A stretch of DNA of 63,556 nucleotides, filler included, from Licmophora abbreviata (lineage: Eukaryota), in assembly GCA_900291995.1 (NCBI GenBank). It is 16 parts of 16 records of this genome, joined end to end, with 100 filler letters (N's around TTAATTAATTAA, not from the genome) between each part and the next. Parts side by side here need not be neighbours in the genome. Positions count along the whole stretch, not along the records: positions 28,020 to 29,945 come from OLMU01002677.1; positions 30,046 to 37,130 come from OLMU01002678.1; 14 more parts are not named here. One strand, written 5' to 3'. The position numbers and the translations under genes were made by a program. The notes under the pieces are model-generated. The model was not told the origin of the DNA. It ran no database searches and was given only the letters and a program-made list of their open reading frames with translations. Positions 1-63,556 of this stretch are shown here, piece by piece (position 1 is the first letter of the stretch; every line of letters begins with the position of its first letter).

Positions 1-483
1 AACTGGCTGTGTTGTTGTTGCTGGCTTCCGAGCTTGGTCAACCAGCCTGGGATAAATTGACTCTCCTTCATAGACTCCAACTAAGCTATCGGCCTCCGAC
101 GAACTCAGACTTGTTTCATTTGATAGAAGGTTGATACCGATGTCACTTTCCTCACGAGTCTGATCGTGTTCAGCCATTATCTCTGGTTGCCATGACTCTG
201 AATTCAAGTCGGGCATACTAAAATTGTCACGAGAAGACAATTTTCCCGGTGCACTGGTATCATCAGGTGTAGAAGAATCTTGCGAGTTACCTCCAGCGGG
301 TCTCTCGTGCTGATCGTCGAATGTGTCAGCATCAAACCCTCGCTCCGGTGCAGTAAGAGTAATTTTTGGTTTGGCGCCAAAAGTGCTGCTGATGGACCGG
401 TTGGAACTCGAGGAAGTCGACAATATTTCCTGCGAGGACGACAGACTCTCGTCTTGCATCATGAAAAGTCCCACGTCGTCCAT
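1..483 (-). CDS. Hypothetical Ser/Asp/Glu-rich protein, 5' part (runs off the window edge)
   Basis: Manual translation from ATG at 483 (MDDVGLFMMQDESLSSSQEILSTSSSSNRS...) stays open for 161 codons to position 1. Missing from the ORF track because it has no stop. No family recognised. Confidence 0.5.
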   Translation of the reverse strand, partial: MDDVGLFMMQDESLSSSQEILSTSSSSNRSISSTFGAKPKITLTAPERGFDADTFDDQHERPAGGNSQDSSTPDDTSAPGKLSSRDNFSMPDLNSESWQPEIMAEHDQTREESDIGINLLSNETSLSSSEADSLVGVYEGESIYPRLVDQARKPATTTQPV

Positions 484-818
484 GGTATTAGCAACTCATT
501 CTCTTGGAAGATTTGATGTCAATCACAACGCCATTGTACCTCGTCATTTTGTAGTCGAATGCGGTCATCGTCAATCGCCGCTTTCCCGCAATATCCATTC
601 TTTATGTTGAGGGTCATTCTGATGGTCGGATGGGGTCATTCACGACTTGCCGCTTACCGCACGGGACTGTATTGATAAAAAGGTGGGCGACTAGTGAATG
701 GCATCAGCTCCCATGGTAGCGAGCCATTGGGGCCCGGGGGACTTCCTTTGTCACGCTTTGTTCAGGAAACTGCGTTTTAGAAGAGGATAGGCGGTACTCT
801 ATAATAATAATAATGGGA

Positions 819-1477
819 TCATGCGGACACCGGCATGAGCTGTTCAATTGACATATGCGAGCTCATTCTCTCTCGCTTCTCCTTCACGGCTAGTTCAGCA
901 GATGCACGGAGCGACTGATCCAAAAAGAGCAGACCGCTCTCATACCATCCATTCCCCTGTTCCATTCGATCCTTTTTCGCAAGGTTTAGAGCTCTCTGGC
1001 TTGCGCCATGCGACAGCGACGCTGCCACATGACTGATCAACCCTGCATCTGTGATACCCAGCATCTCTTGTCGCTCTTGCTCGAATAGAACAGCGTCTCG
1101 GACAGCAAGTTGCTCTTGTTTGTACATGCGCCGGTGACGGGAAGATCGGAATCGTTCGAGTCCCCTCATGCACCACCTGCCGTGCTCGCCGTCGAGAAGC
1201 ACCTTTCGGAGCGTATGCTTTCGTTCCATTCCAATCCGATAGTAGTCCTTGGTCTGTAAAACAGAGATTAATTTTCAGATAGACGTGGTGAGCAAGGAGA
1301 GTCCGCAACTGTGATATTCACAACGATGATTCCAAAACGTACCGTGTACCAGCACGACTGAGTCTCTTGTTTAGAGAACGTCTCCCTCATCGTGATCTCA
1401 GGATCTTCGCGGAACCGAACTCTCTTCACCATAGCTGGCTGCAAGTCACGATAAAAGGTTGGAGCATAGGGTGACAT
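819..1477 (-). CDS. Uncharacterised diatom-type protein (VRF...WY...CxRGLE...VLxEQ pattern), 2 exons
   Basis: ORF 1268..1477 (KRVRF...SCWYT) joins ORF 819..1229 in frame through a GTACGT...TTTACAG intron (1342..1254), giving WYT-TKDYYRIGMERK...WCMRGLE...AVLFEQERQ...RALNLAKKD. Confidence 0.7.
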
Positions 1478-1866
1478 GGTGCTGACTCAAGTGAAGTGTG
1501 ACTTTAAGAGAGGAAAAATTGTGAGGAACGTGACAGAATGCGACGTGTGGGTCCGTATCGGACGGAATCACGAGTCGGGCCAATGGTCGCGGCACATCAC
1601 CCGAAATCTCATATGCTACAATCACGCCTGTATAGTATGGGTATCATCTACGTGGTTCACACGGGAATGGAAGAGAAGATTTATCGTCCGTGTCGCTCCT
1701 ATGATAGTACCGCGCCGGTTCACGATACGTGACGATGATGTGACGCGACCATCACACATGGCAGACATCGCACGAGAACAACGCACGGGGTCATTTGCAA
1801 GCATCATCAGCAGCACAGCAACACAACCCATCATCACCATCTTTGATGCACAAAAGGCGCAATAAT

Positions 1867-1966
1867 NNNNNNNNNNNNNNNNNNNNNNNNNNNNNNNNNN
1901 NNNNNNNNNNTTAATTAATTAANNNNNNNNNNNNNNNNNNNNNNNNNNNNNNNNNNNNNNNNNNNN
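1867..1966. other. Artificial scaffold spacer (44 N + TTAATTAATTAA + 44 N). Identical spacers start at 3060, 5167, 10543, 24298, 27920, 29946, 37131, 46279, 50815, 53196, 55091, 57274, 59839 and 62162.
   Basis: Fixed 100-nt length. The palindromic core puts a stop in all six frames. Flanks often repeat across the gap. Confidence 0.97.
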
Positions 1967-1982
1967 CACAAAAGGCGCAATA

Positions 1983-3059
1983 ATGGCGCTTCGGCGATCG
2001 GAAGGTTACATTCGTTACGCATTAGCTGTCCAGTATCATGGCCCGACGTCTCTGGGGGTTGTGTATCAGGGAAAACAGGGGGAAAACTGCATTCTTCCGG
2101 ACGGCACCGATTTGCGAGGCGTCCGATCGGTCGAGGGTCGACTGCGGGAAGCATTGGGTGCCCTGGTGGGAACGGAAAACTACGAAAACATCCAGGTCAG
2201 CTCACGAACAGATCGGGGCGTGCATGCCTTGAAGAATACTCTTCATGTGGACATTCGACCGCGACGCAGAGAGACCGAGCACTGGGAACCGACCAGTCTC
2301 GTCAATGGCCTAAATTATTACCTGGTCAATCAAGGCAGCTACAATCAAGCAACGAATGACGAAGAAAATCGTCGGCATCGGAAACGTAGAAGAAAACCAC
2401 TTCTGAATATTCTGACTGGCATGCAGGAATTGCGCGTTGTCAATGGCGTGAAAGCTCCAGATACCATGGACAACCCGTTCAGCCCGGGTGACGACGTCAA
2501 CAACCAGCAGCCCTCAATTGTTGACTGGAATGCGAGGTTCAGTGCTACCCAGAGAGCGTATGTGTATCGAATATTACAATCACCGAACTGGAACTATGGT
2601 ATTCCGTTTGAGTGGGATCGGTCTTGGCGACTGCCCCATCAGAAGGATCCATTGGACATTGTGGCTATGCAAGAGGCTGGGCGATTTCTAATGGGGACAT
2701 GGGACTTTTCATCCTTTCGCGGAGCAGATTGTCAGAGGGCATCTCCATTCGCAACAATGAATCAGGTATCGGTACACTCGCAGCTCTATGGTGCGCCTGG
2801 AGGCGATCTTGTCGGGGGCGGCCTGTTGGGCATGGGGATCGTCGAGGACGCAGCAGAGGAAAACCGAGCATCTCTCGTGACGATCCGGATAGTAGGGAAA
2901 AGCTTTCTTTACCGGCAAGTTCGTAACATGGTCGCCTGTCTTGTCGATGTCGGTCGAGGGCGCATGCCTCCAGCGCAGGTCAAGGTGATTCTCGACAATG
3001 GTGACCGATCGAAAAACCCCGCAGCCATGGCACCTGCGCATGGACTATTTCTGGTTGAT
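1983..3059 (+). CDS. truA: tRNA pseudouridine(38-40) synthase, TruA family (3' end lost in gap)
   Basis: RYALAVQYHG, catalytic SSRTDRGVHA, ARFSATQRAYVYRI, GTWDFSSFR, GKSFLYRQVRNMV and APAHGLFL motifs. Confidence 0.93.
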
Positions 3060-3169
3060 NNNNNNNNNNNNNNNNNNNNNNNNNNNNNNNNNNNNNNNNN
3101 NNNTTAATTAATTAANNNNNNNNNNNNNNNNNNNNNNNNNNNNNNNNNNNNNNNNNNNNTTTTTAAACC

Positions 3170-3901
3170 TTAATCGTCTCTAATTTTGATCTTTTCCATA
3201 CTCAGGGCCTCTTCGGTGAGGTGACCCGTCTTGCGATAAACTTGTGCCCCCTCTGATCCAGATTTCAGTTCCTCTCGGGCAGTAGTAGCGGTCGAACCAG
3301 GTGGAAAACGCAGCCACCCCCACTTCGTGTACTCAGTATCTCCAATCTGTAAAGAACCGCCAATTACAAAGAGTTCCTCTCCTCCTGTGGAACCATCAGT
3401 GGTCGGGAATTCTTGATTCGGCTTGACCCAGCACATTTCGACGAGTTCTCTCGTTTTATCGTTGTGGTATAAGTGCAGAACGGATCCATATTCTGTACTC
3501 TCTTTCGCAATCTTACTATTGTCATAGTCCACATGAAGCGGATCAGTCCCTTCTCCTGTCTCCGCCATTTGCAATAACTTCACCATGATAGTACATCCAT
3601 CATCGTCGACCCAGGGTTCATGGGCACTTCCGATCGGGTTCCTTACATACATGCCCGCAGGAAATTCTCCAAACTGATCCTTGAAAGTGCCCTGGAGTAC
3701 CAAGAATTCTTCGCCACCGACGTGGGTATGCCGTGGAAACTTGGAATTGGGTTGGTACTCGACAATGGTCGTGGCACGGGCCTTTTCGGTGCCAATTCGA
3801 TCGAGCATGAATCGGTTGACGCCATACGAAGGCGACGCAATGTACTTGGACGCGTCAAAGTTTGTAGCGGCAAACAGCTTGAAGTTGGAATTGATCTTCA
3901 T
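3170..3901 (-). CDS. ChrR-like double cupin protein
   Basis: Intronless. GVNRFMLDRIGTEKARATTIVEY.PNSKFPRHTHVGGEEFLVLQG..D..G..PAG.YVRNP.GS.H.P, plus a second degenerate cupin (GGEELFVIGG...GWLRFPPG). Likely start MKIN at 3901. Confidence 0.85.
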   Translation of the reverse strand: MKINSNFKLFAATNFDASKYIASPSYGVNRFMLDRIGTEKARATTIVEYQPNSKFPRHTHVGGEEFLVLQGTFKDQFGEFPAGMYVRNPIGSAHEPWVDDDGCTIMVKLLQMAETGEGTDPLHVDYDNSKIAKESTEYGSVLHLYHNDKTRELVEMCWVKPNQEFPTTDGSTGGEELFVIGGSLQIGDTEYTKWGWLRFPPGSTATTAREELKSGSEGAQVYRKTGHLTEEALSMEKIKIRDD

Positions 3902-4477
3902 GCTGTTGCGCTGATGATGATTGATTGTTGTCTCAACACAATGAGATCTGTGCTTGCGTCTAGTGCGTTTCGAAACGTTGCCCGAGCAAAAAATTAAAGT
4001 GATCGAAGAAGTTCCAGACATGACGTGTGATGACGTGTCTGCCGCTTGGCACGCTTTACGCGTTCCTTCGAGGTCTTGAAAGGCATCATCAATCTCGCAG
4101 GGCGCGCCGCGATGTCATGCCTGATGCCATCGCATTGCACACATCACTACTAAAACGCGTCTTGACCATCATGGCCCGTTCTGCAATCGCTATAAGCCTT
4201 CAGCTGCATGCTCTGCCAGGTACGACAGAGTGATGTGAAGGCGTGAACGATAGGTGCAGAGATTTTGATCCAGTCGTTTGACGACAGCCACGACCGCGAG
4301 ACCCGAACTGCGAATCTTTTTGGTGACACTTTTTCGCCGTGACAGCGGAATGGAATAGTGGTGTCAACCGCAGACATTCCGCTTCGCATCCCACTCTCTC
4401 ATAAATGCTCTTGCAGTCAGTGATAATAACAACAACACCAATACAAACCTCTTTTTCTTGATTCGAAAGACACAACC

Positions 4478-5668
4478 ATGACATGGACGGGATTGCACGA
4501 CGCTGTCCTGCACCACAATGTTGACGAGGTGCAGCGACGTGTCCACAGCAATCCAGAGGAAGCCTTGAAAGTGGACGATCATGGCTCGACGCCCCTCCAC
4601 ATGGCATGTTGGGAGCATGCTGATCTGGTCATAATTCAAGCCTTGATGGAAGCCTATCCTGAAGGAGTACTCGAACACAACACGCATGGGGACACCCCAC
4701 TTCATGTCTTGCTGAGCAACCCGTACGCATCCCCAGACATTGTCCGAGCCTTGGTTAAGACGAACCCAATCGTCGCATCAATGCGCAACAAGGAAGGTCT
4801 GATGCCACTTCACGCGCTCTGTCGCAGCGATCCCAGCAACCACGATGTCATGGAGCTCCTCTTGGAAACCTATCCCTCAGCCGCTCTGACTCCGATCAAG
4901 GTACGTTCAGTGCGCAACCAGAAGTGAACCTAGCGTACCTCGATCGACATTGTCTCGCTTACCCCCGACTCATTTCTCGCGTAGATGGGCGATCCCGCCC
5001 CCAACAAGAGAGTCGATTCTCTTGACCAGCGCAAGGCGACAGACCACTTTCTCCTCCCAGGAGCCGTCCAGCTCAGTTCGAGCCCCAGCTCCGCGATGGA
5101 CTTGGAGTTTCGCGATCGTCGTCGCCAAGTCCGTGATGGCGCATATCCACTCCACATGGCACTGGCNNNNNNNNNNNNNNNNNNNNNNNNNNNNNNNNNN
5201 NNNNNNNNNNTTAATTAATTAANNNNNNNNNNNNNNNNNNNNNNNNNNNNNNNNNNNNNNNNNNNNTATCCACTCCACATGGCACTGGCCGCAAGCAGAA
5301 AGCCAGCCCAGGACACGGTTCGAATGTTGGTGCACGGAGCTCCAGAAGTCCTCGACAAGACCAACAAGTTTGGCGAAACGCCCTTGCACGTGGCACTGAC
5401 AAACGACGCTCCCGCAGCCATTATAGACGAGCTTGTGAGCCAAACGAAGTATGGCCCTTCTGCCTTGTCCATGGCGGAAACACGTCACGGAAACCTGCCG
5501 ATCCATGTGGCCGCCATGCATGGCTGTGATGCGCATGTGGCGCGATCAATGGTGGAACTAAAACCGGAAACCATTGAAGTTGTTAACAATCACGGCATGA
5601 AAGCATTCGAACTAGCCGTACTTTCGGGAAAGTGCAATGGAGACGTGATCCGCCTCTGGAAGATTTGA
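4478..5668 (+). CDS. Ankyrin-repeat protein (intron ~4901..4984; interrupted by gap 5167..5266 with overlapping flanks)
   Basis: Repeated motifs GSTPLHMAC, GDTPLHVLL, GLMPLHALC, GAYPLHMAL, GETPLHVAL and GNLPIHVAA. Confidence 0.9.
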
Positions 5669-6186
5669 AGAAACATAATATGAGTGCGACTTGGGGTGCA
5701 AGTGCTACAGTGGTGACATATATCTCGTTTTCGTACGTACGATTCTAGTTGACGCAATGATGCGATCGCATTGAGTGCGAAACAGGAACCGTATGACATA
5801 GACTATACTTCGTAGTGAGGAGCTTCCGACTTTTCGTTGTACTACTCACTGTATACGGATTGCCCTTCGAGCGCATCTAATTCAAGATTAGATCGCGCTC
5901 TGTGGATTAGACCTAAAAGAATAAGAGCTCGTGTTGCTGACTCGCTTTTTCGCGTGTGGCACGCGTGGTCGACTCACTCGACTCATTTCAATTCTACGAG
6001 AGTTCAGTACTGACACGTCAGATGGCAGGTCCTTGTCATCGAGCCCACACGCCACAAAAGTCGAGTCGACTCATCAACGCGATTATGACACAGTCGTCGT
6101 CGCTGTTACTTCGACGTTGTTCACTCTCGTCTCACAATTTAGCTGCGAAACACCACTCGCCTAGTCGATCTTCCTACCGCTGAACC

Positions 6187-7530
6187 ATGATGATCGATAA
6201 ACGATCACGCAGACGCTCCAGAGCCTCATTGGCATTTTCAGCAGTGTTCGCATGCTCAGCCGCTCTTGCTCCTTCTGAGGTTCATGCCTTCCTTCCGGGC
6301 GCTCCCTCACGTCTAGCCACCGGCACGCCCTTGTCCCGTACGGCTTTCAGACCTTCGCCACGCTCCGAACCAGTGTCGATGGATACTCTCCTAGCTGCTC
6401 ACAGCTCGACAGTGCAGTCGTCTTCTTCCTATGCTCCAAAGACCAACAAGACGAGACGTCTCTCACCCAACGAGGAACAGGATTTGCTCCGCGATGCCTT
6501 AGAACTACGCCGGCTGCAAAACCTCGAACAAGACCTGGCACTCAGAAGTCCTTCCCTCGACCTCCCCCTCCTCTCGCTCCGATCCAAGGAAGCAGGATAC
6601 GGTAATGACTGGGAAGCCTACGAGGATGCCAAGGATCGTGGCTATGTCGCGCGCGAGTCGCTTGTGACGCACAACATGGGCCTGGTGCACTACTGCGTGA
6701 ATGACATTCTAGGAACAAAGGGTGCCAACAAGAGACGGTTGAACTCGTTGTCACGCGATGACTTGATTCAAGAAGGCGCGATTGGCTTGGCACGAGCCGT
6801 CGATAAGTTCAATCCCTCCATGAACACCAAGTTCTCGACGTACGCCTACTATTGGGTCAGGGCGGCAGTGCTGCGATGCATTGCGGAACGAGACGATCTG
6901 ATGCGTGTGCCGGAACACGTGTCGGCAGCGATACGGAAAACGATGGCTGCGGCACAGCGACTAGGACTCGATACGAACGACGAGCTCAGTCCACTCTGGC
7001 GTGAAGCCAATGCTGCGAAGCAACTGGCAGAAGAAGCCGGATTGACTGACAAGCAACTCAAACAGGCAATACAGGTCAAGGAACGACGACGCATGGGAGG
7101 ATACGTTTCTTTCGAATCCTGGATGCAGAACGGAAAGGACATGGCATCCGACGTGGTCACTTCGAGCACTGCTTTGTCGTCCTCTGGTCTGGATGGGTCT
7201 CACATCAAGGATACTCTGTCGCGCTTTCTTCGACCCAAGGAGATGGAAGCTCTCAGCTGGCGGTATGGACTTAACACCAGTTCCCAAGAGGAGATCCAAC
7301 AAAAGCCATACCGAGACTATCTGGCCGAGGCCGAAGAACAAGTGTTTGGAATGGCTACCCCAGACCCTACGCCCGTCAAGGGAAAGTGGGGAGAAGCCAT
7401 GAGCTTCAACGAAGTGGGAAAGCACATGTCCATTTCAGCCGAGTATGGCCGTCGGTTATGCCACAAGGCACTCGACAAGCTCAAGCTCGCCGCCGAAGAA
7501 GGGCAGCTCGAGCCTGCGTTTCTCTACTAA
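6187..7530 (+). CDS. Nucleus-encoded, plastid-targeted RNA polymerase sigma-70 factor
   Basis: Signal peptide ending VHA-FLP. Region 2: HNMGLVHY...DLIQEGAIGLARAVDKFNP...KFSTYAYYWVR, followed by MRVPEH. Region 4: LSWRYGL...MSFNEVGKHMSISAEYGRRLCHKALDKLK. Confidence 0.92.
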   Translation: MMIDKRSRRRSRASLAFSAVFACSAALAPSEVHAFLPGAPSRLATGTPLSRTAFRPSPRSEPVSMDTLLAAHSSTVQSSSSYAPKTNKTRRLSPNEEQDLLRDALELRRLQNLEQDLALRSPSLDLPLLSLRSKEAGYGNDWEAYEDAKDRGYVARESLVTHNMGLVHYCVNDILGTKGANKRRLNSLSRDDLIQEGAIGLARAVDKFNPSMNTKFSTYAYYWVRAAVLRCIAERDDLMRVPEHVSAAIRKTMAAAQRLGLDTNDELSPLWREANAAKQLAEEAGLTDKQLKQAIQVKERRRMGGYVSFESWMQNGKDMASDVVTSSTALSSSGLDGSHIKDTLSRFLRPKEMEALSWRYGLNTSSQEEIQQKPYRDYLAEAEEQVFGMATPDPTPVKGKWGEAMSFNEVGKHMSISAEYGRRLCHKALDKLKLAAEEGQLEPAFLY

Positions 7531-7646
7531 GTTTTGCTTCACGATGGATACGACTTCTTTCCGTATTACTTTAATAAAAACCATAGACTCCATTACCAAC
7601 AACATTCATCCATTGACCGGTTACTAGTGTCTATTGTCTGGCATGT

Positions 7647-9477
7647 CTACCACAGTGTGCTTACGGTGTCGATAAATTCCTTCTGGTCTTTTGCTGCTAT
7701 CGCCCAGTAGCCATCCGTCGCTTGGACACTTGGCTTCGACACAGTCGGCGACATGATGCATTCTTCATCCAAGAATGGTGTGGAGGTTCGCGATTCGCCT
7801 TCTGCTTGCATCGCCAATGCTACTGCCACCATGCGTGCAACGCCCCGACTCGTACCCTCCTGACTGTCATTATCCAAGTACACCTCCATCCCAGTGGCAT
7901 CGGCCAGCATTTGTCGCCAGTGCTGGTTGCGTTCTAGTGCCGCACCGCTAACGATCAAATGCGGCCCCTTCTCGCCGTTAGCCATTGCAATACACCCTTT
8001 GACAAGCTGCACCACGGCGTTGACACGAAGCATGACACTTTCCAGACACGCCTTCAGAAACATGGCGGGAGTTGTCTCACGTGTAAGCCCCATGACACAT
8101 CCATTCGCGCCGTCACGATACCCCGTACTTCGCTCGCCACTCAGAAACGGTATCACCGTTAAGTTTGTAGAATGGGAGGATTCCTGCTCCTTGTCTTTTA
8201 CGGATACCGTCATCATGTCTTGGACTTGTTTCATGCAGTCGGCAAATGCTTCCGCATCACGGAGATTAAGGAACTCCCGAGCCCATTCCACCACACTGCC
8301 ACCATCTGTCAGAGCGCCTCCTAATACGACATACGACTTGTCCAAGCGATAGCACCACAGGCCTGACGGAACAATGAAGCTCGCTGGCTCATTCAAAATT
8401 GCTGCTGTAGAAGAGGACTTCGAGAGGGGAAGAACCACTCGCGCTGCGGCCGACGTACCAATCGTCACGGCAATCCGAGATGAGGTTGAGCACTTGCTCC
8501 CAATGTTGGCACATGCGCCGTCGCCGAGACCACTGAAAAAGTGACATGCCTCTCGTAAATCGGGCCAACGTGACCAGTACAAATTCTCTTCATTTTGGTT
8601 CCCTTCCTTCTTAACAGGAAGTCCAATGAAAGCCTCCGAATAGTCTACTAGTTCTGGCAATGCTTGTCGGCATTCTTCAGGCAACAGTACTAAAGCATCC
8701 GCATCCCACTCGCATCTCCGAAAGTTAAGCAGTCCCGTCCAGCTGGCTTCCGAATAGGAAATTGGCGACACGGCTCGACCGCACCACCGCGAAAGGCACA
8801 CACTCGCGAGCGTCTGCCACTTGTGAATCCTCTGAGATAGTTCTGGTCTTTCCCGATACAACTCTCGTAGCTGCGCCAACGCATATGCACTGTGTAAGGG
8901 AGCTCCTGTCGACTGATAGAGATTCGTCAGTTGTCCGGAAGAGTAGTCGCTGTACTTGTGGCATAGTAGCATCAACGCATTTCGGAAGATCAGTGAGGTC
9001 ATGTACTGCGAATGGCTTCCTCATGGTCAGCACGATTTTTCAGCTCCTTTCATCTTACCTTCGTATGCTCCGACACTCAGAGGCCACTTCCTGTGTGTTG
9101 CATGCATAGCTCAGGGTGGCTTCTTCGCCCACTAATTCTCCATCGACATCTACCGCTGCAAGATTCATGACAAAGGTCGAAAATCCCAACCCAACGATAA
9201 GGAATGTCTCTGACATTTTCACATGTAGTACTTGGAGAATCTCATCGATCGACGCATCAATCTCGTCCAACAGTGACAATGCGTTGTCGTCGCTGCCGTG
9301 TAGAGCAATCTGACCCAGAGTAGGACGGACTGACCGCCATCGCTTTTGAACAGAACACCCTTCCAGGGCTTCAACCCTGTATGGTGCGTCATCCAGAAGC
9401 CGATATGCCGAGCAGCGAATACTGCTGCTTCCAACGTCGATAGCCAGGATGATTTTACTCATTCTGGTCATCGTCAC
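7647..9477 (-). CDS. FGGY-family carbohydrate kinase, gluconokinase (GntK)-like; 2 exons (intron ~9058..8950)
   Basis: ILAIDVGSSSIRC phosphate loop, YQSTGAPLHSAY, SYSEASWTGL, GLGDGACANIG, VTIGTSAAARV, GGALTDGG, PFLSGERSTG and EGTSRG motifs. Confidence 0.88.
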
Positions 9478-9789
9478 ATCAAAATATAGTATCCGCGACG
9501 CCGCTTTGTCGCCGCCGGTGATGGATCTTGGTCGAAATGTCGAAGTTGAATGTGTTTGGAGATACGCATCACAAAAAGCGCGCGCCGCCGTATCTTTCGT
9601 TTTGCAAAAGCTCCAGAAAGGGCTAATGCATCCTTATACCTCGCATAATTCCGGGTTCAGTCCCATTCCGCGTCTCGGAACATTCTTGTGTGCTCGTCGC
9701 GACGATGCACTACGCAAGCCTCTCTTTGTTATTATTTCATGTTGCCTTTGTAACAGAACTCTTCCCTCACAACAGCAGCAGTGGCACAC

Positions 9790-10518
9790 ATGGTGGAAAA
9801 CAAAGGCTCCTTCTTTGATAATATGACGGATGAAGCGAACGAGCAGCGTCAGCCTTTGATGATGAACGCAACGGCTCCCACGGAAGAAGAAGAACAAGAC
9901 GACATGATCTTTGCTGCGACCGAGGCGACGCCAATTCTCCATGGCAACAACGACAATGATGTCGCTTCCAATCATGTCGAAAATCAAAAGGTTGGAGCTG
10001 GCGTTGCTGCCGGCGTTGTGGGTCTACTGTTGGGCGGTCCCTTTATCGGGGTGCTCTTGGGCTTTGGAAGTGCCTACGCGACCGGCAGAGACGGCGCGAC
10101 TGGCGATGCGGCACGTGCTTTGGGCGATGTGGCGTTACTGGCTTCTGCCAAGGCCAAGGAAGTGGACGACAAACACAATCTTATGGAAAAGAGCAAAGTG
10201 GCAGCCAATGAGGCTTGGGAGAAGGCCAAGGAGTTGGATCGCAGGCATCATGTGCTGGAACGTACGACAGAATTTGTCGTCTGGTCGTGGGAGAGTATCA
10301 AAGAAATCAATCGCAGACATCGATTGCTCGAACGTTCCATTGAAGCTGTGGGTCGTGGCATGGCGCATGTGGCGAAGAATATATCGGAAAAGTTGAATCC
10401 ACAGGGTGGCGATCATATGCATCATGGGGATGACGCTATTCCCGACATGAGTTTGGTCGGCGGTAGAAGCACGACTCAGGCGAATGCCAATATCGAACCC
10501 ATGGACACCAAGTTTTAG
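9790..10518 (+). CDS. Hypothetical protein with Gly-rich hydrophobic segment and helical repeats
   Basis: ~243-aa ORF containing VGAGVAAGVVGLLLGGP and GDAARALG, then three similar units (KEVDDKHNLME, KELDRRHHVLE, KEINRRHRLLE). Confidence 0.7.
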   Translation: MVENKGSFFDNMTDEANEQRQPLMMNATAPTEEEEQDDMIFAATEATPILHGNNDNDVASNHVENQKVGAGVAAGVVGLLLGGPFIGVLLGFGSAYATGRDGATGDAARALGDVALLASAKAKEVDDKHNLMEKSKVAANEAWEKAKELDRRHHVLERTTEFVVWSWESIKEINRRHRLLERSIEAVGRGMAHVAKNISEKLNPQGGDHMHHGDDAIPDMSLVGGRSTTQANANIEPMDTKF

Positions 10519-11538
10519 GGAGCCCTGGGTGGATGAGCTCCTNNNNNNNNNNNNNNNNNNNNNNNNNNNNNNNNNNNNNNNNNNNNTTAATTAATTAANN
10601 NNNNNNNNNNNNNNNNNNNNNNNNNNNNNNNNNNNNNNNNNNACTGTTCCACAATGTGTCTTTTAATTTAGTTGTCATTCATGAAATCGTTTCGTCTAGT
10701 AATAGACGCCAACTTCCAGAAGAATACCACTGTGTCACTCTGCTAGTAGACAATTAGAAAGGTGTCGTCAGATATGGCAGGGAAGTATTTACCACATCTT
10801 CTTTGGGCTCCCAACGGCGGCACCGGCCCAATCCTGGCTCGCCGCTTCAACCGGCGTTGGTTCTGCGGAGTCGTGGACGGCTATGTCATGACATTTATGG
10901 ACTTAAGTAAAACGGTTTAAATATCTATCATTTTCATTATGTTTAAAAGTACCCTAATGTATGTATATACAGTTTTGCAGGACTCATGGTGACGAGCAGA
11001 ATCAAAACCCGCGGCTCTTTTGCTCGTCGACCATGATGGCCGAACAGCGCGGCATCGATTTCAAAGCCTATTCGCGATCGCTTCCTCCCTCTTATTGACT
11101 CAATTACTCGTCACAGCTATCATGTCCATGTGGATGACCTCGGGCGCCAGTCGTCTCAAGGCGAAACAAGGACAAACGTTCGCGGCTCGTGCTCAGCAGC
11201 GATCTCGGGTGGTGGGGTCCGGTCGGCTCTTGAGCGGCCGACAGAACAGACGTATTCTTGGGCGGTCCTCGACGTCGCAGCATCGAAAGCGACTAGTAGG
11301 TACGGTGTACGATGCTTGAAGAACAGGTTTTTCGCGGCTGCCACATTGGTGATCGTGTCATTGGCTCAATCGTGTCGTATCTACAGAATCGACAAGAGGA
11401 TCATCTGAACCGAAGCAAGTCATCTTACGATCGTTTCTTCTCTTTGATCTTTTTCCAGTCGGAGAGAAGGCTACAATTGATTCAGTTCTCCCCCCTGATC
11501 GAGAAGAAGGCATCACCGTTTCGGTAGGCCTCGACGAC

Positions 11539-12866
11539 TTGCAAAGCGGCAGGTCACAGCAGTACCACGATCAGCGCATCCAGCAGTCAGTACGAAGTGA
11601 TCCAACGGACAGTTTACCGCACGTACAACATCATTACAGCTCACAGAGGATCGATCCTCGTCAACTGTGCTACCAACACGCAGTGACCCGTCCTGCAGCA
11701 CCATACATTCCTTCTCCATACGCTGGAGATGGTCTCAGTCACTTCGGACATCCGCCGGACCCTCGGCCACACCATGTTGCTGCTCCGCCGAGCCAGCAGT
11801 GGGAACAGACGCGACCAGAATATCTCCCTCCTGACTATTGCCAACATGGTGGACATACAGAGATCTCGCATCGTCCGATGCAAGTGCGCGGAGCGCTGCC
11901 GATGACGACTCCGATTCAATACGTCCCCGCGGAAGTGCACAGCAATCACAATGGACCAGTGGGAGACCTGCCGTCGCTGACACCGTTTCAGCAATACCTT
12001 CGATCTCCCGCACGACAGCTCTTCGTTGATCCTTTGCAAAATCAAGATGCGACCGCTTACGTTCTTCCCAGACATCTACCCTCCGCACCGCATCATTCAT
12101 CACTTTCGCTTCGTTACGGCCGATGCCAGAACAGTATGCCATTGCTTCCGCACCACCACGGGATCCAGACCATGACTTGCTGCAGATCCAACATGGATCA
12201 TCAGCCGTCGACCGAGGATTGAAACTGCCTGCAAGACGAAAGGCGGCCCCGCCTCAGTCGTCGTTTCCGATTTTTGAGAGACAAGGCTTGCTGCGACAGC
12301 ATTCAGCGGCATCACCTTCGGTTCTGTCGCGTGGCTCTCCTATAAATCGCAAGCGGCTGTTTGAGTCCGTTGGAAACGGATGGGATAGCAACAGGGGCCA
12401 TTCATTCGGACACGATGGCAATGAAACGAGCAGCGTTCAGCAGCAAAAGAAAGCCCGAATCGATAGAGGAGCTTTTGGCTATGCGAGTAGGGATGCCATT
12501 ACCTCATTCGGAAAAGACGACGGTCCTGTCAAACAAGATGCCGCCGGTGGTATTGCCAAGTTCCGGCGACCGACGACCAATAATGTTGCAAAATCTGCGC
12601 CGCCTTTTGCTCATGCTGACGACCTTGTCTCGCGAAGATATGATCGTCTGGCATCTGCAACAAGACACCATGCATTGAGCCACTTGCCGAACGAGCTACC
12701 AACGCCAGCCACTAATGGATCAAGTATGCCCGCGCAGCGTCCGCCTTTCATAGATCGACGCGGTGAGCCTATTCGCTACTTCAAGGAGGGAATTGAAGTC
12801 GACATCACTGGCGTACCGCTTGGGAATCTTATAGATGTCACCGCTGGGGCTGTCGAGGGTTTCTGA
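11539..12866 (+). CDS. Hypothetical Pro/Gln/His-rich protein split over two frames; 5' exons unresolved
   Basis: Overlapping low-complexity ORFs 11539..12222 and 12123..12866 with similar composition. Ordered-looking C-terminus EPIRYFKEGIEVDITGVPL. Confidence 0.45.
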
Positions 12867-13292
12867 AGTGGGTGTGCTCGCCGGCGGTAACGAGGAACGC
12901 ATTTTGTGGGGGAGTCAGACGTGGAAGAAAATGTTATCTTGTGTAAACTCTTGTACTATTGGATACTCAATCAGGGGACTTGGATGTTTTACAGTGTGTA
13001 CCTCTCTTGTCTGCTCCAATGCCTCCCTCTAGACGCTATCAAGCTACGATTTAGACGCGGACGATATATGATGCCTTATAGTTTTACCGGTACGCCGAAA
13101 AACCATTTTTGGCCGAGGCGAACTCGCTCGTCAACGCGGTACCGCGAGAGCGTGGCGCGTCGAAAGATCTTTCGAACACACACTGCGCATCACACGGCGA
13201 CGCAGATCTCGTCAGTGTGATGCCATCACATATCACATAACATCGCCTATCATAGTCCCCAGGTTGCTCTTCATCTCACTGCCGCCTTCAAA

Positions 13293-14572
13293 ATGAGAGC
13301 TACGCTGCTCTTATTTTGTGTCACGCCCGTACTATGTTTTTCCCCTGTCGGCAGGCCTCAAACACTGAAGAAAGCCAATCCAAATCCATATCTATCTTTG
13401 TCGGCGCTCTCGGGCGATTCGTTGCAGCCTGATAGCGGTCCTGAAGTCATGCTCGCTCGAGAAGCCAATTCAGAAGTCGCGTTTGTTTGGGCTTTTCCTC
13501 CTGTCGCGGCATCCGTTTCGTTCTTGACCTACACGGACGTCTCGCATCTCTTTCGCGACGCCATAGACTTTGCCGCCAGAAATTCCTGGGCACCGGCAGA
13601 TGGAGGAAAGCTCATTGCACAGATTATCACCTCAGCTGTGAACGGACCTGTAATGACAACCATAAGTATCCTATTTGCTACTTTGGTTGCTATGACGAGT
13701 AAGTTGTGGGCCCACGTTCGCTGATTGGAGCGCCTCATATCTCACGATTTATGAGTGACGAAAGTGTACATCCGTTGCGATTCTAATGGAAATCTCGCCA
13801 GTCTCCACCCTTTATCAACGACAGGTGGAACTGCACAAGACGTTTTCAAGAGAAGTCACCGAACTGAGTCGTCTGAGTTTCCTCCTTGCTGCACTGCCAA
13901 ATCCGTATCGCCAAGAAGCGAAGACCATCATGGACGAGTACGCTCTTTACCTATACCGTTTCATTGACGAGAAAGAGGTGACTGTAGAGACAGTTCGAAA
14001 AAGTAGCACCGATGACTTGTTTCGACTCTTAACTCGCGTATCCAAGGCCACGCACGAGGATCCATCAGTCGCATCTTCGACTATAGTTAGCTACGCGTTC
14101 GACTCGGTGGTTCGAGTGGAAGACGAAAAGACGAACTTCATCACACTCCTTCAGTCCGTGTTTCCAACCATGCACTATGTGAACCTCGGCCTACTTGCGT
14201 TTTCAATCTGTACCGTCTACTTGCTGGAAACGGATCAAGATGGTAGGTTTCGGATAGAAACACAGAGCTCCTCTCCACACGTTGCTGACGTCCTGCTCCT
14301 GTATTGCTATGCATAGTTATACTCTTTCTCGCTGCATTTCAATTGAAATTCCTCTGGGCCATTCTGACGGGTGTATTCGCTACGATTGCAACCATCATTG
14401 TTGACCTAAACAATCCATTTCGTGGCTCTTATTCGGTGAGAAGTAAAATAACGAGCTATATAGTCGTGATGCGAGTCCATGCTTCTCACACATTTTCATT
14501 CAGATCAACTTTTCGACCAGCGACGAGATGGAGACGATTCAGGAGTATCTCACAAGACCATGGGATGACTAG
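13293..14572 (+). CDS. Probable plastid-targeted membrane protein, DUF4239/bestrophin-like; 4 exons
   Basis: Signal ending VLC-FSP. TM segments VNGPVMTTISILFATLVAMT, HYVNLGLLAFSICTVYLLETDQ and FLWAILTGVFATIATIIVDLNNPFRGSYS. GT-AG introns at ~13698, ~14242 and ~14436. Last exon INFSTSDEMETIQEYLTRPWDD*. Confidence 0.7.
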
Positions 14573-14597
14573 TCCATCTAATTATTTTAGAGGAATG

Positions 14598-15782
14598 TTA
14601 TAATTTCCGCAAGACACACACGAGACGAAAGGCATTCTCGTCATCATTCACACGCACATCGTCCGCAAGCGCGCCGTACATAGCCGCCATCTCAAAGCCG
14701 CTAAGCTGTGCGAGTGCATCAATTTCTTGGGCAGTAAAGAGTCGCATAGGAACAACTTCTTTCACTCGCTGCTGCCCCTTAGCGATTTCCTTGTCATTCT
14801 CTCCCGTCAGTTCCATGGATACTGTGAATTGTCGTACTTGCGTTATAGGATCAAATACATCATCATCGTCTCCCCAAACGATTCGCAATTCTCCATATTC
14901 AGATCCCTCTTCATCCTGCAATGGCACTTCCCATCCGTTCCTAGTGCAGTCCACCATGGAAAAGGTCTCCCGTGGGTGCGGCAGCTCGATAATCATGGTA
15001 CTTCCCGATGGTGCAAGCGCCGCATGAGCAGAACGAAAACACGCCAGAACATCCTCGTTCGTCGTCATGTGCTGAAGACTCCCCAACAAGATCCAAGCCG
15101 AATCAAACTGGGTATCGGAAGGACGAAACTCTCGCATATCGGCGCACTTATAATGAAAAGAAGAGTCAAGGATATCATTGCCCAGTTCCTCTTTGGCCAG
15201 CTGCTGTCCGTAGTGAACCATTTCGATCGAACGATCGACGGCAGTAATCGACCGAACCTTCTTGTCGTCCAGAGACAGTGCTGTTAAAGAGTGTCGCGCG
15301 GGTCCCGCAGCCAGTTCTAATATATCGATCGGTCCTTCCCGAGGATCTGCACTATACATAGCATGGGCTGATAGTAAAAAGTCTACTTCTTCTTCGTAGT
15401 TTCGATAGCCAAAGGCGAGGTCGTAGAGAGCGGGTAGTGAGTAAATTCTGTTTCCATCAGCACCATCAGTGCTACTATCTGAAGCGCTCTTCTTCCCAAA
15501 GCCGTCTTTCTTTTGCTGTAGAGCTCGGGCACCGCGTCGGTTCGTGGCATATAGCGACGACGGATGCCAGTGTCCGATGGTGTTCGCAGCAGACGGTTGA
15601 TGATGTCTTCCGCCATCAGTCGGCGATACGGAAGCGATTCGAAACGATGACGCCATCTCTGTTGAGTTTAGTGCGACAAGACAGGCCAAAAGGATTGAAA
15701 ATAGTGGCCGCTTCATTCTGGATGGTCGCATGGGACTCTTCATCATGGGCGCCTCTCCTGTAATGGCATAGTGAAATAACAA
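14598..15782 (-). CDS. Class I SAM-dependent methyltransferase, probably plastid-targeted (true start likely a downstream Met)
   Basis: LYDLAFGYRNYEEEVDFL, motif I ILELAAGPARH, AVDRSIEMV, ADMREF, FDSAWILLGSLQH and IIELPHP. Hydrophobic signal followed by ASS-F. Confidence 0.85.
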   Translation of the reverse strand: MLFHYAITGEAPMMKSPMRPSRMKRPLFSILLACLVALNSTEMASSFRIASVSPTDGGRHHQPSAANTIGHWHPSSLYATNRRGARALQQKKDGFGKKSASDSSTDGADGNRIYSLPALYDLAFGYRNYEEEVDFLLSAHAMYSADPREGPIDILELAAGPARHSLTALSLDDKKVRSITAVDRSIEMVHYGQQLAKEELGNDILDSSFHYKCADMREFRPSDTQFDSAWILLGSLQHMTTNEDVLACFRSAHAALAPSGSTMIIELPHPRETFSMVDCTRNGWEVPLQDEEGSEYGELRIVWGDDDDVFDPITQVRQFTVSMELTGENDKEIAKGQQRVKEVVPMRLFTAQEIDALAQLSGFEMAAMYGALADDVRVNDDENAFRLVCVLRKL

Positions 15783-16264
15783 CGATGGGACATTTCATCG
15801 TCTTGTACACCCGTATCGCGTTGATGGATTTTGCAGCCCCCGCTGAAGATGAGTGGAGCTCGCGCGCACACACGCGCGCCTTTTGCGAGCGATTTGATTT
15901 CATCGCGCGCCGGCGTGTTGGCGCCAACCAACTTTGCGACGTACAGACCACAAAGTACGTCAGTCAACCAATTTTCATCCGGATTCTTCTCTCCGAAAAA
16001 TCGCGCCGACCTCATCGCGCAAAATCAAAACAAAGACGTCACACGAAACAGAAAATGGCGTGATGTCGTCGCGTCCAGTCGCAGTTTTCATTACAATCCA
16101 TAAGACAGTTGAATCTCGCTAGCGAACTAGACAGCTTGATCGCCCTTGAACATCCTGAAAGACTGTGTTTATACGGAGAGAGAAGCTGCAAAATCAATAT
16201 CGAAAGACTAAAAGGCAACAGAAAAAGTGGAACTTTGAACTAGTTCTGGGATCGAGGGGCGAAG

Positions 16265-18468
16265 ATGCAGTCTGCAAGGAGAAGACGAGTGCGGTCGGTG
16301 CATACGCTGCGGTTTTACGCGTCATTCGTAACACTTCTCTCCATGAATCTCCTAATGAGATGCCATGCCGACTGGATAGACCCAGACACGCCAAAACATG
16401 CGTACACGACGGAGCCTTTGGTACCCCGCGCCCCCAATTTTCATCCCCCCGACAAGACGGCAACCAGCAAGAAACACCATCACCGCGCTACAACTTCACC
16501 CGCTCCGACGATTTCCGTGGCACCGTCAAGTGCTCCTTCTATCTCCCCAACAGCAACACCTTCTATGTCTCCCGTAACATACGAACTGGTATTTTCTGAT
16601 GAGTTTAATACTCCCGATCGCAGTTTCGAAGATGGAGTCGATCCCAGATGGACTGCACTGGAAAAGAACGATTATACCAACGACGCGCTGCATTATTACG
16701 CGACGCAGAACGTCCGTACCAACGATGATGGGGAGCTGGTCATTCGTAGCGAAGCGGCTGACACTGATGTGATTGGATTCGACGATGTGAAGCGGAAAAA
16801 TACTCATGTCACGAAACACTTCCGGTCTGGGATGATACAGAGCTGGAACAAATTTTGCTTTACCGGTGGTATCATCGAAGCGGAGGTGCAGATGCCCGGG
16901 ACCGCGTTTGTCGGTGGGCTGTGGCCAGCCTTTTGGATGTTGGGCAACCTCGCGCGCCATACCTACGTCGGATCGTCGGAGCATATTTGGCCGTGGAGCT
17001 CTGTAAAGTGTACAGACAAGAGTCGTGATTCGCAGCTCATATCTGGATGCTTCAGCGCGGCGCATTATGGCCTCGCCCCCGGTGTCGGTCGGGGAGCACC
17101 TGAAGTGGACATCTTTGAAGTGCAACCGGGAAATGTCAAGGCCAACACGGGGCCCTTTCTCACATCTTCCGTTGGACAACCCTTTATGAGTGCGTCTTTT
17201 CAGGTTGCCCCAGGTCGTCCCGCAAACCGACCCGGGGGCGGATATTGGCCTGGCCCTGGACAATGGTACGAAGGGCTGAAGGGTGGCAACATGACAGCTC
17301 TGAATATTTACTTTTATGGAAACTACAATCACTTTCGCGGTGATTACAATCCGTCAAGTCAGACTACTGGAGTGACGCTATAAGCTACAATCGACAACTT
17401 GAAGACCGACATTTCAATGGGCGACATCGATATAGACTCGAGTGGCAGGTGCCAACAAAGCACCGTAATGGGTATCTTCATTGGTTCCTAGATGAAGAAC
17501 TAGTCTTGGCAATCGACGGAAAAGGATTGGCAAACGCGAGTCTTGGTATGTAGTATCGTTGCGTTGACTTGGTAGTGTTGGGTCATCAGTTTGCTCGTAT
17601 CTCTAACTGAGTGTGGCCCAACCTCCTATACGTTCTACTAGGCTCCGAAATATCTTCGGAACCTAGCTATATTCTCATGAACACTGCCATATCCTCACAG
17701 TGGGGGTTCCCAAAAGAGTGCCCTGCCAATTGTCCCTGCAAAAATTACGATTGTCGCTCATCCGAATGGCAGAGGAAGTGTGGCTTTTCCGAAGGCTTTT
17801 GTGATATGATGACCAAGTCGGAAGTCCCGCAATACAAGATCAATTGGGTACGAGTGTATCAGAATCCCAATGATGAAACGGAAAAGGTGGGGTGCTCCAC
17901 GCCGGAGCGACCAACCAGGAAATGGATTGAGGCCCACGAACCGCTATACAAGCAAACGACTGATGTACGTGATTGTCTTGGACAAGGCAACCGTTGGTGC
18001 TGGTGACTAGCCAGGTGAACGCAAACCTCATACATTCCATCTCTTCGTCCTCCTTTTCGTTCACAGGTCCACCCCTTGAAAGGCATACAGATCGGCCGAG
18101 GTCGGTGCATCCCAGGCGTTGAGGGGATCTCCCGTGAGGCTTGCGGTGGTCCCGAACGTGGGACGTGCACGGCTGGTAAGGTGTGCGAATGCAACGAGGG
18201 ATGGGCAGGTCCACATTGCTTGGCGCATGATGGATATGATCCAATCGAATACGATGTTCCCGATAGTATTCTCGACATTGGGTTTCATGCGCCTGCTGTG
18301 GCACCGGTGGCGCTGTTGGTTGGATTCTGTCTACTGGCCGTCATGATACTGGCGACGCTTGTATGGAGAAGTCACTTTGATGGCTGGAAACCAATACCCG
18401 ACATCACATACAAGTATGAGCGCATCGACGACATTGACGCCGATCAACGCGGGCCAGTGTACGAATAA
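16265..18468 (+). CDS. GH16 KRE6/SKN1-type beta-glucan transglycosylase (diatom TGS-like) with EGF-like and C-terminal TM segments; frameshift at ~17351, introns ~17546..17641 and ~17965..18066
   Basis: Signal peptide, WIDPDTP, YELVFSDEFN, RSGMIQSWNKFCFTGG, GLWPAFWMLGNLAR, catalytic GRGAPEVDIFE, YRLEW, EPSYILMNTAIS, VRVYQ, CECNEGWAGPHC and a TM helix. Confidence 0.92.
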
Positions 18469-18558
18469 GTAAATCCGCTACGAGCTATGAAGAGCATGCT
18501 GAGTGTATTGTGTGATGGGTTAGATACAGAAATACCAGTACAGTAAAACGGTTCACAA

Positions 18559-19365
18559 TCATAGCTCCTCTCCAAGACCGAGGTTTCCAAGCTGTTGCTT
18601 GAACGTATCCTTCCACTTCTGAGGGTCCCGCATGATATCCTGGAATTCAGAATCTTCAAAGATGGACTCAAAGAGTGGATTCTTGGCCAGCTTGGGGTTC
18701 GACAAGAGCTCCAGTCGCGCCTCTTCAAGTTTGACATCGTCGGTCATGCCCTGCTCGATGAGTTTGTTAAACTCGAGTAAGGCTGGATCGCTCATACCCT
18801 TCATGGTGTCCGTGACAGTCCCCATCATATCAGGATCGTTGAATACACCCTGCATTTGGGAAAAGGCTTCGCGCATGGACTTTTCAAAAAACTCTGGATC
18901 TTCCTTGTACTGCTGTAATACATCGTCGGGGACCATTCCTGACGTTTCGAGAGTGGCCATGAGTTCTTCCTTGTTGCCCATGACTTTTTCAATCATGTCG
19001 CCCGAGGTGAGCATGGCCATGGCATCTTGCATCTGTTGCGCCAGTGCCTCCGGGTCCATATCGGCCAGCTGTTCCATGAACTCGCCCATGTTCTCGTGCA
19101 TGCCTGCCATCTTTTCTTGCATTTCCGCCGAGCCCATGTTTTGTTTCAACCAGTCTTGCATACTGGCCTTGTCCAAGCCCAACTTGGGACCGCCGTCCCG
19201 ACCGGCATATCCGCCACCGAGCTTTTCGGCTTGTTCCTTGAGGTCCTCGAAGGTCGTTCCTTCTAATTTGTTCTTTCCTAGACCAAACTGAGCCAGTGTG
19301 AGTGGTGCAGTCGTAAGTAAGACGAGGCATGAAAGCCCAAAGACGCGAATAAGACGGCACATCAT
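18559..19365 (-). CDS. Signal-peptide, Met-rich helical (STI1/DP-repeat-like) protein ending in ER-retention-like GEEL
   Basis: Hydrophobic N-terminus (TLA-QF), repeated DPE/DPD/DPA/DPQ motifs in Met-rich helices, C-terminal -GEEL. Confidence 0.7.
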   Translation of the reverse strand: MMCRLIRVFGLSCLVLLTTAPLTLAQFGLGKNKLEGTTFEDLKEQAEKLGGGYAGRDGGPKLGLDKASMQDWLKQNMGSAEMQEKMAGMHENMGEFMEQLADMDPEALAQQMQDAMAMLTSGDMIEKVMGNKEELMATLETSGMVPDDVLQQYKEDPEFFEKSMREAFSQMQGVFNDPDMMGTVTDTMKGMSDPALLEFNKLIEQGMTDDVKLEEARLELLSNPKLAKNPLFESIFEDSEFQDIMRDPQKWKDTFKQQLGNLGLGEEL

Positions 19366-19604
19366 GGCAGTATACTAAGCTGGGTCGCGTTGATTGCGGC
19401 GTGGATGAAATTTGTGAGCGGGTTATGAAAAAGAGATTGATTGGTGGCAATTTTAGTAGGCTGTCGTGAGATGCGTACTGCCGTCTACGTGGTCCGATCC
19501 ACGTGGAGTGCTGTGGTGTGACTGACTCAGTGCGTCCGTCGTCAGGTGAAATTTGAAACGAAAAAAGTTGAAAAAATGAAGATAGGCGCCGCCGCCGCAT
19601 CATT

Positions 19605-20645
19605 ATGACGACGATGATGGCAACAAAGAAGAAGAAGAAGAAGCAGCAGCACTATCACTCGTCCTTTCGGACAGCTCTTCTACTCTTCCTGGGTCTTTGG
19701 TTTGCACCTCCTAAATCCAATGGCTTTGTAATAAGATCACGAATTGTAAGACTCTCCAGGAATCCTCGCGTATCGGGAATTGCTCACGCATCCAAAACAT
19801 CACCCAGGTCAGTCTCGACCAAACCCGAATCCGAAGATGAGTCCTCCTCCACGAGTTCCACCACACCATCATCATCATCGATCCCACTGGAAGCGGTTCG
19901 ATTACGGAACAAATTGTTGGAGCTCGGCGTCTCGACGAATCGCGGGTTTCAATCGACCCGCGAGGAGAAACGACGTGCTCGGGACTTGATTGACGAGTTG
20001 GCGCGTTTCAATCCAAGCAATACGGAACCACTGGCACCGTACTACAAAGCGGATACTGCTACTACTACTTCCTTTGTCCCTCACCACACGCTGACGGGAA
20101 AATGGACGTTGGTCTATACGGACGCACCGGATATTACGGGGTTAGATACAAGTAGAGTTGGACAACCATCACTGCCTCCTCTTGCCGAACTGGGACGGAT
20201 AGGACAAGACTGTGTGGTGCCTCCCACAATAAAGAATGTCATTGAGTGGAGACGACCTTCCTGGGCCGCAGTGTTGCCATTTTCGGGATCGGAAGACTCG
20301 CGCATCTTGCAAAAGGTGGTGGTCGAAGGGACTGCATCGCCCGACAAGCCCTTTACTATGAATCTGAAGCTGTTAGGAATCGAAGTGACCTCCGCCGGCA
20401 AGAATAGAGTTGATAGTAGTGGTAGCAAGGCGTCGCTGCGGGATGCATTGCAACAGGATGGACTGCCAGTGGCATGGCTGGAACGAAACCCTGTGGAACT
20501 TGGTCGTGGACCGTCATTGACACCATCGCTTCCATTTGGAGAATATGAACTTTTGTATCTAGATGACACAATGCGCATCATCCAGACGGGACAGAACTTT
20601 GTAGCCGTCAACCTTCGTGATTCGGACGGTGATGCGTGGTTTTAG
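19605..20645 (+). CDS. Plastid lipid-associated protein (PAP/fibrillin)
   Basis: Signal ending SNG-FVI. STNRGF...RDLIDELARFNP, LTGKWTLVYTDAPDI and C-terminal YLDDTMRIIQTG. Confidence 0.88.
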   Translation: MTTMMATKKKKKKQQHYHSSFRTALLLFLGLWFAPPKSNGFVIRSRIVRLSRNPRVSGIAHASKTSPRSVSTKPESEDESSSTSSTTPSSSSIPLEAVRLRNKLLELGVSTNRGFQSTREEKRRARDLIDELARFNPSNTEPLAPYYKADTATTTSFVPHHTLTGKWTLVYTDAPDITGLDTSRVGQPSLPPLAELGRIGQDCVVPPTIKNVIEWRRPSWAAVLPFSGSEDSRILQKVVVEGTASPDKPFTMNLKLLGIEVTSAGKNRVDSSGSKASLRDALQQDGLPVAWLERNPVELGRGPSLTPSLPFGEYELLYLDDTMRIIQTGQNFVAVNLRDSDGDAWF

Positions 20646-21030
20646 AATGAATGATGAATCTAATACAGAACAAGTTTGGTATTTGTCTAGACAGGATGTA
20701 GCCTCAATCTTGTAGTACCCCCTCAGCATGCATACGGCCTTTCTGCAGTGTTGACAAGAAGACTCCAAATAAGGAATCGTGCGTCAAATGGACGAGCCTT
20801 GTAGCCTCGCCTCGATGGATGATGTTTGCCTTCCTAGTCAATAACCCGACCTGTTGTTTTCTCTCCCGTGGTGCGGTCCGGCAAGAAGTCAAAGATTCGC
20901 AGCGTCTGTTCTGCTGCCGTTTCAACGTAGGCTGTACGTAGAATCCCATACAAATCCTAACAACCACGAGGGATGTGCGTCCTTCGCGTTTCAGCCGCAC
21001 AAAAAAAGTTTGTTCGATGCCACGACCATC

Positions 21031-24000
21031 ATGCCAAAGAAGTCCAAGAAGAAGGGAGGAACCCCAAAGAGGAGGAGGAGGATGATTGGGAGGCACTCTT
21101 AGAAGCGGAAGCTGCTAAGAATCAAACAGCATCGAAACCAAAAGAGGACCCCAAGCAAGAGGAAGCTATACCCAAGGTTGATGCGGCTGCCGAGACACCG
21201 ACGACTCCCGCGGCTCCTGCTCAAGATGCGGCAGCAGCGTTCCTTGCAGCCCAGGGAATCGATGTCGGTGGTGAAGGAGGAGAGAAGAAAGATACAAAAA
21301 AGAAGAAAAAGAAAAAGAAAGGAGGTGGAGGCGGTGGTGAAGCCAAGAAGGACGAAAAGGTGAGATAGAGTCGATTTTGAAGGAATGTGGTTATGAGTCA
21401 CGATTTGAAACGGGTTTCCCGCCATTTTTGTGAGGAGTGAGATGATGGGCACTGTACACTAACTCTTGTTGGTTCCTTAGGTCTCGGCTGCAGGACGACT
21501 TGTTGCTGAACGCCTCCGTTTGCAGCGTGAGGAAGAGGAGCGTATCCGGGCCGAAGAAGAAGCCGAAGCGGCGAGGATTGCAGAGATTCAGGCTGCCGAA
21601 GAGGCGGAAGAGCGTCGGAAAGCAGAAGAAAGAGAGCGCAAGCGTCAGAAGCAGCGAGAAAAGGTGGAACGTCAAAAGCGTGAGGGAACGTACATGACCA
21701 AGGCACAAAAGGCCAAGGCTCGTCAAGCTGAAGCACGATTGGAGGCAATGAAGGCCGCGGGTATGCTGCCAATGGCGGAGGCCAAGAAGAAAGTGGTCTA
21801 TGACAACAAAAAGAAAAAGAAAGACAAAGAGCAATCGGAAAGTCCTGTCCAAACAGAGGAACCCGCGGAGGAACAGCCCAGCAAAGGAGAAGTTAAGCCC
21901 GCACCAGAACCCGAGAAGGCGCCCGAGCAAGCAGAGGAAAGCGGAGACGACTGGGACGACGGAGCTTCATCAGGTGCCGAATGGGATGCGGACTCAGACG
22001 AGGGCGATAGGTTTGATGATCTCGCCGATAGACTCAAGAAAGTCGAGGTCAGCATCGACGATGATGAAGATCTTATAGCCCTGGAAAAGAAGAAAGAACA
22101 GGAGAGACTGCGAAAACTGGGACTGGAACGCGCCGAACGGGACAGAATTGAAGCGGAAAATCTTGCCCAGCTGCAGGCTCAACAAGAGGAAGTCAGTCGA
22201 CAAGAACAACTTGCTGCTCACAAACGAGAGGAAGGGCGAAGAAAACGAATGGAACAAGAGAAAGCGAACTTGGCAGCGCGAACGCGGGATGATTTACGCT
22301 GTCCTGTTGTTGTCATTATGGGTCACGTCGACACCGGCAAAACGAAGCTCCTTGACAAGATCAGGAAGACAAACGTGCAAGAGGGCGAAGCTGGTGGTAT
22401 TACCCAGCAGATCGGCGCAACGTACTTTGAAAAAAAGACCCTTGAAACTCAGACGAAGCGACTGAACGAAACTGAGAAATTTAACCTGTCGGTTCCCGGT
22501 ATGCTAATCATTGACACGCCGGGGCACGAGTCATTCACAAACCTGCGCTCGAGAGGTTCATCACTCTGTGACGTTGCGATTCTTGTCATAGATCTGATGC
22601 ATGGTCTGGAACAGCAGACGATTGAGAGTTTGGATATGCTACGTCGACGTGGTACGCCTTTCGTTGTAGCATTGAATAAAGTCGATCGGTGCTACGCGTG
22701 GAAGACTTGCAAAGACACTCCGATCCGAGAGGCTCTGAAGGACCAGCCCGACGGCACTATCTCTGAATTCCGCAGTCGTACCACAGAAGCGAAGGTTCAA
22801 CTCCAGGAACTGGGCGTCAACTCGAATCTATACTGGGAAATGGGCGACGACGATTGGGAGAACTCTGATTTCATTCCTCTCGTTCCTACATCTGCGATTA
22901 CTGGCGAAGGTGTGCAGGATGTTCTCCTACTATTATGTCAGATTTCTCAGCGGAAGCTCTGGAAGCAGTTGATGTGGTGCGCGAATCTCCAGTGTACAGT
23001 TCTTGAAGTGAAGGCTATCGACGGCCTCGGCATGACTGTCGATGCGCTCGTAGTTAATGGCTACGTGCGAGAGGGCGACAAGGCTGTCTTTTGTACTCTC
23101 GACGGACCAATCGTCACAGAGATTCGCGGACTGCTGACGCCCCCACCAAGTCGTGAGATGCGAATCAAGTCGGAGTATATTCACCACAAAGAAATCAAAG
23201 GGGCTCTTGGTGTAAAGATTATTGGCAATGGGCTTGAAAAGGTCATGGCAGGAACTCCAGTCATGGTACGTCGTGCTTCATTGATGCGTTGCCTGCTTCT
23301 CTGAGAAACGTCACAACACTTACCCCGTCGTTCTTGCTCTCGGTAGATTGTGGGCCCAGACGACGAAGAGGAAGACATCAAGGCCGAAGTCATGTCTGAT
23401 TTGACAAGCTTACAAGACAAACTCAGCACTGACAAGAAGGGTGTCATGGTGCAAGCCTCGACTCTTGGTGCACTGGAAGCTCTCTTGCAATTTTTGCGCG
23501 AGGAGACGCAACCGCCGATTCCTGTGAGTGCCATTGGCATTGGAACTGTTCACAAACGCGATGTGACAAGAATTTCCATCATGAACGAGAAGGGCTCCCC
23601 CGAGTATGCCACGATCCTGGCATTCGATGTCGATGTGGAGAGGGAGGCCCGCGACCACGCGAACGACATGTCCGTACGAATCTTTACAGCCGACATTATC
23701 TACCATTTATTCGATCAGTTTACCCGATTCATGGAAGAGCTAACGGCTCGGAGACAAGAGGAAGCTGCAGCGTACGTGATCCGACGATTGAATTGCAGTG
23801 TGACGATTTGCCTCATTGCGTGTAGCTTACCCGGCGTCGTGTTTCTTTTTCTCCAAAGTATCGCTGTTTTCCCTTCCATCATAAAGATTCTCCCCCAGCA
23901 TGTGTTTAACCAGAAGGATCCCATCATTGTAGGAGTCGAGATACTGGATGGCATTCTAAAGGTCGGCACGCCTCTTTGCGTCCCTGCGCTGGGCGGCCTG

Positions 24001-24261
24001 CACGTTGGCAAGATCACTTCCATTGAGAGCAACGGCAAAGAACAAGAGACAGCCCGCAAGGGTGCATCGGTCGCTGTCAAGATCGTCAACGAGAGCAACC
24101 CCAATATTACGTACGGTCGTCAGTTTGATGCGTCGCACAGCCTATATTCAACCCTGACGCGCGAGTCGATTGACGCTCTCAAAGCGAACTTCAAAGACAA
24201 GCTGGAGAATGAGGATTGGCGACTAGTGATCAAGCTGAAGAAGGTTTACAATATCCTCTAG
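21031..24261 (+). CDS. eIF5B: Eukaryotic translation initiation factor 5B; introns 21360..21480, ~23266..23346, 23772..23858; apparent frameshift at ~21067
   Basis: Charged N-terminus, LRCPVVVIMGHVDTGKTKLLD, GEAGGITQQIGAT, IIDTPGHESFTNLRSRGS, NKVD, VQASTLGALEALL and IFTADIIYHLFD. Confidence 0.96.
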
Positions 24262-24624
24262 AACTTATTCGCTTGTTGTCCTCTAGATGTGCTGTCTNNN
24301 NNNNNNNNNNNNNNNNNNNNNNNNNNNNNNNNNNNNNNNNNTTAATTAATTAANNNNNNNNNNNNNNNNNNNNNNNNNNNNNNNNNNNNNNNNNNNNCCG
24401 AGTCTGTCATTCGTCCGCTACTGGAGAATACATACTAAATTTACGTACGTGCAGTCTACCTGTTGCAGTACGTCATTCTGCGCGGGAAATTTGCCGCCAC
24501 AGATTGGAGAATTTGAACCAAAAAGACATCACCCTTTCGAACAACACAAAGTGTCACATGCAGATGTCCGTTGTGCTGCACGTGTCTTAGATTGTGTGCC
24601 ACAACACTCCAGCTAGTCTTGAAT

Positions 24625-26841
24625 ATGCGTCAGGAAAGCGTTTGGTTGCTTCTCGTAGCACTGGAGGTGCTCAAACTATCCGGGTCGGAAGCGTTCGTGC
24701 CGACCCCGCAGACGAAATTCCATCAAAGATCCATCATCATCCATCGCCGAATGGTGGGCGGCGCGTCGGACTGGGACAATGACGACTTCTTGGACAAGCT
24801 TTCCAGAGGGCCTGGGGAGCAGCCCGGATTTGAAGCTCCCAAGTTCGCACCTCCCGAGGAAGAAGAAATGTTCCAAGGAGGATCGAAGTTCCAGCAGGTC
24901 TTGCAAGCAGGACAACAGGCAGCCGCGGCGCGCACCCAGCCTCTTACATACAATCCATCCATGGATCCAGATATCGCTGCCATGAACAACCCTCCTCCCC
25001 CGCAGTCCCCTGCCGCTGCTAACATCCAGAACATGTCCATCGAAGATCAGGCTCGAATCTTTCGTGAAATGATGCAACAACAACAGCAACAGCCTATGAT
25101 AACGCAGCCGCAGCAGCAAGCTCCGCCTCGTCGAAAGGACGATCGCCCTGTGGGCCGCAATCGTGACGCCGATGCTATTGCCAATACGGCAGATCTCTAC
25201 TTTGCTCAGCTGAAACGCGACTCCACGGTCCGTACCATTGCTCGTCAACAAGGTGACGTCAATAAGGCCAATGAGGTGTTCAAGGACGACGGCGTTCATA
25301 GACTGAAGGAGGTGCTGGCAGAGAACCCGCATCTCAAGGGGTAAGTTGACAGAACTAGATGTTATACTGCCGTGTATCTAAAGTTTGAAAGGTCGTCTCA
25401 TTGTATTGGTGCTCTTGGTTGTGTGCGGGGTAGTGACGAGAATAGGAGTTTCTTGGAGACATCGACTGACGAGATGATTGCCGTTATGAAAATGTCGACG
25501 GGCAATGAGGAAGATCGTGCTAGTAACCGAGGTATGAGTTACAAAGACAAGTTGAAGCAGCGACAACAGCAAAAGATGGGTGGTGCGAGTGCGTCGGCTG
25601 GGAGTTCTGTGTCACCACAGATGGCTGCATCTCCTAAAATAGAGATACCGCCTCCAGCACCGTATCAGACCGCGACGACGATGCAGACGCAGCCAGGAAT
25701 GACTTCTCAGGTTTCAGCACCACCGAGTACGCAGCTGCCGATCGCACAGACACCACCGGTTGCTCAGGTAACTGCGCCACAGGTTCCGCAGACTCCTCCG
25801 GCGCAAACGTTCTCTACACCTGCGACTCCTGCACCACAGCCGCTTACATCCACAGCCGGGGCCTCATCGGACAGTGAAGAAACCAAGCATGCGATTCGAA
25901 CCTTGATGGGGCTGATTCTGAAACACCGTGGTGGGCCTGGATTCGGCCATGGACGTCTCTCAGAAACTGAAGCGAAACTCTTCGAAGACAAACTGCTTGA
26001 AGTGACGGAGCTGCTACGAGCGGAGGCAATCGAACATCAGGCAACCGGAGGAGTTTCTGTCCCCTTATCGGTCTCGACGCCGTCCGCACCCTCGGTGCAA
26101 TCTGCGCAGACCACCCCATCGAGCGTGACTGGAGCAAATGCAGGGCCAGCGGATCAGCGAGTCTCGAGTATGATTGCTTGCGTCGAAGGAGCTGTCAAAA
26201 TGTACAAGAATTCCCCATCTGAGCAGCGAGAGGGGGCGATGGTGACGCTTCGAAGTGCATTAATGTCGGCTGTCGATACTTGCAATCAGCTCATTGCGGA
26301 AAGCGAGGTACAAAACGTTCAAACCTTCCAGTCTACCACTCCACCCCCCATGGGAGAGAAGTCGGCGCAGGCCAACCAGTTCTTCGAGGTGAAACCTTTC
26401 GATTTCAAAGGGCAAGAAGAAGAGAGAGTTGAGATCCAGGAAATACCTCGTCCATTCGAAGTACAGCCACAGTATACTAATTCTGGGACTGACGAGAACT
26501 CAGTCTTCTTACAGGGAGTGCATGATTCCCTAGAAGAGGCGTCTGGGGACGAGAAGTTTGGCTTGTCCAAGATGAGTCCGGGACAGGTACGTTGAATCCA
26601 ATACGCACTATTTTGTGTGGACCGAATTGTCCACAACTTTACTGAACATCGCGCCCTCGCTCGTCAATAGGCTGATTCGCTGGCGGACAATCTTCACGAA
26701 ATGAAGGGAATCTTGATTGAAGAGCTCGATTCCGGAATCCCGCAACCACGCCAATCAGCGGCATCGCCGGCACCCGAGGTCAGACGTTCTGGTTCGAATT
26801 ACATGCAGATGCTGGAAAAGACGAGAGCCCAGAGTCGTTGA
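24625..26841 (+). CDS. Uncharacterised plastid-targeted Pro/Gln/Ser-rich protein; 3 exons
   Basis: Signal ending SEA-FVP. Ordered blocks GRNRDADAIANTADLYFAQLKRDS and LMGLILKHRGGPGFGHGRL between low-complexity linkers. Introns ~25341..25433 and 26587..26670. Last exon ADSLADNLHEMKGILIEELDSG... Confidence 0.75.
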
Positions 26842-26941
26842 GACTAAATCTTATTGTGCAAAAAGGGCTACTACTTCTTCTAGTTTTGGGTTTTTGTATG
26901 ACTGGTGCATTATGTCTTTCCCCCGGACTGGCGCTTCGAGT

Positions 26942-28452
26942 TCATTTCGTCATCCACAGCATGTAGGGCAAAAAGTCAAACTGCATATCGTCGACACCCT
27001 TCACAGTCGTCCGAAAGTCGTCCAACAAGGCCACGACTCCCGGAAACGTGAACTCCCCGTCCACGCCCAAATCAAAGAGCGGCTTTCCCAAGAGTACCTT
27101 CCATGTCTTGGCCAACTCTTGTAGCAGAAAACACGCTCCGTCGTCGTTCCCGCCACAATCGTCGTCGTCTTGTTGAAACAGCCATGCATTGTTCTTGTGA
27201 ATCGTCAAGGTGAATGCCAAAAGCAAGTCAAACTGGATGCTTGCATGGTTGTCGTTGTCATCATGCTGACGGTAGGCCGGCTGCACGCTGTTTTTCCAAA
27301 CCGCCATGACACGCTTGCAAAAGTGGTTCGATGCCCAAAGATAATGCGTGTCATCGATCGTAGGGTCTTCTATGGTGACTGGAGCGAGCTGACGTTCCAT
27401 ACTCTGAACATACCATTCCCGATGCGTTGTAAGAAGAATGATGCGCATGGCGTTGACTTGATACTGAGAGCACGTGTGATGATCCGGAGGAACTTGTTGG
27501 TGGTGGTGGTGGTCGACGACACTGCTCCTCGATGCGCAGTAGTTGTAGTCCAGTCCGACACCACGAATGATGCGGTAGGCAACAGCATTTTCACGATGAC
27601 ACACGTGAAATAGAAACTCCATGGTGGTGGCGTAAGGAGACTGGATGGAAGTCTCCGCAGTCGCAGCCTTGGACCTCTTGGTGGGAGGAGACGGAACAAG
27701 CGCCAGAGGATCTGGGTGCGCGGTACTCCCTGAAATGGCCTCCGAAGTAGTGTCAGGTGTGACTTGACGACGAGCCGTCTTTGTAGTGACAATGCTTGGA
27801 TTTGGACTGGTGAGTAGTGCAGACACATCGTTCGTATCCTCCGACTGGGGAATCTTGACGAAGGTCTCGATATCTTGCGTGAGATAGTAGACCTTGACAT
27901 TGTTACTACTGGTCGTACTNNNNNNNNNNNNNNNNNNNNNNNNNNNNNNNNNNNNNNNNNNNNTTAATTAATTAANNNNNNNNNNNNNNNNNNNNNNNNN
28001 NNNNNNNNNNNNNNNNNNNGCGTGAGATAGTAGACCTTGACATTGTTACTACTGGTCGTACTACGAGTAGCAGTAGTACGAGTAGTAGTAGAAGTAGTAC
28101 TCGTGGTGACAACGGATGACTTGGGAGAACAGTTCATGGCATGCATGACACGCGGTTCCAGTCCAAACCGGTTTTTGACTTGCGAGACGGAGAGAATCTC
28201 CAAGTCGGGACGCCTGACCTGTGGCAGAATGGCTGCCGTCATGCCGCAAAAGACGTGGATCGTCAAGGGTGTCGGACGAGCCTTTGTCGCGGCGAAATGA
28301 CACAGTTTCCTCGACTCGGTCTCTTCCTTGTCGCAGAAGAAGCATTTCGGTGACTCGCGGGGAGCACTGCTGGGCGTCGGCGACGACATCATGAGGAGAA
28401 TGATCACTCTGCACAGGTCGTCGTCGTCGTCGTCGTCGTCGTTGCTCGACAC
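26942..28452 (-). CDS. Hypothetical protein with N-terminal C-x2-C...H-x2-C zinc knuckle; spans gap 27920..28019
   Basis: ORF 27964..28452 (KCFFC...IHVFCG) joins ORF 26942..27826 in frame once the ~43-nt duplicated gap flank is merged (NNVKVYYLT-QDIETFVK). Confidence 0.65.
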
Positions 28453-28770
28453 GATGTGGTCGCGTCAAACAGAAGTGTGACCCAAAAAGGTTGATGGCGC
28501 GCTCAAAATTCTGGCGCGCTTACTGGACTAGATCGACTAAACTATGGGAATCCGGAGTTTTGATGGAAGACGCTCTTGTGGCCACAAAAAAGGGCGCGCC
28601 CAAAGTAAAAATAGAGTTGGATTCGTCAAAACTCAAAATAGTAACCGAAACACAAAACACGAACTCCATGAGATCTATGTCATCGGCTTGAGTGTGTCTA
28701 TGCCACGGAAGCCCTTGCATTGCATGTGAACAACAAGGGATCCCAAAGAAAGTCCTTCCTAACTTTCGTC

Positions 28771-31700
28771 ATGACGCAGAAACGACGTTTCTTCCATTAC
28801 TTTGCACTGATTCGGCTCCTTCTCCTGGTCGGCGTCATGATTCCACCATCACTCCGTCATGTCGTGGGCTTTGTTCCTTCTTCCTTGCTACACCGACGAT
28901 CATCGACATGGTGCGCTACTCGATGGCTCCGAGTGGTGTCTCGTTGTCGTCCCTGGGTGATGCCACCAACTGGAATAGTATTGCACGACTCTCGTCAAGA
29001 CGCTACTGCTGCTAGTAAGACGGCGACGAATGGGACGATGATTCCTTCCACACAACAATTGGTCGAACGACGTTTGCAGGTACAACGCGCCAAGACGGAG
29101 GCGCGAGAACGATCGATACAACAACAGTACGAGCGGAATATACAGATAAAGAGACTTTTGCACACCAGCAATGCTGCTACGGATGATTCTGATGGCGCTT
29201 CGTCGTCGTATTCGGTACCACCGCTCTATGCGGTCAAGGTATCTGTATGCGAGGACTTACGGCGAGAATTGTCCCTCAATGGGCGTGAAAAGAGGGGAAG
29301 AGTTTTTATTCCAGTCGACACGGCGGGTTGTATGACACTCAAGGGGCTGAAACAAGAGTTGCATTCCTTTTTTCGATGTCTGAAACGAAGCAGCTATCTG
29401 CTGCAAGCCAGTCTGCCTACTGGTGAGTACTGAAAGCACTTTTCAAGGCTTTTGTGACGGAAGCAACTTACTGGTGTACTACTCATACTGACAATACTCA
29501 CGCGCTCGTTTCAATTTTTGGGGCAGTTACTTCTGATGGATCGATTGTTTCATTTTCAGAAGACGAGAATAGAACCTTGTGGAAAATAGAGTCAGACGAG
29601 GACGTCGTAGGAATATTCGCCGCAGCAGACGGCTTATTCCAAAGCGTCAGAGACCAGAGCAACGATGAGTCGCCATCACTGAAACGACCCTCTTTATTGG
29701 TGCATGTCGTCAAAGATCCAGACGCACCACCTCCACCCCCGCCTCCAGCCTATCTCGAAAAGATGCCGGATCCAGCTCAGTCGCCATCCATGACCATGTT
29801 GTCCTTTTACGCGTTTCCGCCAGAGGGGATTATTGACCCGGACGAGTTTGCCGTGATGCTCAAGAAGGTCTGGCAACCATTCCACGCTTTGGGACGAGTC
29901 TACGTGGCAGCGGAGGGTGTAAATGCGCAAATGAGTATTCCCACGNNNNNNNNNNNNNNNNNNNNNNNNNNNNNNNNNNNNNNNNNNNNTTAATTAATTA
30001 ANNNNNNNNNNNNNNNNNNNNNNNNNNNNNNNNNNNNNNNNNNNNGTTTCCGCCAGAGGGGATTATTGACCCGGACGAGTTTGCCGTGATGCTCAAGAAA
30101 GTCTGGCAACCATTCCACGCTTTGGGACGAGTCTACGTGGCAGCGGAGGGTGTAAATGCGCAAATGAGTATTCCCACGAATGTACTACCGAATTTTATGA
30201 AGTGTTGTACGGCCATTCCAGAGCTGGGAGAGTATATGGAGAATGGTATTAATGTTGATCCGAAACCCTTGAGTATGGAAGAATTTGCGGTTGCCGGGGT
30301 GCCGGTGAATGGAAAGGTGAGGTTTGAGTTTGCTTGAAGTCCATATCGTATTCTCATGTTTGTCCTGGAGACTAAATGGCCATCTACCTTTTCAGTCGGT
30401 ACCGCCGTTTCGAAACCTTCACATGCGCGTACGGGGACAGGTTGTGGCGGATGGACTAGATAAGGCACTCAACTGGCAGCAATCGGGGTACGATACGCCA
30501 CCGCTGGAGTGGCACAAAAAGCTGAAGGAGGCCAAGGAGAAGCGAGAGGAAGAGTCGGAAACTAAAGATGACCTCCCTGTCATTCTGGATTGCCGAAACA
30601 CGTACGAGACTGACGTCGGTCGGTTTGATGGGGCCGAGCCGCTCGATACGGAGAATTTTCGTGATAGTTGGGGCGTTCTAAAGGAGCGACTGGCCGATAC
30701 ACCCAAGGATGCTCCCATCATGACCTACTGTACTGGAGGTGCGTGTTGTTTGCGACTCAACAGGTGCAGGTTTGTCTGCGGTACTTACATGGCCGTGGCG
30801 ACTCACTATCGCTCCTGTTTCTGCTTGCAGGCATTCGATGCGTCAAAGTCGGGGCGTATCTTACACAGGAAATGGGGTTCACAAATGTTTCTCGGCTGGC
30901 CGGCGGGATAATTGCGTATGACCGAACGCTGAACGAAAAGGCTGCCGGTGAGGAACCCATGTTCAAGGGTACCAATTTTGTCTTTGATGGTCGCCTGGGT
31001 CGCGAAATCACGGACGATTCGTTGGGAATATGCTTCACTTGTGGCACGGAAACATCCATGGTGGGCAATTGTCGGAATGACAACTGTCACAAAAGAATAA
31101 TACAGTGCGAGAAATGTCGAACGTCATTTCACGGGACGTGCTCTGACGCATGCAAGCAGCGTGTCGGCAATAGCGCAATGCGTCCTCAAAGAGCTTTGAT
31201 AGACCTGGAATCGGCACCGGTGGATGTGGACTTTGAAGAGCAGACGTTCGCAACTCTTGAAGACTACAGCGTTGGACATTCGTCCCCGCTCCCTTCGCTA
31301 TACCACGAAGTGGAATTGAATACGAGACACTTCTTGCCATCTGGATCGCACATGGTATCAGGGGCGTCTCAAGGGAAACTATTAAATCAATTTGCTTCAT
31401 TGTCAAGGGAAGGGCGCATTTTGGAGTTTGGGACTTTCACAGGCTACGCTACGGCTTGCTTTTTGGAAGGCGCTTCGAACGCCGCTGACGCCATGGGCTA
31501 CACTGGTAGCGGAGGTACACGTGACGGCGGACCGTTCGTAATGTCGATGGAACGCGACGACAGAGCACGGAATATTGCGACTGCACACCTACGCGGGATG
31601 TGCGAGCATGGAACTGGGGAAGCTGCCGCCGAAGCTATCTGCGCTATGCGTGGTCAGAATGGAGAAGGTACGTATATTGTCGCTGGAAGTACTTGGTAGG

Positions 31701-32217
31701 CCTGTCTTTGCTCAACATTCTGTCTTCGTTTCTCGCAGTACCTGAAATTAAAGAGGACATAGTGTCGCTGTCGTTTGGCGGAGTTGCTGGGTGCGAGCTT
31801 GTGCGTGTGACTGATGCACTGGCCACGTTGGAGGAAATGGCACAAGGAAAAGGGAGTTTGAATCCAGCACCTTTTGACCTGGTATTTGTTGACGCGGACA
31901 AGACTCGTTTGTTAGAGTACGCGGAAGCCTGCCTGAGTAGCGACCGAGTTCTGAAGAAAGGTGGTCTAATTGTGGTGGACAATGTCTTATGGAAAGGACT
32001 GGTGCTGGAGGCTTGCTCTGGTCAATTTTCATCGCACCGAGAGGATGACGACTCTATAGTAGGCGACAACGATGGATCTGGTTCGAGGAAGAGTCGTCGA
32101 GCACGCAAGCTGGCAGCCAAGATGCATTATTTCAACAAAGAGATAGTCAAAAACGATCGCGCAGAGGTTGTTCTTCTCCCTGTACGTGATGGTCTTAGTG
32201 TTATCCGGAAGAGATAG
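28771..32217 (+). CDS. trhO: Fusion protein: plastid-type targeting peptide, unknown N-domain, TrhO (UPF0176 rhodanese-type tRNA U34 hydroxylase) and Methyltransf_3 O-methyltransferase
   Basis: Exons ~28771..29422, 29527..(gap)..30316, 30396..30738, 30831..31668, 31739..32217. TrhO motifs: LSFYAF, GRVYVAAEGVNAQMS, ILDCRNTYETDVGRFDGA, YCTGGIRCVK, LAGGIIAY, FKGTNFVFDGR and a Cys-rich tail. OMT motifs: MVSGASQGKLL, ILEFGTFTGY, FDLVFVDADK, GGLIVVDNVLWKG, LPVRDGL. Confidence 0.9.
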
Positions 32218-32482
32218 CAAATGGAAGTATGCAGCTACCTATGTACTTAATCGAATTTCATCATCGTGTTCGATTTTCTACGTAGTTTTCAGTACCATAT
32301 CTACGGACTTCTTCAATAGCAGGATGCAAGTTTTGGAATCCGGGTGCTCTCGCGATTCGATTCTTGGCGCGAAGAAAAAAGTCAGCGATGCGTGAACCAC
32401 ACAAAAGTTCTTTGCCCCAACACTAGCGTCAATTTTACCATGACACTGCTTTGGCAGAACGAAGTTGAGACTGAAACGGATA

Positions 32483-35398
32483 ATGGGACGAAAGAAAAAG
32501 TCGGGGAATAAACAAAGTAGGGCAGAGACCAAAGAATTGTCTAGAGGGTCTCAAGACAATGGAGGAGAGAATCTTTTGTGTTCTGTGGATTGGTTGGAAT
32601 TACAGCTGAGTAATTCGTTGAAAGCAGGAAGCAGCTCCACCCGCAACTCTACAAAACCTCCGATTCTTCATGTAAACGAATCAGATGCAAAAAGATTGAA
32701 CGTCGGGAATGGAGACGATGTAATTATGTTGCTGAGGAGCACCAACGGATCGATCGCGGCGACAGCAGTCTGTGGTGTCGCGGTCGCTCCTAACGGCTCA
32801 TCGCCGAGGCGACTGTCAACTTCACCTCAAAGCCGCATGACCTCGGGAAGCATCACAAAGTCGATGCGGCTTCCAGCGGGACAGTGTCAGATTTCTCCAA
32901 TCCTTTTTGCGAACCAACTGCTACAGGTTGCCTTGGAGACGAAAGTTTTATCTGCACCAATTGAGACTTCGTCGATACCGCAGCCGTCGCCTTCGACGCC
33001 GTCTTCGGGGTTTTCTTTTGCCAAAGGAGGAGGAGGCGATCTTCTGATCTCACCAAAGAGCCAGGATACACCGAAATTTCCCTCCAGCCCTGCTTCAAAT
33101 CTTTCAAAGGCTGCGGATTGTGTAGTCGTCCCGGTCGACTCTGAAGTCGGGGATCAATTGTCGAGGATGGTGTGCGATGAGGCAGCGCAACTGCACCTAC
33201 AGATTTCGTCGGATGCGATCTCTGAGTCTATTTGGAAAGTGTCAAGGTACATGCTCAGCAGACTGGTGTTGGCGACCAATGAAGGACGATACATTCATGT
33301 TGGAGACACAATTGGTACCTCCTTTCAAGGAAAAATCATCGAGCTATCCGTGATGTCGGTCGTCGGGATCAGTGCAAAAGGTGCTAGTTCATTGGAAGAA
33401 AGACTGAATAGCTTGTCTCTTGATGCTGCAACTCGGATGCATAGTGCTACTCTGATGGATGACGTACGCTTGGCGCTCCGTCGGGATCTAGAGCGAACGG
33501 CCCTTTTTCGATTGTCCACATCCACACAAGTCTCGACCCATCTTGATGGCAGTGCTGCTCCATCGGAGGATTCAACGAGTGTCAATCCAACAAAGGTAGT
33601 CGCTGGTCTTGACACGACTATTGAACAAGTGAAACGTTTACTCTTACCCCCTCTGCTACACCCTGAGCTGTTCTCAAAAGGTTCTCTCAAACCGCCACGA
33701 GGAGTTCTATTGTTCGGGACTAGCGGAGTGGGCAAAACACTACTGGCCAAGCAGATTGCCTTGGACTTAGAGTTAGAAACGCGGGTAGAGTACATTCAGT
33801 GTACTTCACTCCAGTCACATACTGCTGTTGTCGGGAAGGCTGAACGAAAGCTGACCCAGCTCTTCCAAACTCTCCAGAAGCAGTCGACAAAACCGTCAGG
33901 TGCCCTGCTGATCTTGGACGACATTCATTTGATTTGCCCCAAACGGGATGGTCGTAACCCCGGAGTTGACCGTCTGGCGGCAACGCTTTTGGCTTTACTT
34001 GATGGTATAGGACCGATGGCAGACGCGAGCCGATGTGATGGGAAACTAGTGATTCTCGCAATGACTACCGACCCCTCTGCGTTGGACCCAGCATTGCGAC
34101 GCCCTGGTCGCCTGGATACGGAAGTGGAAGTGGCGATACCAGACGAGCTTACTCGAGCCCAAATAATGAGATTCCAGCTTGAAAGCTTCAGGCCGGCCGT
34201 TGATCTTGTATCGCTTAGTGACGAGGACGTACTTGCCTTGTCCCGTCTCGCAAAAGGATTCAACGGAGCAGATTGCATGCTTGCCATAAAGGAAGCGGCG
34301 CGATCGAGCGCTACTGCAAGTTTGGCTTCGCCTGAGGCTAAACCACAAGTGTCTCTACATGATCTTCAATTGGCCATTCGATCTACTAAACCATCGACAA
34401 TCAGCGCAATTACCGTCGAGATTCCGCAAGTGCGCTGGTCGTCGATCGGAGGAATGGAATCCGTCAAACAAAAGCTACGCGAAGCTATTGAGCTTCCTAT
34501 CACCCACGCTCATCTATTTGAAAAGCTAAACATTCCACCCCCAAGAGGTGTGTTGCTGTACGGGCCACCTGGTTGCTCCAAGACACTGATGGCAAGGGCC
34601 CTGGCTACGGAAGGTCAAATGAACTTTCTCGCTGTAAAGGGACCAGAACTTTTGAGCAAATGGTTGGGAGAGAGCGAGAGAGCTCTCGCATCGCTGTTTC
34701 GACGGGCCCGAATGGCAAGTCCGTGTATTGTCTTTTTTGACGAGATCGATGCAATTGCAGCCAGGAGGGGAAGCGGTGATGGTAGCGCTGGGGGCGAGCG
34801 ACTGCTTTCGCAACTGCTGACCGAGCTTGATGGTGTGAGGAGCACCGCTGGCAAACTCGGGTCGTCCGACATGAAAGAACGGATTGTCGTAGTGGGGGCC
34901 ACCAATCGACCAGACTTGTTAGACAGCGCTTTGATCCGACCGGGACGAATCGATCGGAAGATTTATGTTGGACTACCAGACGAGAGCAGTCGTGCTCGTA
35001 TCTTTGAGATTGGTCTGAGTAATAAAGCGTGCTCTGATGACGTTTCGGTGAGTACGACATGTTGAGACCACATGCGTCGCAGCTCTGGTCTAATATTTTG
35101 TTCACCCATTTTCGTCTCTCGTTTTAAAAAGATTACTGAACTGGCGAAAGACGAGGTCAGCAGCGGGTTTTCGGGAGCCGAACTCATCGGAATCTGCAGA
35201 GAAGCAGCGTTGTTTGCCATTGAGGAACAAGACGACGAGGAGCGAACTTCGGATGAAGACCACAGTTCTGCCTCGCCTCGGATTGGGGCTCGACATCTGT
35301 TGCAAGCTATTGGTCGAATGCAGCGCCAGGTCACACCAGAGATGCTTGACTTTTACGCATCCTACAATAACGGCACGAAGATAGAGGTAATAGGATGA
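32483..35398 (+). CDS. Double-ring AAA+ ATPase, CDC48 family (AFG2/SPATA5-like); intron ~35049..35131
   Basis: D1: PRGVLLFGTSGVGKT, ILDDIH, LRRPGRLD. D2: WSSIGG, GVLLYGPPGCSKT, SKWLGESER, FFDEIDAI, ATNRPD, RPGRIDR, GFSGAEL. Confidence 0.9.
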
Positions 35399-35796
35399 TG
35401 TACGCGTCTTCGCTTGTAGCACGCACGTACGCCAGGTAATGCTATTGTACCTCCTTTCGTGAGCACTAGCATGGTGTATGCCGCATTGGAGGTCAGAGGC
35501 CAGCGAATAGAAGTGCCAGACACGGATATCATCGAATGGGTAGTGTAGATTATTCAAAGCTTTGCAATAACTAGTCGGCCACGCAAGACTCGCATTCCCA
35601 ATATCTGACACGTCACACGAAAGGAACATCCGAGATCTTCATCCCTCATCTCGCATCCTCTGACGTGCTACCCGAGTAGAGTATCTCTTTTCATCACCGT
35701 CGTATAGTCCTACAGAACACAAGAAGAACTCAATCGCCCGTAGCATCTCTCATAGCGTAGACATCCTGGCTCGTGCACACCCTACTGCAACTTTTG

Positions 35797-36141
35797 CTAC
35801 CGTGCTTCGAATTGAATCACTAAAGAAGAAGAAAAGACAAAGAGAGTTCACCAAAGTCAGAAACGTCGTTGCAACCTTTTTTACTCAGATACATGGTTCC
35901 ATACAATGCCTCTAGAGTAGCCAGCATGAGATTGTAGGTGCCACTCACATCGCTTGGTACGAGTCTTGTACAAGATTCGGAATCCGCACTGTCGACATCG
36001 GACAGGATCACCGCCCTTGATATTGTTGCGAGCACCACAGTCACCGCACCGGTATTCCACCCCTCTCACAATGGGTAGACCTGCCGGCACGGCGGCGACA
36101 GAACTGCTTGGAACAGTAGCAGCAGCAGCTTCCGATGCCAT
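35797..36141 (-). CDS. RPB12: RNA polymerase I/II/III shared subunit RPB12 (RPABC4); 2 exons
   Basis: VEYRCGDCG...[20 protein letters not shown], then a GTGAGT...TTTAG intron, then LIQFEAR*. Confidence 0.95.
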
Positions 36142-36372
36142 GGTGCAAGTTTGTTGGTGTGTGCTTTTGCGAGTCGGAAAATTTGTGTGGCCAAAACGCG
36201 TGCTGACGAAGGCTGTACTGCGTCCGTATCCGCGCCGCTCGGAGGTGAGATGGCGACGACCATGAATAACACACACCATGACGGAGGGAACGTAAGAGCA
36301 GCCACTGACCCTCTGTTTCACCCGAACCTGCACACTAGTTCTGCTTTCTTATTGTCCTCTGTACAAAGTATC

Positions 36373-36846
36373 ATGTATTCAGGGCGAAGAAGCCTTCTTT
36401 CAAGATATAGGAGTGTCTTCATTGGAGATCGAATACCACCCATTGGCGGTGGTCGATGCTTCGTCGGCCCGCCGCCTTATCAACCATGCAATGCCGTCAC
36501 TCGGCATCGTCTGATGGTGACAAGCGCCCAGCGACGCAAGTGGAAACAAAAGGGATATCTAAAGCGTCGAGGATCCAAGCGAATCTCAGCAGCAGAGGAG
36601 ACTTCGGACGTTAATGCGACATCAGCCACGAAAAGAGCTGGTGCGGGGAACGGTGCTGCTGCTGGGGGCTCTTCGAAAGTGCAAGGTATTATCATTCTAG
36701 GACTCTTTCCGATTGTAGCGACGGGTATTGTGATTGCAGTACGGGAAGATTTTCAAGAGCAAGTCCGACAAAACTGGGCGGCCGTGAGACCACAACCAGA
36801 AGAGGGATCTACTGGTGATGCCGACCTCCGTCGCTCCACAGAATGA
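36373..36846 (+). CDS. Small single-TM hypothetical protein, possibly mitochondrial
   Basis: Arg-rich N-terminus (MYSGRRSLLSRYR...) and one TM (IIILGLFPIVATGIVIAV). Lies within ORF 36151..36846, divergent from RPB12. Confidence 0.55.
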   Translation: MYSGRRSLLSRYRSVFIGDRIPPIGGGRCFVGPPPYQPCNAVTRHRLMVTSAQRRKWKQKGYLKRRGSKRISAAEETSDVNATSATKRAGAGNGAAAGGSSKVQGIIILGLFPIVATGIVIAVREDFQEQVRQNWAAVRPQPEEGSTGDADLRRSTE

Positions 36847-36885
36847 CACGCCACTACTCTGTCCATTTTGTACTCGTAACTTCTT

Positions 36886-38312
36886 TTAGTTTACTAAGAC
36901 AGTCTTATCGAGTCGATTCAGACGTGCTTGTGCTTCCTTCATATTGACCGATACGCTCCGCACAGACCCTGTGAGCTGCACCAATCCAGCCTTGGAACCG
37001 GGCGGCTTCTTCACGTCACGACATCTAGTCAGCGACACCTGATTATGTACAAGAGTAAGACGGCACAGCAAAAGCAGACATCTCTGAGAAATGACAGTAG
37101 ACTACGATGCATCATCAAATGGTCAAGCCCNNNNNNNNNNNNNNNNNNNNNNNNNNNNNNNNNNNNNNNNNNNNTTAATTAATTAANNNNNNNNNNNNNN
37201 NNNNNNNNNNNNNNNNNNNNNNNNNNNNNNTTGTGCCCTGATCGTACTGTACCTTGATGACACCACCGTTGCATTTGGACTGACGCGCCGCCAGAGCCGC
37301 CGCATCGTTCACTACCGCCTCGTTCAGGTTCTGATCGCTGCAGCGAATCACAACGTGACTTCCGGCACACCCCGATGCATGCATCCACCAGTCGCTTCCG
37401 TCGCGATGCTCCGGAGAACAGGATAGCATGTCATTGTCTTCCGCTTGCTTTCCAACCTGATGAAAAGGGAAATGGGGTAAGATGATGCGCAGTGCACGTG
37501 CATAAGAAAGCAGCCACACAGACCCATTCGTAACATGGACTTACTCGGATCTCGGTTTGATCTTCGGTATAGTATCGTCGATATGGAAGTCTCATGGGTT
37601 CCATGACACGCGGTCCCTTCTTCTTTTTGGGTCCTCTTGCTGGTCTCTGCGGAGGCTTGTCGTCGACGCCGAGAGACAGGGCAAGTTCAGCAACATTCAA
37701 AGGCAGCACAGCCTCCTTAGACTTGATGCTCTGCAGTTCCTGCTCCAGTTCATTCAACCGAATCAGTCTCTCTTGAAGCTCTTCCAGTTCGAAAGCTATG
37801 GCATCGACGTTTGGACATTGCTCCAGCTGCTCCTGTGTAGCATCGGGATTCGCAGTCAAGGTTTCGACGAGCGATTGAGCATTCGAGAGACGCGTATTGA
37901 CTTTTCCTATCTTCTTGTGACTCCGCAAGACCAATCTCGTGACTTCCTTTTTCAAGGTAGGAATATTCCATGAACTTTCGACTGTCTTGGTGGAATCGAC
38001 GGCCTCGTCTTCGTCCACGGCGTCCATCATCATGAGTGACGACGATGACGATCGGTAGGTCGGTGGCATTGACCGACACCGGGGTCTCAGAAGTCCCCAT
38101 GATACAGCGTCTCCTTGTGTTTTGAATACTCGAGACGAAGTACTCCTTTGGCGACTGATGACTGTGCGACCGAAGGAATTGCGGCTGCAGTAGGCCGATG
38201 CGTACCGCACCACCATCATGACTGCGCAGCAGGGCAATGTCCTGGAAACGAGATGAATCCAACGGCGTCCTGATAGTGATGATCTACCAAGACTATACGG
38301 CATACTTTGCAT
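36886..38312 (-). CDS. NFACT RNA-binding domain (DUF814) protein with N-terminal coiled coil; multi-exon, crosses gap 37131..37230
   Basis: LPYRRYYT..EIRVGKQAEDNDMLS...WWMHASGCAGSHVVI...DAAALAARQSK, then VSLTRCRDVKKPPGSKAGLVQL. Start codon uncertain. Confidence 0.85.
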
Positions 38313-38650
38313 TGAAAACAACGATGACAGTGGTTTTAGCTTTCGAGCTGTCTTGTTGTTGTAAGAAACTAATGCAGCGCCATCGGCCATCGGCCATCGT
38401 CATCAGTTCTGTCACAAAGAAAAAAGTCAAAGAAGAGGCTGTGATGCGATGTCGCACTGACGTCAGACCTCGTGGAAAAACCTCGAACACTTTAATAACC
38501 CGGAGGCTGACAGGATCATCGCGCCAGCTTTTTCAATCGCGTTGTGCCCCTCGACCATGACGCCGCGTGGCAAACACTGCCCTTCTCTTTGCCGCTTTCG
38601 AGACGATACAAGACCCTTACTTTCAAGAAATAACAATTAAGTTCGGAAAT

Positions 38651-40110
38651 CATGGATTGGTCTGGCAAAAGATTACGTTCGAGTCGAACTCGGCTTCGAA
38701 ACAGGACATGCTTGATCCTGATGTGCTTACTCGTGTCAGTCGTACAGGCTGCACTCCCGGACGCGTCGTCCACATTTCTCAAGATGCATCGATTCTACAC
38801 GCAACATCCTCCTCACGAGGCATCTCTCTACCACGTACTTCACGTGCAGCCCAATGCCACCCTTGCCGAAATTCAGAAGTCCTATCGAAGATTGACGCGC
38901 ATGCTACATCCCGACAAACAACAAGGACGGCGACGGCGACATCACCGCGAAGCTGATACTGCTACAACTAGTAGTGATTCTGACGATGAACGAGAAGAAC
39001 GACTGCAGCAGGTTCGGGAAGCGTATGAAGTTTTGAAGGATGATACGACTCGACTTCCTTACCATAAGTTTGGATTAATCGACACCAACATGGCGGCGTT
39101 CCTCCTCACGGGAGGGTCTCTCGGGAGCCCTGGCACTCCTACGAGAGATGGCATGACTGTGGAACAGCAGCGACTCTTGCAGTGGATGGGGTATGGACCA
39201 GACTATCGTATTTCAAAGTCACACCACGAACGAGTCATGTTCTTGGCTGCCATCTTACTGGAACGCATACGACCCTTGGTGGAGGGGGCCATTGAAGAAC
39301 ACACGCTGGCGGACGCTCTTGCGCAAGAGTGCGATATCTTGAAGCGACTGCCCCTGGGGGCTCAGATTATTCGGTGCATTGGACGTGCCTATCGACATGC
39401 GGGGCAACACGTATTGCGAAAACACCGCCAGCAATCCAAGTTTCTGCTGTGGAGAGCGGGTGCGGATCTATCGGATACCATGCGAGCGAAAATGCGCAGT
39501 GCCAAGCAAGTGCTGACGGCTGCGGTGGCCAGTGGACGCTTGGTGTGGACAGAAAAGCAGATGAAGCAGCAGCAGAGACAAGACAAGGATGGATCAGATC
39601 TGTCCGCAATTGCATACCATATGCAAGACGATGATGCTGCAGTCGATGAGGTAAGTTGGCGGCAAGCATATCATACGTCGCAGTGGAATTATCCTGTCCC
39701 ATTTTTTTCCATTTTCACTCGATCACCAGCTGATGACGGATATAGACTTGGACGAGCTCTCATCACACGTGCAATCCGACGAGGAGATCCAACAACAAGA
39801 GCACTATAATGCGCAAAGTGCCGTCTTGGAATCACTTCAAGTCGAGGCGCTCTGGAAAATTAGCAAAATCGACCTCGACCGGACAACGCAAGAAGCCTGT
39901 AAGCTCATACTAAATGGGGACTATTTCTTTTTCCCCTTTCATCAGGCACCGTCGGATTTGGACCGAGGTGGAGGAGGTGATGGCTGGGTAGGGTCGACAG
40001 GCGAAGCAATCCATATCAATGTGGGACGCGCACGAGCTGCTGCTGCGTTGGTCATGGTGGGAGATATTATGGTTCGATGCAGTAAGGAAGGAACGTCATG
40101 GAGGGAGTAG
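38651..40110 (+). CDS. DnaJ (J-domain) protein with X-domain-like C-terminal region; intron after 39650
   Basis: Signal-like segment, LYHVLHVQPNATLAEIQKSYRRLTRMLHPDK, AYEVLKD, LGAQIIRCIGRAY and LWKISKIDLDRT. Confidence 0.85.
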
Positions 40111-40766
40111 AGAGCCTAGTGGTACTGTTTGATCTTTGTAGGCGAAGAAGTGCCAAGACCAACAACAGCACGAGTGGATCAAAAGTCCGTGACGGACTCA
40201 TGTCACGCCAACTATAGAGCAGGATCAAGCTTCATGCTGGATGCGTTTGCGATTCTACCCGTCCATCACTCTGGACAATAACGGGTGTCGCCAAAGGTTG
40301 CGGTGTTGCGGCAGAAGCACACGCAACCTCAAATGCTGGACTTTGACGGATCGATTTCAGCATGTGAAAGACCAATCGTAGGAGCAAGATCTGGAGAATC
40401 CCACCATAGCAACCATGCGTATAATACTGTTTAACTCACAAGAGTCCAAGCTTTTCAAGTTGTCACTTGCTCTACTGTAACGGTAGACGTCGTACAAGTT
40501 TTAGCATTTTCAATTTGGGACGAAGAAGAGTTTGAAAGCTGAGACGGCGTCTGAGTCCGATCGTTTGAAACTGTACATTGTTCAGTTTATGTTACACGTA
40601 CCGGAATATAGTTTTTGACATATTTGTATTATCGAAATATACTCGTTATTTATATCATTTTGCTCTCAAAAACGTTTTGCTCGTTGGACGATCGTAGTTG
40701 GCAGGATATGAACAAACACGCGGTCATTGTGTCATTGTCATGAGATACATGTCATGACAAGAGACC

Positions 40767-42647
40767 ATGATTGCGAGCCGCAACATTTCGACGGTGCCCT
40801 CACGCACGAGCTACTCTCGCCGTATACGACAAAACGAAGTGCATCGTACCATGGAGAGTGCCAACGCGTGGACGCCGGTCCACGCGAGTCGCGCCCGTGA
40901 AATCCTGGAAGACATGAGGCGCCAACAGAGCACGCTGCGGCATACGACATCGGACAGGGATGGTGCTCCCTCGTGGAATGACGATGGCAGTCTTCCTTCA
41001 CTCTCTTACAGGACAGGAGGGAAGACATTGTTGGCGACAGACTCGATCGGATCAAGGCAGTCACTGGCTGAGCGGGCGCAGTCGATCCTTGAGGATATTC
41101 GACGGAAACGAGGTGTTGGCGAGTCATTCCGCCATGCCGAGTCAAGTCTCGCGTCCTCGTTCAAGCACACCCACCTCACTACTGTGTCTCCTCGGCGGTC
41201 ACCGGACTGTGTTTCAGATTCAGACGAGGAACCACCTGACGTGATGTACTCCAGCGGCTCCGACTCTTCCACCTCCGCAGCGGACACTCGCGACTGCTGG
41301 GTCGAGACTAGCAGAGCCAGCAGCGATGACTCAAGTAGCGTCCTTCCGTTCGAGACGAGAAGGCGGGCTATTCTTGAGGGTCTGGTGGATGTTTCTCATA
41401 CTCTCGTGCCACTGGAACTGTCGTCTCATACCAGGACAAGCACTAATCCGCGCATCGAGTCGGACAAGTCTCGTCGTTCCTCTGCTCGTCCGTCGAGGAC
41501 CTCTAGCGCACGAGATTTGTATCGCGACAACACGGTTCGGCTGTCAACGCATCTGGAAAGGAACAACGCGAGGAGCAGGGATCCGGTCGATCAGGGCAAT
41601 ACGCGATCTTCTGAGACAGGACGCAGCTCCCACACGGAGAGACGAAGTGTTCTCACCAGCATGCTTGAGTCGATTGCGGAGCTCAAGGACGAAGCGTCAG
41701 CGAAGAGTAGCAGCAAGGCCACTTCTACTTTCAGGAATCGGAAATTTCATTCTTCGCGACCGAATTCGAGGGCGCATCGACTCTTGTCAGCGCGAGAGGA
41801 ATATCGACGGAGTCAACTATCGTCAGGAAAGAAGCCATCGGTTGCTCTTGATAGTAGCAACGTCAGCCAGAGCTCCCACAAGTCACCTCACAGTATCCGG
41901 GAGCTGTACGAAACGCGAGAACCTAAAACTATCACTCATCCTCCCAAGTCCTCGGCACGGCGTGTCACGCCGGACGCCAAGAAGAAGACAACGCCGATGC
42001 GAAGACCACGAGTCACTTCATCGAAACCAGCAAAGGTGCCTTCTCGAACGACTGCTTCGCGCAAGAATATCCTAGTCAATCCGATCGATGACGACAGCCA
42101 AAGTTGGGTCGACCCTTCTGTCTCCTTCCACAAGAACACTTCGATCTCTCTTCCCACTGACGACCCCATTGAAGATATGTCGAAGCTTGAGACGTCGGGC
42201 TTCTTTCTTCCGAATGACAAGGCACCAGTGAAGAAAAACGACAAGAGCACCGCGCCAGGATGGTCTTTCACGGAGTTTGAATGGACTAGTTTCGACGATC
42301 AGTCTGTCGTGTCCATCTGGGGATCGAATCCGGAAAAGGACGCCTTTTATAATCCAGCCGATCCCCTTGACGACTTGTCCATGGTGGCGCACTCGTCAAA
42401 CAAGATGGAAACGGTCGAAGAAACGGGGACTTTATCTCGTGAGGACTGTACAAGACTTAACTTGGAGGAACGATTCGCGGGAGGGCACTACTACATTTAC
42501 TATCAAACTATGGATCCGGACATCGTGCACGAGCCCGTGTCGAAGAGGAAACTCCGCGCCTTCAACCGAGCGCATCCAGACCCAATCGATCGCTGCTCGG
42601 GAGGCCTTTATCTCATTGCAGTACGTACGGCAATGTCGGAGATCTAA
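40767..42647 (+). CDS. Hypothetical Ser/Arg-rich, largely disordered protein
   Basis: 626-aa uninterrupted ORF with an ordered-looking C-terminus (RFAGGHYYIYYQTMDPDIVHEP...). No family recognised. Confidence 0.7.
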   Translation: MIASRNISTVPSRTSYSRRIRQNEVHRTMESANAWTPVHASRAREILEDMRRQQSTLRHTTSDRDGAPSWNDDGSLPSLSYRTGGKTLLATDSIGSRQSLAERAQSILEDIRRKRGVGESFRHAESSLASSFKHTHLTTVSPRRSPDCVSDSDEEPPDVMYSSGSDSSTSAADTRDCWVETSRASSDDSSSVLPFETRRRAILEGLVDVSHTLVPLELSSHTRTSTNPRIESDKSRRSSARPSRTSSARDLYRDNTVRLSTHLERNNARSRDPVDQGNTRSSETGRSSHTERRSVLTSMLESIAELKDEASAKSSSKATSTFRNRKFHSSRPNSRAHRLLSAREEYRRSQLSSGKKPSVALDSSNVSQSSHKSPHSIRELYETREPKTITHPPKSSARRVTPDAKKKTTPMRRPRVTSSKPAKVPSRTTASRKNILVNPIDDDSQSWVDPSVSFHKNTSISLPTDDPIEDMSKLETSGFFLPNDKAPVKKNDKSTAPGWSFTEFEWTSFDDQSVVSIWGSNPEKDAFYNPADPLDDLSMVAHSSNKMETVEETGTLSREDCTRLNLEERFAGGHYYIYYQTMDPDIVHEPVSKRKLRAFNRAHPDPIDRCSGGLYLIAVRTAMSEI

Positions 42648-43061
42648 TCAGCCGGTTGAGTATTATCGAGAATGGGGGGTGGGGTCTTCCGGTAGCTGGA
42701 GTCTGCCGGAGCATTATTAGATGTCAAGAACTAATGCGGCTCTAGAGATTAAAGTTACAAGAAGACCAAACGGGTAACGACTGCACCTTCCAACATAATC
42801 ATACCACTAGCATCCAATATCGATGTCGGTAGAACTTGTGCCGCATTGCTGGTAACCCTCCTAGCCATCGCGGCCTCGTCACATCTTGAATCTGTACGAG
42901 TACGCGGATCGCGCGCTCTTCTTGACGCGCGCCATTGCAATCTGTGATCTGTGATGGATGATGGACGACGGCGGCTGATGCTGATGCCATCACCATCCTC
43001 ATTCAACCGTGACCGAGCTACGGGTGTTAAGTTTCCTATCGCCTTGATCTTATAATATTGC

Positions 43062-44244
43062 ATGATGGTGGACGTAGAAGCAGAGGAGTCGGTGACTGGC
43101 CAGGTCCGAGCGTCGTTTGTCCAGATTCTCCCCGTGCTACAGAGATTGATCGTCAGCACCCAAGACATGTCGAACATTACGCACGAGCTCCAGCAGGCAG
43201 TGCACTGGATGGACATTGTTCTCTTGGTTCTTCTCGGATGGGGAACAGTCCCTCTCTGTTCCATTTTATTCATGGGATACAAAAAATATGTCCACTTTGA
43301 ATATAGCCAGGGCTATCTCTACCAGGTGGCCTCTCACATTCAACAAGCCGCACAGTTGGCAATTGTGGTGTACGCCGCTGACTGTCTCGTCATTGCGTTG
43401 GCGGCACTCGACTTTGACTTTCTCCGACTCAACGTCCTATCCAAGGGATTTGCCAAGATTCTGTTTATCGCCTGGATAGCGCAGCGCGTCACCGTCTTCA
43501 AGCGCTATCTCTTTGGTTGGATGGTCAACCGTTCTCCCGAAAAGCTGGGCCGTCTGGAGATACTGGATAAGGTGGTTGACTGGATTTTGTATTCTTGGAC
43601 TGGCTTTATTCTATTGGACATTCTCGACGTTCAGATGGGAGTCGGGGTCAAGAGTGTTTTTGCAGTCGTACCGGCGTCAACGTTGGTCATTGGTCTGGCA
43701 AGCAAAGATGTCGCCACCATGTTCGTCAATGGCTTGACGCTGTCCACATCCGGTCGATTTAAACCAGGCGACGAGGTCAGGTTTGGTCGAGGTCAGGTTT
43801 GGTGATGGGACTACAGGTTTCATCGAAAGTCTTGGTTGGATGCAGACCTCTATCAAACATTTTGACAACATTACTGAGGTAATTCCCAACTCTTATCTGG
43901 GCATGATGCGTGTGAAGAATGTCAGTCGAGCCACACAGTGTCAAGTCTCTACGACTCTACGCTTCAAACATGAAGATGCCGAGAAGATTCCAAATTTGGT
44001 TGAACTCGTCAAGGCAGAAATCAAAGATAGCTGTCCGGAACTCATCTCGGATGGCTCAAAGCCCTTTCGCTGTTTGTGGACCGATGTAAAGGATTATTAC
44101 CTAGAAGTTCAGCTCAATACGCATTACAATCTACCCGCAACCGGCGACCCTTACTGGGAGAATCGACAGCAAGTGATGGAAGCGATCCTTCGCGCTTGCA
44201 AGTTTCATAACTTGGAGTTTGCCAAACCTCGCAAGCACGGATAA
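43062..44244 (+). CDS. MscS-family small mechanosensitive channel, frameshifted by a 16-nt tandem duplication
   Basis: TM helices, then GLASKDVATMFVNGL, RFKPGDEVRFGDGTTGFIESLGWMQT and IPNS. ORFs 43062..43805 and 43783..44244 join if one repeat copy is removed. Confidence 0.88.
43772..43803 (+). repeat. Perfect 16-nt tandem duplication CGAGGTCAGGTTTGGT x2
   Basis: Directly visible at 43772..43787 and 43788..43803. Confidence 0.95.
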
Positions 44245-44632
44245 GCGGGTCGCGGCCAGCTATTGTTATGAAAGCCAATGGCTGGTTTGTGTTCGACTGC
44301 TTGCGGTGTACTACCCCTAAAATAAGTTCGGGGGCGGACATTCCCTATACGAACGTGGCTATCTTCTCCTCAGTCCTACCGGTACAATTTTCGAGCTCTA
44401 TAAATACTCATATCGTACTATAGCCATCACTGATGCGATACTGCCTAGCTGAACCATATGATTTTATTTTTAAAAAAAGATGCTTAGAGCATATCATGTT
44501 TACGCTAGGAAGTGAAGCCTCCCGACAAAAAATCTCCCGCTTCGCGTGATGACCACACTACTCGTACTTTGAACCTTCCCAACTTCGGGTTCACTTCTAC
44601 GAATAGAGAAAGAGATGTAGAAGTATCACACG

Positions 44633-45382
44633 ATGAGCAATAGAAGGAGTAGATTTCTATTCGGAACATGCTCTCCCAAGGAATGTCTTAGTAGAAGCGA
44701 GTCGAAAGACACACAGGTGGATGGCTTGTGCCATGTAAAAGAGATTCTATTGAACCTGAGGAGAAAAAACAAGACCGCCAAGAAGGACAATCTAAGCCAG
44801 TACGCTGAAGTGCTCAGAGCTGTGGTGGACGCCGTCTCGCGCTTTTCCACGTGCTCAGACAACTATTCTGATACTTCCACCACTGTTCCAGAGACTGTTG
44901 GGACTCATGACTCTGTCTTGGGCTGTGGCGGGGCCTCTCCAAGTCAAAGACGAAATGCGACGGGACGAGAAGTAGCTCCAAACCCGTTTTGTGCTTCACG
45001 GTGGCCATCGTATGCAAACGTTTCCGACGATTATGAATTCGAATTCAATCGTCTGTTAGATCAGACAGAGAACGACAGATTTCGTCTGGACCATGATATC
45101 CTTCCGGAATCCTCTGATGATGAATATATAGTTGAGGAACCGATTGACGAAGTGGACATATCGTTGAGACTGATGGGGTACGAAGAGGGTTTTTCTCCGG
45201 AAGTAACACGGGGCGGTTGCGAGACCATAGAGGAAATATCTGAGTGCTCAGTATCGTCAACGAGAGACAGAAGGACCTTACGTCGGAAACCCTGCGTCTT
45301 GAAAAAGTGTGACGAGAAATGCGCTTGCGGGATGGCCATGAAACCAGGACGCAAGTGCAGCTGTGGTCTCGTCTGGGTATGA
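44633..45382 (+). CDS. Hypothetical acidic protein with Cys-rich C-terminus
   Basis: 249-aa ORF ending PCVLKKCDEKCACG...KCSCGLVWV. Confidence 0.55.
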   Translation: MSNRRSRFLFGTCSPKECLSRSESKDTQVDGLCHVKEILLNLRRKNKTAKKDNLSQYAEVLRAVVDAVSRFSTCSDNYSDTSTTVPETVGTHDSVLGCGGASPSQRRNATGREVAPNPFCASRWPSYANVSDDYEFEFNRLLDQTENDRFRLDHDILPESSDDEYIVEEPIDEVDISLRLMGYEEGFSPEVTRGGCETIEEISECSVSSTRDRRTLRRKPCVLKKCDEKCACGMAMKPGRKCSCGLVWV

Positions 45383-45473
45383 GAGGCGAGTCATTCGGAC
45401 GACGCTCTTGGGGGCTGGGGATACAGATGTGCTATTTTAGTATTCATATAAGAAAATAATCCAATTTGGAGGT

Positions 45474-46865
45474 TCAGGTTTGAAACGACAGCTTTCGATG
45501 TTCATGCTCGACCTTCTGAACAAGCTCGTGACGGGGGTTTGGCACGAAATCCATCTCACGGTCACCATAGTCATCCCGACTTCCCAAGTCGCAAAAGGCA
45601 AAAGAGATTCGTCCAGGACCACTTCCACTCCCTTGAAGCAGCCATTCTTTAAGTTCTCCCGTCACATCGCGTTGGACGGCATCTCGAAACATGTCACAGG
45701 AAAGGACGAAGCCACCGCCCGAGGCGCGGTTCTGCGATCGTGCATCCTCACGGCGCGCCACCGTAAGAGCGTACGCATCATCGTCGTCGGTCGGGGGTGA
45801 TGCTAGCAGCAAGCCGCGTGCCTTCAAATCTTTCAGGACTTCTAACTGGGGAGTCAGCATCATAGAGTTGCCTATGGCGATGTGGATGAGGGAAGAACGT
45901 TGAGAGCAAGGCAAATACAGCTATTGACGTCGTACAATTTCCCGCCCATCATGCCTTACGCTGATTGGTATCTACAGTCCGTGGCTTCGAGCGAAACCAA
46001 GGAGCGGGAAGAACAATTATCACTCTCACATCCATGGAAAGAAAGTAAGTGGCTGCTACCTGAATGCCTCGTGAGTCCGGCTCTCGCCGTCTCCTGCCGT
46101 GACCAGCCGGGACGCTTTCGAGCCCAGCGATGGCATCAGCATAAGCGTACGCCACGTTGGCCCCGTCAATTACAACAAGAGGACCCTTTATTTCGTCATG
46201 TACCACTCCCTCCATACGTTCGACAGGCCCATCATCGTAGTTCTCATGCGTGGTGATCGGATGTTGCGGTTGAGCTTCNNNNNNNNNNNNNNNNNNNNNN
46301 NNNNNNNNNNNNNNNNNNNNNNTTAATTAATTAANNNNNNNNNNNNNNNNNNNNNNNNNNNNNNNNNNNNNNNNNNNNGTTGAGCTTCCCCGCCAACGAC
46401 CAATCGAGTCGGGATCGAAGATCGCTTCGTTCTGGGTGCCGGGGCATGATAGACTGGATGAAACTGTTCCCTCGATGGAATGCGTTCGTGGTTAAAGTGA
46501 ATTGGACTCATCCCGATGGAAGCAGTAGCAGCATTTTCGTGGTGCTCGACGGACTTGCCGCCGTCGCCGCCTCCAATCACGAACCGTGTTTCAGCGTGGT
46601 AGCTATGACGAGGATGATGCTCTGCACTCTGGAAAGTTTGCATCCCGATCGCGCGCAGCAGCGAGGATCCAGATGTCGAAACGGTACCCTGCGAGTGTTC
46701 ATGTTCATGGTTATAGACAGTCTGGTTCCACCCTCGTCGTTGCCCAGCACCGTGTTCCTGGTGATGATCGCCGTCCTGCATGGCGTGATCACGCGTGTCG
46801 CCTTCGTCTTGACCTTTTCCCCAAAGCGGAGTTCCTTCTTCAACGAGACGTGGTCTTCCTGCCAT
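45474..46865 (-). CDS. NYN/PIN-domain ribonuclease, Zc3h12a (Regnase)-like; intron ~45959..45872, crosses gap 46279..46378
   Basis: VVIDGANVAY, GIQVAATYF, PPTDDDDAYAL, VLSCDMFRD and RISFAF acidic catalytic motifs. Confidence 0.85.
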
Positions 46866-47215
46866 GTTACTTCGCCATCCGAATCACTGTCAGGTCCTCA
46901 CAAGTCAATCCATACAACGAGTCGATCCTCATTCTACCGTCGCTTGCCGCGGCGTGACGATGTCAAGCGTCATCGCGTCTTTTTTGTCCTCCGGCCGCGC
47001 GTTTCATCACTTTTTTGTTCCTTCTTAAGCGGAAAGCGAGGCTGGCTCGATTCGCGCGCCTGTCGGCCCTGCCGATGGCCGCTCTCACAACATTTTCGCA
47101 TCCGCGACTTTCATGCAAACTTCAACTCCAACGACCTCATCGACCGTGCCCACATTGCGTACCTTCCCCTCAAAGTGGAGCGTGACACCGCAGTCGAGGG
47201 AAGAAGTGATTCACC

Positions 47216-48314
47216 ATGAAGAAATCCAGCACTACGAACCCGAATCGTGGTCGATCCAAGTTGCGTTCCATTGTGAATTCGACGCGACTCAACCGAAAGC
47301 GCAAGGGGCACGAGAAACTCGAAGACAGCGGCGAAGCGACTGAGAGTCATACTGTGTGTCGGAGCTTCAATGTTGATCCAATCATGACGACTGAAAGAGA
47401 AGTGACTGTCTCTCGAAGCCGTCACGGTCTGGAAACCAACATGATGGTTCCTTTCTCTGGACCTACCCATTTTCCGCCTCTAGACCCAAGGGGTTCGACT
47501 GCAACACGCTGGATGCCTTTTTATCCCGACCCATCGCCAACGACAAACCCCGCAAATGCCTCCCACCTGGTCTTTACCCTCCCCTCTCCTCTCCCCTCGT
47601 ATCGTTCCAACTATCACTCGCCATATCCTGTTCAATCTCGCTACCGCCCGTTCGCCAAGAACAACAAGATTGACCAGGCAATGATGCAGTTCCCACATGA
47701 AGTCGTTGGTATTCCGTCCCTTCGAGTTTACCGTTTGAAGCTACCGCCTCATCTCATTCATATCCTGGACGAAATCGTGCTTGGATGCGAGGCCCATGCC
47801 GCCACGCTGCCTCATGGATGGAAGACACAACTATACTCACTCACCCAACAAGATATTGCGTTGGAAGATGTCCCGCACTTGCACCATGCCGCCAAGCCCA
47901 TTACACTCTACATCAAGGGCGCCATGGCAGCCACGATGGGCGTCGAGTCAGTTCGATTAGATCGCAATCAGCCTCATGTGCTCAAGTACAACGTGCAAGA
48001 TGGACACACTGGAGTTGTTCTACACCACGATAAGTGCGACGTGACCGCGAACTTGTGCTTGTCGCGCAGCACCAGCTACCGGGGAGGCGGGTGAGTACAC
48101 AGTGCACTGCAGGGTGTGCCCACTATGATAGCGGTAAAATCTTATTGTTTCTCTGGTATTATTGCATTCCAGAACGTTCTTTCCCGAAGCGCGGCAAGTT
48201 GTGAAGCTAGAATTTGGCGAGTTCTTGCTGCATCCTGGAGCTCTCGTGCACGCAGGCATGAACATTACAAACGGTACACGCCACTTGATGGTCATGTTTG
48301 GGAACAAAAAGTGA
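47216..48314 (+). CDS. 2OG-Fe(II) oxygenase (prolyl/lysyl hydroxylase-like C-terminal domain); intron ~48091..48172
   Basis: YSLTQQDI, PHVLKY, HHD.CDVTANLCL, YRGGG|TFF, LLHPGALVHAG and GTRHLMV (HxD...H...R). Confidence 0.85.
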
Positions 48315-48573
48315 AGAGTGATAGTTCTTCCTTGTCGAGTGGTTGATCTCGTTGTAAAAAACAAATAATGTCGGCCTTGATGGTAAAATGTATCAATAGC
48401 TGTTTGGCTCATATCGATTCTTCATCAAGGAACGAGACGATGGTTGGGGCTTCATGTCCCGAATACATCTGCTAGCCTCGTCTCTCACATGGCGCCTTCG
48501 TTGCCAAATTCACTTGACTTTTGTCTGATTAGATAAATAGGCTCTTATACATTAATACTTACACCGTCTACTA

Positions 48574-50475
48574 TCAACATAACAAAGGATCGGTGCACGC
48601 ACTTCCTCCTTTTCCCTTTCCCTTTCCCGTCGGGGAGCGAGCAGTCGACGATGCTTTTGCATACGGAGAACCTTTGCCTTTCCCCGTCGGGGCGCGAGGT
48701 GTGATTGGAATCTTCGCTGTAGGAGCACGTTGCCCGTTTGGCGTCTTGCTGCCACCTTTACTTTTCGAGGTTGGGGCACGGGGCGAGCCTGGTGTCTTGC
48801 TTTCGCCTTTACTTTTGGAGGTTGGGGCGCGTGGCGAGCCTGGTGTCTTGGTTTCGCTTTTACTTTTGGAGGTTGGGGCGCGGGGCGAGCTTGGTGTCTT
48901 GCTTTCGCCTTTACTTTTTGAGGTTGGGGCACGGGGCGAGCTTGGGGTCTTACTGGCGCCTTTGCTCTTCGAGGTTGGCGCACGGGGCGAGCTTGGTGTC
49001 TTGCTTTTGCCTTTACTTTTGGAGGTTGGGGCACGGGGCGAGCTTGGCGCCTTCGGCGCTTTCCCCTTGGACGCCGGCTGCATAGAAAGAAAAATCCGAT
49101 TAATATAGAACACTGTTGGAATATTGTGATTGATAATCACCGCCGCCCTCCAGCAACACAATTGGACTCACCTCTGGACTAGGGTCGACTCTTGGCTCTG
49201 TTGGTGCAGGTGTTGGTGCAGGTGTTGGTGCAGGTGTGGGTGCAGGTGTTGGTGCAGGTGTGGGCGCAGGTGTGGGCGCAGGTGTGGGCGCGGGCGTCGG
49301 GTCAGGTGTGGGTACAAGTGTCGGATCAGGTGTGGGTTCGGGCGTGGGTTCGGGCGTGGGTGCAGGCGTGGGTTCAGGTGTCGGCAGCGGCGTCGGCTGC
49401 AGAACAATTAGGAATACTTTTAGTTTGCTTTCGTTTATTTCCATGGATGGTGCCATCTGCAGTTCATTGAACTTACCTCTGTAGTCGGGTCCACTCTGGG
49501 GACAGTAGGGACAGGGGTGGGGAAGGGAGTAGCCCCGAGGAGCTGGAAGCTATATTCATCGTCATCTGAGCACAATGTGTCGTCGCCAACGGCAACGCCT
49601 TTGACATTCGCGTTCGTTACGAACGAAGAATCTTCACAGACATTTACCACATCTGCTTCCACGGCGGAGAAAACCCGCCCGTCGCCAATCGTAGGGGCGG
49701 GATCTGGCAGGATCGATAGTGTCACTCCCTGATGCGTGCGATCAAATGCAGTGATTTCCAAGGGAACTTCGCCAGTATTCTCTACGACGTACTGGTATTG
49801 CACATTGACCAAACAGTTCCTCTCTCCGTCCGCGTTGGTCACTTCAACCAAGTTCATGGCACCGTAGGGATGCCCCAAGGTAATACTATCCTCCTCGCAG
49901 CTTGTGTCCATCGCAACAAATTGACGACGGGTTCCATCTTCAGCGATCACTTCGAAGGAGATTTCCTTAGGAAGGAGACCGCCCCCATCCTCTGCGCAAA
50001 CTATATCCCCTTGGCGCACAAAGCCATCGTGAAAGATCGTGCCTCCACCGCTTAGTTTGACAGTGACGACGGGCTGGCTGCTTGCTTGCGGTGGACCACC
50101 GTTGAAGTCGTCACAGGCAAGGAGTCCATCCATGCCAATAGTGGCACTACCAGCACAGCTTTCAGACGTGTATTGAAAGCAAAGCTTCGTAGGACGGGAG
50201 AAGCACTCAATGATGTCGATAGGTTGAATTGTAGCAGCACAGTCAGATCCTGTTGAAAGAACAGTACAAGCAATGTCAAGATCGACATCACATGAGACTT
50301 GGCAGTACTCCGTACCACAGTACACTCCTTCGTCATCACAACAATGTTCATCGTCTAGACATTCACCGCTGCGACACCAGTCAGTCAGCTGTCGGAGACC
50401 ACGCTCATTGGTACGAGCACCGGAGCCGGACACGGTAGTCAAAACTACGATCAAAGAGAGAAGAGAAAGGCGCAT
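48574..50475 (-). CDS. Secreted modular extracellular/cell-wall protein: signal, RXL propeptide, Cys-rich domain, PT repeats and Lys/Ser-rich repeats
   Basis: Exons 50475..49477, 49396..49172, 49077..48574 with in-frame GT-AG introns. [12 protein letters not shown]...ERGLRQL, a Cys-rich globular region, (PTPA)n and ([17 protein letters not shown])6. Confidence 0.85.
48739..49044 (-). repeat. Coding tandem repeat, 51-nt unit x6
   Basis: Encodes the 17-aa unit [S/G][10 protein letters not shown][G/S]x[S/T]KTP. Confidence 0.92.
49196..49396 (-). repeat. Coding tandem repeat, 12-nt unit ([12 protein letters not shown])
   Basis: Near-perfect GGTGCAGGTGT(T/G) units on the + strand. Confidence 0.92.
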
Positions 50476-51083
50476 GTTGAAGTATGCTGATTCGACAATG
50501 TATCGACGCTGAACGGAAAGCAAAAAAGATAATGTAAGATACATATATTACTGAAATCCTCAGATCAAGCTATGTTCAATGATATGAACGCCAATAGGTC
50601 GACGAGGAGCTCACCGCTTCGATAGTGTCAAGGCAGATTTGTGGTGCCGAAGTGACGAGAAGTGGCTTCGAAAATGTGATGCCGAGCCTGAAGCGGGATT
50701 TGCCGATCTTTTGCGCCGGCGAATCGGTTGAGCGCCCTGCTCGCAAGATTCAGAACAGATCTTACTTATGAAATTTTGTTCTACAAGACTGCAGTATCAC
50801 CAAAACAATATGTANNNNNNNNNNNNNNNNNNNNNNNNNNNNNNNNNNNNNNNNNNNNTTAATTAATTAANNNNNNNNNNNNNNNNNNNNNNNNNNNNNN
50901 NNNNNNNNNNNNNNGGCAAAGGTTGTAATACTCCTCCCAATGGTCAAGCGGGCGCAGGCTCGGCCCTCCTACTCGCAATTCAGTTGAGACTCGAAGTCCA
51001 CGACACCGATCTTATTCTTGTTGTAGCCGCACTTGTTAAAAGTGGCTCCAGGGATACTTCTAACAGTGAACTACCACACTTCC

Positions 51084-52368
51084 TTATTCCTCCTCTCCAC
51101 CCTCACTTCCGCCTCCTCCCATAGGGACTGGTATTGCCATTCCAACTCCGCCAGACGGCACTCTACGGGCGATCTCACTAACCATGCGTTGTGGTGGCTG
51201 TCCCTGCAACCACACCGACCCCGGACCAGTCAGTGTCGTGACAAATAGCCCTTCGCCGCCAAACATAACATTCTTGAACCCAGGCATCATTTGTACGTCT
51301 AAGAGTGAATCACAAAAGAAGGGCTGAGGTTGAGAGGTTTGCGTCCGTCACAATTTCCAAGTCATGCAGAATGACATGGCGGGACTTACCATAGTCGACT
51401 CCTTGCGAAAATGCCACAAGACAGCCCGATGAGATCCGAAGCTCTTCGCCATCGTTCAATTCTCGCCGCATCAAGGTGCCGCCAGCCTTGACAAAGACGT
51501 CGCCCTCTCCTGTCAAGGCTTGAAGGACGAATCCTTCGCCTCCAAAGAATCCGCCCGTGATGCTTTTCGTAAACTCCATATCAATATCCACCGTATGAGA
51601 TGCACAGAGCAAAGCGCCTTTTTGACAAACTAGTTTGTCGCCATAGTCCTCGAGGCTGAGCCTCACAATTTTGGATGGAAAGTCCGTACCAAGAGCCACC
51701 ATGCCCTTCGTGCCCGGATCGCCGTTGTACGTGTAATCCGAAATGAAAATGTTCTGTCCCGTCATCATTCGCTTGAATCCCGCTGACATGCCACCACTGT
51801 GAAAAGCGATAAAGACGGGATCATGGGTGAGATCCGGGAACGGGCAGTCACTGCCATGAACGTACAAATGGCGATGTCTGAAAGAGACTTACCCCGCGGT
51901 GGTGTTCATTTCGACGCCCTCAGTCATGTACATCATCGCCCCAGACTCGGCGCGAAGGACCTGCCCAGGCTCTAGCTCCACAGTGACAATCTGCAATGTG
52001 AAAATGAATCTCTAACGAGTGAGATACGACTACAGCAATGTGTCATAAAGATATCGGCGGCATCCTCCCAATACAACAACACTTGCCTGGCTTTCTTTGC
52101 CTTCGATACTAGCAGCCACGTCAAAATCAATCGGTATCCCAACGACACCATCTGAGCTTGTTCTAGCCTCCAGAGAGGCATCGCCTCGAGGCGTCAGGTC
52201 TGTGGACGACGCAGACAAATTGCGCACAGCGGTCGCCGCCGGGAAACGATAGGATGCATGACTCAGGCTCCCGTGGGCAAAGGCGCCCAGCACTCTCGTC
52301 GAGCATCTGGACGATTCCACTGCTCGTCTACCCGTATTTCTTAGGATCACTGCGCTTGCTGACGCCAT
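51084..52368 (-). CDS. AIM24: Mitochondrial AIM24 (DUF124/TRAP-like) family protein; 4 exons
   Basis: Arg/Ser-rich presequence, IEGKESQ|IVTVELEPGQVLRAESGAMMYMT, RMMTGQNIF, CQKGALL, GFFGGEGFVLQAL and FGGEGLFVTTLTGPGSVWLQ. Confidence 0.9.
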
Positions 52369-52714
52369 GATTGGAGCGCAGACTAGAAAAGGAGTAACAA
52401 TAGAAGTATGATAGACGCCGCTGCGAATTTAAGTGTGTCATGTTTGGGATGAGATCGACGACGACGCGAAGAAAATTCATCTGGGCTTCGCTAGGGAGGA
52501 ACTCTGGCTTGCCTGGCGCGCATGTTTGAAGCTGATTTCGTGCAGCCTTCCGACACTTCTTTTTACATTGAGTTACTACGTATTCGGTAGCTATCTTTCT
52601 TTGCTTTCTAGCCCCTTCGAGGCCGGCCCTACATAAATGGTATCTGCATTGAGTTGCCAATGTGCTAACGGGTTCTACCAATGAGTAAACGTGCGACTGG
52701 ATAGCATTATAATG

Positions 52715-53614
52715 CTAAGAGACTTTTGTCTTCTGTGTAGCAACAAAGTTCCAATCGAGAGCGACTTGCTCTGGAATCGGACCTCCCATAGCAATTCTCT
52801 CGGCGCTTACCTTCCAGTTGACACAATCACCTTCCGTACTGCTGAACGACTGCTCCGCCAGATATTGCGAAAGTTTTCTCAACTCATGTACCGTTCCGCC
52901 GCGCACATTGCCAAGGGTAACGTGCGGTGTCCAGCGCTCCTTGCTATGCTTTGTAATCTCGGAAAGCCCAGTCGATTTCCCATTCCGGGCAATATCTCTT
53001 ACGTCGTCATGAAGCAAATGCCACTCGAGCGGAGCTTCCAGTATCGCAACAATGAGATAGTTGCGTCGAGGGGGGAAGAGCGAAAGCTCCTTCACTGCGA
53101 ACGCGCCACACGTAGACTGTTCGTCGATTCGGCGTATCGCATCTTCGTTTCGCCTTGCTTCGCTGGACTCTAGTGCAAAGCTTGAACGTTCCAATNNNNN
53201 NNNNNNNNNNNNNNNNNNNNNNNNNNNNNNNNNNNNNNNTTAATTAATTAANNNNNNNNNNNNNNNNNNNNNNNNNNNNNNNNNNNNNNNNNNNNAGGCC
53301 ACCTGTGCCATTCCTGTGATGATGTCGTCAGAGGCACCCGATGCAGCAGCAGAATGCAAAGGACTCTCGAAGCATCTCCTAGACAAGGACCCTAGCGATG
53401 TTTTAAGCAGTGTTCTGGTCGGCGAGCCACCATCCAATGCAACCCAGAGTCGCGATCTTTGCTGATGAGCAGCAGCAAAGACGTGAATGGCACCTTGACG
53501 CCGGTAAATTCGACACGGATGGAAGGTATGCACTGAAGAACCAAAAAGAAGTACAATCGAAACAGGTCTTTGACGACGCCGACAAAGTCTAGTAGAGATT
53601 GGAACAGACATCAT
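52715..53614 (-). CDS. 2H phosphoesterase (RNA 2',3'-cyclic phosphodiesterase/LigT-like); middle lost in gap 53196..53295
   Basis: LSLFPPRRNYLIVA and the second HxT motif (WTPHVTLG). The N-terminal ORF 53240..53614 looks like a targeting peptide. First HxT not visible. Confidence 0.65.
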
Positions 53615-53930
53615 GCCATCTTGTCATTCTTTATTCGATTCGGCACGACGACCGATGCAACGAGCAACAAAAGATCCTTGCCGCTGTTCTCGCTCTTCAG
53701 TTGTGACGCCGCCTATCATCAGCGGCGCGAGAGCTGTGCGTTGTGTGGCCTGATTCGAGAAGCGAGCTACACACGAGCTTTTTCCAGAACGGTTTTGCTT
53801 CTTCTCTCCCTGATGCTTTATAACCGGAGCTGCGCCAGTAGTTGAAAGTGTGCCTCCATAACGAGCGATTTCGAGCACTAGGAGTGACAACAATTCGATT
53901 AACTGTGATATCATTGTTCTCAATGTAGGA

Positions 53931-56900
53931 CTACGCATAGTAATGTGGAGAGCTCACAACATCTTCCAACGCCTCGATTTGCTCTTGCGAAAATTTCTGT
54001 CGGTGTTCTTCCCAGTTGTCAGACATGTGGGTTCGCTTGAATTCACCACAACACTTTTTGACAGTGTCCCGAACACTAAGTGGGGCACTTCGCTCGAAGG
54101 AATGCTTCGAGATTGCAGCCAACGCCACTGGAACGTACGGGGGAGTGTCATACGGCTGAGCCAATACCGCTGCGCACAGAAAGAACACTGAGGTCTGCTG
54201 GTTTCGTAAGCGTTTCTTTTCCTTTTCTTCGTCAGGGGCTTCGACAGACGCGGCAGCTTCTGCGGATGCCTTCTTTCTCTTCTTCATCCTTGAGCGCTTC
54301 GCAATCGTGACGTACTTTTCGATGAGTGGGGAAATTTCTTTCAATGGTGTGGCAGCTAGAATCCCAGTAAGCGCCTCCATCGCAGCCGATGAAACTTCGC
54401 GGCGTTCGTCGGAGAGCAGGAATGCAACTGTGTTCATTGTCGTCCTGGCATGTTCCGGTTGAAAGAGATACTTGTGACTACCTTGGTAGCACCGCAAGAA
54501 GTGCGCTGCTGCTTGTCGCACCTGCCAGGAGTCGTGCTTCGAAGCCTTCACGGCATGGTTCAGAACTCTGGTGATATCGGCGGTCCCCCCGCTATACGAT
54601 GCGATGCAGGAGCTTCCGACTTCCACCACCATGTAGCGGAAGCCTTTCGCGACGTCAGTTTCTAAGGCTCGTTTGGCGGTGCTTTCAGCATCGTTGCCTT
54701 CGTCGTCTTGGTTCACATTCACCTTGAGAGCCTCGAATGCAACGGGAAGAAGCGGCACGACAAGTGATGAGAATTCTCGCTTCGAATCCCCAATGTGATT
54801 GCAGTAGGCCATGAACTTTCGGGTAGTAATAAGAGCATTGTATCGTTCCTTGAAAGCTAGATCACTCGCACTATCCAACGAAACAAATTTCGCCAAGATT
54901 GCTTGACTGACGCTGGCACTCTCGGCGAGAGGCGGAGAAGAAGCCACACCAGCCGATAGCTTTGCCGCAGTTTGACGGGCAATCTTCTTCTCGCAACACC
55001 AGATTCGAAAGAGACAACCGGCAATATGATCCCGGCAGGAGTCGTAAGGGTGACCGACAGCCTCGACAAGCCGCGGCACAAGCGATTCGCNNNNNNNNNN
55101 NNNNNNNNNNNNNNNNNNNNNNNNNNNNNNNNNNTTAATTAATTAANNNNNNNNNNNNNNNNNNNNNNNNNNNNNNNNNNNNNNNNNNNNATTCGCGTAT
55201 AAGTTCCCAAGACGCCTCGGACACAGCTGGTATGTCCCGACACTCTTCTGTGCGCTTCTGAAGCTGCCCGCGGTACCACGCCGGTTTCAGTAACAGCTCG
55301 CGCTCCTCGTCCATTTCGATGATTACCGCAGTCGTCAGGTAAAGCCATTTCGACTGCGCTGTGAACCCATCGGAGCCCAACGACCCAGCGTCCGAAGCAG
55401 ATTCAACTACGCCTTCCAGCGAAACGTCAGATGCTTCATCTGTCTTCCATAGGCAGGCCTGTACTCGGGCTATTAACCACAGTAGAAGCGGTTGCATCTG
55501 GTTGTGGGAACAGGATTGCACACTGTATCGCAGGGCGTCGAAGTAAGCGCCAATAAGTGATATTGGTAGCTTCGAAACTACATCTTCGAAGAAACGTAAC
55601 AGTGAAGCGTTCCATACATCGTCGGATGGAGCCGCTCTGGAAAGCAAAGCGCGACTCACCCCCGCAAATATCTCTGCCGACGTGACTTGTTGGTTGCGCT
55701 GGTCCTCGCTTGGGGCCGCTGCCACGAGATCCTTCGCAAAGTCCAGCAGGTTGCTAGATGCTGCCAAGGCCACTTTCTCGTCGACAAGTAGCAAGATCGA
55801 TTCAATCATCTGCGCGTGTGCAATCTTGAAGGTTCCCGAGCTCTGTCCTGTTCGTTGGAAAGGGAATAGAGACCGCAGAGCCACGAATCGAGACGAATCC
55901 CGAATGATGTCCTCGACCCCCGCCGACCACTGCGCATCGTGACCACCACCAAAAGTAGCGTCTTCTCGATGATCGTACACCAACGCCTTCCCAAGAATCT
56001 CGCAAAAGCCTTCTTCCATTAGCTTGCTCTCCAAGAGAATCTTGTGACCGCTATGCACTTGGTCATGTCCGGATATAACGAAGGAGAGTAGGCGCCCCAG
56101 AAAGCCTACTGCAACGCGTTGCAAAGGCTGGCCCATTTCAGTTTCAAGCAGCTTAAAGCATGTACTCCACAAGCGAGCTTGTACAGCGCTTTCAGCGCTG
56201 ACCATGTCTTCCTTGTCAACAAGGTTCATAAGAAACCAGCCAACCAATAGACGCTTCCTCCAGTGGGTTGCGCCGTCCCATCCGAATCGTCTCCGCCTTT
56301 TTGAGATTCGTCATTCAAGATGCCCAGAAGATATGTAAGACATTCAACATGGAGCATTTTCACCTTGACAGATGTGTGTGGTAGTGAGAAGAAGCGCGAG
56401 CGGAACGGACCGAACAGGTTCTGAAAGTATTGGACCATTTTCTGCATCTCTTCAATTGGGATCTGTGATACAACCTTGTCGGTCTGACAAAGGGTGCGAA
56501 CAAAAATAAATCTTGTTTCATCGTTGGACATGGCTTGGCGGATCATCCGGGGCAACGCGAGAATGGAACATACACCTTTCATTGCCTCAGCCAGCCGCGT
56601 TCTCTTGCCTTGTGAGTCGTTTTGCTTGCTGAGTTGCGAGCACGATGGCACACCGTACTTCCCTCGCATCTCATCGTCTTCGAGCGTGACAGCTGGTAGA
56701 AGCCGCGAGACTCTCGATCGAGCAAGCCAACCGAAGCGGGTGAAGGCGTAGTCCACTACCCCGATGCTTGCTGCCCTCACCTGCGTATTTGGATGACACG
56801 AAAGTGCAAAAAGACCATCGACCAGACCTTCGTACCCTGCCAAAGCACCCAGGTCGTCGACACATGGGGCACCAGTCAACCCGCTCAAAGCCAACGAGCT

Positions 56901-59838
56901 CGAAAACATACGATCGCCTCCGGCAGGGGTGATATTCAATCTCCGAAGTCGCCGAGGTATTTCAAAGCTAGAGTTTCGTTGAATCTGCTCATAAAAGAGC
57001 TGCAATCGAACAATGAGCAATCGACGGGTCAAGCATTTTCCTCCATCTTCCCCGTCCTTGTACAAGCCATTCGTTGAGTCGTCGTAGCGAAACGCTCGGC
57101 AAGATGTGGACTTCAAAGACTCGACAAGCGAGCCCGTCAAAAAGTCAGCCACAAGCTGCTTTTGTGCGCTCCAGATTGTCTTCCCTTCTTGGCAGCGAAA
57201 CGCCGAGCCGCGCCGCGTGAGGACGAGCAACGCGATTTCCGACAGTTCCTTGCACACCTTTGTGTCGGAGCTTNNNNNNNNNNNNNNNNNNNNNNNNNNN
57301 NNNNNNNNNNNNNNNNNTTAATTAATTAANNNNNNNNNNNNNNNNNNNNNNNNNNNNNNNNNNNNNNNNNNNNACCGAAGCTTTCAAGCGACACATCTAT
57401 CGTCTCCGTCCCAATAACTGACATAAGATTTACAGCGAATGAGCATATCTGCCCTCTAGTAGTGGTCAGACAGGCGACTGTTTCTTTCGTGGCATTTCGC
57501 AGAAGGCCATATACAGCTTGCTCATGAGGGATCCCATACATGCTGCGCTCTGGTCTTCGTTCTTCGGGGTAGTCAATCAACACCCCAGAGCTCCCCCGCA
57601 AAGCATATCTAATCGTCCGGAGGCAACGACGTAGGCTCATGATATCAATCGACTCTGACTTGCCTTTGGCCGGCTCATGCTCAATGTCTACCACAACAAC
57701 GTCGCTTTCAGGTTCTATCAGTTTCCTGCTGTTGACAACGAAAGCTTCGATGCTGCCAACCGCGTGCGTCTTCAAGAGGAGAGAAACAAACTCAAGCTGC
57801 TCACTACATGGAACATGCCATGACACCTTGTCTCCACCAAGATGGGAACTTTTTCCGATGGCGAGATGCCCTTCGGTCTTGCATGATGATTCTAGTCGAG
57901 GCATATAGGATGAAACGAGAGGGTAGGCCTCGGATTGAGACGCAAGGGTTTGTCGAAGAAGTTTGCACCCTGTCTTGTAGACATCCTTGTCATCACTTCC
58001 GAGAGCAAATCTTATTCCTCGTAATACATCGTCCCCATGGCTCACCACGTGTCTTCCTGCAAATCGAACGGCGCCGGCAAGACATCGAAGGCGATATGTC
58101 ACAGTCTTCGCAGAGATATGCTCAATATCAGCCAGTAGAACAGGAATAAGAGCGTCCAACCCAGGGTTTGCCGTCTGGGATCCCCCGTCAGCTGATGTTC
58201 TAGCAGCTGCAACGGCCTGACACAACGCTGACGCGTCCTTTGCTGCCGAAGGTAGAGTCTCTTCGTCGAGAAACTGGATCACGGAACGAACAGCCGTTTG
58301 ATGGGTCGAATCGTCCATGGCGGCAAATACTTGGATGAGACATTCTTTTAGAACACGGGAGAAATTGCGCGCTTGTGCTACGTCAGAGGAGGAGTGCCGC
58401 GAGGCAACCCGAGAGCCAGTCTTTCCTGCTTTTTCCCTCGCGCCCGATGCCCTCAAGAGGTCATACACCCTATCAAGAAAAGCGAGCACCCAGTCGCCCA
58501 TCGCTGCAGTTGTGTCTTCCATCAGTACTTTACTCAGCCCCAGCGCCTCATCACCAAACGTTCTAGAATGGCGAAGCAACGATGTTTCTGGCAATCGCTT
58601 CAGGGCCTCGAGGTACTCTTCGGACTGTGAAAACGCCGCCGAAAACTCAGACACGTTATCCACTACACGGGTTGATCCCGGGGTGTCCAAGCAGGATATC
58701 TCATCAAGAACATGCCAATTTTTGGGGCTGTTGATGACCGGGATCCAAGACGTCAGGTTTCGGTAGAAAATTAAAGTGCGGATACTCTTGTTCTGATCAT
58801 TGCTATCGATCCCCGCTAAACTGAGCTGCAAAATTGTAGGGAGTCGACGAAGAAATAGTGACGGTCGTTTTCTCAACGAAGGCTGAATGAGGCGCGAAAG
58901 CGCTGACAAAGCCGCAGGTGCCTGATGACTGAGGTTCACTGCAGAGAAGTCGAGAGCGTTTGTCGCAAAATCCAGAAAGGGCGGCGTCACGTGGACAGGA
59001 TCGATCTGTGCCAGAAACAGCAGCGCTGCCTCTCCTGCGCGACCCACATGTCCATTTTTACTGTACAGTGCCTGTTGGCAGAGCGGAAGAAGCGCGTGCA
59101 TCAGCGCAGCCATTTCACAGGGAGGTACGTTGCCCGCTCCAAGCGAGGGTTCTGCGTCGCAAAGCTCCCTCGCCAATGAACGATCTTTCGCTCTCATTGC
59201 AAGAAGACTCGATTCTACTCCAACGCGATGACACAACTCGTAGCAAAAGTAATGAAGGAATGCACCCAAGGTAAACGTCCATGATCCTATGTTCGAGGGA
59301 TTGAAATAGGGAGAGACAAACGAGAAGAACTGCAAGAGGTCGGCTGTCCCATCAGACACCGATTCTGGCGTTACATCCCTGGATTGCGTCGTCGCCAAGT
59401 CGTCACAACCAATAGCACCAACGAGGAGCTTTGCCACCTTTGCAACAAAGTCAATTCCTTCTTCGTAAGATGAGCCACTACCAACGAACGCTTTCAAGCG
59501 CGCAGGACAGGAACGAGATTTCGGGGTCGACGCTCGAGGAAACGACTTGTCCATTGAGCTACCTCCGATCGGGAGTTGAAGCCTGTATTAATTTCAAAAC
59601 AGCTTCGTTAGTAACATCTGTAACAACCCAGAGTACCTCAAACTAGGCCTAATTCTCCACATACCAGAATTGACTGCTGGTCAACAGCCTACGTCGAAGA
59701 GGTCCCCAGTCGTACCCATTTTGTGATACGTGCTTTCGAGCACGGCAGAACATGACAAGCCACAGAAAGTCAAACTCTGGACATCGGTCAATACTGCTCC
59801 AGCTCTCGAACCACTGCGGAAGAACGTCTTCATAATAC
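53931..59838 (-). CDS. PSME4: Proteasome activator PA200/Blm10 (PSME4), partial; crosses two gaps, intron ~59664..59560, frameshift at ~56268
   Basis: YFNPSNIGSW, LAGIDSNDQNKS, HEAT repeats, WQVRQAA, DERREVSSAA, PYDTPPYVP, EFKRTH.DNWEEH and the C-terminal HbYX tail SPHYYA*. Confidence 0.92.
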
Positions 59839-59938
59839 NNNNNNNNNNNNNNNNNNNNNNNNNNNNNNNNNNNNNNNNNNNNTTAATTAATTAANNNNNN
59901 NNNNNNNNNNNNNNNNNNNNNNNNNNNNNNNNNNNNNN

Positions 59939-60534
59939 GTAACTCCTTCCGGCAAGAACGCGTGACGTACTCGAGACTTTAGTTTCGTGGCGATTCGTGT
60001 ACGGGAAGACGGTCTTGACATGGTCGTCGCTCCGCTCCCCCCATCACTGTGCACAGGGACGTATCGTTCAAGTCGCTCGTTATACACCAGAGATGTCCTC
60101 GATCCGTATAAAACATCAACTTCTGTAAGATTCAGGGTCCTTGACGATGATTCAGGCGAAGGCAGTGTAGCTTCCGACGCCCTGGTCTGGTTGCCAGCTG
60201 TGGTGCTGCTGCTAAATGTGTCCTGACTATCCTGACGAGTCGCCTTCGGCGATGAGAGTCGTTCTCTAGCAAAGTGCTGAGTACTGCAATAAGGACTCCG
60301 AAGCAGATGTGTATGCGAAGAGAAAGCATCCGAAGCCACGCAAAAGACGGACAGCAGCAGTGCGAGACGAAAGTGCCAGCAGTACGAGTGATTCCTGGCG
60401 GAACGCCACGCTCTATCTGTATCCCTTTTTATGCGTCCATGCATTGCTGTTTTCGAGGCCCCAATAAGTTCAGCGGTGACTCTTCGGTGCATAGACCCGA
60501 TAGGCACGTTCCGAGATGGATCGGCCTGGAACAT
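59939..60534 (-). CDS. 5' fragment of a plastid-targeted protein, possibly RUS (DUF647) family
   Basis: Signal LALLLSVFCVASDA-FSS. Ends at the gap with VRHAFLPEGV, which resembles the FLPxG start of the RUS domain. Confidence 0.5.
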
Positions 60535-60816
60535 GTAGCCTCGTCGCCGTCGAAGTTAGCGATGTCGTGTGCCTTTGGTGTCAATCCTCATCGCGTTGTG
60601 ACGCGTGATGCAATCGCATTCATCACACATCAAAGCGGGACTTGACTCACTCAGGACAGACTCACGACTGACCCTTGGTTCTTTCGCGTTCTTGCTCTCG
60701 ATCAGGTCCGCTATTGTCTCGACGCCAAGCTTCGGGGTATCCAGCTAACACCTAGATATCCATAGCGCGTGAGTAAGTGGAACCATAAGAATTACTTAGG
60801 TAGTTAAGGTTTGGAT

Positions 60817-62161
60817 TCATGTGTAGCATGTGTATTCGTCCAATCGACTGAGAATGCGACGAGCGGCAGTGCAGCTTGAGGCGTCCTTGGACTCGTCCAC
60901 TATCTTGCGGAGCGCAGACGGAAAGTCGATTGCCTTTCGCGGCGCTCTCCCTGGACGGGTCATCATGAGGACGGTCCGCGAGAGATCTAGCGGGCGGATA
61001 CCGGTATTGCCGAGGCGCTCGCGAGTACCGCTCATGAGAAAAGCCAAGATCTGCAAAGAGTGCGTCATGCTGGCATTCCAGTGAATATTGTCCTTCTCCT
61101 CCGCACCAGCCTTGGGATCACAGCGCCACTGAGCGAGGCGGACCATAGATGTTAGCACTTCTGAAGATGATAAAGTAGTTTGGATTGACTCTTTTCCAAT
61201 GCCCCGCAGCATGAGAGTTGACAGGCTGCATGCTAGCATCGCACCCTGAGATCGCTCTTCCGCTGTACCAGGGGCGCGAGTCACTGTATAGCTCTTGACA
61301 ACCTTGACAAATCGATCTGCAGCGCCTTGGGAAATACTCTCTTGTAAGCTAGGACTTACGCTTTCAAAGATAACATCGAGGATATCCGAAGCATAGCGCT
61401 GGAGAGAGTACAGCTTGTACGATTCGGCTGTCATGGACGATGGAACAAGCGCCTTGCTCAGCACACGCCCGACTTTTTCGGGGCAGAGGGGGGCTTCCGC
61501 TTTCCCAAAAGCCGCGACACTCAAGAAGAACTGGCAGGCCTCACATCGCAGTCCCAGAGATCCCTCAGCGACGGTTACGGCGAGAGCCGTGTCGACGAAC
61601 GACGCGGTCCCTAAGATTTCAGATCGACAGGACTCCTTCGGCACGACCGAACGTAAGAACAGGACTGCAGCACATTCCAGCGAAGTCTCGGAGGGCAGTC
61701 TAACTTCTGGGAGAGTGTCAACGCTGCAATCAGCAACAAGCTCAGGCACCTCGTTCACGGCATCGTCTTCTTCTCCGACAATTGGACCCTGTTCTAAGGC
61801 CTCATTCTCGATGTCTTTTGATGTGGTTTCCCCGCTCTCAATGGGACCATCAAGTACGGATATTGTCTTGTGTTCTTCGGTGTCAGAAATCGCATTCTTG
61901 ACATCTTCTTCGACGGAGATCTTGGATGTTGTTGCCAACGTAATCACCACTTCCATTGCGCTGGAGAGACACGCGGAGAAGCGGTCCTCAGACGTGACCA
62001 TGTGACGGCCCCTGGCATCCATACAGAGTGCCGCGAGTGTGCGGAATACAGCAGCAGTCGTCTCCCGAGAAGAAGCGCTAGATAAGTCATTCGCGAACGT
62101 TGAGTCGTCCTCAAACAGCGCCATAATGGCTTTCTGCCCGTCAACCTCCAGGAGAAGAGAT
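60817..62161 (-). CDS. C-terminal part of a large helical (ARM/HEAT-like) hypothetical protein
   Basis: Open frame of more than 435 aa running up to the gap at 62162, made of Ala/Leu-rich helices. Confidence 0.7.
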
Positions 62162-63556
62162 NNNNNNNNNNNNNNNNNNNNNNNNNNNNNNNNNNNNNNN
62201 NNNNNTTAATTAATTAANNNNNNNNNNNNNNNNNNNNNNNNNNNNNNNNNNNNNNNNNNNNCTATGCGCCTTTGTCGTTGTCTTGGCCCTGTCTGCCTCG
62301 TTCGCTCACCTTCGATCTATCTGGATGCAGTCACCCATGGATAGAAGAACGCAAGAGAGCAGTCGCCTATACGTACATACCCGGTCGTATCGAGCATTGC
62401 GACTGCGACCGGAAAAAGTAGGCACACAGGTCAATGGGGAACTTGCCATCCCGTCGTCGCTTGCGTCCATCACGGAACCTCCGTAAAATACCAGCCACTC
62501 TGTGCAGAGCTTCTGTAAGTTGTTCTTGCCGTTGTATTCTTTGAAGTGAAGTGAATCATGTCGATCGAACCGTGCCAAGACAGGCTGCCTGGCATGGAAC
62601 GATGCGGCGTCGGTCTGTGCTTGTATTGCTTAGTGTTCGGCCGCATGTCCTGTCCAAATCGTGTGTCACCTACGGGTATTGTTTTTGACATGCACCGCAT
62701 TTGTAGTAGTAGAATTCATTGTTGTGTTCAGTTTTTCATTATTTCGGCCTATCTCCAATCATCAAGTCGCAAACATGTAGTATGCGACAAGGAAGTGAAC
62801 CGATGGCATACTTGGGATAAACACATAACATTGTATGCGCAACCCAATGAGAGGCTCTGTGGTTGTATAGTTTTGCAAGTAGATCGACAAACGATGCGTA
62901 GCCTACTGTCCAGTTGCGATTCGTATCTGTACTCATACGGTATGATCGTTGCAAAGCTCAAGTCAAGCTTTCCTGCACGATCGCCTTGTGGTGATCCTTA
63001 GTAGAGTTGGAATTCTGAGACGCCGTGCGGTCATCTACCCTTTGGGCATTGATGCCGTCGGCAATGGCAACTTGGCTGGTGGTACTGCAAGATGGTCGTG
63101 ACAGTGAGACATCCGAGTCTTCTCATTTAGGAGGTGTTGCCTGACACGGTCATGGCCGTTGCGGCACAGCAGTCCGAGCGTCATCTGACCAAACGAGATG
63201 GGCGGCTGTGTTGTACATACATTGTGCATACATGGTGGGATGCGACTAAAACGTCTGAGCAGAAAAGCAGGGTAACGATTTTGGACATCAAACTCATCTA
63301 CCAGGTACGCATCTATATACGTTTTGATACATACGAGCCGGGACTCCAATCAACATCGTCGTCCTGCACAAGGTCGCACCCTAACGTAGACTCCAGCCCA
63401 TCGTTCACACTCAGCTGCCACAGCAAGACTTTGTTTTGTTTTGCATCTCATCTGGTCGGGCCTGCTCTGCCAGCGAGATGACGTGCCCTCGTCCACCAAT
63501 CTGTTGTCCCGCTCCCGGCATGCCATGTGCATTGCCCCCAGGATTATTCCGGATTT

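What the first reader, a model, noticed from the sequence alone, without database searches (positions are those of the whole stretch)
28771..32217. TrhO-TrmR-like fusion: a candidate single-polypeptide mo5U34 tRNA wobble-modification pathway for the diatom plastid
Seen: a complete TrhO/UPF0176 domain runs in frame, within one exon (30831..31668), into a complete Methyltransf_3 O-methyltransferase, behind a signal peptide ending VVG-FVP. Established: bacterial TrhO (YceA) hydroxylates U34 to ho5U using O2, and Bacillus TrmR (YrrM), a Methyltransf_3/CCoAOMT-like enzyme, methylates ho5U to mo5U. Inference: the fusion links two consecutive steps and predicts mo5U34 in organellar tRNAs (Ala/Val/Thr/Pro/Ser UNN) in an O2-rich compartment. 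I am not aware of this fusion or modification being characterised in algae.
Basis: partly seen in the sequence, partly recalled or inferred. Interest (0 to 1): 0.88.

Follow-up and report, generated by a model that had tools for sequence, protein, structure and literature searches.

The report
Diatom TrhO–O-methyltransferase fusion gene
A single diatom gene joins a tRNA wobble-uridine hydroxylase to an O-methyltransferase behind a plastid-type import signal, so it probably makes 5-methoxyuridine in plastid tRNAs; the fusion is real, but it was already noted in print in 2019 and has never been tested in algae.

Summary
One + strand gene (ATG 28771, stop 32215-32217, five exons, 955 aa) encodes, in order:
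- a signal-peptide-like N-terminus ending VVG|F;
- a complete TrhO (UPF0176_N, rhodanese with CTGGIRC, Rhodanese_C);
- a complete Methyltransf_3 O-methyltransferase (OMT).

The TrhO/OMT junction lies inside one exon, 30831-31667.

Corrections:
- Exon 2 holds an assembly linker plus a 133-nt duplicated flank (29946-30178).
- The OMT carries two insertions.

The fusion is conserved in diatoms, other ochrophytes, Vitrella, four red algae and oomycetes.

It is not new. Sakai et al. 2019 used the yceA-trmR fusion of Phaeodactylum and Phytophthora as the clue that led to TrhO.

"TrmR-like" holds only at family level. The OMT scores closer to solved bacterial OMTs (3cbg, 3tr6, 5lhm) and to a Bacteroidota-wide stand-alone OMT than to Bacillus TrmR.

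Indirect support for an RNA substrate:
- the nearest relatives are mostly TrhO-fused, and two are SpoU-fused;
- in 201 Bacteroidota genomes the OMT co-occurs with TrhO.

Plastid targeting is supported by a hydrophobic N-terminus followed by a small residue and Phe in 25 of 48 orthologue rows. Oomycete copies carry N-termini that look mitochondrial.

Best reading: a plastid tRNA U34 to ho5U to mo5U enzyme (confidence 0.55), untested.

The parts
28771..28869 (+). Start codon and signal-peptide-like region (M1-G33), ending VVG before F34 (28870-28872)
   Evidence: Read directly from the sequence. A hydrophobic window followed by [AGSC]F is found in 25 of 48 M-started orthologue rows; shuffled N-termini give a mean of 3.4 and a maximum of 8, and internal windows give 0.
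28870..29208 (+). Ser/Arg/Thr-rich transit-peptide-like stretch and a poorly conserved linker
   Evidence: Composition read from the translation. Orthologues align only from residue 81-91 onward.
29209..29756 (+). PB1/ubiquitin-like (beta-grasp) N-domain, residues 147-294. It is split by intron 1 (29423-29526) and ends in a poly-Pro run.
   Evidence: A profile of 8 diatom copies hits the model at 2.5e-59 and 83 of 83 diatom-list fusions of at least 700 aa. The AF2 model has pLDDT 82.8 and pTM 0.75. The nine best VIA-align rows are all PB1 domains, Z 9.6-8.2. Foldseek gave no row at E<=0.001.
29793..30232 (+). UPF0176_N (acylphosphatase-like) domain of TrhO, interrupted by the assembly artefact 29946-30178
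   Evidence: Pfam PF17773 at 4.1e-09 and 2.8e-10.
29946..30178 (.). Assembly linker (N44-TTAATTAATTAA-N44) plus a 133-nt duplicate of 29813-29945 (1 mismatch, at 29867). This is not biology.
   Evidence: Three of the window's 15 linkers have overlapping flanks.
30396..30964 (+). Rhodanese domain of TrhO. It includes HMRVRGQ and the active-site loop CTGGIRC (30729-30738 + 30831-30841), which is split by intron 3 (30739-30830).
   Evidence: NCBIfam TrhO NF001133 hits exon 3 at 2.9e-16. Alignments to 4f67 and 9j5o. Essential residues from Sakai 2019.
30965..31156 (+). Rhodanese_C, the Cys-rich C-terminal domain of TrhO
   Evidence: Pfam PF12368 at 2.5e-17, profile 1-66 of 66. Aligns to 9j5o residues 213-324.
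31235..32214 (+). Methyltransf_3 O-methyltransferase domain (residues 653-955). It is split by intron 4 (31668-31738) and has two insertions. It contains LEFGTFTGY, FVDADK, VDNVLW, a basic patch RKSRRARK, and RDG near the end.
   Evidence: Pfam. Profile of 30 stand-alone relatives. 11 of 12 invariant columns kept.
32215..32217 (+). Stop codon TAG

Best explanation
The gene is a nuclear gene for a plastid-imported, bifunctional tRNA wobble-uridine enzyme.

Import. After co-translational entry through the signal peptide and import through the F-dependent transit signal, the protein would sit in the stroma.

First step. The TrhO part (UPF0176_N + rhodanese with CTGGIRC + Cys-rich Rhodanese_C) would hydroxylate U34 of plastid-encoded tRNAs with O2 to give ho5U.

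Second step. The fused cation-dependent OMT would then transfer a methyl group from SAM to the 5-hydroxyl to give mo5U34. Fusion keeps the two steps on one tRNA-bound protein.

What is shown: gene structure, fusion, domain completeness, conserved catalytic residues, wide conservation of the fusion, and the conserved N-terminal signal.

What is inferred: both activities, the tRNA substrate of the OMT, the compartment, and the role of the PB1-like domain (perhaps oligomerisation or partner binding).
For: Fusion and completeness.
- establish the gene model and domains.
- TrhO equivalog NF001133 covers positions 2-226 of 229 in orthologues P0010 and P0050 (148.5 and 151.5 bits).
- The best solved relative is 'tRNA uridine(34) hydroxylase' 9j5o at 6.8e-25.
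- CTGGIRC and the two basic beta-sheet residues are kept.

OMT.
- D135/K138/D161/N162 are kept in 163 of 163 fused domains.

Conservation of the fusion.
- 117 of the 120 listed diatom-type hits carry Rhodanese_C plus Methyltransf_3.
- These include MMETSP transcripts marked complete, so fused mRNAs exist in relatives.

Nearest OMT relatives.
- I scanned 48 of the 53 proteins of 400 aa or more among the best 150 representatives out of 1.84 billion. Of those 48, 29 are TrhO-fused, 2 are fused to a SpoU RNA 2'-O-methylase, 11 are tandem OMTs, 1 is fused to N6_N4_Mtase and 5 are other.

Named holders of the fusion.
- Red algae: Rhodosorus, Cyanidiococcus, Porphyridium.
- Also Vitrella, Triparma, Chattonella, Phaeothamnion, Mallomonas, Epipyxis and an ochromonad.

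Stand-alone relatives.
- The best 80 prokaryotic loci are all Bacteroidota.
- In 201 genomes of that phylum the OMT and TrhO co-occur: 96 have both, 25 the OMT only, 11 TrhO only, 69 neither. The odds ratio is 24, not corrected for kinship.

Targeting.
- 25 of 48 rows carry the signal, against a shuffled mean of 3.4.

Prior print.
- Sakai 2019 used this very fusion as functional linkage.
Against: - No activity, localisation or nucleoside data exist for any alga, according to literature searches.
- The OMT is far from validated TrmR. 5zw3 scores 26.6 bits and 8k1f 23.1 bits, against 53.8 for 3cbg. With the stand-alone profile, TrmR scores 130 bits, below plant CCoAOMTs at about 150 and COMTD1 at 160.
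- From recall, 3cbg, 2hnk and 5lhm methylate catechols in vitro.
- TrhO orthologue scores fall below NCBIfam's equivalog cut-off (148-151 against 170).
- Reviews state that chloroplasts decode family boxes with unmodified U34 (passages in PMC11571807).
- Oomycetes have the fusion without a plastid.
- 23 of 48 orthologue rows lack the N-terminal pattern. Several are probably truncated models, and Thalassiosirales rows have a signal peptide without F at +1.
- In 5 of 5 Bacteroidota genomes the OMT and TrhO are not neighbours.
Confidence: 0.55

Rival explanations
1. The enzymology is the same (U34 to ho5U to mo5U), but the diatom protein works in mitochondria, or in both organelles, on mitochondrial tRNAs.
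For: Oomycetes, which have no plastid, carry the fusion (Sakai 2019 passage; Aphanomyces P0377, P0378 and P0380). Two of the three Aphanomyces N-termini are Arg-rich and free of acidic residues, as in mitochondrial presequences (my reading, no predictor was run). 23 of 48 diatom-type rows lack the signal-plus-F pattern.
Against: The window's N-terminus has a hydrophobic signal-peptide-like core followed by G|F. From recall, that is the diatom plastid import signature and is not expected on mitochondrial proteins. The same pattern appears in 25 of 48 rows against a shuffled mean of 3.4. Apart from the oomycetes, all named holders of the fusion are red algae or lineages with a red-derived plastid.
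Confidence: 0.12
2. The OMT does not methylate ho5U34. The TrhO part may hydroxylate tRNA, but the fused OMT acts on another acceptor, such as a small-molecule catechol or another RNA position, so the product is ho5U or something else.
For: The OMT's closest solved relatives are generic bacterial O-methyltransferases (3cbg, 2hnk, 5lhm, 3r3h, 3tr6), not TrmR. From recall, several of these methylate catechols in vitro. No NCBIfam model names this family. The TrmR-specific arginines R86, R90 and R178 of Ryu 2018 could not be checked. The M. tuberculosis paper notes a TrmR homologue in a genome without a known ho5U-forming hydroxylase, which shows that homology at this level is a weak guide.
Against: The fusion to TrhO is conserved across lineages about 40% identical in the OMT domain. 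A second, independent fusion of the same OMT clade joins it to a SpoU RNA methylase. The stand-alone family co-occurs with TrhO in Bacteroidota. 5-hydroxyuracil has a hydroxyl next to a carbonyl, which is a catechol-like metal ligand (inference).
Confidence: 0.2
3. The fusion is an artefact of assembly or gene modelling, and two separate genes have been read as one.
For: The scaffold is stitched from contigs with 15 linkers. One linker, with a duplicated flank, lies inside this gene. No RNA run could be listed for this organism.
Against: The linker lies in the UPF0176_N part, not at the TrhO/OMT junction. That junction is inside one uninterrupted exon and open frame. 117 of 120 listed homologues from independent genomes, metagenomes and transcriptomes carry both parts.
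Confidence: 0.02

Closest known systems
E. coli TrhO (YceA), the O2-dependent tRNA U34 hydroxylase (Sakai et al. 2019; PDB 9j5o; Legionella homologue 4f67)
   Same: It has the same three-domain core: UPF0176_N, rhodanese with the CTGGIR loop, and Cys-rich Rhodanese_C. The essential C, T, G and R residues and the two basic beta-sheet residues are conserved.
   Different: The diatom protein is eukaryotic and nuclear-encoded. It has a targeting signal, an extra PB1-like domain in front and an OMT behind. It scores below NCBIfam's equivalog cut-off. Its activity is untested.
B. subtilis TrmR (YrrM), the ho5U34 to mo5U34 methyltransferase (Ryu et al. 2018; PDB 5zw3/5zw4)
   Same: It shares Pfam family PF01596, SAM dependence and the Asp/Asp/Asn metal site. 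It is also physically linked to an ho5U-forming enzyme. Here the link is a fusion; from recall, in Bacillus it is the yrrMNO operon.
   Different: The match is only 26.6 bits, 1.1e-05. Ryu et al. found TrmR neighbours (more than 40% identity) only in Firmicutes. The diatom domain has two insertions. The TrmR-specific arginines were not checked.
Bacterial cation-dependent OMTs with solved structures (3cbg, 3tr6, 5lhm, 3r3h, 2hnk) and the Bacteroidota-wide stand-alone OMT of about 212 aa
   Same: These are the closest sequence relatives of the OMT domain. 11 of 12 invariant columns are shared.
   Different: They are stand-alone proteins. From recall, those assayed were tested on catechols rather than RNA. 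The Bacteroidota family has no assigned function (no NCBIfam hit).
The yceA-trmR fusion of Phaeodactylum tricornutum and Phytophthora, noted by Sakai et al. 2019 (Fig. 3b legend and text)
   Same: It is the same architecture, and in the case of Phaeodactylum the same kind of organism. It was used there as gene-fusion evidence for a shared pathway.
   Different: The fusion was only listed there, and the organisms were called 'bacterial species'. The passages I saw make no statement on compartment, the extra N-domain, OMT subfamily or distribution.

Membership tests
TrhO (UPF0176/YceA tRNA U34 hydroxylase) | Architecture UPF0176_N + Rhodanese + Rhodanese_C | tested here: met
   (window exons). 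(orthologues). The rhodanese match in the window's exon 3 alone is below cut-off because the domain is split by an intron.
TrhO (UPF0176/YceA tRNA U34 hydroxylase) | CXGGXR loop with the essential residues C200, T201, G203 and R205 (Sakai 2019) | tested here: met
   CTGGIRC is read across the exon 3/4 junction.
TrhO (UPF0176/YceA tRNA U34 hydroxylase) | Basic beta-sheet residues K112 and R114 | tested here: met
   The window's HMRVRGQ aligns with KVKLRKE of Legionella 4f67, placing R and R at the two positions. The mapping to E. coli numbering is by motif, not by a direct E. coli alignment.
TrhO (UPF0176/YceA tRNA U34 hydroxylase) | NCBIfam equivalog NF001133 score at or above the 170-bit cut-off | tested here: not met
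   Orthologues P0010 and P0050 score 148.5 and 151.5 bits over profile positions 2-226 of 229. The window's own protein could be scored only exon by exon.
TrhO (UPF0176/YceA tRNA U34 hydroxylase) | O2-dependent ho5U34 formation on tRNA | not testable with these tools
   Needs biochemistry or genetics.
TrmR (YrrM) orthologues as delimited by Ryu et al. 2018 | Close sequence neighbour of B. subtilis TrmR (E about 1e-41, more than 40% identity) | tested here: not met
   P0050 against 5zw3 gives 1.1e-05 and 26.6 bits; against 8k1f, 1.3e-04. The profile of stand-alone relatives ranks TrmR below CCoAOMTs.
TrmR (YrrM) orthologues as delimited by Ryu et al. 2018 | tRNA-backbone arginines R86, R90 and R178 | not tested
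   No TrmR sequence could be obtained, and the PDB tool prints alignments only for the five best hits. A conserved basic patch (RKSRRARK; RKNRRARK in orthologues) lies about 40 residues from the C-terminus. Its equivalence to R178/R181 is my guess.
TrmR (YrrM) orthologues as delimited by Ryu et al. 2018 | Physical linkage to an ho5U-forming enzyme | tested here: met
   In-frame fusion to TrhO.
Class I cation-dependent O-methyltransferases (Pfam Methyltransf_3) | SAM-binding motif and the Asp/Lys/Asp/Asn catalytic-metal residues | tested here: met
   LEFGTFTGY, FVDADK and VDNVLW are present. 11 of 12 invariant and 23 of 25 near-invariant columns are kept. D135, K138, D161 and N162 are kept in 163 of 163 fused domains.
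Diatom plastid-targeted proteins (signal peptide plus ASAFAP-type site; rule recalled) | Hydrophobic signal peptide followed by a small residue and F at +1 | tested here: inconclusive
   VVG|F is present in the window and the pattern appears in 25 of 48 rows. However, I used my own crude rule. No SignalP or ASAFind was available, and there is no localisation data.
PB1 / ubiquitin-like beta-grasp domains | Fold match of the N-domain | tested here: inconclusive
   The VIA-align top nine rows are all PB1 domains, Z 9.6-8.2, rmsd 2.2-4.1 A over 81-103 residues. Foldseek found nothing at E<=0.001. The tool notes that a best Z of 7-8 is common. There was no Pfam hit.

The most novel reading that the evidence does not exclude
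Plastids of the red lineage (red algae, diatoms and other ochrophytes, chromerids), and oomycete mitochondria, do not rely on bare U34. They install mo5U34 with a single three-module enzyme made of a PB1-like domain, TrhO and an OMT. The OMT belongs to a second, non-orthologous ho5U methyltransferase family. Its stand-alone members, the Bacteroidota-wide OMT and the 3cbg/3tr6-type bacterial 'catechol' OMTs, would be the missing TrmR of many Gram-negative bacteria.
Probability: 0.4. Interest if true: 0.7.

Novelty: new member of a known kind. Interest (0 to 1): 0.5.

Why it matters
If the prediction holds, xo5U-type wobble modification, so far a bacterial trait, would operate in plastids that carry out a large share of ocean photosynthesis. 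The textbook picture of plastid family-box decoding by unmodified U34 would then need revising for the red lineage. It would also assign a function to a very widespread bacterial OMT family. The test is straightforward: knock out the gene and run tRNA mass spectrometry in a transformable diatom. Interest is tempered because the fusion was already published as a comparative-genomics clue, and because Sakai et al. already suggested that xo5U exists in eukaryotes.

Tried and rejected
- RNA evidence for this organism: no RNA holder was listed.
- The whole genome of the window is not held. I could not look for paralogues, plastid tRNA genes or cmoA/cmoB.
- The protein atlas gave only the protein's own diatom cluster and no usable hit for the N-domain.
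- The earlier-findings index gave nothing.
- I could not obtain a B. subtilis TrmR, CCoAOMT or 3cbg sequence as a stored protein. Control genomes in the genome search only 'ring'. As a result the OMT tree (134 domains, quick LG+G4, weak backbone) has no functional outgroup. It shows only that 33 of 37 stand-alone rows group apart from the fused ones (SH-aLRT 91). For that tree I kept 17 of the 117 diatom-list domains and dropped most 90%-cluster members.
- Gene neighbourhood in Bacteroidota: the OMT and TrhO are not adjacent in 5 of 5 genomes.
- Literature search was badly posed (min_terms 2 matched plastid plus chloroplast) and is worthless. One search replaced it.
- Foldseek on the N-domain gave no match at E<=0.001.
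- The diatom N-domain profile did not detect the domain in red algae, Vitrella, chrysophytes or oomycetes. A similar motif is visible by eye in some of them.
- I did not test TrhP (peptidase U32) co-occurrence, because U32 proteins are too widespread to be informative.
- I did not fold the full-length protein, because no inter-domain error map is returned.
Full report
**What is in the sequence**

Between 28771 and 32217 the + strand carries one gene. I read five exons from the raw sequence and the open frames:
- 28771-29422
- 29527-30316
- 30396-30738
- 30831-31667
- 31739-32217

Exon 2 is interrupted at 29946-30045 by a scaffold linker (N44, TTAATTAATTAA, N44). The linker is followed by a 133-nt repeat of the bases just before it, with one mismatch at 29867. 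With linker and repeat removed, the spliced frame is 955 codons with no internal stop. All four introns are GT..AG and 71-104 nt long. The product aligns to orthologues from residue 81-91 to the last residue at 61-65% identity. The window holds 15 such linkers, and 3 of them have overlapping flanks, so the interruption is an assembly artefact.

**Domains**

Pfam on the exon translations finds:
- UPF0176_N on both sides of the linker (4.1e-09, 2.8e-10);
- a weak rhodanese match in exon 3;
- Rhodanese_C in the first part of exon 4 (2.5e-17);
- Methyltransf_3 in the end of exon 4 and in exon 5 (9.3e-23).

The frame 30668-31699 is open across the Rhodanese_C/OMT boundary. The exon ends at 31667, not 31668.

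NCBIfam's TrhO equivalog covers positions 2-226 of 229 in two full-length orthologues, at 148.5 and 151.5 bits, below its 170-bit cut-off. The best solved relatives of the front half are 'tRNA uridine(34) hydroxylase' 9j5o (6.8e-25) and Legionella 4f67.

Sakai et al. 2019 (passages seen) found C200, T201, G203 and R205 of the CTGGIR loop, and K112 and R114, to be needed for activity. The window encodes CTGGIRC, split by intron 3. It also encodes HMRVRGQ where Legionella has KVKLRKE. A preprint reports two zinc sites in E. coli TrhO (passages). The window's Rhodanese_C is Cys-rich and aligns to 9j5o residues 213-324.

**An unmentioned third module**

Residues 147-294, between the targeting region and TrhO, are conserved. 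A profile of eight diatom copies finds the domain in 83 of 83 diatom-list fusions of at least 700 aa. It also finds it in Triparma (5.1e-51) and, weakly, in Chattonella-cluster, Phaeothamnion and Tribonema proteins. It does not find it in red algae, Vitrella, chrysophytes or oomycetes.

An AlphaFold2 model from that small alignment has mean pLDDT 82.8 and pTM 0.75. VIA-align places nine PB1 domains on top (Z 9.6-8.2), followed by ubiquitin-like domains. Foldseek has no row at E<=0.001. I call it PB1/ubiquitin-like with moderate confidence. Its role is unknown.

**How widespread is the fusion**

With exon 4 as query, 202 longer proteins match. Of the 120 listed, 117 carry both Rhodanese_C and Methyltransf_3; P0007, P0109 and P0114 do not. 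Named ones are diatoms: Seminavis, Nitzschia, Fistulifera, Cylindrotheca, Cyclotella, Pseudo-nitzschia, Amphora, Mayamaea and Stephanocyclus. The list also includes MMETSP transcripts marked complete, so fused mRNAs exist in relatives. The best identity was 72%, so the window's own full-length protein is not in that collection.

Outside diatoms the fusion is named in:
- red algae Rhodosorus, Cyanidiococcus and Porphyridium;
- Vitrella, Triparma, Chattonella, Phaeothamnion, Mallomonas, Epipyxis, an ochromonad, and Ectocarpus (partial);
- oomycetes Aphanomyces astaci, A. stellatus and A. invadans.

No green alga, plant, haptophyte or bacterium appeared among the named fusions I saw. Most rows have no name, so this is not evidence of absence.

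**It is already in print**

Sakai et al. [quoted passage not shown] They used this to pick yceA as the second hydroxylase. They also remark that trhO homologues in eukaryotes suggest xo5U-type modification there (passages).

My searches for TrhO, TrmR, 5-methoxyuridine or 5-hydroxyuridine together with chloroplast or TSTD2 found no characterisation in any alga. The only plant items are two surveys that list a TrhO homologue predicted to be in the chloroplast (for coconut; oil palm seen only in the listing). Supplements of Sakai et al. were not opened; their Supplementary Data 2 may list more eukaryotes.

**Is the OMT a TrmR?**

Only loosely.

Against solved structures, the OMT half of orthologue P0050 is closest to 3cbg (53.8 bits), 2hnk, 5lhm, 3r3h and 3tr6. 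B. subtilis TrmR 5zw3 gets 26.6 bits and 8k1f gets 23.1. Ryu et al. 2018 (sections 14, 15 and 18 read) found TrmR neighbours only in Firmicutes. They name R86, R90 and R178 as orthologue-specific residues. I could not bring a TrmR sequence into the session, so those residues are untested.

A full HMMER scan of 1.84 billion representatives with the OMT part gave 3606 hits. Of the 53 proteins of 400 aa or more among the best 150, I scanned 48 with Pfam:
- 29 are TrhO-OMT fusions, at about 35-49% identity to the diatom domain;
- 2 are fused to a SpoU RNA 2'-O-methylase (RlmB/TrmH-like, below cut-offs);
- 11 are tandem OMTs;
- 1 is fused to N6_N4_Mtase;
- 5 have unknown extensions.

The stand-alone relatives of about 212 aa are Bacteroidota. 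Salibacter is named, and the best 80 genomic loci are all Bacteroidota. Their profile ranks 3tr6, 5lhm, 3cbg, 3r3h and 2hnk (192-212 bits) above COMTD1 (160), plant CCoAOMTs (about 150) and TrmR (130). The window's domain keeps 11 of 12 invariant and 23 of 25 near-invariant columns of that family.

My tree of 134 OMT domains has a weak backbone and no functional outgroup. It shows only that 33 of 37 stand-alone rows group apart from the fused ones.

**Indirect evidence that this OMT clade works on ho5U**

Three observations bear on this:
- The TrhO fusion is old and conserved.
- A second fusion of the same clade is to an RNA methylase.
- In 201 sampled genomes of the Bacteroidota phylum, the OMT (E<=1e-30) and UPF0176_N (E<=1e-08) co-occur. 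96 have both, 25 the OMT only, 11 TrhO only and 69 neither, for an odds ratio of 24.

The co-occurrence count ignores kinship, so its p-value is not meaningful. The two genes are not neighbours in 5 of 5 genomes examined. The M. tuberculosis study is a caution: it has a 'TrmR homologue' without a known hydroxylase.

**Compartment**

The window's N-terminus has a hydrophobic core followed by VVG|F and then a Ser/Arg-rich stretch. Using a crude rule of my own, 25 of 48 M-started orthologue rows show a hydrophobic window followed by [AGSC]F. Shuffled N-termini give a mean of 3.4 and a maximum of 8 in 200 shuffles, and internal windows give 0.

The rows without the pattern include probable 5'-truncated models. 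They also include Thalassiosirales proteins that have a signal peptide but no F at +1. That this pattern means plastid import in diatoms is recalled knowledge; no predictor was available.

Two of the three Aphanomyces proteins begin with Arg-rich, acid-free stretches that look mitochondrial, and they lack the PB1-like domain. The module therefore appears to be an organellar one, aimed at the plastid in diatoms.

**Verdict**

The pathway logic and plastid targeting are reasonable and now better grounded. The fusion is not new, the OMT is not a TrmR orthologue, and mo5U in plastid tRNA remains a prediction that runs against the usual statement that chloroplast U34 is unmodified (passages).

**Surroundings**

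The downstream gene (32483-35062, + strand) is a double AAA ATPase. Two upstream open frames have no Pfam match. Nothing there bears on the finding.

Noticed in passing
window 1867-62261 (15 sites; e.g. 29946-30045, 27920-28019, 5167-5266): The scaffold is stitched with a fixed linker, N44-TTAATTAATTAA-N44. At 3 of the 15 linkers the flanks overlap (133, 43 and 23 nt). Contig ends were therefore joined without merging, which can break gene models, as it does in exon 2 here.
   Followed up: yes
P0182, P0190, P0277 (metagenome proteins, 723-769 aa): The same OMT clade also occurs fused behind a SpoU-type RNA 2'-O-methyltransferase (RlmB/TrmH-like, below NCBIfam cut-offs). This is a second, independent link of the OMT clade to RNA modification. 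The organism is unknown.
   Followed up: partly
P0141, P0142, P0143, P0150, P0153, P0156, P0161, P0176, P0177, P0183, P0188: These are tandem double Methyltransf_3 proteins of 440-593 aa among the closest relatives. One (P0156) is from the fungus Rhodosporidiobolus, and another cluster is abundant in marine metagenomes. Their function is unknown.
   Followed up: no
P0082 (EukProt record labelled Alexandrium tamarense): This fusion protein sits inside the Thalassiosirales group of the OMT tree, with P0110, P0085 and P0101. The dinoflagellate label may reflect diatom contamination of that data set.
   Followed up: no
P0377, P0378, P0380 (Aphanomyces): Oomycete copies of the fusion are shorter (588-657 aa) and lack the PB1-like domain. 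Two of the three start with Arg-rich, mitochondrial-looking presequences.
   Followed up: partly
window 32483-35062 (+): The neighbouring gene encodes a protein with two AAA ATPase domains (Pfam AAA 9.9e-67, two stretches). It starts about 270 nt after the stop codon of the fusion gene.
   Followed up: partly
P0385 (Tribonema minus, 717 aa), P0381, P0383, P0384: These are close relatives with the TrhO domains but no Methyltransf_3 in the precomputed Pfam list. They may be split or truncated forms of the fusion in some ochrophytes.
   Followed up: no
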